Source: Escherichia coli O127:H6 str. E2348/69 (lineage in GTDB: Bacteria; Pseudomonadota; Gammaproteobacteria; Enterobacterales; Enterobacteriaceae). From it: 64,000 nucleotides of DNA. Position numbers and translations under genes: made by a program. The notes beneath the pieces are model-generated. The model was not told the DNA's origin. It did not search any database and saw only the letters and a list, made by a program, of their open reading frames with translations. The DNA is taken from NCBI RefSeq assembly GCF_000026545.1, contig NC_011601.1; one strand, written 5' to 3'. Shown here piece by piece: positions 1-64,000 of this stretch (positions are counted from its first letter, which is position 1; each line of letters begins with the position of its first letter).

Positions 1-179
1 TTCACTCACCCCAGTCACTTACTTAATGTAAGCTCCTGGGGACTCATTCAGTTGCCATCTCGATGCATCTTGAATGATTTTGTGTATAGATTATGTCATC
101 CATCAAGGAGGGTAAAGGTTGCAGGGAGAGCGCCCCGGCACTAGACTACCCGCCTCTTATTTTAGTCTGAGTCAGTGTC

Positions 180-1250
180 ATGCGCGTTACCGATTTCTCT
201 TTTGAATTGCCCGAATCCCTGATTGCCCACTATCCCATGCCTGAACGCAGTAGCTGTCGTTTACTGTCGCTGGACGGGCCGACGGGCGCGCTGACGCACG
301 GTACTTTCACCGATTTACTCGATAAGCTCAACCCCGGCGATCTTCTGGTTTTTAATAATACCCGCGTGATCCCGGCGCGTCTGTTTGGGCGTAAAGCCAG
401 CGGCGGCAAGATTGAAGTGCTGGTTGAGCGGATGCTCGACGACAAACGCATTCTTGCGCATATTCGCGCCTCGAAAGCGCCAAAACCTGGCGCAGAACTG
501 CTGCTGGGCGATGACGAACGTATTAACGCAACAATGACCGCGCGCCACGGCGCACTGTTTGAAGTCGAATTTAATGATCAACGTTCGGTGCTGGATATTC
601 TCAACAGCATCGGCCATATGCCGCTGCCGCCGTACATCGACCGTCCGGACGAAGATGCAGACCGCGAACTTTATCAAACGGTTTATAGCGAAAAACCCGG
701 CGCGGTAGCAGCACCGACCGCCGGACTGCACTTTGACGAACCTTTGCTGGAAAAATTACGCGCCAAAGGCGTGGAGATGGCGTTTGTGACGTTGCACGTT
801 GGTGCGGGCACCTTCCAGCCGGTGCGCGTCGACACCATTGAAGATCACATCATGCACTCGGAATACGCTGAAGTGCCGCAGGATGTGGTAGACGCGGTAC
901 TGGCGGCGAAAGCGCGCGGTAACCGGGTGATTGCGGTTGGTACCACCTCAGTACGTTCGCTGGAAAGTGCGGCTCAGGCAGCGAAAAACGATCTCATTGA
1001 ACCGTTCTTTGACGATACCCAAATCTTTATCTATCCGGGTTTCCAGTACAAAGTGGTCGATGCGCTGGTGACGAACTTCCACCTTCCGGAATCGACGCTG
1101 ATTATGCTGGTTTCGGCATTTGCTGGTTATCAACACACCATGAATGCCTATAAAGCGGCGGTAGAAGAGAAATATCGCTTTTTTAGTTACGGTGATGCGA
1201 TGTTTATCACGTACAATCCGCAGGCAATTAATGAGCGCGTTGGGGAGTAA
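180..1250 (+). CDS. queA: S-adenosylmethionine:tRNA ribosyltransferase-isomerase
   Basis: 356-aa ORF recognised as QueA over full length; directly upstream of tgt as in E. coli. Confidence 0.95.
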
Positions 1251-1289
1251 TTCCGCGGCGCTGGTTTAAACGTTGGACTGTTTTTCTGA

Positions 1290-2432
<1,143 letters not shown>

Positions 2433-2454
2433 TATTAATAATGAGGGAAATTTA

Positions 2455-2787
2455 ATGAGCTTTTTTATTTCTGATGCGGTAGCGGCAACGGGTGCACCGG
2501 CGCAAGGTAGCCCGATGTCTTTGATTTTGATGCTGGTGGTATTCGGTCTGATTTTCTATTTCATGATCCTGCGTCCACAGCAGAAGCGCACCAAAGAACA
2601 CAAAAAGCTGATGGACTCCATCGCTAAAGGTGATGAAGTGCTGACGAACGGTGGCCTGGTCGGTCGCGTAACCAAAGTAGCGGAAAACGGCTACATTGCT
2701 ATCGCACTGAATGACACCACTGAAGTAGTTATTAAACGTGACTTCGTAGCTGCCGTTCTGCCGAAAGGCACCATGAAGGCGCTGTAA
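2455..2787 (+). CDS. yajC: Sec translocon accessory subunit YajC
   Basis: ORF 2425..2787; start placed at internal ATG 2455 (MSFFISDAVAA...) to give the ~110-aa YajC. Confidence 0.9.
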   Translation: MSFFISDAVAATGAPAQGSPMSLILMLVVFGLIFYFMILRPQQKRTKEHKKLMDSIAKGDEVLTNGGLVGRVTKVAENGYIAIALNDTTEVVIKRDFVAAVLPKGTMKAL

Positions 2788-2814
2788 TTAAAATTTTTCC
2801 CTAAGGGAATTGCC

Positions 2815-4662
2815 GTGTTAAACCGTTATCCTTTGTGGAAGTACGTCATGCTGATCGTGGTGATTGTCATCGGTCTGCTGTATGCGCTTCCCAACCTGTT
2901 TGGTGAGGATCCGGCTGTTCAGATCACTGGTGCGCGCGGAGTCGCCGCCAGTGAGCAAACGCTGATCCAGGTCCAGAAAACGTTACAAGAAGAAAAAATA
3001 ACTGCTAAGTCTGTGGCACTGGAAGAGGGCGCTATTCTTGCGCGCTTCGACTCCACTGACACCCAGCTGCGCGCTCGTGAAGCATTAATGGGCGTTATGG
3101 GTGACAAATACGTCGTGGCGCTTAACCTTGCCCCGGCAACGCCGCGCTGGCTGGCAGCTATTCATGCTGAGCCGATGAAGCTCGGCCTTGACCTGCGTGG
3201 CGGCGTTCACTTCCTGATGGAAGTGGATATGGACACCGCGCTTGGCAAACTCCAGGAACAAAATATCGATAGCCTGCGCAGCGACCTGCGTGAAAAGGGC
3301 ATCCCGTATACCACCGTTCGTAAAGAAAACAACTACGGCCTGAGCATCACTTTCCGCGATGCTAAAGCTCGTGATGAAGCCATTGCGTATCTGAGCAAGC
3401 GCCATCCGGACCTGGTGATTAGCAGCCAGGGCAGCAACCAGCTGCGTGCGGTAATGAGCGATGCTCGTCTGAGTGAAGCGCGTGAATATGCGGTGCAGCA
3501 GAACATCAATATCCTGCGTAACCGTGTAAACCAACTTGGCGTGGCGGAGCCGGTGGTTCAGCGTCAGGGTGCTGACCGTATCGTTGTTGAACTGCCAGGT
3601 ATTCAGGACACTGCGCGTGCGAAAGAGATTCTGGGTGCGACGGCAACGCTGGAATTCCGTCTGGTAAACACCAACGTTGATCAGGCCGCTGCGGCATCCG
3701 GTCGCGTACCGGGCGACTCTGAAGTGAAACAGACCCGCGAAAGTCAGCCGGTTGTGCTGTACAAACGCGTAATTCTGACCGGTGACCATATCACCGACTC
3801 CACTTCCAGCCAGGACGAATACAACCAGCCGCAGGTTAACATCTCGCTCGATAGCGCGGGTGGTAACATCATGTCTAACTTCACCAAGGACAACATCGGC
3901 AAACCGATGGCAACCCTGTTTGTGGAGTACAAAGACAGCGGTAAGAAAGATGCAAACGGTCGTGCGGTTCTGGTGAAACAGGAAGAGGTGATTAATATCG
4001 CCAACATCCAGTCTCGTCTGGGTAACAGCTTCCGTATTACTGGCATCAATAACCCAAGCGAAGCGCGTCAGCTTTCACTGCTGCTGCGTGCCGGTGCGTT
4101 GATCGCGCCGATTCAGATTGTTGAAGAACGTACCATTGGCCCAACCCTGGGTATGCAGAACATTGAGCAGGGGCTGGAGGCTTGCCTTGCTGGTCTGCTG
4201 GTTTCTATTCTGTTCATGATCATCTTCTATAAGAAGTTTGGTCTGATTGCGACCAGTGCTCTGATTGCCAACTTGATCTTGATTGTCGGTATTATGTCGC
4301 TGTTGCCAGGCGCAACGCTGAGTATGCCAGGTATCGCGGGTATCGTCTTAACCCTTGCGGTAGCGGTCGATGCGAACGTACTGATCAACGAACGTATTAA
4401 AGAAGAGTTGAGCAACGGACGTACTGTTCAACAGGCAATTGATGAAGGTTATCGTGGCGCATTCAGTTCCATCTTCGATGCGAACATCACCACGCTGATT
4501 AAAGTCATCATCCTGTATGCAGTGGGTACCGGGGCAATTAAAGGGTTCGCGATTACTACCGGTATCGGTGTGGCGACGTCGATGTTTACCGCGATTGTCG
4601 GTACGCGTGCCATCGTAAACCTGCTATATGGCGGCAAGCGCGTCAAGAAGCTGTCAATCTGA
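2815..4662 (+). CDS. secD: protein translocase subunit SecD
   Basis: 615-aa ORF with GTG start, recognised as SecD. Confidence 0.95.
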
Positions 4663-4672
4663 GGAGTGCGAT

Positions 4673-5644
4673 GTGGCACAGGAATATACTGTTGAACAAC
4701 TAAACCACGGCCGTAAAGTCTATGACTTTATGCGCTGGGACTACTGGGCTTTCGGCATCTCTGGTCTGCTGTTAATCGCCGCTATCGTTATTATGGGCGT
4801 GCGCGGCTTTAACTGGGGGCTGGATTTTACCGGTGGTACGGTTATTGAAATTACGCTCGAAAAACCGGCTGAAATTGACGTAATGCGTGATGCATTGCAA
4901 AAAGCCGGTTTTGAAGAGCCGATGCTGCAAAACTTTGGTAGCAGCCACGACATCATGGTCCGTATGCCGCCTGCTGAAGGCGAAACCGGCGGTCAGGTGC
5001 TGGGCAGCCAGGTTCTGAAGGTGATTAACGAATCCACCAATCAGAATGCGGCAGTGAAGCGTATTGAGTTCGTCGGTCCGAGCGTGGGGGCAGACCTTGC
5101 GCAAACCGGTGCGATGGCGCTGATGGCAGCGCTGCTGTCTATCCTCGTGTACGTTGGTTTCCGCTTTGAGTGGCGACTGGCGGCAGGGGTTGTTATTGCG
5201 CTGGCGCACGACGTTATCATTACGCTGGGTATTTTGTCGTTATTCCATATCGAGATTGACCTGACCATTGTGGCATCGTTGATGTCGGTTATCGGTTACT
5301 CGCTTAACGACAGTATCGTGGTATCGGACCGTATTCGTGAAAACTTCCGCAAGATCCGTCGCGGTACGCCTTACGAAATCTTTAACGTGTCCTTGACCCA
5401 GACGCTGCACCGTACCTTGATCACATCCGGTACTACCTTGATGGTTATCCTGATGCTGTACCTCTTCGGTGGTCCGGTACTGGAAGGCTTCTCGCTGACC
5501 ATGCTTATCGGTGTTTCCATCGGTACTGCATCTTCCATCTATGTGGCATCTGCGCTGGCTCTGAAACTGGGTATGAAGCGCGAACACATGTTGCAGCAGA
5601 AAGTGGAAAAAGAAGGGGCGGATCAGCCGTCAATTCTGCCTTAA
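4673..5644 (+). CDS. secF: protein translocase subunit SecF
   Basis: ORF 4628..5644; start placed at in-frame GTG 4673 (MAQEYTVEQ...) just after the secD stop, giving ~323 aa. Confidence 0.9.
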
Positions 5645-5664
5645 TCAAGTTTCAGCTGATGTTG

Positions 5665-5697
5665 AAAATCCCGGTCAGAAGATCGGGATTTTTTTTG
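5665..5697 (+). terminator. intrinsic terminator after secF
   Basis: hairpin aatcccg/cgggatt followed by a T8 run. Confidence 0.7.
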
Positions 5698-5772
5698 ATG
5701 TAAGGTGATTGCGAAAATCCCCGCATCTTGGGAAACTGCGCGTAACCCTACATTTCATCCAGGTAACTTTTC

Positions 5773-6120
5773 ATGGCTATAATCCCAAAAAACTATGCGC
5801 GGTTAGAAAGCGGCTATCGCGAAAAAGCATTAAAAATCTATCCGTGGGTCTGCGGTCGCTGTTCTCGCGAGTTTGTTTATTCCAACCTGCGTGAACTTAC
5901 CGTTCACCACATTGATCACGACCATACCAATAACCCGGAAGACGGCAGTAACTGGGAGTTATTGTGTCTTTATTGCCACGATCACGAGCATTCAAAATAT
6001 ACCGAAGCAGATCAGTATGGTACGACCGTTATCGCAGGGGAAGATGCGCAGAAAGATGTCGGTGAAGCGAAGTACAACCCATTCGCTGACCTGAAAGCGA
6101 TGATGAACAAGAAGAAGTGA
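5773..6120 (+). CDS. yajD: HNH-nuclease-family protein YajD
   Basis: 115-aa ORF with paired HH/CxxC HNH motifs, recognised as YajD. Confidence 0.9.
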   Translation: MAIIPKNYARLESGYREKALKIYPWVCGRCSREFVYSNLRELTVHHIDHDHTNNPEDGSNWELLCLYCHDHEHSKYTEADQYGTTVIAGEDAQKDVGEAKYNPFADLKAMMNKKK

Positions 6121-6125
6121 TAAAA

Positions 6126-6150
6126 AATGCCGGATATGAAATCCGGCATT
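6126..6150. terminator. bidirectional hairpin between convergent yajD and tsx
   Basis: inverted repeat aatgccggat / atccggcatt between the two stop codons. Confidence 0.6.
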
Positions 6151-6157
6151 CTCACAA

Positions 6158-7042
6158 TTAGAAGTTGTAACCTACTACCAGGTAACCACCCCAGCCGGTA
6201 GAGCGAACGTTGAAGTTGCCGTTGCCGAAGTTCAGTTCTGCATCGTCGTTCCACTGACCACCGTCGTGCCAGTAACGAGCTACGACAGAGTAGTGCCAGT
6301 GATCGTAGTTCAGAGCCAGAATATGGCTGGAAGCGATGGAGTTATTGGTACGGGTCTTAATACCGTTGATTGCATTACCGCTGTCATCCCCTAAATCGGA
6401 ACCCCAGTCGAAGTTGGTGAAGCCGATGTAGCTCAGCTGACCGCCCCACAGATCGGTAATCGGCACAAAGTATTTAATTTTGAAACGGTAACCGTCCCAC
6501 TCGTTTTCATTCGCTGCGCCATAGTTCTGCCACTGGTATTTCGCATAGACGTTCATGGACAGGCTCATCGGCAGGCCAGTATCGATATCGGTACCCAGAC
6601 CCATGTACCAGGTGCTCTGGCGACCATCTTTATTACGACCCATGTCGTAAATGTAGTTGTTCGCGAAGTACCACTCTTTGAACGGACCAAAGCTAAGGTC
6701 AGTATTGGTCAGCTTGTCGATGGAGAAACGTGGTTCGATTTCCATAAACAGCGGAGAACCGTGGTTCCAGATACCTTTTGCATCGGAGTTACCGCCGAAG
6801 AATACCGGCGCATCCGCATAACCATAGAAGTCGAACCAGTCTTTTTTAGCGAATGCTTCGTACTCAAGGTAGGTATCGTTGCGGATCTGCGGTCCGAAAC
6901 GGGTGTGATAGCTTCCGACAACGTTAACGCTCTGGTGCCACCAGTCGGAAAGATACTGCGGTTTGTCGTTTTCAGCTGCGTTGACAGTAAAAGACGAAGA
7001 GAGCGCCAGTACCGCACCGGCTGCCAGTAATGTTTTTTTCAT
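6158..7042 (-). CDS. tsx: nucleoside-specific outer-membrane channel Tsx
   Basis: ORF 6158..7090; start trimmed to ATG 7042 ([22 protein letters not shown] signal peptide). Confidence 0.93.
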
Positions 7043-7340
7043 ATGTATGCCACTGTTTGAAAATCCCTTGCGGGAGTGAAAAAGGCGCAAATTGCGTTTC
7101 TAAATATTTCGTATACAGAGGAGCCTATTATAAAAATCATTGCTCACAAAAATATGTTTCGTTTCACAGTTCTATCATTTACGTAATCGATTGCGTTCAC
7201 GTTTACACACATTCGGGCGGGGATTGTACTGACTTTCACCCTTGTTGCAAACTTTTACTATCAATCCAGGTGATGTAAGCGGAGTAACAAAATGACGGAG
7301 AAAGATGTTGCGGGACGCACAATATAGCCCCGCAATACGT

Positions 7341-7880
7341 TTACTGCATAACAGGTTGAATGTCGTGGATACGTACAAAGCCTAACTGATCCACAGAAAT
7401 ACCCTTTAACTGTAACGGAATATCAACATTGCTGGGGGCGAGGACGCTGGCAGGTGCGTTAATCAATTGATTCTGCACATTGATTTCCTGAAAGTTGTCT
7501 ATTGTTCCCTGAATTTGCCCATATTCAACGGTTCCGCTGAATGCGGGTAAAGGGTCATTAGATTCGCCCTGAATACGTAGCGTCAGGGTGGTGCCATCTG
7601 TATCAGGCGTAATATTCACCAGCGACATACGTAAAGTACCGATCTGGCTTTCCAGTCTTGCTGGTGTTTTTGCTCCAGGCAGAAGGTAAACCCCACTGCT
7701 GGATTTTGCATTCAGCCTGTTTTGCTGAGTGATTTTGACCGTTTCTTTATTGAGCTGCGTCATCTCCTGGTTCAGCGTGCTGACGCTGTGTTTCATCTGT
7801 CGCACTTCACTTTGCTGCACACAGGCGCTAAGGCTGAACAGGCTTCCCAGCAGGAGCAGTCGAAAAACGTTAGTATTCAT
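7341..7880 (-). CDS. yajI: lipoprotein YajI
   Basis: ORF 7341..7940; start trimmed to ATG 7880 (MNTNVF... signal peptide with lipobox LSAC). Confidence 0.85.
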   Translation of the reverse strand: MNTNVFRLLLLGSLFSLSACVQQSEVRQMKHSVSTLNQEMTQLNKETVKITQQNRLNAKSSSGVYLLPGAKTPARLESQIGTLRMSLVNITPDTDGTTLTLRIQGESNDPLPAFSGTVEYGQIQGTIDNFQEINVQNQLINAPASVLAPSNVDIPLQLKGISVDQLGFVRIHDIQPVMQ

Positions 7881-7994
7881 AGGTCGTCCCTTTCTCGTCG
7901 CAATTAGCCTAATGGTAGAGGGTAAAAGCAGTGAAAGCATCGATCCTTTATCTCAAAAGCGTTGCGCCTTTGTTGTATCGTCAGTTCAGGGTAA

Positions 7995-8480
<486 letters not shown>

Positions 8481-8483
8481 GCC

Positions 8484-9587
8484 GTGCAGGACGAGTATTA
8501 CATGGCGCGGGCGCTAAAGCTGGCGCAACGAGGACGTTTTACCACGCATCCCAACCCGAATGTCGGGTGCGTCATTGTCAAAGATGGCGAAATTGTCGGT
8601 GAAGGTTACCATCAACGAGCGGGTGAACCGCATGCCGAGGTACACGCGTTGCGCATGGCCGGCGAAAAAGCCAAAGGCGCAACGGCGTATGTCACACTCG
8701 AACCCTGTAGCCATCATGGTCGTACGCCACCGTGTTGTGATGCGTTAATTGCTGCGGGCGTGGCGCGCGTGGTTGCTGCAATGCAAGACCCCAATCCGCA
8801 GGTCGCTGGACGTGGACTTTACCGTTTGCAACAGGCTGGCATTGACGTCAGCCACGGGCTGATGATGAGTGAAGCTGAGCAATTGAATAATGGCTTTCTC
8901 AAGCGGATGCGCACCGGCTTTCCTTATATTCAGTTAAAACTTGGCGCATCGCTTGATGGTCGCACGGCGATGGCGAGTGGCGAAAGCCAGTGGATCACTT
9001 CACCTCAGGCGCGACGCGACGTACAACGACTGCGCGCGCAAAGTCATGCCATTTTAACCAGCAGCGCCACGGTGCTGGCGGATGATCCAGCCTTAACAGT
9101 GCGTTGGTCTGAACTGGATGAACAAACTCAGGGGCTCTACCCGCAACAAAATCTCCGTCAGCCGGTACGTATTGTGATTGATAGCCAAAATCGCGTGACG
9201 CCGGAACATCGCATTGTGCAGCAGCCCGGCGAAACCTGGTTCGCGCGTACTCAGGATGATTCTCGTGAGTGGCCGGAAACGGTGCGTACCTTGCTGATTC
9301 CAGAGCATAAAGGTCATCTGGATCTGGTTGTACTGATGATGCAACTGGGTAAACAGCAAATTAACAGCATCTGGGTGGAAGCGGGGCCAACGCTCGCTGG
9401 CGCATTGCTACAGGCGGGGTTAGTCGATGAGCTGATTGTCTATATCGCACCTAAACTATTAGGCAGCGACGCCCGTGGATTATGCTTGCTGCCAGGGCTT
9501 GAGAAATTAGCCGACGCCCCCCAATTTAAATTCAAAGAGATACGTCATGTAGGCCCGGATGTTTGCCTGCATTTAGTGGGGGCATGA
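8484..9587 (+). CDS. ribD: riboflavin biosynthesis deaminase/reductase RibD
   Basis: 367-aa ORF with GTG start, recognised as RibD. Confidence 0.93.
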
Positions 9588-9675
9588 TCTCCCGGCTCGA
9601 AAGGGAAGCAGCGCACGAAATATTATGCTAAAATCCGCCCCCCTGCGGGGCCATACTCGAACCCGAAGGAAGAAA

Positions 9676-10146
9676 ATGAACATTATTGAAGCTAACGTTG
9701 CTACCCCGGACGCTCGCGTCGCCATCACCATCGCGCGTTTCAACAACTTTATCAATGACAGCCTGCTGGAAGGTGCAATTGACGCACTGAAACGTATCGG
9801 TCAGGTAAAAGATGAAAACATTACCGTTGTTTGGGTGCCTGGTGCCTATGAGCTGCCGCTGGCGGCGGGTGCACTGGCTAAAACCGGTAAATACGACGCG
9901 GTGATTGCGCTGGGTACGGTTATTCGTGGTGGCACTGCCCACTTTGAATATGTCGCTGGTGGTGCAAGCAACGGCCTGGCGCATGTTGCCCAGGACAGCG
10001 AAATTCCGGTTGCTTTTGGGGTTCTGACCACTGAAAGCATTGAACAAGCGATCGAACGTGCTGGCACCAAAGCTGGCAACAAAGGTGCAGAAGCTGCACT
10101 GACCGCGCTTGAAATGATTAATGTATTGAAAGCCATCAAGGCCTGA
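9676..10146 (+). CDS. ribE: 6,7-dimethyl-8-ribityllumazine synthase
   Basis: ORF 9625..10146; start at ATG 9676 ([17 protein letters not shown]...) giving ~156 aa. Confidence 0.93.
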
Positions 10147-10165
10147 AATTAGTAAGGGGAAATCC

Positions 10166-10585
10166 GTGAAACCTGCTGCTCGTCGCCGCGCTCGTGAGTG
10201 TGCCGTCCAGGCGCTCTACTCCTGGCAGTTGTCCCAGAACGACATCGCTGATGTTGAATACCAGTTCCTGGCTGAACAGGATGTAAAAGACGTTGACGTC
10301 CTGTACTTCCGTGAGCTGCTGGCCGGGGTGGCGACTAACACCGCATACCTCGACGGACTGATGAAGCCGTACCTGTCCCGTCTGCTGGAAGAACTGGGCC
10401 AGGTAGAAAAAGCAGTACTGCGCATTGCGCTGTACGAGCTGTCTAAACGTAGCGATGTGCCATACAAAGTGGCCATTAACGAAGCGATCGAACTGGCGAA
10501 ATCGTTCGGCGCAGAAGACAGCCATAAGTTCGTCAACGGCGTACTCGATAAAGCAGCACCTGTGATTCGCCCTAACAAAAAGTAA
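10166..10585 (+). CDS. nusB: transcription antitermination factor NusB
   Basis: 139-aa ORF with GTG start, recognised as NusB. Confidence 0.95.
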
Positions 10586-10590
10586 TATCC

Positions 10591-10642
10591 AGGCCGGTAG
10601 ATTCACGGAAGACCGTTCCATGATCGCCGGCCTTTTCTTTTT
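10591..10642 (+). terminator. hairpin plus T-run between nusB and thiL
   Basis: ggccgg...ccggcc stem followed by ttttcttttttt. Confidence 0.55.
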
Positions 10643-10662
10643 TACCTGCTGAGGCATAACGT

Positions 10663-11640
10663 ATGGCATGTGGCGAGTTCTCCCTGATTGCCCGTTATTT
10701 TGACCGTGTAAGAAGTTCTCGTCTTGATGTCGAACTGGGCATCGGCGACGATTGCGCTCTTCTCAATATCCCCGAGAAACAGACCCTGGCGATCAGCACT
10801 GATACGCTGGTGGCGGGCAACCACTTCCTCCCTGATATCGATCCTGCTGATCTGGCTTATAAAGCACTGGCGGTGAACCTAAGCGATCTGGCAGCGATGG
10901 GGGCCGATCCGGCCTGGCTGACGCTGGCATTAACCTTACCGGACGTAGACGAAGCGTGGCTTGAGTCCTTCAGAGACAGCTTGTTTGATCTTCTCAATTA
11001 TTACGATATGCAACTCATTGGCGGCGATACCACGCGTGGGCCATTATCAATGACGTTGGGTATCCACGGCTTTGTTCCGATGGGACGAGCCTTAACGCGC
11101 TCTGGGGCGAAACCGGGTGACTGGATCTATGTGACCGGTACACCGGGCGATAGCGCTGCCGGGCTGGCGATTTTGCAAAACCGTTTGCAGGTTGCCGATG
11201 CTAAAGATGCGGACTACTTGATCAAACGTCATCTCCGTCCGTCGCCGCGTATTTTACAGGGGCAGGCACTGCGCGATCTGGCAAATTCAGCTATCGATCT
11301 CTCTGACGGTCTGATTTCCGATCTCGGGCATATCGTGAAAGCCAGCGACTGCGGCGCACGTATTGACCTGGCATTGCTGCCGTTTTCTGATGCGCTTTCT
11401 CGCCATGTTGAACCGGAACAGGCGCTGCGCTGGGCGCTCTCTGGCGGTGAAGATTACGAGTTGTGTTTTACTGTGCCGGAACTGAACCGTGGCGCGCTGG
11501 ATGTAGCTCTCGGACACCTGGGCGTACCGTTTACCTGTATCGGGCAAATGACCGCCGATATCGAAGGGCTTTGTTTTATTCGTGACGGCGAACCTGTCAC
11601 GTTAGACTGGAAAGGATATGACCATTTTGCCACGCCATAA
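10663..11640 (+). CDS. thiL: thiamine-monophosphate kinase
   Basis: 325-aa ORF, recognised as ThiL. Confidence 0.93.
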
Positions 11641-12136
11641 AGATGTCGCGAAAAGTCGCCTGAAGATGAGTAATCCGTGGCATCTGCTTGCTGTCGGATT
11701 CGGAAGTGGATTAAGCCCAATCGTTCCTGGCACGATGGGGTCGCTGGCGGCGATTCCCTTCTGGTATCTGATGACTTTTTTGCCCTGGCAGCTCTATTCG
11801 CTGGTGGTAATGCTGGGGATCTGTATCGGCGTCTATCTTTGTCATCAAACGGCGAAAGACATGGGCGTGCACGATCACGGCAGTATTGTCTGGGACGAAT
11901 TTATTGGTATGTGGATTACGCTCATGGCGCTGCCGACCAATGACTGGCAGTGGGTTACCGCCGGATTTGTGATTTTCCGTATTCTGGATATGTGGAAGCC
12001 GTGGCCGATCCGCTGGTTTGACCGCAATGTACATGGCGGCATGGGGATCATGATAGATGATATTGTCGCCGGGGTGATCTCCGCTGGCATCCTGTATTTT
12101 ATTGGACATCACTGGCCGCTGGGTATTCTGTCGTAG
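11618..12136 (+). CDS. pgpA: phosphatidylglycerophosphatase A
   Basis: 172-aa ORF, recognised as PgpA; overlaps thiL 3' end by 23 nt. Confidence 0.93.
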
Positions 12137-12189
12137 TTGTGCACCGATGCCTGATGTGACACTTGTCACGTCTCATCAGGCCTGCATAC

Positions 12190-13164
12190 CTATTTAAATC
12201 CTACGACCGGATGCGGTTTATACGGCGTTTCCAGTTCAGCAATCTGTTCCGGCTTTAAAGTGATATCCACCGCGTTCAACAGCTCATCAAGCTGTTCCTC
12301 CCGAGAAGTTCCGATAATCGGTGCGGCAATGCCCGGTTTACTCAACAACCAGGCCAGCGCAACTTGTGCTCGTGTTGTACCGAGTTCTTCACTGACGCCC
12401 GTTAACCGCTCTGCGATCTGCGCGTCATTTTCATCGCTTTCTTTATAGAGATTTTTACCCACCTCATCAGACACCAGTCGTGCGGTGGTTTCTCCCCAAG
12501 GACGCGTCAGGCGGCCCCGCGCCAGCGGGCTCCACGGAATGACCGCCACGCCTTCCTCATAACACAGCGGCAGCATCTCGCGCTCTTCTTCACGATAAAT
12601 CAGATTGTAGTGATCCTGCATACTGACAAACTGCGCCCAGCCGTGCTGTTTTTGTAGTTCCAGTGCTTGAGCAAACTGCGAAGCGTGCATGGATGACGCG
12701 CCGATATAACGCGCTTTCCCGGCTTTTACCACGTCGTTCAGGGCTTCCAGCGTCTCTTCGATCGGCGTGTTGTAATCCCAGCGATGAATTTGCAGGATAT
12801 CGACATAATCCATGCCGAGACGGAGCAGGCTGTCGTCGATAGAGCGCAAAATTTGTGCACGGGATAATCCTTCCGGTAAATCACCAACGCGATGGAACAC
12901 TTTGGTCGCAACGACCACGTCTTCACGACGGGCGAAATCCCGCAGTGCGCGACCGACGATCTCTTCGCTGCTGCCATCGGAATAGCTATTGGCGGTATCA
13001 AAGAAATTTATGCCGCCTTCCAGTGCGCGTTTAATGATGGGACGGCTGCTCTCTTCCGGCAGTGTCCATGCGTGATTACCGCGATCTGGCTCGCCAAAGG
13101 TCATACAGCCGAGGCAAAGTCGGGAAACACGAAGGTCGGTTTTTCCTAAGGGGTTGTATTGCAT
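12190..13164 (-). CDS. yajO: aldo-keto reductase YajO
   Basis: 324-aa ORF of the aldo-keto reductase family, last gene of the xseB-ispA-dxs-yajO cluster. Confidence 0.9.
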   Translation of the reverse strand: MQYNPLGKTDLRVSRLCLGCMTFGEPDRGNHAWTLPEESSRPIIKRALEGGINFFDTANSYSDGSSEEIVGRALRDFARREDVVVATKVFHRVGDLPEGLSRAQILRSIDDSLLRLGMDYVDILQIHRWDYNTPIEETLEALNDVVKAGKARYIGASSMHASQFAQALELQKQHGWAQFVSMQDHYNLIYREEEREMLPLCYEEGVAVIPWSPLARGRLTRPWGETTARLVSDEVGKNLYKESDENDAQIAERLTGVSEELGTTRAQVALAWLLSKPGIAAPIIGTSREEQLDELLNAVDITLKPEQIAELETPYKPHPVVGFK

Positions 13165-13218
13165 GCTGCCACTCCTGCCATGAATAATTTCTTAAGCATA
13201 GCAGGAGTAGAGTAGGGA

Positions 13219-15081
13219 TTATGCCAGCCAGGCTTTGATTTTGGCTTCCATACCGGTGGCATCGAGGCCGAGTTCGGCGCGCATTTCTTCCTGAGTTCCT
13301 TGTGGAATAAAGAAGTCCAGCAGGCCAATGTTCAGCACGGGTACTGGTTTACGATGGGCCATCAACACTTCGTTCACGCCGCTGCCTGCACCGCCCATAA
13401 TGGCGTTTTCTTCTACGGTAACCAGCGCTTCATGGCTGGCGGCCATTTCCAGTATTAACGCTTCATCAAGCGGTTTCACGAAACGCATATCGACCAGCGT
13501 AGCGTTCAGCGATTCAGCGACTTTCGCCGCTTCTGGCATCAGCGTACCAAAGTTAAGGATCGCCAGTTTCTCACCACGACGCTTCACAATGCCTTTGCCA
13601 ATTGGCAGTTTTTCCAGTGGCGTCAGTTCCACGCCAACTGCGTTGCCGCGCGGGTAGCGCACCGCGGACGGGCCATCGTTATAGTGATAGCCGGTATAGA
13701 GCATCTGGCGACATTCGTTTTCATCGCTCGGGGTCATAATGACCATTTCCGGTATGCAGCGCAGGTAAGAGAGATCAAAAGCGCCCTGGTGGGTTTGACC
13801 GTCAGCACCAACAATGCCCGCACGGTCGATGGCGAACAGGACCGGAAGCTTTTGAATCGCCACGTCATGCAGCACCTGATCATAGGCGCGTTGCAGGAAG
13901 GTGGAGTAGATCGCGACAATGGGTTTGTAGCCTCCAATCGCCAGACCCGCAGCAAAGGTCACTGCGTGTTGCTCGGCAATTGCCACGTCGAAGTAGCGAT
14001 CCGGGAATTTACGTGAAAACTCGACCATGCCGGAACCTTCACGCATCGCCGGAGTAATCGCCATCAGCTTGTTATCTTTCGCTGCGGTTTCGCACAACCA
14101 GTCGCCAAAGATTTTTGAATAGCTTGGCAAACCGCCGCTACTTTTCGGCAGACAACCGCTGGAGGGATCAAATTTAGGCACGGCGTGGAAGGTGATTGGG
14201 TCTTTTTCTGCCGGTTCATAACCACGACCTTTTTTGGTCATGATATGCAGGAACTGCGGGCCTTTCAGGTCGCGCATGTTCTTAAGCGTGGTGATAAGCC
14301 CCAGCACATCGTGACCGTCCACCGGGCCGATGTAGTTAAAGCCCAGCTCTTCAAACAACGTGCCAGGCACTACCATGCCTTTAATATGTTCTTCGGTACG
14401 TTTGAGCAGCTCTTTAATGGGTGGCACGCCAGAGAAAACTTTTTTTCCGCCTTCGCGCAGTGAAGAGTAAAGCTTACCGGAAAGCAGCTGCGCCAGATGG
14501 TTGTTGAGCGCGCCAACATTTTCGGAAATCGACATTTCATTGTCGTTGAGAACCACCAGCATATCAGGACGGATATCGCCCGCGTGATTCATCGCTTCAA
14601 ACGCCATGCCAGCAGTAATCGCGCCATCGCCAATGACACAGACGGTGCGGCGATTTTTGCCTTCTTTCTCGGCAGCAACTGCGATCCCAATTCCGGCACT
14701 GATGGAGGTTGATGAATGCCCGACGCTTAATACGTCATATTCGCTTTCGCCGCGCCACGGGAACGGGTGCAGGCCACCTTTCTGACGGATGGTGCCGATT
14801 TTGTCGCGGCGCCCGGTCAAAATTTTATGCGGATAAGCCTGATGCCCCACATCCCAGATTAACTGGTCAAACGGGGTATTGTAGACATAGTGCAGCGCCA
14901 CGGTCAGTTCGACCGTGCCCAGCCCGGAGGCGAAGTGCCCGCTGGAACGGCTCACGCTGTCGAGTAAATAGCGGCGCAGTTCGTCGCAGAGTTTCGGTAA
15001 ACTCTCTTTCGGCAACAGTCGTAACTCCTGGGTGGAGTCGACCAGTGCCAGGGTCGGGTATTTGGCAATATCAAAACTCAT
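13219..15081 (-). CDS. dxs: 1-deoxy-D-xylulose-5-phosphate synthase
   Basis: 620-aa ORF, recognised as Dxs (thiamine-diphosphate enzyme). Confidence 0.95.
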
Positions 15082-15105
15082 CAGGGGCCTATTAATACTT
15101 ATTGT

Positions 15106-16005
15106 TTATTTATTACGCTGGATGATGTAGTCCGCTAGCGCTTCCAGTGCCGAGGTATCGAGTGACTGTTCAGTCAGTTGTTTCAGCGACTGACGGGCAT
15201 CGTCGATCAGATCCCGGGCTTTCTTCCGGGCTTGCTCAAGACCCAGAAGTGCAGGGTAGGTACTTTTACCAAGTTGCTGGTCGGCACCCTGGCGTTTTCC
15301 CAACGTTGCAGTATCTCCCACCACATCCAGGATGTCATCCTGAACCTGGAAGGCAAGGCCGATGCTCTCTGCATACTTGTCGAGTACTGGCAGTGCATTT
15401 CGTCCTTTATCTCCGGCGCTTAATGCACCAAGGCGAACGGCGGCGCGAATCAATGCGCCGGTTTTATGACGATGAATACGCTCAAGCGCGTCCAGAGGTA
15501 CGTGTTTGCCTTCAGCGTCTAAATCTAATGCCTGACCACCGCACATTCCGGCAATACCGCTGGCGCTCGCCAGCTCAGAAATCATCGAAATTCTGTCGCG
15601 ATCTGACACTTCCGGCATATCGGCATCGCTTAGAATCGAGAACGCCAGCGTTTGTAAAGCGTCACCAGCGAGAATCGCGTTTGCTTCGCCAAACTTCACA
15701 TGGCAGGTCGGCAAACCGCGACGCAGATCGTCATCATCCATCGCCGGTAAATCATCATGAATTAATGAGTAAGCGTGGATACACTCTACGGCGGCAGCGG
15801 GTGCGTCCAGTGTGTTTGTGCTAACGCCGAACATATGACCAGTGGCATAAACCAGGAAAGGTCGCAGGCGCTTACCACCTAATAATGCGCCATACTGCAT
15901 GGTTTCGACCACGGGAGTGTTCTGAAAGGGCAGTGGGGCGATAAAACGGCTCAGCGCCTGGTTGGCCTGCTTAACGCAGGCTTCGAGTTGCTGCGGAAAG
16001 TCCAT
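15106..16005 (-). CDS. ispA: farnesyl diphosphate synthase
   Basis: 299-aa ORF with two DDxxD motifs (IHDDLPAMDDDD, VQDDILD). Confidence 0.95.
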   Translation of the reverse strand: MDFPQQLEACVKQANQALSRFIAPLPFQNTPVVETMQYGALLGGKRLRPFLVYATGHMFGVSTNTLDAPAAAVECIHAYSLIHDDLPAMDDDDLRRGLPTCHVKFGEANAILAGDALQTLAFSILSDADMPEVSDRDRISMISELASASGIAGMCGGQALDLDAEGKHVPLDALERIHRHKTGALIRAAVRLGALSAGDKGRNALPVLDKYAESIGLAFQVQDDILDVVGDTATLGKRQGADQQLGKSTYPALLGLEQARKKARDLIDDARQSLKQLTEQSLDTSALEALADYIIQRNK

Positions 16006-16247
16006 TACTCATTGTCCGGTGTAAAAGGGGTTAGAGAGGCGTCTTCATTGTCAGACAGCAGAATTTGTACGCGCTGTTCGGCTTGTTGTAATTTGGCCTG
16101 CCCCTGACGTGCCAGCTGCACGCCGCGTTCGAACTCGTTCAGCGCCTCTTCCAGCGGCAGGTCGCCACTTTCCAGACGGGTTACAATCTGTTCCAGCTCG
16201 CTCAGCGCCTTTTCAAAGCTGGCGGGAGCCTCATTTTTCTTCGGCAT
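16005..16247 (-). CDS. xseB: exodeoxyribonuclease VII small subunit
   Basis: 80-aa ORF, recognised as XseB; its stop overlaps the ispA start (TAATG). Confidence 0.93.
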
Positions 16248-16452
16248 AATGAATGTCTGACTCTCAATATTTTTCGCCCCGTCATGGTAACGGACTCAGG
16301 GCAAATAGCAAATAACGCGCAATGGTAAGGTGATGTGCGCAGCAAAGCGATGTTAGTGGTATACTTCCGCGCCTGGATGCAGCCGCAGGTGTGGGCTGCT
16401 GTATTTTTCCCTATACAAGTCGCTTAAGGCTTGCCAACGAACCATTGCCGCC

Positions 16453-17901
16453 ATGAAGTTTATCATTAAATTGTTCCCGGAAATCACCATCAAAAGCCAA
16501 TCTGTGCGCTTGCGCTTTATAAAAATCCTTACCGGGAACATTCGTAACGTTTTAAAGCACTATGATGAGACGCTCGCTGTCGTCCGCCACTGGGATAACA
16601 TCGAAGTTCGCGCAAAAGATGAAAACCAGCGTCTGGCTATTCGCGACGCCCTGACCCGTATTCCGGGTATCCACCATATTCTCGAAGTCGAAGACGTGCC
16701 GTTTACCGACATGCACGATATTTTCGAGAAAGCGTTGGTTCAGTATCGCGATCAGCTGGAAGGCAAAACCTTCTGCGTGCGCGTGAAGCGCCGTGGCAAA
16801 CATGATTTTAGCTCGATTGATGTGGAACGTTACGTCGGCGGCGGTTTAAATCAGCATATTGAGTCCGCGCGCGTGAAGCTGACCAATCCGGATGTGACTG
16901 TCCATCTGGAAGTGGAAGACGATCGCCTCCTGCTAATTAAAGGCCGCTACGAAGGTATTGGCGGTTTCCCGATTGGTACCCAGGAAGATGTGCTGTCGCT
17001 CATTTCCGGTGGTTTCGACTCCGGTGTTTCCAGTTATATGTTGATGCGTCGCGGCTGCCGCGTGCATTACTGCTTCTTTAACCTCGGCGGCGCGGCGCAT
17101 GAAATTGGCGTGCGTCAGGTGGCGCATTATCTGTGGAACCGCTTTGGCAGCTCCCACCGCGTGCGTTTTGTCGCTATTAATTTCGAACCGGTCGTCGGGG
17201 AAATTCTCGAGAAAATCGACGACGGTCAGATGGGCGTTATCCTCAAACGTATGATGGTGCGTGCCGCGTCCAAAGTGGCAGAACGTTACGGCGTACAGGC
17301 GCTGGTCACTGGCGAAGCACTGGGCCAGGTGTCCAGCCAGACGCTGACCAACCTGCGCCTGATTGATAACGTCTCCGATACGCTGATCCTGCGTCCGCTG
17401 ATCTCTTACGACAAAGAGCACATCATCAACCTGGCTCGCCAGATTGGCACCGAAGACTTTGCCCGCACGATGCCGGAATATTGCGGCGTGATTTCCAAAA
17501 GCCCGACGGTGAAAGCGGTTAAATCGAAGATTGAAGCGGAAGAAGAGAAGTTCGACTTCAGCATTCTCGATAAAGTGGTTGAGGAAGCGAATAACGTTGA
17601 TATCCGCGAAATCGCCCAGCAGACCGAGCAGGAAGTGGTGGAAGTGGAAACCGTCAATGGCTTCGGCCCGAACGACGTGATCCTCGATATCCGTTCTATC
17701 GATGAACAGGAAGATAAGCCACTGAAAGTCGAAGGGATTGATGTGGTTTCTCTGCCGTTCTATAAACTGAGCACCAAATTTGGCGATCTCGACCAGAGCA
17801 AAACCTGGCTGTTGTGGTGTGAGCGCGGGGTGATGAGCCGCCTGCAGGCGCTCTATCTGCGCGAGCAGGGCTTTAACAATGTGAAGGTGTATCGCCCGTA
17901 A
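16453..17901 (+). CDS. thiI: tRNA 4-thiouridine synthase / thiamine biosynthesis ThiI
   Basis: 482-aa ORF with SGGFDS PP-loop, recognised as ThiI. Confidence 0.95.
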
Positions 17902-17954
17902 TATGTGGTTGTAACGTCGCATCTGGTCAGATGCGACGCTTACCGCATCCGACA

Positions 17955-19419
<1,465 letters not shown>

Positions 19420-19586
19420 TGTTCCTCCTCACCCGCAACCACTCCGGGTGTTCAATAAGGCTATCCCTTAATTGTGCATGCTGTTGCGACTATGCACAAT
19501 TAAGGGATACGTCCTGGTGCAGGACTGTTGGTTATTTAACTTTGCAGGTATTATGCTTCGCATCAAAAATGAAGGGAGAGGAAAAG

Positions 19587-20078
19587 ATGCCATCTTTCGA
19601 TATTGTCTCTGAAGTTGATCTTCAGGAAGCACGTAACGCGGTCGATAACGCGAGCCGCGAAGTGGAGTCCCGTTTTGACTTCCGTAACGTTGAAGCCTCA
19701 TTTGAGCTGAATGACGCCAGCAAAACCATCAAAGTGTTGAGCGAGTCCGACTTCCAGGTCAATCAGTTGCTGGATATTCTGCGTGCCAAGTTGCTGAAGC
19801 GCGGCATTGAAGGCAGTTCACTGGATGTACCGGAAAATATCGTTCATAGCGGTAAAACCTGGTTTGTGGAAGCGAAACTGAAACAGGGCATTGAGAGCGC
19901 GACTCAGAAGAAAATCGTCAAAATGATCAAAGACAGCAAACTGAAAGTGCAGGCGCAAATTCAGGGCGATGAGATCCGCGTAACGGGTAAATCTCGTGAT
20001 GATTTACAGGCTGTCATGGCGGTGGTACGTGGTGGCGATCTCGGTCAGCCGTTCCAGTTCAAAAACTTCCGCGATTAA
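19587..20078 (+). CDS. yajQ: nucleotide-binding protein YajQ
   Basis: ORF 19419..20078; start at ATG 19587 ([18 protein letters not shown]...) after GGAG RBS, ~163 aa. Confidence 0.9.
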
Positions 20079-20104
20079 TCGCGACAACCTGCGCTTTGTT
20101 CATG

Positions 20105-20192
20105 TCAGATGCGGCATGAACGCCTGATTCGGCCTACAAAGGTTTGTCACTCAGGAACTTTGTAGGCCTGATAAGCGTAGCGCAGCAGGCAA
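20105..20192. repeat. pair of inverted REP (repetitive extragenic palindromic) units
   Basis: gatgcggcatgaacgcctgattcggcctacaaag and inverted copy ctttgtaggcctgataagcgtagcgcagc between convergent yajQ and yajR. Confidence 0.75.
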
Positions 20193-20205
20193 TTCGCCTC
20201 TTTTT

Positions 20206-21570
20206 TTATGCCTGACGAATTGCCTGTTCAACCTCAAAGCGATTCGTCACTTTGCTGTCGATTTTCACGTACGCTGAATGTTCTTCTTCTGCAATCAACA
20301 CTTCTTTGACGCCTTCAGTTTCCAGCAAACGTACTTTTAACGCTTCGTTTGCGGCAATGTCCGCCGGGATTTCAATGCGCAAGCTGCTGACATACGGCGG
20401 TTCTTTCATGGTACTGGCGACTGCCAGCCACACTGCGGCCAGCATTGCGCCAGCGAGAAATACGCCCTGACCGTCAAACATGCCGTCAATCCAGCCGCCC
20501 AGCGAACCGCCAATCGCCACGCCAAGAAACTGGCTGGTGGAGTAAACACCCATCGCCGTACCTTTGTAACCTGCTGGCGATTCTTTACTGATAAGTGAAG
20601 GCAGAAGGGCTTCCATCAAATTAAACGCTACAAAGAAAAGCTGCACGCCGACCACCAGTTGCCAGAACTGCGTTTGTGCGTTCCACAACACAATTTCCGC
20701 AACCACGATCAACCCGACGCAGAAGACAAAGACTTGCTTCATTTTGCGCTTAACTTCAGCGTAGATAATGAAAGGCACGACCGAGCCAAAGGCGATTAAC
20801 ATCGTTGCCAGGTAGACCTTCCAGTGTTCAGCCGCCGGGAACCCCGCATTAGCCATCTGTCCGGGCAGGGCAACAAAGGTCGACATCAGCAAAATATGCA
20901 GACACATAATGCCAAAGTTGAGTTTCAGCAGCCGCGGTTCCGCCAGCACTTTACTGAAACTGCCTTTCACCATTCCGGACTCACGATTAAGTACGTGAGT
21001 GCTACTGTTGGGCACAACCCAAATGGTCAACGCAATGCCGGTTATTGCCAGAATAGCGATCATCCAGAACAGCGCGTGCAGCCCAAGTTTGTGAGTGATG
21101 ATCGGGCCAAGCACCATCGCAATGGCAAAGGTAATGCCAAAGCTCACGCCGATAAACGCCATCGCTTTGGTGCGGTTTTGTTCGCGCGTGAGATCGGAAA
21201 GCAGCGCCATAACGGCAGCGGCAATCGCACCGGAGCCTTGTAGCGCCCGACCCAGAATAATTCCCCAGATGGAGTCAGAGAGCGCAGCGATAACGCTACC
21301 GGCGGCAAACACCGCCAGCCCACCGACAATTAATGGTTTGCGACCAATGCGGTCTGAAAGCAGGCCAAACGGAATCTGAAAAACGGCCTGAGTCAGACCA
21401 TAAATACCAATGGCAATACCGATTAATGCTTCGCTGGCACCTTGCAGAGCCATGCCGTACGTGGTCAGAACCGGCAGAACCATGAACATGCCCAGCATGC
21501 GCAACGAGAAAACGGTGCCTAAACCCCAGGTCGCGCGCCGCTCACCTGGCGTCATTTTATAATCGTTCAT
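20206..21570 (-). CDS. yajR: MFS transporter YajR
   Basis: ORF 20206..21768; start trimmed to ATG 21570 (MNDYKMTPGERRATWG...) for ~454 aa. Confidence 0.9.
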   Translation of the reverse strand: MNDYKMTPGERRATWGLGTVFSLRMLGMFMVLPVLTTYGMALQGASEALIGIAIGIYGLTQAVFQIPFGLLSDRIGRKPLIVGGLAVFAAGSVIAALSDSIWGIILGRALQGSGAIAAAVMALLSDLTREQNRTKAMAFIGVSFGITFAIAMVLGPIITHKLGLHALFWMIAILAITGIALTIWVVPNSSTHVLNRESGMVKGSFSKVLAEPRLLKLNFGIMCLHILLMSTFVALPGQMANAGFPAAEHWKVYLATMLIAFGSVVPFIIYAEVKRKMKQVFVFCVGLIVVAEIVLWNAQTQFWQLVVGVQLFFVAFNLMEALLPSLISKESPAGYKGTAMGVYSTSQFLGVAIGGSLGGWIDGMFDGQGVFLAGAMLAAVWLAVASTMKEPPYVSSLRIEIPADIAANEALKVRLLETEGVKEVLIAEEEHSAYVKIDSKVTNRFEVEQAIRQA

Positions 21571-21718
21571 TACCACCTCTGTTTTAAATTCGCGACTAGT
21601 GTAAAGCGGCAAACGAATGGGGTAAACATGCGGATTTTTTAGTAAATATTTCGAGAGGGATATGATTCTAATGCTAAGAAAAAAGGTGCCGTAGCACCTT
21701 TTTAACTGAGAGGTTGTG

Positions 21719-22609
21719 TTACCACACAGCAGCCAGCAGCGTATGCGAGTCCGGCACCATAAAATCAACGGACATCATCACCGAGAGGGCAGTGATGGCG
21801 ATGATAGAGAAACCGAACAGCTTGCGCGCCCAGATTCTGTCATCAGCAACTTTATAGCCGCGCAGAGCCATGCCTAACCACCAGACGCTCACCGCAGCGG
21901 CGACCACCAGATATTTATACCCAGCGTAGCCGCCAAGAGAGAGCATCAGCGTGGCAACGGCAAAGGCGATGATATACAGCGTGATGTGATTCTTCGCCAC
22001 CGAAATGCCTTTCACCACCGGCAGTACCGGAATGTTTGCCGCCTGATAATCCTTAAAGCGGAAAATGGCGATGGCATAAGAGTGAGGCATCTGCCACAGG
22101 CTGAAGATAGCCAGCAGGATCGCTGCGCCGCTATCGAACTCGCCGGTTACCGCACAGTAACCGATCACCGGAGGCGCAGCGCCGGAGAGCGAACCAATCA
22201 ATGTGCCGTAGACAGAATGACGTTTCATGTACAGGCTATAAACGCCGACATAAACCACAAAGCCCATCACCCCCAGCCAGCAGGCCAGCGGATTCGCGCC
22301 AAACCACAGCAGCATAAAGCCAGCAATACCCAGCAAGGTGGCGTACACCAGCGAGACAGCAGGAGAGATCAGGCCTTTCACCAGCACCCGATTCTTCGTC
22401 CTTTCCATCTTTCTGTCGATATCCCTGTCGATGTAGTTGTTAAACACACAACCCGACGCCACAACCAGTGACACCCCAACCAGCGTGTAGATAAACAGGG
22501 GATAATCAATGCTGCCCTTTGAGGCCAGCAAGAATCCCCCAATCACCGAGATCAGGTTGCCAAAGATGATGCCTGGTTTCGTTACTTGCAGGTATTGCTT
22601 AAATATCAT
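21719..22609 (-). CDS. cyoE: heme O synthase (protoheme IX farnesyltransferase)
   Basis: ORF 21719..22663; start at ATG 22609 ([14 protein letters not shown]...) for 296 aa. Confidence 0.9.
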
Positions 22610-22620
22610 AACCGCCGCTC

Positions 22621-25557
<2,937 letters not shown>

Positions 25558-25566
25558 TCAACCCCT

Positions 25567-26514
<948 letters not shown>

Positions 26515-26973
26515 TTAACGACCTCAATTCCACGGGATCTGGTGGCGTTTAAAGTGTGTGGGCATTTTACGGGAAGGTTACATTACTGTAAACATGATTA
26601 AATTCCTGTTACTTGGATTTGGCTGTCAGGTCACATATGTTGCAAAACATATCAAGTTGATTTTAAGAAGCTGTTGCAAAAGGGCGTTATAACGAAAGGG
26701 GAGTGCAGAAGGAGTTTGGGCGGGCAATTGGTATAATCAATATAAAATAAAACAATTATTTAACAAATAATTATCATTGAAGTGACAACTGGGTGGTGAG
26801 AAAATAAGGACTCATTAGCTGAATCGTGTAAGAAAAATAGAATTCATAAATTGCGTCAATAATTTCCAGACGCTAAGCCGCACAAAAGAACAAATATTAA
26901 TAAGCGATGCTGATGTTTATTTAGCCGTAATAATTACGGCGAGTGATTACTACAGCTAAATAATATTTACAGA

Positions 26974-28449
26974 TTACGTCAGATGTGTTTTACGTAGCGC
27001 CAGATAATCCAGCAAACCACCAAGCACAACGCCAGAAAGGGCGACTAAAACCCCGACTTCCAGCAGCGCAGGCAGGAAAGAGAAGTGCGTCAAATCCAGC
27101 GCGTCCATCGTCAACAGCAGTAACCACACGGCCAACAGGCTGATGCCCGCCGCCAGTGTCCACATGGCAAAGGCATAACCTGCAGGATATTCGGTACGGG
27201 AGATAAAGTTGTCATTTACTCGTGTATATTCAAGCGTCTGGCGGCAAACCAGCAACAAGATAAGCCCTGGTACGGCAGCGGCGACGGAGAATAGATAGAA
27301 TGTCGACCAGCCGTGTGCTTCAACAAACCAACCCGCCACGGGGCCGACATAAACTCGCCCTACAGCAGAAAGCGCTGAGAGCAGGGCAAATTGAGTAGCG
27401 GAAAATGACTTATTACACAGCGTCATTAACAGCGCGACAAAGGCTGATGTACCCATCCCGCCACAGAGGTTTTCGAAAAAGACGGCTGCGCCCATGCTGT
27501 AGAGATGCTTATCAGTAATCGACAGCAGCCAGTAACCGGCGTTAGATGCACCTTGTAAAATGCCGAAAATCAGCAGTGCACGGAACAGCGACAGGCGCTG
27601 CATCAAAATCCCACCGTACAATGCGCCAACAATGGTCGCCAGTAAGCCAAGCGTTTTGTTAACCACGCCTACTTCACCCGCATCAAACCCGACGCCACGA
27701 ATCAAAAACGTGGTTGTCAGGCTCATAGCGAATGCGTCGCCCAGCTTATACAGCACGATAAGAAGCAAAATAAGCCAGGCATTATTGCGACCAAAGAAAT
27801 CTCGCAGAGGTGCAACAACCGCTTGTTCCAGCGTTTTGGGCACAGGAATGGTGTCGGTGGGTTCTGGTGCAAGCAACGTCGCGATAATACAGGGGATCAA
27901 CAGCGCCGCCATCAACCAGTACATGCCCTGCCAGCCCAGCCATTTATCTGCCAGCCACAGGGCTAAGCCGCCGGAAACCAGCATCCCTAAACGGTAACCC
28001 AGCACGCTGATTGCCGCGCCCGCACCACGTTCTTCTGCCGGGAGCACATCGGTTTTCCACGCATCGAAGACAATATCCTGGGAGGCAGAGCAAAAAGCGA
28101 TCACCACCGCCAGTGCCGCCATCCAGCGGAGCTGGGTGCCTGGTTCGAGAAAACCCATCGCCGCAATGGCGACTAATAACAGAATTTGCGTGGCGAGCAG
28201 CCAACCGCGCCGCCGCCCGAAAAATGGGGGCGTGTAGCGGTCCATCAGTGGTGACCAGAGGAATTTAAAAACGTAAGCCTGGCCTACCAGAGAGAAGAAA
28301 CCAATGGTTTTGAGATCGATATTCTCGACCGTCATCCAGGCCTGTAAGGTGCCGGACGTCAGGGCGAGCGGTAGCCCGGAAGCAAAACCCAGGATCAGCA
28401 ATATGGCTGAACGCGGCTGTTGAAAAATACGTAAATATTGACTGGACAT
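26974..28449 (-). CDS. ampG: muropeptide permease AmpG
   Basis: 491-aa polytopic membrane ORF, recognised as AmpG. Confidence 0.93.
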   Translation of the reverse strand: MSSQYLRIFQQPRSAILLILGFASGLPLALTSGTLQAWMTVENIDLKTIGFFSLVGQAYVFKFLWSPLMDRYTPPFFGRRRGWLLATQILLLVAIAAMGFLEPGTQLRWMAALAVVIAFCSASQDIVFDAWKTDVLPAEERGAGAAISVLGYRLGMLVSGGLALWLADKWLGWQGMYWLMAALLIPCIIATLLAPEPTDTIPVPKTLEQAVVAPLRDFFGRNNAWLILLLIVLYKLGDAFAMSLTTTFLIRGVGFDAGEVGVVNKTLGLLATIVGALYGGILMQRLSLFRALLIFGILQGASNAGYWLLSITDKHLYSMGAAVFFENLCGGMGTSAFVALLMTLCNKSFSATQFALLSALSAVGRVYVGPVAGWFVEAHGWSTFYLFSVAAAVPGLILLLVCRQTLEYTRVNDNFISRTEYPAGYAFAMWTLAAGISLLAVWLLLLTMDALDLTHFSFLPALLEVGVLVALSGVVLGGLLDYLALRKTHLT

Positions 28450-28492
28450 GGGCGTCTACAGGCCCGGCTTGCACCGGGCCAGAGGGCAGAAA

Positions 28493-29071
28493 TTAACGCG
28501 CGTTCTGCTTGATGAATTCGTGGATGCTGGTGTCCTGAGACATATCAGCGATGGTATCGGTCAGCACACTGTTAACCGCATCGGCGATATTTTTGTTGGA
28601 GGCCTGGAATGCACCTTCAACGTTGTAGCTGGCACGATAGTTTTTGGTCATTTTGTTGCCATTCTGCGCGGTAGCGATGATGGCGATATCCGCTTTGGTC
28701 GCGATGTTGTAGCGCACGTTGCCCTGGGACACGTCAGCATACAGTTGGCTAACGATGATTTGCAGATTAACCGGGCCATTCGGACCAACCATGTATCCAC
28801 GGGCGGTCATCTGTTTTTCCAGCACTTCTTGCAGCAGGAAACGCAGATCGCGGGAGGCGGTCAGGGTAACGATTTGATTATCGCGGGTGACTTTTGCCAG
28901 CGCCTGATCGGTACGCTGATCGGCACCATTAATGCTTACGGTGACGCCCATCAGGCTTGGATCCTGCTGTGGCAGTGTAATCGTCGGGGAAACTTCAATA
29001 GTTGTTGGCGGTTTTGCGCATCCTGCAAGCATAAACAGAGCAACTAACGGGAAGAGGATTTTTTTGAACAT
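28493..29071 (-). CDS. yajG: lipoprotein YajG
   Basis: ORF 28493..29230; start at ATG 29071 (MFKKILFPLVALFMLAGC lipobox) for ~192 aa. Confidence 0.9.
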   Translation of the reverse strand: MFKKILFPLVALFMLAGCAKPPTTIEVSPTITLPQQDPSLMGVTVSINGADQRTDQALAKVTRDNQIVTLTASRDLRFLLQEVLEKQMTARGYMVGPNGPVNLQIIVSQLYADVSQGNVRYNIATKADIAIIATAQNGNKMTKNYRASYNVEGAFQASNKNIADAVNSVLTDTIADMSQDTSIHEFIKQNAR

Positions 29072-29375
29072 GTTCGGGCTCTCAGAGACTCTTAAGCGTG
29101 TTTGGTAAAAATTCCCGCCATCATAACATTGCCAACGGCGAGGGGAAGTGGGTAAGGCATGTAAATTCATCATGTTGACGAAATAATCGCCCCTGGTAAA
29201 AGAAACGCTGATGCGAGGCCTGTGTTTCAATCTTTAAATCAGTAAACTTCATACGCTTGACGGGAAAACCAGGACGAAACCTAAATATTTGTTGTTAAGC
29301 TGCAATGGAAACGGTAAAAGCGGCTAGTATTTAAAGGGATGGATGACATCTCAGCGTTGTCGGAGGAGATATTTC

Positions 29376-29693
29376 ATGATGATACGTGAGCGGATAGAAG
29401 AAAAATTAAGGGCGGCGTTCCAACCCGTATTCCTCGAAGTAGTGGATGAAAGCTATCGTCACAATGTCCCAGCCGGCTCTGAAAGCCATTTTAAAGTTGT
29501 GCTGGTCAGCGATCGTTTTACGGGTGAACGTTTTCTGAATCGTCATCGAATGATTTACAGTACTTTAGCGGAGGAACTCTCTACTACCGTTCATGCGCTG
29601 GCTCTGCATACTTACACTATTAAGGAGTGGGAAGGGTTGCAGGACACCGTCTTTGCCTCTCCTCCCTGTCGTGGAGCAGGAAGCATCGCGTAA
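29376..29693 (+). CDS. bolA: stress/morphogene transcriptional regulator BolA
   Basis: ORF 29343..29693; start at ATG 29376 ([11 protein letters not shown]...) for 105 aa. Confidence 0.92.
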
Positions 29694-29746
29694 AAACGCA
29701 TTTGCAACTGTCGGCGCTTTTCCAGTATGTTGCTAAAGATTTTATG

Positions 29747-29775
29747 AAAAACGGCCTGCGGGCCGTTTTGTTTTG
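29747..29775 (+). terminator. intrinsic terminator after bolA
   Basis: aaaacggcc-tgcg-ggccgtttt hairpin followed by a T-rich run. Confidence 0.7.
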
Positions 29776-30027
29776 TCTGGATTTTGCGCTTTTTGCCCAG
29801 CATTCAGACGAAAATTGCCCGGGAATTGTGAAAAAATACGCGACAGCGCGCAATAACCGTTCTCGACTCATAAAAGTGATGCCGCTATAATGCCGCGTCT
29901 TATTTGAATGCTTTCGGGATGATTCTGGTAACAGGGAATGTGATTGATTATAAGAACATCCCGGTTCCGCGAAGCCAACAACCTGTGCTTGCGGGGTAAG
30001 AGTTGACCGAGCACTGTGATTTTTTGA

Positions 30028-31335
<1,308 letters not shown>

Positions 31336-31367
31336 TTTACGTAGCATAACGCGCTAAATTCGCACAA

Positions 31368-31400
31368 AGGCCCGTCACCGCCAGGTGGTGGGCTTTTTTT
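31368..31400 (+). terminator. intrinsic terminator after tig
   Basis: GC-rich hairpin followed by T8. Confidence 0.65.
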
Positions 31401-31580
31401 TGTCATGAATTTTGCATGGAACCGTGCGAAAAGCCTCTTTCGGTGTTAGCGTAACAACAAAAGATTGTTATGCTTGAAATATGGTGATGCCGTACCCATA
31501 ACACAGGGACTAGCTGATAATCCGTCCATAAGGTTACAATCGGTACAGCAGGTTTTTTCAATTTTATCCAGGAGACGGAA

Positions 31581-32204
31581 ATGTCATACAGCGGCGAACG
31601 AGATAACTTTGCACCCCATATGGCGCTGGTGCCGATGGTCATTGAACAGACCTCACGAGGTGAGCGCTCTTTTGATATCTATTCTCGTCTACTTAAGGAA
31701 CGCGTCATTTTTCTGACTGGCCAGGTTGAAGACCACATGGCTAACCTGATTGTGGCGCAGATGCTGTTCCTGGAAGCAGAAAACCCAGAAAAAGATATCT
31801 ATCTGTACATTAACTCTCCAGGCGGGGTGATTACTGCCGGGATGTCTATCTATGACACCATGCAGTTTATCAAGCCTGATGTCAGCACCATCTGTATGGG
31901 CCAGGCGGCCTCGATGGGCGCTTTCTTGCTGACTGCAGGGGCAAAAGGTAAACGTTTCTGCCTGCCGAATTCGCGCGTGATGATTCACCAGCCGTTGGGC
32001 GGCTACCAGGGCCAGGCGACCGATATCGAAATTCATGCCCGTGAAATTCTGAAAGTTAAAGGGCGCATGAATGAACTTATGGCGCTTCATACGGGTCAAT
32101 CATTAGAACAGATTGAACGTGATACCGAGCGCGATCGCTTCCTTTCCGCCCCTGAAGCGGTGGAATACGGTCTGGTCGACTCGATTCTGACCCATCGTAA
32201 TTGA
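31581..32204 (+). CDS. clpP: ATP-dependent Clp protease proteolytic subunit
   Basis: 207-aa ORF, recognised as ClpP precursor. Confidence 0.96.
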
Positions 32205-32329
32205 TGCCAGAGGCGCAACTGTGCCGCTATACTTATCCAGGGCGGCACAACGCTGTAAGCGGCTTGCGCCTGAGAATGGCATTTGCGTCGTCGTGTGCGG
32301 CACAAAGAACAAAGAAGAGGTTTTGACCC

Positions 32330-33604
32330 ATGACAGATAAACGCAAAGATGGCTCAGGCAAATTGCTGTATTGCTCTTTTTGCGGCAAAAGCCAGCATGA
32401 AGTGCGCAAGCTGATTGCCGGTCCATCCGTGTATATCTGCGACGAATGTGTTGATTTATGTAACGACATCATTCGCGAAGAGATTAAAGAAGTTGCACCG
32501 CATCGTGAACGCAGTGCGCTACCGACGCCGCATGAAATTCGCAACCACCTGGACGATTACGTTATCGGTCAGGAACAGGCGAAAAAAGTGCTGGCGGTCG
32601 CGGTATACAACCACTACAAACGTCTGCGCAACGGAGATACCAGCAATGGCGTCGAGTTGGGCAAAAGTAACATTCTGCTGATCGGTCCGACCGGTTCCGG
32701 TAAAACGCTGCTGGCCGAAACGCTGGCGCGCCTGCTGGACGTTCCGTTCACCATGGCTGACGCAACCACGCTGACCGAAGCCGGTTATGTGGGCGAAGAC
32801 GTTGAAAACATCATTCAGAAGCTGTTGCAGAAGTGCGATTACGACGTACAGAAAGCGCAGCGCGGGATTGTCTACATCGATGAAATCGACAAGATTTCTC
32901 GTAAGTCAGACAACCCGTCCATTACCCGAGACGTTTCCGGTGAAGGCGTACAGCAGGCACTGTTGAAACTGATCGAAGGTACGGTAGCTGCTGTTCCGCC
33001 GCAAGGTGGGCGTAAACATCCGCAACAGGAATTCTTGCAGGTTGATACCTCTAAGATCCTGTTTATCTGTGGCGGTGCGTTTGCCGGTCTGGATAAAGTG
33101 ATTTCCCATCGTGTAGAAACCGGTTCCGGCATTGGTTTTGGCGCGACGGTAAAAGCGAAGTCCGACAAAGCAAGCGAAGGCGAGCTGCTGGCGCAGGTTG
33201 AACCGGAAGATCTGATCAAGTTTGGTCTGATCCCTGAGTTCATTGGTCGTCTGCCGGTTGTCGCAACGTTGAATGAACTGAGCGAAGAAGCTCTGATTCA
33301 GATCCTCAAAGAGCCGAAAAACGCCCTGACCAAGCAGTATCAGGCGCTGTTTAATCTGGAAGGCGTGGATCTGGAATTCCGTGACGAGGCGCTGGATGCT
33401 ATCGCTAAGAAAGCGATGGCGCGTAAAACCGGTGCCCGTGGCCTGCGTTCTATCGTAGAAGCCGCACTGCTCGATACCATGTACGATCTGCCGTCCATGG
33501 AAGATGTCGAAAAAGTGGTTATCGACGAGTCGGTAATTGATGGTCAAAGCAAACCGTTGCTGATTTATGGTAAGCCGGAAGCGCAACAGGCATCTGGTGA
33601 ATAA
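32330..33604 (+). CDS. clpX: ATP-dependent Clp protease ATP-binding subunit ClpX
   Basis: 424-aa ORF with N-terminal zinc-binding CxxC pairs and Walker A GPTGSGKT. Confidence 0.96.
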
Positions 33605-33679
33605 TTAACCATTTCCATACAATTAGTTAACCAAAAAAGGGGGGATTTTATCTCCCCTTTAATTTTTCCTCTATTCTCG

Positions 33680-33712
33680 GCGTTGAATGTGGGGGAAACA
33701 TCCCCATATACT
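33680..33712 (+). promoter_or_regulatory. sigma-32 heat-shock promoter of lon
   Basis: -35-like gttgaa and -10 ccccatat with ~13-nt spacing, matching the sigma-32 consensus CTTGAAA/CCCCATnT, ~80 nt upstream of the lon ATG. Confidence 0.6.
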
Positions 33713-33792
33713 GACGTACATGTTAATAGATGGCGTGAAGCACAGTCGTGTCATCTGATTACCTGGCGGAAATTAAACTAAGAGAGAGCTCT

Positions 33793-36147
33793 ATGAATCC
33801 TGAGCGTTCTGAACGCATTGAAATCCCCGTATTGCCGCTGCGCGATGTGGTGGTTTATCCGCACATGGTCATCCCCTTATTTGTCGGGCGGGAAAAATCC
33901 ATCCGTTGTCTGGAAGCGGCGATGGACCATGATAAAAAAATTATGCTGGTCGCGCAGAAAGAAGCTTCAACGGATGAGCCAGGTGTAAACGATCTTTTCA
34001 CCGTCGGGACCGTGGCCTCTATATTGCAGATGCTGAAACTGCCTGACGGCACCGTCAAAGTGCTGGTCGAGGGGTTACAGCGCGCGCGTATTTCTGCGCT
34101 CTCTGACAATGGCGAACACTTTTCTGCGAAGGCGGAGTATCTGGAGTCGCCGACCATTGATGAGCGGGAACAGGAAGTGCTGGTGCGTACTGCAATCAGC
34201 CAGTTCGAAGGCTACATCAAGCTGAACAAAAAAATCCCACCAGAAGTGCTGACGTCGCTGAATAGCATCGACGACCCGGCGCGTCTGGCGGATACCATTG
34301 CTGCACATATGCCGCTGAAACTGGCTGACAAACAGTCCGTTCTGGAGATGTCCGACGTTAACGAACGTCTGGAATATCTGATGGCAATGATGGAATCGGA
34401 AATCGATCTGCTGCAGGTTGAGAAACGCATTCGCAACCGCGTTAAAAAGCAGATGGAGAAATCCCAGCGTGAGTACTATCTGAACGAGCAAATGAAAGCT
34501 ATTCAGAAAGAACTCGGTGAAATGGACGACGCGCCGGACGAAAACGAAGCCCTGAAGCGCAAAATCGACGCGGCGAAGATGCCGAAAGAGGCAAAAGAGA
34601 AAGCGGAAGCAGAGCTGCAGAAGCTGAAAATGATGTCTCCGATGTCGGCAGAAGCGACCGTAGTGCGTGGATATATCGACTGGATGGTACAGGTGCCGTG
34701 GAATGCGCGTAGCAAGGTCAAAAAAGACCTGCGTCAGGCGCAGGAAATCCTTGATACCGACCATTATGGTCTGGAGCGCGTGAAAGATCGTATCCTTGAG
34801 TATCTTGCGGTTCAAAGCCGTGTCAACAAAATCAAGGGACCGATCCTCTGCCTGGTAGGGCCGCCGGGGGTAGGTAAAACCTCCCTGGGTCAGTCCATCG
34901 CCAAAGCCACCGGGCGTAAATATGTCCGTATGGCGCTGGGCGGCGTGCGTGATGAAGCGGAAATCCGTGGTCACCGCCGTACTTACATCGGTTCTATGCC
35001 GGGTAAACTGATCCAGAAAATGGCGAAAGTGGGCGTGAAAAACCCGCTGTTCCTGCTCGATGAGATCGACAAAATGTCTTCTGACATGCGTGGCGATCCG
35101 GCCTCCGCACTGCTTGAAGTGCTGGATCCAGAGCAGAACGTAGCGTTCAGCGACCACTACCTGGAAGTGGATTACGATCTCAGCGACGTAATGTTTGTCG
35201 CGACGTCGAACTCCATGAACATTCCGGCACCGCTGCTGGATCGTATGGAAGTGATTCGCCTCTCCGGTTATACCGAAGATGAAAAACTGAACATCGCCAA
35301 ACGTCACCTGCTGCCGAAGCAGATTGAACGTAATGCACTGAAAAAAGGTGAGCTGACCGTCGACGATAGCGCCATTATCGGCATTATTCGTTACTACACC
35401 CGTGAAGCGGGCGTGCGTGGTCTGGAGCGTGAAATCTCCAAACTGTGTCGCAAAGCGGTTAAGCAGTTACTGCTCGATAAGTCATTAAAACATATCGAAA
35501 TTAACGGCGATAACCTGCATGACTACCTCGGTGTTCAGCGTTTCGACTATGGGCGCGCGGATAACGAAAACCGTGTCGGCCAGGTAACCGGTCTGGCGTG
35601 GACGGAAGTGGGTGGTGACTTGCTGACCATTGAAACCGCGTGCGTTCCGGGGAAAGGTAAACTGACCTATACCGGTTCGCTCGGCGAAGTGATGCAGGAG
35701 TCTATTCAGGCGGCGTTAACGGTGGTTCGTGCGCGTGCGGAAAAACTGGGGATCAACCCTGATTTTTACGAAAAACGTGATATCCACGTCCACGTACCGG
35801 AAGGTGCGACGCCGAAAGATGGTCCGAGTGCCGGTATTGCCATGTGCACCGCGCTGGTTTCTTGCCTGACCGGTAACCCGGTTCGTGCCGATGTGGCAAT
35901 GACCGGTGAGATCACTCTGCGTGGTCAGGTACTGCCGATCGGTGGTTTGAAAGAAAAACTACTGGCAGCGCATCGCGGCGGGATTAAAACAGTGTTAATT
36001 CCGTTCGAAAATAAACGCGATCTGGAAGAGATTCCTGACAACGTAATTGCCGATCTGGACATTCATCCTGTGAAGCGCATTGAGGAAGTTCTGACTCTGG
36101 CGCTACAAAATGAACCGTCTGGCATGCAGGTTGTGACTGCAAAATAG
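33793..36147 (+). CDS. lon: ATP-dependent protease Lon
   Basis: ORF 33748..36147; start at ATG 33793 ([26 protein letters not shown]...) for 784 aa. Confidence 0.95.
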
Positions 36148-36178
36148 TGACCTCCCGCAAAATGCACTAATAAAAACA

Positions 36179-36217
36179 GGGCTGGCAGGCTAATTCGGGC
36201 TTGCCAGCCTTTTTTTG
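36179..36217 (+). terminator. intrinsic terminator after lon
   Basis: ggctggcagg...cttgccagcc hairpin followed by T7. Confidence 0.75.
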
Positions 36218-36355
36218 TCTCGCTAAGTTAGATGGCGGATCGGGCTTGCCCTTATTAAGGGGTGTTGTAAGGGGATGGCTGGCCTGATATAACTGCTGCG
36301 CGTTCGTACCTTGAAGGATTCAAGTGCGATATAAATTATAAAGAGGAAGAGAAGA

Positions 36356-36628
36356 GTGAATAAATCTCAATTGATCGACAAGATTGCTGCAGGGGCTGAT
36401 ATCTCTAAAGCTGCGGCTGGCCGTGCGTTAGATGCTATTATTGCTTCCGTAACTGAATCTCTGAAAGAAGGGGATGATGTAGCACTGGTAGGTTTTGGTA
36501 CTTTTGCCGTCAAAGAGCGTGCTGCCCGTACTGGCCGCAACCCGCAGACCGGTAAAGAGATCACCATCGCTGCTGCTAAAGTACCGAGCTTCCGTGCAGG
36601 TAAAGCACTGAAAGACGCGGTAAACTAA
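36356..36628 (+). CDS. hupB: DNA-binding protein HU-beta
   Basis: 90-aa ORF with GTG start, recognised as HU-beta. Confidence 0.96.
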
Positions 36629-36663
36629 GCGTTGTCCCCAGTGGGGATGTGACGAAGTTCAAG

Positions 36664-36690
36664 GGCGCATCTACTGATGTGCCTTTTTTA
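36664..36690 (+). terminator. intrinsic terminator after hupB
   Basis: ggcgcatc...gatgtgcc hairpin followed by T6. Confidence 0.7.
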
Positions 36691-36819
36691 TTTGTATTCG
36701 GTGACTTTCTGCGTCTTGTGGGCTGACAATTGCCCCCGTTTCTTGTCACAATAGGCCTTTGCGCGCATCGATACGTTGCGTGAGGTACACAGTCATCTAC
36801 AGCGGAGTGTTGTTACACC

Positions 36820-39265
<2,446 letters not shown>

Positions 39266-39318
39266 TGACCTCTGTACTTATAACAGTTCTTATAACAACA
39301 ACGTAAGGTTATTGCGCT

Positions 39319-39717
39319 ATGCAAACACAAATCAAAGTTCGTGGATATCATCTCGACGTTTACCAGCACGTAAACAACGCCCGCTACCTTGAATTTCTCG
39401 AAGAAGCCCGCTGGCATGGGTTGGAAAATAGCGACAGTTTTCACTGGATGACGGCCCATAACATCGCCTTCGTCGTGGTCAATATCAATATTAACTATCG
39501 CCGCCCGGCGGTATTAAGCGACCTGTTAACCATTACCAGTCAGTTGCAGCAATTAAACGGTAAAAGTGGCATCTTAAGCCAGATCATTACACTGGAGCCG
39601 GAAGGACAGGTGGTAGCGGATGCGCTTATTACGTTTGTTTGTATTGATCTTAAAACGCAGAAAGCATTAGCTCTGGAAGGGGAATTGCGCGAAAAGCTGG
39701 AGCAGATGGTTAAGTAA
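39319..39717 (+). CDS. fadM: long-chain acyl-CoA thioesterase FadM
   Basis: 132-aa hotdog-fold ORF, recognised as FadM/YbaW. Confidence 0.9.
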   Translation: MQTQIKVRGYHLDVYQHVNNARYLEFLEEARWHGLENSDSFHWMTAHNIAFVVVNININYRRPAVLSDLLTITSQLQQLNGKSGILSQIITLEPEGQVVADALITFVCIDLKTQKALALEGELREKLEQMVK

Positions 39718-39768
39718 ACGTTTTGTGGTGCCGGATGCTCAAGCCGCATCCGGCGACACCCGGAATAA

Positions 39769-40464
39769 TTACTTCAACCCGGTTTTCTGCTTTATCGCTG
39801 CCATCACCGTCGGTTTATCGGCCAGATAATGATTCAAACCGTTGGCACGTAAATTACACGCCGCACAATGACCGCAACCGTCGCCTTTAATGCCGTTATA
39901 ACAGGTCAGCGTTTCGTTACGGACTAAATCCAGCTTGCCGTAATAATCTGCCAGCGCCCAGGTTTCCGCTTTATCAATCCACATCAGCGGCGTTTCAAAA
40001 CGAATATCTTTCGCCATGCCCAAACTGACGGCATGGTTTAGTGCTTTCACAAACTCATCGCGGCAATCCGGGTAGCCGGAGAAATCCGTTTCGCAGACGC
40101 CGGTAATTACGGCTTCTGCTTTTACCTGATACGCATATATTGCCGCCAGCGTCAGGAACAAAATATTACGCCCTGGGACAAACGTATTCGGGATACCATC
40201 GGCTTCAGGTTCATAATCAGGCACCGGAATGCTGTCACGCGTCAGGCTGCTGACCGCCAGCTCGTTGAGCAGCGTTACATCAAGCACCTTATGCGCGCGT
40301 GCCCCCAGTTTCAGCGCTAGTTCGCGTGCCACGTCGATTTCTGCGCGATGGCGTTGACCGTAATCGAACGTCACGCAATGGACTTCATCATATTGTTGTA
40401 ATGCCTGCACCAGACAGGTGGTGGAATCCTGGCCTCCACTGAACACAACGACAGCACGTTTCAT
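39769..40464 (-). CDS. queC: 7-cyano-7-deazaguanine synthase
   Basis: 231-aa ORF with PP-loop SGGQDS and C-terminal Cys cluster. Confidence 0.93.
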
Positions 40465-40528
40465 AGATAATCCTGCTTGAACAATAAAAGCGTTATGGTA
40501 ACGCCTGCGATTAACCCGGACCAGCTAT

Positions 40529-42229
40529 TCATTGCGACGGCGCGGGAAGCCAGGCTTCGGTAAATTCAAACCAGCCGCGCGGTGTCAGTCGCACACCGTT
40601 CACGCCGGGAGGGGCGCTAATGCGATAGTGATAGTTGAACAGCGGTGTCAGCGTCGCATCTGCCATTAACTGGCTAAAAACCGCTTTCAGGGCATTAAAT
40701 CGGTTTTCCTCATCAGGCATAACTTGCACCGCGTCCAGTGTCGATTGCAAATGTGCATATGCTGGAGCGTCGAAAACATGTGGCCACAGTGGATCGCAAC
40801 GCAGCCATTGCTCCAGGGTATATTCCGGTGCTTCGCCAATTAATCTGTCGCCCATCATGAGGTCTGCGTGTGCCAGTAGGGTCGTGTCGTCCCAGTTTTT
40901 TGCGTTATGAAAAATAATTGTGAGTTCACAGCCTTCCGCTGCCAGTGTCGCCTGTAGGCGTTCTGCCATGGTATGAAGTTCTATCGGTAGGTGATAAACC
41001 AGCGTCAAGGTTTTCGGTAGTTTGACCTCATCCGGTACTTGCCATTGCGGAATAGTCCAGCCTGGCAGTAATGCATGACTGGCGGTGATCAGGTTTTCTC
41101 CGACTTCTAACGTTTGTAATAAACCGGATTGATGAATAATGGAGATCACTTTTCGCGCCTGCCAGAGGGACAGTCGGGGACTTTTGCGCAACGTTAAATA
41201 GCAAAAACCTAAACTGATGCCACTACTGACCTGGCTGACCCGTTGCAGCTCCTCCGGTTTGCCGATGGTGATTTGCACGGGATGCCGACAACTGGTTCCC
41301 AAATCTTTTTCGAAAAGCGGCGGAGTTATCCAGTACTCAACCGCTTTAAGCAGCGGATGACGTAAATGGTAATAATCATGGCTTTCCAGGCGCACCAGCT
41401 CCGCTGTGAATTGTGTTAAGCGAAAAGGACCCGTGCCGATCAGTGGGAATTGCGGATGCGCCAGATGGCTGCAATAGCTCGCCAGCCGGTGAGCAAGCCA
41501 GTAATCAGGGCGATGTAAAAAGAAGGTCAGACACTGCGGATGGGTGACTTCAATACGCTTCACGCTAATGAATAATTGATCCAGTGCTGGCAGTTGTAAC
41601 AGCATCAATAACCGCTGGTGTAAGTGGGAGGCTTTTACTGCATCGCCGTTATGCCAGTGTAGGGTTGAACGAAGATAAAAGTCCCAGCGTAACCCGTCAG
41701 TAGAGGTTTCCCAGTGATGCGCTAAATCGCCAATCGGGCGCTGGGTATTATTATCGAAGCGGGTCAGGCCGGAAAATATCTGTCCGGCGAGATGCTGCTC
41801 GGCACGGCCGGGCAAAAAGCCCGGTTGTAGCGGTTCGAGCGGGCGATAGTAGGGAATACGCAACGTGGGCGTATCGTTTTGCCATTGTCCGCCCATAAAC
41901 GGCTGTAACAGAGTGCGCAGCTCACCTGGGGCCAGTTGCGCCAGCTCCAGCACATCTTGCTGCTTTCCGGTTTCCAGTGCCTGTTCCATCATCGCATTGC
42001 GTAGCGATTCCGGCGTGACCAGAAAGCGCAGTTGTCCGCGCTTTCCGCGTCCTGACTGTGCCTGCCACTCCAGCCATCCCGCCTCCTGTGCCTGACGCAA
42101 CACCGTACGAACATGGCGTTCGCTGCAAAAACAGCGTTCGGCCAGTTCGCTGACGGTGACGGTTTGCGGCTTCCCGGCGGAAGGTTGCCACAGACGTTGA
42201 TACTGGTTAAGACGGTTGAGCAGTCGCAT
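40529..42229 (-). CDS. ybaE: SgrR/solute-binding-protein-family protein YbaE
   Basis: ORF 40529..42244; start placed at MRLLNRLNQYQRLW... for ~566 aa. Confidence 0.85.
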   Translation of the reverse strand: MRLLNRLNQYQRLWQPSAGKPQTVTVSELAERCFCSERHVRTVLRQAQEAGWLEWQAQSGRGKRGQLRFLVTPESLRNAMMEQALETGKQQDVLELAQLAPGELRTLLQPFMGGQWQNDTPTLRIPYYRPLEPLQPGFLPGRAEQHLAGQIFSGLTRFDNNTQRPIGDLAHHWETSTDGLRWDFYLRSTLHWHNGDAVKASHLHQRLLMLLQLPALDQLFISVKRIEVTHPQCLTFFLHRPDYWLAHRLASYCSHLAHPQFPLIGTGPFRLTQFTAELVRLESHDYYHLRHPLLKAVEYWITPPLFEKDLGTSCRHPVQITIGKPEELQRVSQVSSGISLGFCYLTLRKSPRLSLWQARKVISIIHQSGLLQTLEVGENLITASHALLPGWTIPQWQVPDEVKLPKTLTLVYHLPIELHTMAERLQATLAAEGCELTIIFHNAKNWDDTTLLAHADLMMGDRLIGEAPEYTLEQWLRCDPLWPHVFDAPAYAHLQSTLDAVQVMPDEENRFNALKAVFSQLMADATLTPLFNYHYRISAPPGVNGVRLTPRGWFEFTEAWLPAPSQ

Positions 42230-42328
42230 ATAAACCCGGAACAATATTATTTAACTATTCACTATTACTTCCGTATATATCAGGTGATACTCAATCACCA
42301 TTAACTGTGTCACAGAGTGGAGAAAGAA

Positions 42329-43147
42329 ATGGCTCGTCTGGCAGCATTTGATATGGATGGCACTTTATTGATGCCTGACCATCATTTAGGTGAGAAAACC
42401 CTCTCTACTTTGGCGCGGCTGCGTGAACGCGACATTACCCTCACTTTTGCCACGGGGCGTCATGCGCTGGAGATGCAGCATATTCTCGGGGCGCTATCGC
42501 TGGATGCATATTTGATTACTGGCAACGGAACGCGCGTGCATTCTCTGGAAGGTGAACTTTTACATCGTGATGATTTACCTGCGGATGTCGCGGAGCTGGT
42601 GCTGTATCAGCAATGGGATACCCGAGCAAGCATGCATATCTTCAATGACGATGGTTGGTTTACCGGGAAAGAGATCCCTGCGTTGTTGCAGGCATTTGTC
42701 TATAGCGGTTTTCGTTATCAGATAATCGATGTCAAAAAAATGCCACTCGGCAGCGTCACCAAGATCTGCTTCTGTGGCGATCACGACGATCTTACACGCT
42801 TGCAGATCCAGCTATACGAAGCATTAGGCGAGCGTGCACATTTATGTTTTTCCGCCACGGATTGCCTCGAAGTGCTGCCGGTGGGCTGCAATAAAGGCGC
42901 TGCATTGACGGTGCTGACCCAACATTTAGGTTTATCGTTACGCGATTGCATGGCCTTTGGTGATGCGATGAACGATCGCGAAATGTTAGGCAGCGTCGGT
43001 AGCGGATTTATTATGGGCAATGCGATGCCGCAACTGCGCGCGGAGCTCCCGCATTTACCGGTGATTGGACATTGCCGAAATCAGGCTGTCTCTCACTATT
43101 TGACGCACTGGCTGGACTATCCACATCTACCTTATTCCCCCGAATAA
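42329..43147 (+). CDS. cof: HAD-family HMP-PP phosphatase Cof
   Basis: ORF 42317..43147; start at ATG 42329 ([17 protein letters not shown] motif I) 6 nt after GGAG. Confidence 0.9.
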
Positions 43148-43162
43148 CGAGATCCCTTCCAG

Positions 43163-43188
43163 CACCGGGCAATTGCCCGGTTTTTTTT
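43163..43188 (+). terminator. intrinsic terminator after cof
   Basis: perfect palindrome ccgggcaattgcccgg followed by T8. Confidence 0.8.
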
Positions 43189-43299
43189 GCGTTGAATTTG
43201 TCATTTTGTGCCGTGATGCTTAAACCGCACAGAATAAATTGTCGCGATTTCACCTTTAAAATAGAATTAAAAGAGAAAAAAATTCTCTGTGGAAGGGCT

Positions 43300-43758
43300 A
43301 TGTTAGATAAAATTGACCGTAAGCTGCTGGCCTTGCTACAGCAGGATTGCACCCTCTCTTTGCAGGCACTGGCTGAAGCCGTTAATCTGACAACCACCCC
43401 CTGCTGGAAGCGTCTGAAACGGCTGGAGGACGACGGTATCCTTATCGGCAAAGTCGCCCTGCTGGATCCGGAAAAAATAGGCCTCGGCCTGACCGCCTTT
43501 GTGCTGATAAAAACGCAACATCACAGCAGCGAATGGTATTGCCGCTTTGTCACGGTGGTTACCGAAATGCCAGAAGTGCTGGGGTTCTGGCGCATGGCCG
43601 GTGAATACGATTATCTGATGCGCGTCCAGGTTGCCGACATGAAACGCTACGACGAGTTTTATAAGCGTCTGGTAAACAGTGTACCGGGGCTGTCGGACGT
43701 CACTTCCAGCTTCGCGATGGAACAGATTAAATACACCACTTCTTTACCCATCGAATAA
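43300..43758 (+). CDS. decR: Lrp/AsnC-family transcriptional regulator DecR
   Basis: ORF 43072..43758; start at ATG 43300 ([16 protein letters not shown]...) for ~152 aa. Confidence 0.88.
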
Positions 43759-43787
43759 ATATCCAGAATCAAGTCAGGACACAACGC

Positions 43788-47334
<3,547 letters not shown>

Positions 47335-47446
47335 ATAGCGCAATATTTCATCGTTGGTGCAAAAATGTAACGCACTGTGCACTGTCATAGTGCGTTTTCA
47401 TTTTCAATCTTCTTAACTTCCTGCTCTCTTTCTCGTTTTTCATTTC

Positions 47447-47462
47447 TGGCACACCGCTTGCA
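47447..47462 (+). promoter_or_regulatory. sigma-54 (RpoN) promoter of glnK-amtB
   Basis: exact -24/-12 consensus TGGCAC-N5-TTGCA (tggcacaccgcttgca) ~50 nt upstream of the glnK ATG. Confidence 0.8.
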
Positions 47463-47514
47463 ATACCTTCTTCGTGTAGCAGAACCATTACCGAATTCTG
47501 ACCGGAGGGGATCT

Positions 47515-47853
47515 ATGAAGCTGGTGACCGTGATAATCAAACCATTCAAGCTGGAAGACGTTCGTGAAGCGTTATCTTCCATTGGTATTCAGGGCCTGAC
47601 CGTCACCGAAGTGAAAGGTTTCGGGCGTCAGAAAGGGCATGCCGAGCTGTACCGGGGGGCGGAATACAGCGTCAACTTCCTGCCAAAAGTAAAAATTGAT
47701 GTGGCGATTGCTGATGACCAACTCGATGAAGTGATCGATATCGTCAGCAAAGCGGCTTACACCGGAAAAATTGGCGACGGCAAAATCTTCGTCGCTGAAT
47801 TGCAACGCGTCATTCGTATTCGTACCGGCGAAGCCGATGAAGCGGCGCTGTAA
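47515..47853 (+). CDS. glnK: nitrogen regulatory protein PII-2
   Basis: ORF 47377..47853; start at ATG 47515 (MKLVTVIIKPFKLEDV...) for 112 aa. Confidence 0.95.
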   Translation: MKLVTVIIKPFKLEDVREALSSIGIQGLTVTEVKGFGRQKGHAELYRGAEYSVNFLPKVKIDVAIADDQLDEVIDIVSKAAYTGKIGDGKIFVAELQRVIRIRTGEADEAAL

Positions 47854-47882
47854 TCTCTGGCACACAGCAACAGGAACGAAAA

Positions 47883-49169
47883 ATGAAGATAGCAACGATA
47901 AAAACTGGGCTTACTTCACTGGCGATGCTGCCGGGACTGGTAATGGCTGCACCTGCGGTGGCCGATAAAGCCGACAATGCGTTTATGATGATTTGTACTG
48001 CGCTGGTGCTGTTTATGACTATTCCGGGGATTGCCCTGTTTTACGGTGGGTTGATTCGCGGCAAAAACGTGCTGTCGATGCTGACGCAGGTGACGGTGAC
48101 GTTTGCACTGGTCTGTATTCTCTGGGTGGTTTACGGTTACTCGCTGGCGTTTGGTGAGGGAAACAACTTCTTCGGCAACATTAACTGGTTGATGCTGAAA
48201 AACATCGAACTGACGGCGGTGATGGGCAGCATTTATCAGTATATCCACGTAGCGTTTCAGGGATCGTTTGCCTGCATTACCGTAGGCTTGATAGTTGGAG
48301 CACTGGCGGAACGAATCCGCTTCTCAGCTGTGTTGATTTTCGTGGTGGTATGGCTGACGCTCTCCTACATTCCGATTGCGCATATGGTCTGGGGCGGCGG
48401 TTTGCTGGCTTCTCACGGTGCACTGGATTTCGCGGGTGGCACGGTGGTGCACATTAACGCCGCAATCGCCGGTCTGGTGGGCGCGTATCTGATAGGCAAA
48501 CGCGTGGGCTTCGGCAAAGAGGCGTTTAAACCGCACAACCTGCCGATGGTCTTCACCGGGACTGCCATTCTCTATATCGGTTGGTTTGGCTTTAACGCCG
48601 GGTCAGCGGGCACGGCGAATGAAATCGCAGCACTGGCATTTGTGAATACTGTGGTCGCAACGGCGGCAGCAATTCTTGGCTGGATCTTCGGTGAATGGAC
48701 GCTGCGCGGTAAGCCTTCACTGCTGGGAGCGTGTTCTGGCGCGATTGCCGGTCTGGTCGGCGTGACGCCAGCGTGTGGCTACATTGGTGTTGGCGGCGCG
48801 TTGATTATCGGCGTGGTAGCTGGTCTGGCGGGCTTGTGGGGCGTTACCATGCTCAAACGCTTGCTGCGGGTGGATGATCCCTGCGATGTCTTCGGTGTGC
48901 ACGGTGTTTGTGGCATTGTCGGCTGTATCATGACCGGGATTTTTGCCGCCAGTTCGCTGGGCGGCGTGGGCTTCGCTGAAGGTGTGACGATGGGCCATCA
49001 GTTGCTGGTACAGCTGGAAAGCATCGCCATTACGATCGTCTGGTCCGGTGTGGTGGCGTTTATTGGCTACAAACTGGCGGATCTGACGGTTGGTCTGCGT
49101 GTACCGGAAGAACAGGAGCGAGAAGGGTTGGACGTCAACAGCCACGGCGAAAATGCCTATAACGCGTAA
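47883..49169 (+). CDS. amtB: ammonium transporter AmtB
   Basis: 428-aa ORF with signal peptide, recognised as AmtB. Confidence 0.95.
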   Translation: MKIATIKTGLTSLAMLPGLVMAAPAVADKADNAFMMICTALVLFMTIPGIALFYGGLIRGKNVLSMLTQVTVTFALVCILWVVYGYSLAFGEGNNFFGNINWLMLKNIELTAVMGSIYQYIHVAFQGSFACITVGLIVGALAERIRFSAVLIFVVVWLTLSYIPIAHMVWGGGLLASHGALDFAGGTVVHINAAIAGLVGAYLIGKRVGFGKEAFKPHNLPMVFTGTAILYIGWFGFNAGSAGTANEIAALAFVNTVVATAAAILGWIFGEWTLRGKPSLLGACSGAIAGLVGVTPACGYIGVGGALIIGVVAGLAGLWGVTMLKRLLRVDDPCDVFGVHGVCGIVGCIMTGIFAASSLGGVGFAEGVTMGHQLLVQLESIAITIVWSGVVAFIGYKLADLTVGLRVPEEQEREGLDVNSHGENAYNA

Positions 49170-49185
49170 TAAGCACTGCAAAAAA

Positions 49186-49219
49186 CAGCCGGACGGTTTT
49201 CACCTCCGGCTATTTTTTT
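49186..49219. terminator. bidirectional terminator between convergent amtB and tesB
   Basis: agccgga...tccggct hairpin flanked by A6 upstream and T7 downstream. Confidence 0.75.
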
Positions 49220-50078
49220 AATTGTGATTACGCATTACCCCTTCCTGAACGGTCGAGGCAACCAGCACGCCGTCCTGAGTATAAAACTCACCGCGCACAA
49301 AGCCGCGTGCGCTGGACGCCGAGGTGCTTTCCACGCTATACAGCAGCCATTCATTCAAATTAAACGGGCGATGGAACCACATGGAATGGTCAATGGTGGC
49401 AATCTGAATCCCCGGTTCGAGAAAACCGATGCCGTGCGGCTGTAGAGCTACCGGCAGGAAATTAAGATCAGAAGCATAACCGAGCAGATACTGATGAACG
49501 CGCAGATCATCCGGCACGCTACCATTTGCGCGGATCCACACCTGACGATGCGGTTCTGCGACGTGACCTTTCAGTGGGTTATGAAACTCCACCGGACGGA
49601 CTTCCAGCGGACGATCGCAGATGAATTTATCTTTCAGCACTGGCGGCAGCAGGTGCGCCAGCGATTGGGCGATTTGCGTTTCTGAAGGCAGGCCGTCAGG
49701 CGCTGGCGCGGACGGCATTGTTTTTTGATGTTCGAAACCCGCTTCTGGTGCCTGGAAAGAGGCAGTCATATAAAAAATCGGTTTGCCGTTTTGAATAGCA
49801 GAAACCCGGCGGGCGCTGAAGCTGTTACCGTCACGCAGCGTTTCGACATCATAAATAATCGGCTTCTTACTATCGCCAGGGCGAAGAAAGTAGCTGTGAA
49901 AAGAATGTACCAGCCGCTCGTCAGGGACGGTCTCTTTTGCAGCATACAAGGCCTGACCCACGACCTGGCCGCCAAATACCTGGCGTAAACCTAAATCTTC
50001 ACTCTGGCCGCGAAAGAGTCCTTCCTCAATTTTTTCCAGATTTAACAATGTCAGTAAATTTTTTAGCGCCTGACTCAT
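49218..50078 (-). CDS. tesB: acyl-CoA thioesterase II
   Basis: ORF 49218..50162; start at ATG 50078 ([17 protein letters not shown]...) for 286 aa. Confidence 0.93.
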
Positions 50079-62185: not shown

Positions 62186-62209
62186 TACATACATTCACAA
62201 ATGTATGTA
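62186..62209. promoter_or_regulatory. AcrR operator palindrome in the acrAB / acrR divergent promoter region
   Basis: 24-bp inverted repeat tacatacattcacaaatgtatgta between the acrA and acrR starts, matching the known AcrR operator. Confidence 0.8.
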
Positions 62210-62237
62210 AATCTAACGCCTGTAAATTCACGAACAT

Positions 62238-62885
62238 ATGGCACGAAAAACCAAACAAGAAGCGCAAGAAACGCGCCAACACATCCTCGATGTGGCTCTA
62301 CGTCTTTTCTCACAGCAGGGGGTATCATCCACCTCGCTGGGTGAGATTGCAAAAGCAGCTGGCGTTACGCGCGGTGCAATCTACTGGCATTTTAAAGACA
62401 AGTCGGATTTGTTCAGTGAGATCTGGGAACTGTCAGAATCCAATATTGGTGAACTAGAGCTTGAGTATCAGGCAAAATTCCCTGGCGATCCACTCTCAGT
62501 ATTAAGAGAGATATTAATTCATGTTCTTGAGTCCACGGTGACAGAAGAACGGCGTCGATTATTGATGGAGATTATATTCCACAAATGCGAATTTGTCGGA
62601 GAAATGGCTGTTGTGCAACAGGCACAACGTAATCTCTGTCTGGAAAGTTATGACCGTATAGAACAAACGTTAAGACATTGTATTGAAGCGAAAATGTTGC
62701 CTGCGGATTTAATGACGCGTCGCGCAGCAATTATTATGCGCGGCTATATTTCCGGCCTGATGGAAAACTGGCTCTTTGCCCCGCAATCTTTTGATCTTAA
62801 AAAAGAAGCCCGCGATTACGTCGCCATCTTACTGGAGATGTATCTCCTGTGCCCCACGCTTCGTAACCCTGCCACTAACGAATAA
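62238..62885 (+). CDS. acrR: TetR-family repressor AcrR
   Basis: 215-aa ORF with N-terminal TetR helix-turn-helix, recognised as AcrR. Confidence 0.95.
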
Positions 62886-63012
62886 CCCTGAATCTGACTC
62901 CAGGAATTTTCCTGGACATTTTCGTCGTTGCTATTCTGGTTCACTGCGTCGTGATATTCTTGCGGTTTGACTTTTTCAGGTCGTTCTTCAGGTTCAGAAA
63001 CCTTCATTCATC

Positions 63013-64000
63013 ATGACTATGTTCCAGTATTACAAACGATCACGGCATTTTGTTTTTTCAGCATTTATTGCTTTTGTTTTTGTCTTGTTATGCCAGAACA
63101 CGGCGTTTGCACGGGCGTCATCGAATGGTGATTTACCGACAAAAGCGGACCTGCAGGCACAACTTGACTCACTGAATAAACAAAAAGATCTTTCTGCTCA
63201 GGACAAACTGGTGCAGCAGGATCTGACAGATACATTAGCCACCCTCGATAAAATCGATCGCGTAAAAGAAGAGACAGTTCAGCTACGGCAAAAAGTCGCT
63301 GAAGCGCCGGAAAAAATGCGCCAGGCGACCGCGGCGTTAACAGCACTTAGTGATGTCGATAACGACGAAGAAACGCGCAAAATTCTGAGCACGCTTTCGT
63401 TGCGCCAGCTGGAAACTCGCGTTGCCCAGGCGCTGGACGATTTGCAAAACGCACAAAACGATCTGGCGTCTTATAACAGCCAACTGGTTTCGCTACAGAC
63501 GCAGCCCGAACGCGTACAAAATGCGATGTATAACGCTTCGCAGCAGCTGCAACAAATTCGCAGTCGTCTGGATGGGACTGATGTCGGCGAGACTGCCTTA
63601 CGTCCCAGCCAGAAAGTGTTAATGCAGGTCCAGCAGGCTTTGCTGAATGCCGAGATTGACCAGCAGCGTAAAAGCCTGGAAGGGAACACTGTCTTGCAGG
63701 ATACCTTGCAAAAGCAGCGTGATTACGTGACGGCGAACAGCGCCCGTCTGGAGCACCAGTTACAACTGTTGCAAGAAGCGGTAAACAGCAAGCGCCTGAC
63801 TTTAACCGAAAAAACGGCGCAGGAAGCTGTCTCCCCGGATGAAGCCGCGCGTATTCAGGCTAATCCGCTGGTGAAGCAGGAACTGGAAATTAACCAGCAG
63901 TTAAGTCAGCGTCTGATTACCGCGACTCAAAACGGTAATCAGTTGATGCAGCAAAACATTAAAGTCAAAAACTGGCTGGAGCGTGCGCTGCAATCGGAAC
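63013..64000 (+). CDS. mscK: mechanosensitive channel MscK, 5' partial (runs off the window)
   Basis: open frame from ATG 63013 (MTMFQYYKRSRHFVFSAFIAFVFVLLCQNTAFA...) to the window end with no stop; absent from the ORF track because it is incomplete. Confidence 0.85.
   Translation, partial: MTMFQYYKRSRHFVFSAFIAFVFVLLCQNTAFARASSNGDLPTKADLQAQLDSLNKQKDLSAQDKLVQQDLTDTLATLDKIDRVKEETVQLRQKVAEAPEKMRQATAALTALSDVDNDEETRKILSTLSLRQLETRVAQALDDLQNAQNDLASYNSQLVSLQTQPERVQNAMYNASQQLQQIRSRLDGTDVGETALRPSQKVLMQVQQALLNAEIDQQRKSLEGNTVLQDTLQKQRDYVTANSARLEHQLQLLQEAVNSKRLTLTEKTAQEAVSPDEAARIQANPLVKQELEINQQLSQRLITATQNGNQLMQQNIKVKNWLERALQSE

Follow-up and report, generated by a model that had tools for sequence, protein, structure and literature searches.

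The window analysed here is a stretch of 64,000 nucleotides from Escherichia coli O127:H6 strain E2348/69 (NC_011601.1). In this window, the genes yajQ and yajR are convergent. The stop codon of yajQ is at 20076-20078 on the plus strand and that of yajR is at 20206-20208 on the minus strand, which leaves a gap of 127 bp (20079-20205). The gene order and the gap length are the same in E. coli K-12 MG1655, where the counterpart of the gap is found at 445,175-445,301. Catalogues of REP/BIME elements in E. coli go back decades. An earlier note on this DNA, made from the letters of the sequence, had read the gap as an inverted, BIME-like pair of REP units and had quoted two strings from it. Both are found, gatgcggcatgaacgcctgattcggcctacaaag at 20108-20141 and ctttgtaggcctgataagcgtagcgcagc at 20158-20186. 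The coordinates given for the pair were approximately right; the whole element extends from about 20091 to about 20198.

The Y and Z2 types of REP units were defined by Gilson, Bachellier and Hofnung and were reused by Ton-Hoang et al. 2012 (PMC3333891). Consensus sequences of Y, Z1 and Z2 were used as blastn-short queries against the whole 64-kb window. For Y and Z1, the consensus was checked on ten Y and Z1 units of the K-12 yjdM-yjdN (REP325) array, in which the repeats are TGCCGGATGCGGCGTAAACGCCTTATCCGGCCTAC (Y) and TGCCTGATGCGACGCTTGCGCGTCTTATCAGGCCTAC (Z1), and on other units. The y REP sequence published by Messing et al. agrees with the Y consensus (PMC3479197). A real Z2 unit, GCCTGATGCGCTACGCTTATCAGGCCTAC, from the BIME between mgtA and ridA, agrees with the consensus as well. 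Only two significant matches were obtained in the window: Y at 20108-20137 (plus strand, 27/30, E=2e-5) and Z2 at 20162-20191 (minus strand, 29/30, E=2.8e-10). A degenerate REP pattern matches once, versus 0.02 times expected from shuffled sequences. The earlier note had stated that its reading would fall if alignment to the REP consensus revealed no similarity. Similarity is present, and the core of the reading, an inverted REP pair between convergent genes, stands.

The left unit is of the Y type. In full, it covers 20103-20137 on the plus strand (TGTCAGATGCGGCATGAACGCCTGATTCGGCCTAC) and matches the Y unit of the K-12 REP325 array at 29/35 positions. Its stem is decayed, and it ends with the CTAC tail that forms its foot (20134-20137). 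The right unit is of the Z2 type. It covers 20162-20191 and reads TGCCTGCTGCGCTACGCTTATCAGGCCTAC on the minus strand, its foot being GTAG on the plus strand (20162-20165). It aligns with Z2 over 30/30 columns, 29 of which are identical, while its match with Z1 is limited to the 14-nt tail that is shared by these types. The Z2 copy at mgtA-ridA has its sole difference at the same A/C position. The two units face each other tail to tail in inverse orientation (CTAC...GTAG), with arms at 20124-20141 and 20158-20175. A linker of 24 nt (AAAGGTTTGTCACTCAGGAACTTT, 20138-20161) connects the tails, so that the arrangement is that of a BIME in the generic sense.

The closest paralogous loci, mgtA-ridA from strain 2A and melB-yjdF from K-12, were aligned with the element, and the mosaic was found to go past both units. 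At these paralogs, the motif GCGCTTTGTT(C/G)A lies immediately beside the Y head, and CAGGCnATT(T) comes after the Z2 head. At yajQ-yajR, the left flank motif GCGCTTTGTTCA (20091-20102, plus strand) adjoins the Y head and is part of the mosaic element. It also adjoins the Y units at melB-yjdF (K-12) and mgtA-ridA (strain 2A), and we take it to correspond to the 'A/B' flank motifs of the older BIME literature. The right flank (20192-20207, plus strand) consists of ATTCGCC and a subsequent T run (T7 in the strain of the window). It overlaps the stop codon of yajR and resembles CAGGCnATTT at the paralogous BIMEs. The architecture of flank, Y, a linker of about 25 nt and Z2 is common to mgtA-ridA and melB-yjdF.

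Both units have the GTAG/CTAC foot by which REPs are defined (PMC3333891), and both are hairpins with internal mismatches, though weak ones. REPs are extragenic and occur in many copies per genome. This also applies here: the element is located in the yajQ-yajR gap, and the gap sequence has a median of at least 37 matching places per genome in 5,425 of 5,426 E. coli genomes. The gap sequence is thus a member of a dispersed repeat family. Judged by its sequence, the element is very probably one copy of the REP/BIME repeat family of E. coli. A search of Rfam with positions 19400-20700 at a permissive E-value returned no family. To our knowledge, REPs are absent from Rfam. The annotated K-12 record is devoid of repeat features, even for REP325, so that the missing REP feature at yajQ-yajR is uninformative. 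Numbering and position, taken alone, suggest that the element is probably REP40 of K-12. It is of an already known kind, with a copy present in K-12, and it matters little alone.

There are further hairpins in the window, whose K-12 counterparts are listed as bidirectional terminators in Table S16 of Harris et al. (see below). A single Z1-like REP hairpin, gcctgatgtgacacttgtcacgtctcatcaggcc, is found at about 12141-12185 (counterpart REP38, in the pgpA/yajO gap). At about 17915-17951, the thiI-yajL gap contains the hairpin acgtcgcatctggtcagatgcgacg, which has two REP-head-like arms (counterpart REP39). A short Y-like hairpin devoid of a CTAC tail, gtgccggatgctcaagccgcatccggc, is found at about 39729-39754 (counterpart REP41, in the fadM/queC gap).

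Three classes of BIMEs have been described (PMC3333891). BIME-1 elements combine y and z1, occur as a single copy and have a long L linker, often with an IHF site inside. BIME-2 elements combine y and z2 and form tandem arrays with short linkers. 'Atypical' BIMEs mix features of BIME-1 and BIME-2. BIMEs bind gyrase, and BIME-2 (Y+Z2) does so more strongly than BIME-1 (PMC1475751; PMC3333891). The units at yajQ-yajR resemble the REP types Y and Z2 in being imperfect palindromes of 30-35 nt that have a GTAG/CTAC foot, are extragenic and belong to a high-copy family. They differ from the consensus in that the Y head is GTCAG rather than GCCGG, that Z2 has an A-to-C exchange in its stem, and that there are extra stem mismatches. 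With BIME-1, which is also called RIP or RIB, the element shares the single copy, a rather long linker between the tails and conserved flanks on the outside. Unlike BIME-1, its right unit is Z2, not Z1, and it is devoid of an IHF consensus. With BIME-2, it shares the composition of Y and Z2 in inverse orientation; unlike the BIME-2 arrays, whose copy number differs among strains, it is single-copy in all E. coli strains examined. Set beside BIME-2, which has a short S linker and flanking motifs called s, l or r, its linker has 24 nt, and its flank motif is as at melB-yjdF and mgtA-ridA. Because it consists of y and z2, is present as a single copy, has a 24-nt linker and lacks an IHF consensus, the element is assigned as an atypical BIME.

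Binding of IHF had been attributed to elements of this kind in the earlier note. The IHF consensus WATCAANNNNTTR has no match with at most one mismatch in the 127-bp gap, including the linker. Two matches with two mismatches occur in the gap, which is the chance rate (about 1.06 per 127 nt). Since there is no match with at most one mismatch, IHF binding was rejected at the level of the consensus; the right unit, moreover, is Z2 rather than the Z1 of BIME-1.

The element was also compared with REPINs, which consist of two inverted REPs, form one long hairpin and are mobilized by a RAYT (Bertels and Rainey 2011, PMC3116915). It likewise has two inverted REPs and a spacer, and its predicted fold is one long hairpin that is due to inter-unit pairing. 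While REPINs are mobilized, the yajQ-yajR element stays fixed at its site in E. coli. The sequence prerequisites for binding and cleavage by TnpA-REP (GTAG and stem mismatches) are present. The element is probably the E. coli counterpart of a REPIN, and it would have originated by the spread and turnover of REPs through the REP-associated Y1 transposase. Its location in a 3' UTR between two genes, in a convergent gap, is shared with elements of the REP325 type.

Because both stems carry extra mismatches, the hairpins of the individual units are far weaker than those of the consensus. The Y unit has -8.2 kcal/mol (consensus: -21.3) and the Z2 unit has -9.5 kcal/mol (consensus: -13.2). Folding of the whole element yields -47.2 kcal/mol for the plus strand and -43.7 kcal/mol for the minus strand, versus -28.7 kcal/mol when the two halves are folded separately. 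The z-scores against shuffled sequences are -6.0 and -4.2. For either transcript, the predicted minimum-energy fold is one branched REPIN-like hairpin and not two REP hairpins. In its predicted core, the two unit tails pair with each other (UUCGGCCUACAAAG with CUUUGUAGGCCUGA). A predicted outer helix is formed between CUGCGCU from the left flank and AGCGCAG from the Z2 arm. The RNA is thus predicted to fold as one long branched hairpin by inter-unit pairing because the unit hairpins have decayed.

Two smaller symmetric structures are found at the stop codons. The first is a perfect 11-nt inverted repeat (CAGGCAATTCG at 20186-20196 and CGAATTGCCTG at 20216-20226), which has the yajR stop codon in its loop and pairs the Z2 head and the adjacent flank with the last codons of yajR. 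A rough estimate for a region of 200 nt gives an expectation of about 0.005 perfect inverted repeats of 11 nt. A helix of 12 bp is predicted from it in both transcripts. The repeat is retained in both E. coli haplotypes, in one of which the helix is longer owing to an additional T in the left arm and a synonymous A-to-G exchange in yajR. As these two changes are tightly linked, the lengthening of the helix is not a proof of selection. The inverted repeat is absent from the Citrobacter, Salmonella and Enterobacter loci that were compared.

The other structure is a perfect palindrome, CGCGATTAATCGCG, at 20070-20083, which spans the yajQ stop codon and is followed by GAAGTTTTTGA on the minus strand. 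A scan for terminator-like sites caught this palindrome on the minus strand (20084..20069). Because the scan found 6 sites versus 3.3 expected, this call is weak evidence. The hairpin formed by CGCGATTAATCGCG is present in both RNA folds and is invariant across nine E. coli strains. Together with the U5 that follows, the palindrome is a weak candidate for an intrinsic terminator acting on yajR read-through transcripts. A scan for sigma-70 promoters found nothing in the region.

The locus is widespread within E. coli. At least 80% of a 401-bp probe was found in one place in 5,284 of 5,426 complete genomes (about 97%). In every sampled row of these 5,284 full-length matches, the span of the locus is unchanged. 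Nine diverse strains, chosen across the range of identities, have one REP pair each and a gap of 127 bp, give or take 1 bp. The earlier note had proposed a comparison of REP copy numbers at this site, which reveals no visible variation: there is one pair in 9/9 strains. As the span is unchanged in all sampled rows, the REP copy number looks fixed at this site.

The nucleotide sequence, in turn, is unusually polymorphic. Only three records have a gap that is at least 99% identical to that of the window, and the K-12 gap is 92.9% identical. Among the nine strains, the differences cluster in the left flank, in the linker and in the bases before the yajR stop codon. The T run next to this stop codon is T7, T6 or T4, depending on the strain, and because of this variation in length it does not qualify as a conserved terminator tail. 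The Z2 unit hardly varies, with only two single-nucleotide variants across the nine strains. The Y unit occurs as two alleles in E. coli, which differ at about 8 of 30 positions (TGTCAGATGCGGCATGAACGCCTGATTCGG versus TGCCGAATGCAGCATGAACAGCTAATTCGG). The second allele, TGCCGAATGCAGCATGAACAGCTAATTCGGCCTAC, which is found in other E. coli strains, has a better stem (-12.7 kcal/mol). Two alleles of Y beside a near-invariant Z2 suggest conversion or replacement of the unit rather than drift by point mutations.

In 127 of the 5,426 genomes (2.3%), an island of 4.2 kb with a GC content of 36% is found, and no REP is left at the site. The island encodes a SEL1-like repeat protein and a TPR protein. 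An example is E. coli 1368KP, where the island at positions 11409-15585 of the locus takes the place of window positions 20079 to about 20370. On the left, it starts with the base that comes next to the yajQ stop codon; on the right, it ends about 165 nt inside yajR. It thus takes the whole gap and the last 165 nt or so of yajR, resulting in a divergent C-terminal domain. That the island might be bounded by REPs was considered and rejected in view of these edges. The view of the earlier note that strains often differ at this site holds for nucleotide polymorphism, for the two Y alleles and for the island in 127 genomes, but not for the REP copy number.

For a comparison across Enterobacteriaceae, a pattern scan with the conserved C-terminus of yajQ was applied to species-representative genomes, which yielded at least 120 loci. 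The convergent pair yajQ/yajR is conserved throughout the family. E. albertii, E. fergusonii and S. enterica subsp. enterica are not among the matches listed. In Enterobacter, Leclercia, Lelliottia, Siccibacter, Silvania and others, the gap has only 29-33 bp and is made up of a bidirectional intrinsic terminator of textbook form, in which a GC hairpin has an A run before it and a T run after it. In 'Escherichia sp.' ESNIH1, the gap contains this terminator together with one REP. Salmonella enterica subsp. arizonae and two Citrobacter species have a gap of about 45 bp with a single REP-like hairpin. A tail-to-tail REP pair in a gap of 79-96 bp is found in C. youngae, C. gillenii, C. werkmanii and Pseudocitrobacter. 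The first two of these species have the units in reverse order relative to E. coli, with the Z2-like unit on the left and the Y-like unit on the right. Due to this swap, simple orthology of the pairs from E. coli and Citrobacter is doubtful. From this series of gap contents, it follows that REP occupancy of the site is old, with turnover between lineages, and that REPs replaced an ancestral terminator.

Some loci from this comparison have unusual gaps. In Pseudescherichia vulneris, the gap has 745 bp (yajQ stop at 509), and an insert at about 530-1254 interrupts the ancestral terminator hairpin. The insert is non-coding and GC-rich, has internal inverted repeats, and contains neither an Rfam match nor a long ORF. 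In Superficieibacter electus, 917 bp follow the yajQ stop at 4404, and there is an apparent extra ORF between yajQ and yajR. The last three to six residues of YajR, those after the conserved ...NRFEVEQ, vary by genus (ALKA, AISQA, AIRQA, LISKG, AIAAQ and others). The 3' end of yajR apparently changes along with the terminator or REP next to it.

The element is fixed in the species, it is old, and it is sited exactly where REP-less relatives have a compact bidirectional terminator. Our explanation, which we consider likely as a whole, is that an old, single-copy atypical BIME stands in place of the ancestral terminator and serves as a shared 3'-UTR element. For its functional part, which we infer, namely attenuation of read-through and blocking of exonucleases by a 3'-UTR structure common to both transcripts, our confidence is tentative and stays slightly on the doubtful side of an even balance. 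In the proposed mechanism, the transcripts of yajQ and of yajR would both run into the element, and both would fold there into the long branched hairpin. As a 3'-UTR element of both genes, this hairpin would slow 3'-to-5' exonucleases and attenuate read-through, possibly aided by Rho. On the yajQ side, the T run at the yajR stop codon may assist in some strains as a possible weak terminator tail. On the yajR side, the small palindrome and the U run at the yajQ stop codon may assist.

Several published results bear on this proposal. In the preprint by Harris et al. (bioRxiv 10.64898/2026.03.23.713779), REP325 is described as a partly Rho-dependent terminator and as an mRNA stabilizer. According to the same preprint, about 30% of convergent gaps contain a REP, REPs are located in convergent gaps more often than elsewhere, and genome-wide, REPs in convergent gaps go along with higher expression of both genes. 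The preprint reports no general effect of terminal REPs on half-life and no role of its model REP in chromosome compaction. The role proposed for the yajQ-yajR element is the dual role demonstrated for REP325, and it agrees with the expression finding for convergent genes. The element itself is not a bidirectional intrinsic terminator of the usual form, there being no A run on the left and a T run on the right that varies from T7 to T4. In the available portion of Table S16 of Harris et al., which reproduces a list of bidirectional terminators that overlap REPs, there is no entry for yajQ/yajR, nor any between K-12 443,039 and 464,806. Unlike the yajQ-yajR pair, the neighbouring single-hairpin elements REP38, REP39 and REP41 are listed in that portion. 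REP40 was not found in the available parts of the supplement, which include the tables of Rho-dependent terminators. The TERMITe supplements mention neither yajQ nor yajR. The gap has been used for insertion of parS tags, with no reported problem (PMC5343486). We count the weak unit hairpins, the variable T run, the absence from Table S16 as far as available, the half-life result for terminal REPs, the parS insertions and the 127 genomes devoid of the element as evidence against a function.

Much of this evidence also fits a serious alternative, that of a selfish or neutral relic. The element would then be a decayed, transposase-made REPIN that is kept by drift and is useless to yajQ and yajR, with termination achieved via Rho or by collision of polymerases. 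The decay of the unit stems (-8.2 and -9.5 versus -21.3 and -13.2 kcal/mol) is as expected for a relic, and so is the high polymorphism of linker and flanks, as reflected in the 92.9% identity of the K-12 gap and in the three records that reach 99%. The locus is missing from the terminator list, insofar as Table S16 is available, and the gap tolerates both parS insertions (PMC5343486) and, in 127 genomes, replacement by a whole island. A relic does not, however, readily account for the Z2 unit and the CTAC and GTAG tails, which are almost invariant in nine strains while the surrounding bases vary, nor for retention of the element in about 97% of the genomes. Since the ancestral intrinsic terminator has been lost, some other structure must define the 3' ends. 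The genome-wide correlation of REPs in convergent gaps with higher expression (bioRxiv 10.64898/2026.03.23.713779) also speaks against a relic, and we regard this alternative as rather unlikely. A more elaborate variant of the functional explanation is less probable still. According to it, the decayed REP pair took over the role of the ancestral bidirectional terminator in the Escherichia lineage, as a REPIN-like hairpin in both transcripts, and, in addition, the E. coli-specific helix of 11-13 bp is under selection as a cis element by which the repeat is coupled to the termination of yajR translation or to decay of the yajR 3' end. We consider this combination quite doubtful.

The element might instead act on DNA topology and not on RNA, as a chromosomal site that recruits IHF, DNA gyrase or both. 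Its composition, Y and Z2, is that of the BIMEs with the stronger gyrase binding, and the L linker of BIME-1 often carries an IHF site (PMC1475751; PMC3333891). Against this, the gap is devoid of an IHF consensus match with up to one mismatch, and matches with two mismatches are at chance level. The element is single-copy, whereas BIME-2 elements are tandem arrays, and Harris et al. report no role in compaction for their model REP (bioRxiv 10.64898/2026.03.23.713779). From this analysis, a protein-binding site would seem improbable. That the palindromes do not belong to the REP family at all, being a chance feature or an ordinary intrinsic terminator, is refuted. The T run after the right unit in the strain of the window and the weak terminator-like site at the yajQ stop codon could have pointed that way. 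However, the consensus matches have E-values of 2e-5 and 2.8e-10, the REP pattern is expected only 0.02 times, and each genome contains dozens of related copies. Other BIMEs have the flank, the linker length and the unit order in common with the element, and a terminator with A run, hairpin and U run, as found in relatives, is missing. We prefer to regard the element as an atypical BIME that stands in place of the ancestral terminator.

For E. coli, the locus illustrates that a BIME site can keep its copy number while being a hot spot for sequence polymorphism and island replacement. Within Enterobacteriaceae, the yajQ-yajR gap provides a natural series, from a terminator via a terminator with one REP and a single REP to a REP pair, which raises the question of whether REPs may be functional replacements of intrinsic terminators.

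Follow-up and report, generated by a model that had tools for sequence, protein, structure and literature searches.

The clpX–lon Intergenic Region

The sequence analyzed here, referred to as the window, is a stretch of 64,000 nucleotides from E. coli; its positions 33400-34000 match the EPEC O127:H6 E2348/69 chromosome at 100% identity. The RefSeq annotation of the identical DNA names the two flanking genes clpX and lon (endopeptidase La). The upstream gene, clpX, runs from 32330 to 33604 on the plus strand in the open reading frame list and is followed on the same strand by the 784-codon lon coding sequence (33793..36147), which was placed by the open reading frame list, the RefSeq annotation, and the locus comparison. 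The promoter and the palindrome described below are located in the 188-bp spacer between the two genes. The N-terminal 300 amino acids of Lon are 100% identical to those of E. albertii Lon. We also considered a 799-amino acid open reading frame beginning with GTG at 33748 as the lon start; it was rejected as a mere mechanical upstream extension, and the lon ATG was kept at 33793.

Downstream of clpX, an inverted repeat with 11-nt arms forms a G+C-rich hairpin at 33636..33660 (AAAGGGGGGAT/ATCTCCCCTTT) with A-runs and T-runs on either side. This hairpin was scored as an intrinsic terminator on both the plus and the minus strand, that is, as a bidirectional terminator, and on the plus strand it terminates clpX.

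A separate small overlapping palindrome, TTAGTTAAC/GTTAACCAA with GTTAAC, is present at 33623-33634, just past the clpX stop codon, and is probably the product of chance.

A σ32-type Promoter Upstream of lon

The promoter region reads gcgTTGAATgtgggggaaacatCCCCATATactgacgtaca, with gcgTTGAATgtgggggaaacatCCCCATATactgacgtac at positions 33680-33719. The consensus −35 element of σ32 promoters is 5'-CTTGAA-3' (PMC10216364), and a match to it, gTTGAAt, spans 33682-33688. Within this stretch, TTGAAT (33683..33688, plus strand) constitutes the −35 element, which could also be used as a −35 by σ70. The σ32 −10 element, CCCCATAT, occupies 33702..33709 on the plus strand, and its CCCC forms the right arm of the palindrome. 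Expected of a σ32 promoter are a −10 element of the type CCCCATNT and 13–15 nt between TTGAA and CCCCAT; here, the gap from TTGAAT to CCCCATAT is 13 nt, corresponding to the geometry TTGAA-N14-CCCCAT. The same 14-nt gap is found in dnaK P1, whose consensus scaffold in the σ32 open-complex structure is CTTGAA-GACGTGGTTTACGA-CCCCATTTA (PMC10216364). The initial annotation had matched gttgaa (33682-33687) and ccccatat to the −35 and −10 consensus of σ32 with appropriate spacing, and our reading of the sequence agrees with it on both counts.

A pattern search of the 64-kb window for TTGAA-N13-15-CCCCAT returned one occurrence versus 0.13 expected, so the σ32 motif exceeds chance expectation. The locus is that of the E. 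coli lon (capR) σ32 promoter, which belongs to the classic heat-shock promoters along with dnaK P1, groE, htpG, and others, and it shows no difference from it other than belonging to another strain. The classic papers on lon and heat-shock promoters are Phillips 1984, Goff 1984, Gayda 1985, Cowing 1985, Chin 1988, and Nonaka 2006.

The promoter scan also detected a σ70-type −10 hexamer, TATACT (33707..33712, plus strand), which overlaps the σ32 −10 element and lies 18 nt from TTGAAT. The pair TTGAAT-18-TATACT, with a score of 9 out of 12, is the sole σ70-like promoter that the scan found in 33400-34000.

The complementary strand was also inspected for a σ32 promoter, reading CCCCACAT as its −10 element. 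This candidate was dropped, as inspection by eye showed nothing resembling a TTGAA −35 element at the appropriate spacing on that strand.

Conservation of the Promoter and Divergence of Its Spacer

We compared 80 lon loci, one genome per species, from the Enterobacterales, Vibrionales, Aeromonadales, and Alteromonadales. TTGAA-N14-CCCCAT was present upstream of lon in 66 of the 80 loci, with a gap of exactly 14 nt in every one of them, and this fixed-spacing motif is kept across the Enterobacterales, Vibrionales, and Aeromonadales.

Information content was calculated from the 63 distinct lon-upstream sequences. TTGAA and CCCCAT served as the search anchors, so that every aligned locus contains them by construction; the values that follow are for positions outside the anchors. 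The T after TTGAA carries 1.72 bits, and the unselected flank ATACT after CCCCAT carries 0.9–2.0 bits, with 1.88 and 2.0 bits for the A and T that follow CCCCAT directly. Spacer positions 8–12, which hold a run of G residues in the window, carry only 0.05–0.17 bits. Only this window and E. albertii have a run of at least four G residues in the spacer. The spacers of Citrobacter, Enterobacter, Phytobacter, and their relatives contain GTGTGGG, and those of Yersinia, Pectobacterium, Erwinia, Photorhabdus, Vibrio, and Aeromonas are unrelated.

Within E. coli, K-12, O157, B, and the present O127:H6 strain share the same 80-bp lon promoter, and these 80 bp are unchanged in 5,405 of the 5,425 records of the species. 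Such invariance is compatible with constraint, but little variation is also to be expected over such a short distance in a single species.

Transcription Start Sites and Sigma Factor Use

Transcription start sites mapped in K-12 were converted to window coordinates by equating the K-12 lon ATG (458112) with position 33793. Kim et al. (2012) placed the lon start at 458039, equivalent to A33720, with a 73-nt untranslated region; they print the upstream sequence as TCTATTCTCGGCGTTGAATGTGGGGGAAACATCCCCATATACTGACGTACA and report the same geometry in Klebsiella. Cho et al. (2014) give 458037, equivalent to A33718, with 1744 reads, and record sigma factor ChIP at this start as “DH” (σ70 and σ32), with “binding + motif” also DH. 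The lon starts thus lie at 33718..33720 on the plus strand. The K-12 cultures behind these maps were not specifically heat-shocked, and a heat-specific start a few nucleotides away is possible; the start at 33720 lies 10 nt beyond CCCCATAT, which is a better fit to the σ70 −10 than to the σ32 −10.

According to a review, lon expression in E. coli is σ32-dependent. Because the overlapping σ70-type TTGAAT-18-TATACT is accompanied by ChIP signals for both factors, the lon promoter is a dual promoter that serves σ32 and σ70. The proposal of a lon heat-shock promoter at this position is therefore upheld by the dnaK P1-like motif and spacing, by the conservation upstream of lon, and by the start sites and in vivo occupancy published for the identical K-12 sequence.

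The GC Palindrome within the Promoter

The G5 run at 33691..33695 (plus strand) lies in the promoter spacer, is Escherichia-specific, and forms the left arm of the palindrome. The sequence from 33691 to 33705 is gggggaaacatcccc; adding t33690 and a33706 produces perfect 5-bp arms 7 nt apart, that is, TGGGG-N7-CCCCA at 33690..33706, with no strand assigned. The initial annotation had described an inverted repeat at these coordinates overlapping the −10 element, and both the coordinates and the overlap, which is through the right arm, proved correct. Having arms of only 5 nt, the palindrome was missed by an inverted-repeat search seeded at 6 nt. Sites of the form GGGG-N3-7-CCCC occur once in the window versus 2.06 expected; the palindrome is no commoner than chance.

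The two arms have different origins. The right arm is the CCCC that is obligatory in strong σ32 −10 elements, whereas the left arm, a G5 run, originated in the freely varying spacer of the Escherichia lineage. We infer solely from its absence in other genera that the G-run may be without a role in lon transcription. A modulatory effect on the lon promoter in Escherichia is possible, since both the spacer and the “extended −10” region are contacted by σ32 (PMC10216364).

A dyad in a promoter spacer might be an operator, bound between −35 and −10 by a dimeric transcription factor or by Lon itself to modulate lon. The symmetry is indeed centered in the spacer, and the promoter is nearly invariant within E. 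coli. The spacer reads TGTGGGGG, and E. coli Lon reportedly binds TG-rich DNA. However, the half-sites are not conserved together where the promoter is kept: the left one is not retained beyond Escherichia, and the right one is fully explained by σ32. Moreover, the arms are merely a 5-bp G/C homopolymer, the motif frequency is not above chance, and the literature examined mentions no regulator that binds at the palindrome. We consider an operator very improbable. The suggestion in the initial annotation of a protein-binding site consequently fails for a conserved operator; it holds for another protein, the transposase of IS186, as described below.

The same annotation had raised a cruciform or hairpin. 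In such a model, the palindrome would extrude as a cruciform, or as a hairpin in melted DNA, and tune promoter opening in response to, for example, supercoiling or temperature. A hairpin can be drawn, extended by imperfect pairs between ATGTGGGG and CCCCATAT (7/8), and the 37-nt DNA hairpin has a predicted energy of −5.5 kcal/mol; however, this is no better than shuffled sequences (z = −1.75; 15/200 shuffles fold at least as well). Palindromes that extrude in vivo have long, near-perfect arms and a short center and are far longer than this one, for which perfect 5-bp arms around a 7-nt center are far too short. The other genera lack the left arm but retain the promoter and its spacing. Given the short arms and the weak fold, extrusion from the DNA appears extremely improbable, although a hairpin may hold in an RNA from the opposite strand, which is discussed with SraA below.

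IS186 Insertion at the Palindrome

IS186 targets GGGG(N6/N7)CCCC, of which only 54 sites exist in K-12 (Lee et al. 2016, PMC5009759). The sequence GGGGGAAACATCCCC (33691-33705) fits both the N6 and the N7 form of this rule, and no other site of this kind occurs in the window.

In BL21(DE3), a 1,339-bp IS186, labeled by PGAP as “IS4-like element IS421 family transposase,” is inserted between clpX and lon. Its junctions read ...TGGGGGAAACATCC|CATAAGCGC...GCGCTTATG|GGGAAACATCCCCATAT..., from which we deduced that 11 bp, GGGAAACATCC (equivalent to 33693..33703), are duplicated on either side of the element. The insertion is inside the palindrome and parts the −35 from the −10 element.

We surveyed the 601-bp clpX–lon segment in ~5,425 complete E. 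coli genomes and found 56 records without an uninterrupted segment. The full junction of flank and IS in the BL21 orientation was present in 45 genomes, 4 further BL21 derivatives matched it with 73% coverage, and the full junction in the opposite orientation was present in 7 genomes. Thus, every one of the 56 interrupted genomes (45 + 4 + 7) has IS186 at the palindrome, and all BL21/B strains are among them. Most of the 56 are B-lineage laboratory strains that share one ancestral insertion. The insertion was also found in strains outside the B lineage, namely JM109, HB101, two derivatives of MG1655, and several isolates of clinical or environmental origin (NDM6, DX6, XH2172, FAHZZU7007, H32, and 2020N08-094). 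Because both orientations occur, IS186 must have inserted here several times independently.

In the 4 BL21 derivatives with partial coverage, BL21(RP), Rosetta2-DE3, BL21-RIPL, and one BL21(DE3), the junction match extended only to query position 162 of 221, which suggests a difference at the IS end or an assembly artifact.

A separate copy of IS186 lies in a yfjI-family gene (NZ_CP027701.1, 1810-1830 and 3165-3180) at GGGGGAGATTTCCCC. The G5-N6-C4 geometry and the cut positions are the same as those at lon. The two sites are so similar that the BLAST alignment ran on through the target.

These observations agree with the literature. Several papers, citing SaiSree et al. (2001), describe the lon promoter as “a hot spot for IS186 insertion” and insertion there as the basis of the Lon deficiency of E. 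coli B. Spontaneous insertions are reported at one site, in either orientation, and Lon protein drops after insertion; BL21-type strains are described as Lon-deficient owing to IS186 in the lon promoter. One recorded insertion, “clpX/lon intergenic (+88/−100), IS186 +12 bp,” corresponds to window position 33692/33693, and IS186 in the lon promoter leads to mucoidy and raised IS-mediated mutagenesis, with precise excision possible (PMC3861542).

An Antisense Match to SraA

The minus strand of the same region matches the Rfam family sraA (RF02029), an antisense sRNA, over its full length at 33625..33721, with 105 bits against a gathering threshold of 56 (E = 7e-19). This would offer the palindrome a different role, as the 5' stem-loop of SraA (minus strand, from ~33721 to ~33625), in which the G-run would be kept to pair with the GGGG that complements the σ32 CCCC. 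The model consists of two hairpins. The first (5') has an inner stem U-GGGG/CCCC-A and a 7-nt loop and is the palindrome on the other strand; the second is the terminator hairpin at 33636-33660, which would terminate SraA on the minus strand. The minimum-energy fold of the 97-nt minus-strand RNA (−28.2 kcal/mol, z = −2.36, 3/200 shuffles as good) includes the GGGGA/UCCCC hairpin, and of 20 Enterobacterales loci scanned, 15 exceed the gathering threshold of the model. The literature lists SraA between clpX and lon, describes it elsewhere as overlapping lon, and reports that it is detected under all conditions.

However, the 95-nt model combines the clpX terminator with the lon promoter, each of which is conserved for plus-strand reasons. 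Homology and score are therefore unable to separate SraA from the promoter, the 15 of 20 matches can be ascribed to plus-strand constraints, and the conservation of the Rfam model should not be taken as independent evidence of an sRNA. We found 0 base pairs with changes on both sides, that is, no compensatory change. Being the σ32 −10 element, the 5' arm does not vary, which makes the shuffle control uninformative, and we therefore do not regard the hairpin as supported. The inner helix is paired in just 66.9% of cells, with single G positions at 45–73%, where by our estimate ~50% pairing is expected if half of the opposing bases are pyrimidines, and its middle pair is broken by the Citrobacter-type spacers. 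In addition, the promoter scan detected no minus-strand σ70-like promoter in 33400-34000, the section of the Cho et al. (2014) table around lon lists no minus-strand start, and the RefSeq records of MG1655 and W3110 contain no sraA feature.

SraA (psrA3/t15) is thus matched here in full, but the promoter and terminator that overlap it confound the evidence for its structure. We know of no function for SraA. The minus-strand match could give the G-run a function, and a role of the palindrome in SraA would be the main rival, or complement, to its explanation by promoter and IS186; we regard it as possible but doubtful.

The lon Promoter as an IS186 Hotspot

Taken together, we estimate a probability of roughly 90% that 33683-33720 is the single, well-characterized lon promoter of E. 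coli and that the palindrome is an IS186 hotspot. Both the promoter and the hotspot are already known, and nothing new is added to them by this region. The present analysis shows the motif with its spacing and conservation, the lack of conservation of the G-run, and the precise insertion site with its recurrence in genomes; the binding of σ32 and σ70, the start sites, the disappearance of Lon once IS186 has inserted, and the rule for IS186 targets are taken from published work.

According to this reading, RNA polymerase carrying σ32 recognizes TTGAA(T) and CCCCATAT, 14 nt apart, and the overlapping σ70-type −10 element TATACT provides basal lon expression. Transcription from A33718/A33720 produces a 5' untranslated region of ~75 nt ahead of the lon ATG at 33793. 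The palindrome is no separate regulatory device for lon. Rather, G4+-N6/7-C4 is the exact DNA chosen by the IS186 transposase, and it is this match to the target choice that makes the promoter an IS186 hotspot. Insertion duplicates ~11 bp and moves the −35 and −10 elements 1.3 kb apart, and lon expression is thereby abolished. This lesion renders E. coli B and BL21 Lon-deficient, and it recurs under selection for mucoidy, antibiotic tolerance, or the rescue of unstable proteins.

A stretch of 15 bp in this manner accounts both for the missing Lon of BL21 and other B-derived expression strains and for the ease with which lon-null mutants arise during experimental evolution, under antibiotic selection, and when strains are constructed. 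When such strains are sequenced, IS186 is to be expected at precisely this place.

The G-run might, in addition, have been selected in Escherichia, either as a reversible IS186 “contingency” switch for Lon or as the stem of the SraA 5' hairpin, or as both. It is near-invariant in E. coli and absent outside Escherichia, insertions have occurred repeatedly and in both orientations, and precise excision has been reported (PMC3861542). If there were such a switch, entry of IS186 would deprive the cell of Lon and lead to mucoidy, drug tolerance, and more frequent transposition, and the element could later excise precisely. Lee et al. leave open whether IS186 target sites are selected for (PMC5009759), and we consider selection of the G-run for these purposes quite improbable.

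Returning to the hotspot, the sequence in the window is the same as the published one, which is occupied in the 56 complete genomes, whereas here the site is empty and represents a potential target. The intact site means that this EPEC strain has a normal lon promoter. A search with a chimeric query revealed one additional IS186-like place in each of three E2348/69-type records; because the strain thus appears to carry one IS186-like copy elsewhere, the empty site may be a live IS186 target in E2348/69.

Finally, we noticed an unusual record among the E. coli sequences. The 128.8-kb circular “plasmid” NZ_CP137697.1 of isolate FELIX_MS533 is the chromosomal segment from lon to hokE, closed at an IS186 (region 5756-9494 of the record), and the clpX-side junction remains on the chromosome (NZ_CP137696.1). 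We take the repeat pair of this circle to be the pair reported to drive amplifications of the acrAB region.

What the first reader, a model, noticed from the sequence alone, without database searches (positions are those of the whole stretch)
47447..47462. Textbook sigma-54 promoter upstream of glnK-amtB
tggcac-accgc-ttgca matches the -24/-12 consensus TGGCAC-N5-TTGCA exactly, about 50 nt upstream of the glnK ATG. This fits the known NtrC/sigma-54-dependent expression of glnK-amtB under nitrogen limitation, and implies NtrC enhancer sites should lie further upstream, probably in 47340..47440.
Basis: partly seen in the sequence, partly recalled or inferred. Interest (0 to 1): 0.2.

Follow-up and report, generated by a model that had tools for sequence, protein, structure and literature searches.

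The report
Known glnK-amtB sigma-54 promoter
This is the well-studied nitrogen-starvation promoter of the E. coli glnK-amtB operon, read correctly by the first stage, so it is ordinary rather than a discovery.

Summary
TGGCACACCGCTTGCA lies at 47447-47462 (+). It is the only exact TGGCAC-N5-TTGCA match in the 64 kb window (0.10 expected by chance). It ends 52 nt before the glnK ATG at 47515.

The window is E. coli O127:H6 E2348/69. The mdlB-glnK spacer differs from K-12 at one base, outside every element described here. Published K-12 data show sigma-54 ChIP-seq on exactly this 17-mer, NtrC ChIP-seq at the locus, in-vitro binding by both proteins, and loss of glnK mRNA in a glnG deletion.

New comparative evidence agrees. 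In 102 of 103 distinct glnK upstream regions, fetched by a coding-sequence pattern, the -24/-12 motif is present.

A strong dyad, TGCACTGTCATAGTGCG, lies at 47378-47394 (centre -87). A conserved TGGTGCA weak or half site lies at 47355-47361.

Side observations:
- The strong site forms the 3' arm of a conserved hairpin with a T-run that looks like the mdlB terminator.
- Enhancer-promoter distance differs between lineages in steps of about 10.7 bp.
- The CCTTCTT at -7 to -1 is the published anti-Shine-Dalgarno "insulator".

Verdict: already known, low interest.

The parts
47447..47462 (+). Sigma-54 core promoter glnKp: TGGCAC (-26 to -21), N5, TTGCA (-15 to -11). GG at 47448-49 and GC at 47460-61.
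   Evidence: Same 17-mer as the sigma-54 ChIP-seq motif OS03 in K-12 (PMC4591121). Motif present in 102 of 103 distinct glnK upstream regions.
47473..47473 (+). Predicted transcription start (+1), taking C47461 as -12. This gives a 42-nt 5' UTR.
   Evidence: Inference from sigma-54 promoter geometry. It matches 'distance 42' in PMC4591121 Table 1. Not mapped experimentally here.
47378..47394 (+). Strong NtrC dyad TGCACTGTCATAGTGCG, centre -87.
   Evidence: Only match with up to 1 mismatch to TGCACYN5RGTGCA in the window (0.78 expected, so not significant alone). A site with up to 2 mismatches lies between -160 and -60 in 85 of 99 distinct orthologous regions. Aligned module.
47355..47374 (+). 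Conserved TGGTGCAAAA-N4-AACGCA block. TGGTGCA (47355-61) is a perfect NtrC right half-site. It can be read either as a weak site TGCAAAAATGTAACGCA (47358-74, centre -107, 20 bp from the strong site) or as a half-site centred near -120.
   Evidence: Columns 1-7 and 15-20 are at least 90% conserved in 33 distinct module sequences. Which register NtrC uses is not resolved.
47369..47405 (+). Hairpin AACGCACTGTG / CATAGTGCGTT (47369-79 and 47386-96, loop 47380-85) followed by the tail TTTTCATTTTC. It resembles an intrinsic terminator for mdlB, and its 3' arm is the right half of the strong NtrC site.
   Evidence: Terminator-like hit. RNA fold of 47355-47410 gives -19.8 kcal/mol, z = -3.94. 95% of cells are paired and 3 pairs change on both sides across 33 sequences. 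The hairpin plus T-run occurs in 47 of 72 regions with mdlB upstream against 2 of 30 without.
47397..47446 (+). Pyrimidine-rich (C/T) spacer between enhancer and promoter.
   Evidence: GC skew -0.53 and AT skew -0.64 at 47400-47449. Sequence.
47466..47474 (+). CCTTCTTCG. CCTTCTT spans -7 to -1 and is the published CT-rich anti-Shine-Dalgarno 'insulator' inside glnKp. It is present only in read-through RNA, not in the sigma-54 transcript.
   Evidence: Levy et al. report that the 7-nt CT-rich region centred at -4 is the element whose mutation relieves silencing (10.1101/086108). In the native fold, 47468-74 pairs with the glnK SD at P about 0.98 in read-through RNA. A composition-matched shuffle control gives nearly the same value.
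47504..47508 (+). glnK Shine-Dalgarno GGAGG.
47515..47853 (+). glnK (PII-type nitrogen regulator), first gene of the operon.
47883..49169 (+). amtB (ammonium channel), second gene, 29 nt after glnK.
49177..49217 (.). AAAAAACAGCCGGA...TCCGGCTATTTTTTT. Bidirectional terminator-like hairpin shared by amtB (+) and tesB (-). Probable operon end.
   Evidence: Sequence. Only weak sub-threshold Rfam hits typical of terminators.

Best explanation
47447-47462 is glnKp, the sigma-54 (RpoN) -24/-12 promoter of the glnK-amtB operon of E. coli, here strain E2348/69. RNA polymerase with sigma-54 sits on it as a closed complex and cannot start on its own. Under nitrogen limitation NtrB phosphorylates NtrC. 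NtrC~P assembles on the upstream enhancer (strong dyad at 47378-47394, centre -87, plus the conserved weak or half site at 47355-47374). It contacts the polymerase by DNA looping across the roughly 50-bp pyrimidine-rich spacer, and ATP hydrolysis opens the promoter. Transcription should start near 47473 and produce a glnK-amtB mRNA with a 42-nt leader, ending at the hairpin at 49177-49217. Shown by published experiments on the K-12 promoter (one spacer substitution, at -65, outside these elements): sigma-54 occupancy, NtrC occupancy, and NtrC dependence of glnK mRNA. Shown here: the sequence, its near-universal conservation, and the conserved, helically phased NtrC site. Inferred: the exact start site, which bases form the weak NtrC site, and looping.
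For: The window is 100% identical to E2348/69 over the 1,001-nt stretch 47000-48000 that was compared, with gene order mdlA-mdlB-glnK-amtB. In the aligned 211 nt spanning the spacer (47320-47530), the only difference from K-12 MG1655 is T47408 (A in K-12) at -65, outside all elements. The 180-bp spacer is present in 5423 of 5426 complete E. coli genomes at 95% identity or better. Sigma-54 ChIP-seq peak OS03 falls on CTGGCACACCGCTTGCA (PMC4591121). NtrC ChIP-seq peak 1 shows 39.7-fold enrichment, and glnK mRNA is not readily detected in a glnG deletion and is restored by complementation (PMC4066584). gSELEX shows binding of RpoN holoenzyme and NtrC (PMC8743547). NtrC activity at glnKp is 400-fold higher in ammonium starvation (PMC3870243). 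glnK amtB is listed as sigma-54/NtrC dependent in Salmonella (PMC4987338). The motif is present in 102 of 103 distinct orthologous upstream regions, including Enterobacter, Leminorella, Orbus, Phaseolibacter and Sutterella. Positions left free by my search pattern are also fixed: -23 C 100%, -14 T 100%, -15 T 89%. An NtrC site is found in 85 of 99 regions. Site-to-start distances cluster at -87, -97, -108, -119, -129 and -140, and the Rayleigh R peaks at 0.93 (0.86 on unique positions) at a 10.75-bp period. That is the pattern expected if the site must keep its face of the helix relative to the promoter. No sigma-70-like promoter was found in 47200-49400.
Against: The start site was not mapped in this work, and PMC4591121 notes that EcoCyc then listed the promoter only as 'Predicted'. 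The primary biochemical paper on glnKp (Atkinson et al. 2002, PMC135341) could not be read, so the published NtrC site coordinates could not be compared with mine. Neither the sigma-54 match (0.10 expected) nor the NtrC match (0.78 expected) is significant on motif statistics alone. All experimental data are from K-12 or NCM3722, not from E2348/69.
Confidence: 0.97

Rival explanations
1. The site binds sigma-54 holoenzyme but is not a working promoter. It would be a poised or decoy site like the many inactive intragenic sigma-54 sites, with glnK-amtB transcribed from elsewhere.
For: Bonocora et al. found that most of their 135 sigma-54 sites are intragenic and appear transcriptionally inactive under their conditions, and glnK was not among the genes induced by sigma-54 overexpression alone.
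Against: The site is intergenic, correctly oriented and 52 nt before the ATG. An NtrC site lies at a phased, conserved distance. glnK mRNA depends on NtrC. No sigma-70-like promoter was found. Lack of induction without an activated enhancer-binding protein is expected for any sigma-54 promoter.
Confidence: 0.02
2. The match to the consensus is a chance occurrence with no function.
For: 10 of 100 shuffles of the window give one exact match.
Against: The motif is conserved in 102 of 103 distinct orthologous regions while the N5 and flanking bases vary. There is direct ChIP-seq on the same 17-mer.
Confidence: 0.005
3. The dyad at 47369-47396 is only the mdlB transcription terminator, and its resemblance to an NtrC site is incidental. 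The true enhancer would lie elsewhere.
For: A stable hairpin followed by a T-run, with covariation that preserves pairing at positions outside the NtrC 17-mer. The last base of the site is G, not the consensus A, in 32 of 33 module sequences.
Against: The TGCACY-N5-RGTGC core is conserved far beyond what a stem needs. Lineages without the T-run still keep an NtrC-consensus site at comparable distances. Distances to the promoter are helically phased, which a terminator would not require. NtrC occupies the locus in vivo. The two roles are compatible rather than exclusive.
Confidence: 0.03

Closest known systems
E. coli K-12 glnKp (glnK-amtB promoter, b0450)
   Same: It is the same element. The 17-mer CTGGCACACCGCTTGCA, the NtrC block, the CT-rich -7 to -1 stretch and the 5' UTR are identical, and the published ChIP-seq and gSELEX data apply directly.
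   Different: One substitution in the spacer (T47408 against A in K-12, -65). The strain is the EPEC isolate E2348/69.
E. coli glnAp2
   Same: A sigma-54 promoter activated by NtrC~P from upstream dyad sites about three helical turns apart (-108 and -140; PMC1865078).
   Different: glnAp2 has two high-affinity sites plus low-affinity 'governor' sites and an overlapping sigma-70 promoter, glnAp1. glnKp has one strong dyad at -87 and only a weak or half site, with no sigma-70 partner. From memory of Atkinson et al. 2002, which I could not read here, this weaker enhancer is why glnK fires later, at higher NtrC~P.
glnHp2 and nac promoters (other NtrC/sigma-54 promoters)
   Same: The same -24/-12 class and the same activator, and all were used side by side by Levy et al..
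   Different: glnHp2 is weak and IHF-assisted. I did not look for IHF or other bending-protein sites at glnKp.
CT-rich anti-Shine-Dalgarno insulators in sigma-54 promoters (Levy et al., bioRxiv 10.1101/086108)
   Same: glnKp is the founding example, and the critical 7-nt CT-rich region centred at -4 corresponds to CCTTCTT at 47466-47472. In the native sequence this stretch is predicted to pair with the glnK SD only in read-through RNA.
   Different: Their assays used a synthetic RBS and mCherry. In the native context my shuffle control shows that sequestration follows from the pyrimidine-rich composition as a whole (0.94 +/- 0.07 against 0.99 observed). It is not seen in Orbus, Phaseolibacter or Sutterella.

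Membership tests
Sigma-54 (RpoN) -24/-12 promoters | GG and GC doublets exactly 10 bp apart within a TGGCAC-N5-TTGCW context | tested here: met
   TGGCACACCGCTTGCA at 47447-47462 is an exact match.
Sigma-54 (RpoN) -24/-12 promoters | Occupied by sigma-54 holoenzyme | not testable with these tools
   Published for the identical K-12 sequence: ChIP-seq OS03, FAT 18 (PMC4591121), and gSELEX with RpoN holoenzyme, 61% (PMC8743547).
Sigma-54 (RpoN) -24/-12 promoters | Transcription starts about 12 nt after the GC and requires rpoN | not testable with these tools
   Start predicted at 47473. No mapped 5' end was found in the literature I could read, and EcoCyc status was 'Predicted' per PMC4591121.
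Sigma-54 (RpoN) -24/-12 promoters | Promoter elements conserved in orthologous positions | tested here: met
   102 of 103 distinct glnK upstream regions.
NtrC-activated (Ntr regulon) enhancer-dependent promoters | Upstream dyad site(s) matching TGCACC-N5-GGTGCA, roughly 80-150 bp from the start | tested here: met
   TGCACTGTCATAGTGCG at 47378-94, centre -87, and TGGTGCA at 47355-61. 85 of 99 orthologous regions have a site with up to 2 mismatches between -160 and -60.
NtrC-activated (Ntr regulon) enhancer-dependent promoters | NtrC binds the region and expression needs glnG under nitrogen limitation | not testable with these tools
   Published: NtrC ChIP-seq 39.7-fold, glnK mRNA not readily detected in a glnG deletion (PMC4066584), and NtrC gSELEX peak (PMC8743547).
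NtrC-activated (Ntr regulon) enhancer-dependent promoters | Enhancer and promoter keep a fixed helical face when close together | tested here: met
   Site centres fall at -87, -97, -108, -119, -129 and -140. Rayleigh R is 0.93 (0.86 on unique positions) at a 10.75-bp period. Caveats: the period was scanned rather than fixed beforehand, and lineages are related.
CT-rich anti-SD insulated sigma-54 promoters (Levy et al.) | Short CT-rich motif just upstream of +1 that pairs with the downstream SD only in read-through RNA | tested here: inconclusive
   P(SD paired) is 0.50 in the sigma-54 transcript and 0.99 in read-through RNA, but composition-matched shuffles give 0.94. Positions -6 to -2 are 74-91% pyrimidine across 102 sequences. 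Experimental support exists only in a synthetic context.
Rho-independent (intrinsic) terminators | Stable GC-containing hairpin directly followed by a U-run at the end of a gene | tested here: met
   11-bp stem and 6-nt loop at 47369-96, then TTTTCATTTTC, 35 nt after the mdlB stop. The T-run is longer (T8) in most other lineages.
Rho-independent (intrinsic) terminators | A transcript 3' end actually forms there | not testable with these tools
   No 3'-end mapping data were consulted. Needs Term-seq or an equivalent.

The most novel reading that the evidence does not exclude
The enhancer of glnKp is physically merged with the end of the upstream mdlAB operon. The right half of the strong NtrC dyad is the 3' arm of a conserved terminator hairpin, which would explain why the site ends in G rather than the consensus A in 32 of 33 lineages. 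In addition, enhancer-promoter spacing has changed during enterobacterial evolution only in whole helical turns (-87 to -140 in steps of about 10.7 bp). Terminator, pyrimidine-rich spacer and anti-SD stretch would then form a layered insulator that keeps mdlAB read-through from expressing GlnK and AmtB. I have not seen this dual-use arrangement or the quantised spacing described, but I could not read the primary glnKp papers.
Probability: 0.4. Interest if true: 0.3.

Novelty: already known. Interest (0 to 1): 0.08.

Why it matters
The finding confirms that the first-stage reader can recognise a sigma-54 promoter and correctly predict where its enhancer lies. It adds nothing new about nitrogen regulation. 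glnKp is a standard reporter of NtrC activity and a standard part in synthetic enhancer work. The comparative by-products are modestly useful for people who engineer or model bacterial enhancers. These are the terminator-enhancer overlap, the spacing quantised by helical turns across about 100 natural variants, and the test of the anti-SD insulator in its native context.

Tried and rejected
(1) I tried to read the primary papers on glnKp and the Ntr regulon: Atkinson et al. 2002 (PMC135341 and PMC135342) and Zimmer et al. 2000 (PMC18977). None is held, so the published NtrC site coordinates and any start-site mapping could not be checked.

(2) Supplementary tables for NtrC ChIP-exo (PMC9853098) and for the Levy et al. 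promoter and UAS sequences are not held. The Brown et al. supplement holds only qPCR primers.

(3) I tested whether the native CT-rich stretch sequesters the glnK SD specifically. Read-through RNA does sequester it (0.99 against 0.50). Mononucleotide shuffles of the upstream 80 nt do almost as well (0.94 +/- 0.07; 20% reach the observed value). The effect is absent in Orbus, Phaseolibacter and two Sutterella lineages. I therefore do not claim position-specific insulation in the native context.

(4) A sigma-70 promoter scan of 47200-49400 found nothing.

(5) An Rfam scan of 47000-49400 gave only sub-threshold hits, all on the amtB/tesB terminator.

(6) The TGGCAC at 47858-63 in the glnK-amtB spacer was considered as a second sigma-54 site and rejected. 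There is no GC at the required spacing, and it is absent from the 2-mismatch list.

(7) AGCGCCTGAATAGCGCA at -139, overlapping the mdlB stop, was considered as a third NtrC site. It has 3 mismatches and is not conserved in E. albertii, so I rejected it.

(8) The covariation count used sequences pre-selected for at least 9 of 11 stem pairs, which inflates the paired percentage. Without that filter other lineages show different architectures.

Full report
OBSERVATION. The sequence tggcac-accgc-ttgca lies at 47447-47462 on the + strand. It is the only exact match to TGGCAC-N5-TTGCA on either strand of the window. Shuffles give 0.10 matches on average, and 10 of 100 shuffles give one. At up to two mismatches the window holds 27 matches against 27.6 expected, so only the exact match carries information, and on motif statistics alone it is merely suggestive. 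The ORF starting at ATG 47515 is GlnK, followed 29 nt later by AmtB. The motif ends 52 nt before that ATG.

SOURCE OF THE WINDOW. The stretch 47000-48000 is 100% identical to the chromosome of E. coli O127:H6 E2348/69. Window position equals NZ_LT827011.1 position minus 384000. The annotated gene order is mdlA, mdlB, glnK, amtB, tesB (opposite strand), ybaY, then an ISEc13 copy. The 180-bp mdlB-glnK spacer is present in 5423 of 5426 complete E. coli genomes, always at 95% identity or better and at 99% or better in 4416. Compared with K-12 MG1655 it differs at one base (T47408; A in K-12), which lies in the spacer at -65.

PUBLISHED EVIDENCE.
- Bonocora et al. mapped sigma-54 by ChIP-seq in MG1655. 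They list intergenic peak OS03 with the motif CTGGCACACCGCTTGCA, fold-above-threshold 18, and a predicted start 42 nt before glnK. They mark it as a promoter that EcoCyc then listed as predicted, not experimentally confirmed (PMC4591121). The same 17-mer lies at 47446-47462.
- Brown et al. list glnK-amtB as NtrC ChIP-seq peak 1 (39.7-fold) in nitrogen-starved cells. They show that glnK mRNA is not readily detected in a glnG deletion and returns on complementation (PMC4066584).
- Shimada et al. find the mdlB/glnK spacer in gSELEX with RpoN holoenzyme, with NtrC, and with both together (PMC8743547).
- Schumacher et al. use glnKp as the simple reporter of NtrC activity, 400-fold higher in ammonium starvation (PMC3870243).
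- A Salmonella review lists glnK amtB as sigma-54 and NtrC dependent (PMC4987338).
The element and its mechanism are therefore textbook knowledge.

INDEPENDENT COMPARATIVE TEST. I retrieved glnK loci with a degenerate pattern for the first 16 codons of glnK, which says nothing about the promoter. This gave 13 loci from reference genomes and about 120 from metagenomes. Of 103 distinct 200-nt upstream regions, 102 carry TGGCA[CT]-N5-TTGC[AT] 54-141 nt before the ATG, mostly 66-72 nt. The set includes Enterobacter, Leminorella, Orbus, Phaseolibacter and the beta-proteobacterium Sutterella. Positions my search pattern left free are also fixed: -23 is C in 100%, -14 is T in 100%, -15 is T in 89%, and -11 is only A or T. 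The N5 bases vary. The single exception (L088) is an E. coli-like contig at 1.7x coverage with a 1-bp deletion in the N5. It is probably an assembly or sequencing error.

THE ENHANCER.
- TGCACTGTCATAGTGCG at 47378-47394 is the only match with up to 1 mismatch to TGCACY-N5-RGTGCA in the window. With 0.78 expected, it is not significant alone.
- Taking C47461 as -12, the start is 47473 and the site centre is -87.
- In 85 of 99 orthologous regions with enough upstream sequence, a site with up to 2 mismatches lies between -160 and -60.
- In the enterobacterial lineages the whole block TGGTGCAAAA-N4-AACGCAC-N2-TGCACY-N5-RGTGCG-T(5-8) is conserved.
- TGGTGCA (47355-61) is a perfect right half-site. 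It could belong to a weak site centred at -107 (TGCAAAAATGTAACGCA, 20 bp from the strong site) or to a half-site near -120 (33 bp away, like the -108/-140 pair of glnAp2). I cannot decide between these registers.
- My recollection of Atkinson et al. 2002, which I could not read here, is of one high-affinity site and an adjacent low-affinity site. That fits either register.

HELICAL PHASING. Among sequences that carry this module, the strong-site centre falls at -86/-87, -96/-97, -107 to -109, -116, -119, -129 and -139 to -141. The Rayleigh concentration peaks at a period of 10.75 bp, with R = 0.93 for 49 distinct sequences and 0.86 for the 13 unique positions. The period was scanned rather than fixed beforehand, and the lineages are related, so this is descriptive. 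It is still what face-of-the-helix dependence of a close-range looping activator predicts. It ties the dyad functionally to the promoter without any experiment.

OVERLAP WITH A TERMINATOR-LIKE HAIRPIN.
- The simple terminator scan reports AACGCACTGTG-CACTGT-CATAGTGCGTT at 47369-47396 followed by TTCATTTTCA, 35 nt after the mdlB stop.
- As RNA, 47355-47410 folds at -19.8 kcal/mol, z = -3.94, and no shuffle does as well.
- The 3' arm is the right half of the strong NtrC site.
- Across 33 distinct module sequences, 95% of cells in the 11-bp stem are paired and three pairs change on both sides (22-35: C-G 25, U-A 6; 24-33; 17-40). At most 1 of 500 shuffles reaches this, and slid registers do much worse.
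- Column 40, the last base of the NtrC site, is G in 32 of 33 sequences although the NtrC consensus is A. In the one lineage where it is A, its stem partner has changed from C to T.
- The hairpin plus T-run occurs in 47 of 72 regions with mdlB upstream and in 2 of 30 without.
- Caveat: those 33 sequences were chosen for at least 9 of 11 pairs. Other lineages use other geometries. In some the NtrC dyad itself plus a T-run forms the hairpin. In others two sites 20 bp apart form one long inverted repeat without a T-run.
- I regard a dual terminator/enhancer role as likely but unproven.

THE CT-RICH STRETCH. Levy et al. found that a 50-bp glnKp fragment silences translation of a downstream gene on read-through transcripts, independently of rpoN. 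By mutagenesis of 123 variants they mapped the effect chiefly to the 7-nt CT-rich region centred at -4 (10.1101/086108). That region is CCTTCTT at 47466-47472.

In the native sequence, read-through RNAs pair 47468-74 with the glnK Shine-Dalgarno region CGGAGGG (47503-09) at probability about 0.98. A transcript starting at 47473 leaves the SD about 50% paired. Positions -6 to -2 are 74-91% pyrimidine across the 102 sequences.

The control weakens the claim. Shuffling the upstream 80 nt, which keeps its pyrimidine-rich composition, still gives 0.94 +/- 0.07. The effect is absent in several distant lineages. The native-context evidence is therefore compatible with the published insulator but does not establish a position-specific element.

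VERDICT. The feature is the already known glnKp promoter. No sigma-70-like promoter and no Rfam family compete for the region. Still untested are the exact start site and the biochemical register of the weak NtrC site. Interest is low. The only mildly new material is the terminator-enhancer overlap and the spacing quantised by helical turns.

Noticed in passing
window 50876-52459: The ISEc13 (IS4-like) copy has IS50-type ends (CTGTCTCTTGATCAG) at about 50893 and 52442. It sits inside a palindrome, TAACCCTCTCCGCCCGG / CCGCCCGGAGAGGGTTA, with CCGCCCGG present on both sides. It appears to have inserted into the loop of a terminator-like hairpin between ybaY and the MGMT-family gene.
   Followed up: partly
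window 31400-31416 (+): TTGTCATGAATTTTGCA in the tig-clpP spacer is a second published sigma-54 ChIP-seq site (Bonocora OS02, FAT 5, 154 nt before clpP). It deviates at the -24 element (GT instead of GG) and directly follows a T-run terminator of tig.
   Followed up: partly
L014 2685-2868 (minus strand), Escherichia sp. E1V33: A 184-bp segment replaces most of the pyrimidine-rich spacer between the NtrC site and the -24 element, moving the strong site from -87 to about -232. Its 140-bp core is a dispersed intergenic repeat with a median of 15 copies per E. coli genome. The net shift of +145 bp is not a whole number of helical turns.
   Followed up: partly
L088 (metagenome contig, 1.7x coverage): An E. 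coli-like glnK upstream region reads TGGCACACGCTTGCA, a 1-bp deletion in the N5 spacer that would destroy the -24/-12 register. It is either a sequencing error or a natural promoter-null allele.
   Followed up: no
L050, L054, L099, L116 and similar metagenome loci: A different enhancer architecture upstream of glnK. Two NtrC-like sites 20 bp apart (centres -162 and -142) together form one long inverted repeat, TGCACTCCTTTG...CAAAGGAGTGCA, without a following T-run.
   Followed up: no
window 49177-49217: The convergent genes amtB and tesB share a hairpin flanked by an A-run and a T-run (AAAAAACAGCCGGA...TCCGGCTATTTTTTT). It looks like a bidirectional terminator and produces weak sub-threshold Rfam hits.
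   Followed up: partly
window about 9600 (ribD/ribH spacer) and about 19500 (panE/yajQ spacer): Shimada et al. list NtrC gSELEX peaks in the ribD/ribE and panE/yajQ spacers of K-12, both of which fall inside this window. No sequence check was made here.
   Followed up: no
window about 55843-56395 (-): maa (maltose O-acetyltransferase) is annotated as a frameshifted pseudogene in E2348/69.
   Followed up: no

Follow-up and report, generated by a model that had tools for sequence, protein, structure and literature searches.

Among the intrinsic multidrug efflux pumps of Escherichia coli, AcrAB-TolC is the main one, and loss of AcrR repression, through lesions in acrR or in the operator, leads to higher tolerance of antibiotics and solvents. 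The affinity of AcrR for its operator is about 20 nM. TtgR and MtrR are local repressors that act on palindromic sites at the efflux promoter, and structures of TtgR with DNA exist. TtgR of Pseudomonas putida and MtrR of Neisseria gonorrhoeae are the closest relatives of AcrR with solved structures outside the orthologues of E. coli and Salmonella. Complex structures of MtrR with its operator have also been published (PMC8053128). No AcrR–DNA complex is evident among the PDB matches to AcrR, and its binding mode is therefore taken here by analogy, with a dimer of dimers as the suggested arrangement.

The AcrR operator is an established element, and few operators of E. coli are better known. 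A 24-bp AcrR site of the acrAB promoter is used in both PMC9769551 and PMC10597343, which cite Su, Rutherford & Yu (2007) for it. In a 2023 review the same operator serves as the example for the entire TetR family. Harmon & Ruiz prepared a 179-bp acrAB promoter probe for EMSA with the primers pacrABup and pacrABdn (PMC9769551). Purified AcrR shifts this probe, and the shift is prevented by ethidium bromide, cadaverine and spermidine and partially by putrescine; deletion of acrR strongly derepresses acrABp-lacZ (PMC9769551). Here we describe the corresponding element of enteropathogenic E. coli (EPEC) O127:H6 str. E2348/69 and compare it with these systems.

RESULTS

The acrR–acrAB locus

The window analysed here is one stretch of 64,000 nucleotides (64 kb) from contig NC_011601.1. 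Over its part 55500-64000, RefSeq gives the gene order as maa (frameshifted), hha, tomB, acrB, acrA, acrR and mscK. The three acr products pass their NCBIfam equivalog cut-offs, with 418.7 bits against 271 for AcrR (NF007949), 884.6 against 765 for AcrA and 2421.7 against 2150 for AcrB, and each differs from its K-12 counterpart in one residue. AcrR matches the solved structures of E. coli AcrR (PDB entries 2qop and 3bcg) with E = 4e-141; among its other PDB matches, TtgR lies at about 1e-42 to 1e-44 and MtrR at about 1e-31 to 1e-32. The acrA–acrR intergenic region is 141 bp long. It separates the start codon of acrA (62096, minus strand) from the ATG of acrR (62238), and the initial annotation, which had placed the palindrome between these two starts, gave both coordinates correctly. 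The features of the region are collected in Table 1.

Elsewhere in the window, maa (maltose O-acetyltransferase, 55842-56394 on the minus strand) reads as two ORFs that overlap, one of 133 aa and one of 61 aa, and RefSeq treats it as a frameshifted pseudogene in E2348/69. Over 55500-64000, the DNA shows 100% identity to EPEC E2348/69, and the closest other genomes are 99.4% identical.

Table 1. Coordinates of the regulatory elements and genes at the acrR–acrAB locus, numbered from the first nucleotide of the window
Feature	Position	Strand	Description
AcrR operator	62186-62209	.	left arm 62186-62195 TACATACATT; spacer 62196-62199 CACA; right arm 62200-62209 AATGTATGTA
Predicted −35 hexamer of acrAB promoter	62206..62211	−	TTTACA; consensus scan; 4/6 bases within right operator arm
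Predicted −10 hexamer of acrAB promoter	62182..62187	−	TACCAT; consensus scan; 18-nt spacer; first 2 bases within left operator arm
Conserved block of ~36 bp, promoter hexamers and operator	62178..62213	.	per-column conservation, 31 de-duplicated Enterobacterales loci among the matches listed
Marbox (MarA/SoxS/Rob/RamA site)	62238..62257	+	ATGGCACGAAAAACCAAACA; overlaps acrR codons 1-7; perfect consensus match
acrR, TetR-family repressor	62238..62885	+	215 aa, intact; K146R vs K-12
acrA, periplasmic adaptor	60903..62096	−	397 aa, intact; T104A vs K-12
acrB, RND permease	57731..60880	−	1049 aa, intact; H596N vs K-12

The operator is identical to the published AcrR site

The full 24-nt sequence of the operator is TACATACATTCACAAATGTATGTA, and its reverse complement is TACATACATTTGTGAATGTATGTA. 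In the repeat search of the window the two arms are 10 nt each, 100% complementary and separated by 4 nt. The description of the element as a perfect 24-bp inverted repeat thus holds for the arms and fails at the center: the spacer CACA is not self-complementary, which makes the element a 10+4+10 inverted repeat. The term "24-bp" is also the literature's name for the site, where it stands for two 10-bp repeats with a 4-bp spacer.

The reverse complement agrees with the published AcrR-binding site of the acrAB promoter at 24 of 24 positions, an exact match on that strand that bears out the earlier statement that this is the sequence of the known site. The DNA from 62060 to 62300 is 100% identical to that of K-12 MG1655, in which the operator occupies 485709-485732. 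The published 179-bp EMSA probe maps to 62090-62268, again with identical DNA, so that the in vitro test of AcrR binding to this fragment has effectively been done in the literature. The element almost certainly serves as the operator for AcrR, a TetR-family repressor, within the divergent control region of acrR and acrAB, and no observation speaks against this.

With up to 3 mismatches allowed, the 24-mer is unique in the 64-kb window, where 0 occurrences were expected (100 shuffles). A search for AcrR half-sites that included the rest of the window gave 3 matches against 2.97 expected, two of them being the operator arms. Perfect inverted repeats with 10-nt arms and spacers of 0–8 nt are more frequent than expected (7 distinct ones against ~0.55–0.7 per 64 kb), and the operator, with 25% GC, is the only AT-rich one among the seven. 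The six further repeats, with arms of at least 10 nt, lie at 6126-6150, 17915-17938, 21680-21703, 39249-39273, 50905-50930 and 52412-52438. They are GC-rich and, as read from their sequences, probably terminator hairpins; flanking A/T runs are present among them only at 21680-21703.

The operator overlaps the predicted acrAB promoter

Between 61950 and 62450 there is just one sigma-70-like match on the minus strand, the −35/−10 pair of Table 1. The operator covers four of the six bases of the predicted −35, the entire spacer and two of the six bases of the predicted −10. Transcription of acrAB is predicted to start near 62175, ~7 nt downstream of the −10, which gives a 5′ UTR of ~79 nt. Relative to this predicted start site, the operator extends from −11 to −34 and is centered at −22.5. 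The EcoCyc start site of acrAp, which we take to be MG1655 485,698, agrees with the prediction, and the EcoCyc and RegulonDB entries presumably agree with the operator–promoter geometry as well. The start site, −10 and −35 of the acrAB region are mapped in Figure 2 of PMC3514110, according to its legend.

Since the operator lies over both predicted hexamers, the geometry points to classical promoter occlusion by a TetR-family repressor, relieved by ligand, if transcription starts at the predicted site. The weak hexamers and the 18-nt spacing fit an activator-dependent acrAB promoter. The initial annotation had suggested 62097-62185 as the interval to scan for a marbox, and there the best match to AYNGCACNNWNNRYYAAAYN has 4 mismatches; the marbox is found instead at the beginning of acrR, where the 64-kb window has its sole perfect match to AYNGCACNNWNNRYYAAAY. 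This box points backward with respect to acrAB transcription and spans about −63 to −82 from the predicted start site, with its center at about −72.5.

On the other strand, the operator ends 29 bp and begins 52 bp upstream of the acrR ATG, and from this position it probably limits acrR transcription too. Autorepression of acrR through the operator is thus probable from the arrangement; a literature search on acrR autoregulation found no relevant report. The consensus scan gave plus-strand promoter-like matches at 62143-62172. A conserved TGCTAT is also present at 62178-62183 (plus strand), 17 nt downstream of TTGCTG at 62155-62160 (plus strand). These two hexamers could be the −10 and −35 of a candidate acrR promoter, face-to-face with the acrAB −10. 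If 62155-62183 is indeed the acrR promoter, transcription of acrR would start under the operator.

Phylogenetic footprint across Enterobacterales

Loci for comparison were picked by the acrR start pattern ATGGCACGNAARACNAARCA, with one genome per GTDB species, which gave at least 120 stretches. Since the pattern targets the acrR start, the selection is independent of the operator. Among the at least 120 stretches listed, we kept 93 loci with an AcrR orthologue (47–97% identity) and at least 200 nt upstream; nearly all have a divergent acrA. Only loci in which the pattern of acrR start and marbox is exactly conserved could enter the sample, so loci with conserved architecture may be over-represented, and the conservation of the marbox in the footprint is built into the selection.

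An operator-like site is present in all 93 orthologous loci among the matches listed, and in 77 of them it lies exactly at −52 from the acrR ATG. The loci span Escherichia, Citrobacter, Enterobacter, Klebsiella, Serratia, Yersinia, Erwinia, Dickeya, Edwardsiella, Photorhabdus, Xenorhabdus, Providencia and Morganella. Across these 93 listed loci, operator positions 1–4, 6, 8–9, 11, 15, 17–18 and 20–24 do not change, and the variable ones are 5, 10 and 12–14 of the spacer. After de-duplication to 31 loci among the matches listed, the mean information content of the operator is 1.74 bits, with 1.80 bits for the left arm, 1.94 for the right arm and 1.09 for the spacer. In the same 31 loci the flanks reach 0.79 bits (62141-62181), 0.66 bits (62212-62237) and 0.29 bits (62097-62140). 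The conserved block of ~36 bp at 62178-62213 contrasts with the intergenic DNA on either side. The predicted −35 has a mean of 1.85 bits in this set; in the predicted −10, TA..AT is highly conserved and the middle CC is variable, a pattern that would be expected of a real −10. In AcrR, the conservation of the DNA-binding region is 0.84 against 0.66 for the ligand domain, and the recognition helix is near-invariant. From sequence conservation, then, the footprint supports an operator function.

In Tatumella ptyseos (L040) and in the Xenorhabdus loci L026, L084, L106 and L110, the operator is found at −83 or −62 from the acrR ATG, not at −52. These distances imply insertions between the operator and the marbox or acrR start, by which the spacing between activator and promoter would change.

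The two half-sites are not equally conserved

The right arm is nearly invariant among the matches listed: of the 93 loci, three differ at position 16 and one at position 19, and these are its only changes. In the left arm, the T at positions 5 and 10 drifts to A or C in several groups, including Morganellaceae, Serratia, Brenneria and Kosakonia. This drift has neither a compensating change in the right arm nor a change in the AcrR recognition helix. No substitution in the AcrR helix-turn-helix was found to follow the variants of the left arm; the single difference, W63C, lies outside that motif. It is possible, though we lean somewhat against it, that the two half-sites are functionally non-equivalent, that the contacts at 5 and 10 are dispensable for AcrR and that the apparent perfect symmetry in E. 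coli partly reflects promoter constraint. Independently of this, the rare K146R allele of the E2348/69 lineage might subtly alter the ligand response.

Alternative explanations for the palindrome

A palindrome of this kind could also act as a nucleic-acid structure, either as an RNA hairpin in the acrR leader (an attenuator, terminator or stability element) or as a DNA cruciform. A 44-nt stretch does fold into a 10-bp stem (−10.9 and −12.3 kcal/mol, z = −2.7 and −3.0), and the plus-strand promoter-like matches at 62143-62172 would put the operator in the acrR 5′ UTR. However, the stability of the fold is a trivial consequence of the palindrome. The stem is AT-rich (25% GC) without a T-run and is not called by the terminator scan, the operator has no Rfam match at E ≤ 1, and on the acrAB side it lies upstream of the predicted start site and would not be transcribed. 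Among the matches listed there are 22 distinct orthologous variants, in which 0 pairs change on both sides; pairing is simply broken in 19 of 220 cells, by changes at positions 5 and 10, and this lack of compensated arm changes argues against a hairpin role. We consider such a role extremely improbable. An intrinsic terminator or structured RNA had been tried as an identity for the element and was rejected (no GC-rich stem with a T-run, no covariation, no Rfam family).

Still very improbable, if slightly less so, is that the site is mainly the target of another regulator, such as the paralogous TetR repressor EnvR/AcrS, with AcrR secondary. The NCBIfam model of the acrEF/envCD operon regulator is the second-best match to this AcrR (178.7 bits, below the cut-off of 274), which makes EnvR/AcrS a close relative of AcrR, and Hirakawa and colleagues are said to have described repression of acrAB by AcrS in 2008. 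But purified AcrR binds the operator DNA directly and it is the deletion of acrR that strongly derepresses acrABp-lacZ (PMC9769551). In all 93 loci among the matches listed, the site is also accompanied by a divergent acrR, at fixed spacing. Cross-binding by the paralogue is possible and would add to the control by AcrR, not replace it. That the palindrome arose by chance and has no function is hardly credible at all. AT-rich intergenic DNA is prone to repeats, and nothing else speaks for chance; against it stand the expectation of 0 in shuffles and of ~0.6 perfect inverted repeats with 10-nt arms per window, the order-wide conservation of the operator well above its flanks and the published binding data on identical DNA. 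The last two are enough to refute chance.

Variation within E. coli and state of the circuit

Of 5426 complete E. coli genomes, 5423 contain a match to a 401-bp query around the operator, and acrA and acrR are annotated beneath it. The 60-bp core at 62168-62227 is unchanged in 5276 of these 5423 genomes and has 1–2 mismatches in the other 147. In the chicken isolate Z1323CEC0008 (NZ_CP148461.1), an IS481-family transposase interrupts the region near 62216, just right of the operator; with this insertion, the acrAB promoter would be cut off from the marbox and acrR. Among the footprint loci, the spacer reads CATA instead of CACA in E. albertii (L008) and in SCPM-O-B-8794 (L057), which GTDB lists as "E. 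coli". The 60-mer of the latter, which has a second difference just outside the operator besides CATA, has an exact match in no complete E. coli genome, and this suggests a divergent Escherichia lineage as the source of the record. Given the second difference, this comparison concerns the 60-mer as a whole and not CATA by itself as an origin of the 147 variant genomes.

AcrR K146R results from an A-to-G change at 62674, the only difference from K-12 in the surrounding 60 bp. Of 5421 complete E. coli genomes, only 4 share these 60 bp exactly: three assemblies of E2348/69 and a single O99:H6 strain. AcrR position 146 is hypervariable among 95 orthologues, with Arg as the commonest residue (21 of 95). 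As the position varies freely and Arg is the most frequent choice, K146R is probably neutral.

The initial annotation had also judged that the local circuit looks intact. At the sequence level it is: operator, hexamers and marbox are unaltered and the three ORFs are full length. With operator, promoter, marbox and acrR in this state, wild-type, inducible expression of acrAB would be expected in the strain. The unaltered acrAB control region is a useful negative for resistance annotation and holds no new biology.

DISCUSSION

The arrangement described here suggests the following model. AcrR, whose gene starts 29 bp to the right, contacts the two 10-bp half-sites via its N-terminal helix-turn-helix. 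It may do so as a pair of dimers, a stoichiometry that the literature puts forward as a suggestion. AcrR on the operator would keep RNA polymerase out and limit acrAB to basal expression. The C-terminal domain of AcrR binds pump substrates and metabolites (ethidium, rhodamine 6G, proflavine, putrescine, cadaverine and spermidine), upon which the protein leaves the DNA. The global activators MarA, SoxS and Rob act from the marbox, which lies over the acrR start codon ~50 bp upstream of the operator. The mildly new material is confined to the order-wide footprint, that is, the invariant right arm shared with the −35 and the drift at positions 5 and 10 of the left arm, for which the right arm has no compensating change.

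Compared with the known systems, the operator sequences of TtgR and MtrR differ from that of AcrR. In Salmonella the main activator is RamA, which E. coli is not known to have. The Salmonella enterica acrAB region has the same 20-bp box, ATGGCACGAAAAACCAAACA, at an offset that corresponds to 62238-62257. This RamA site, of the same sequence, was mapped by EMSA at −161 to −142 from the acrA ATG (Nikaido et al. 2008, PMC2527123); that study maps the activator box and not the AcrR operator. E. coli K-12 has the same 24-bp AcrR operator in the same position of the same 141-bp intergenic region, with the same divergent acrR/acrAB layout. Between K-12 and E2348/69 the control region shows no DNA difference, whereas the proteins differ by AcrR K146R, AcrA T104A and AcrB H596N.
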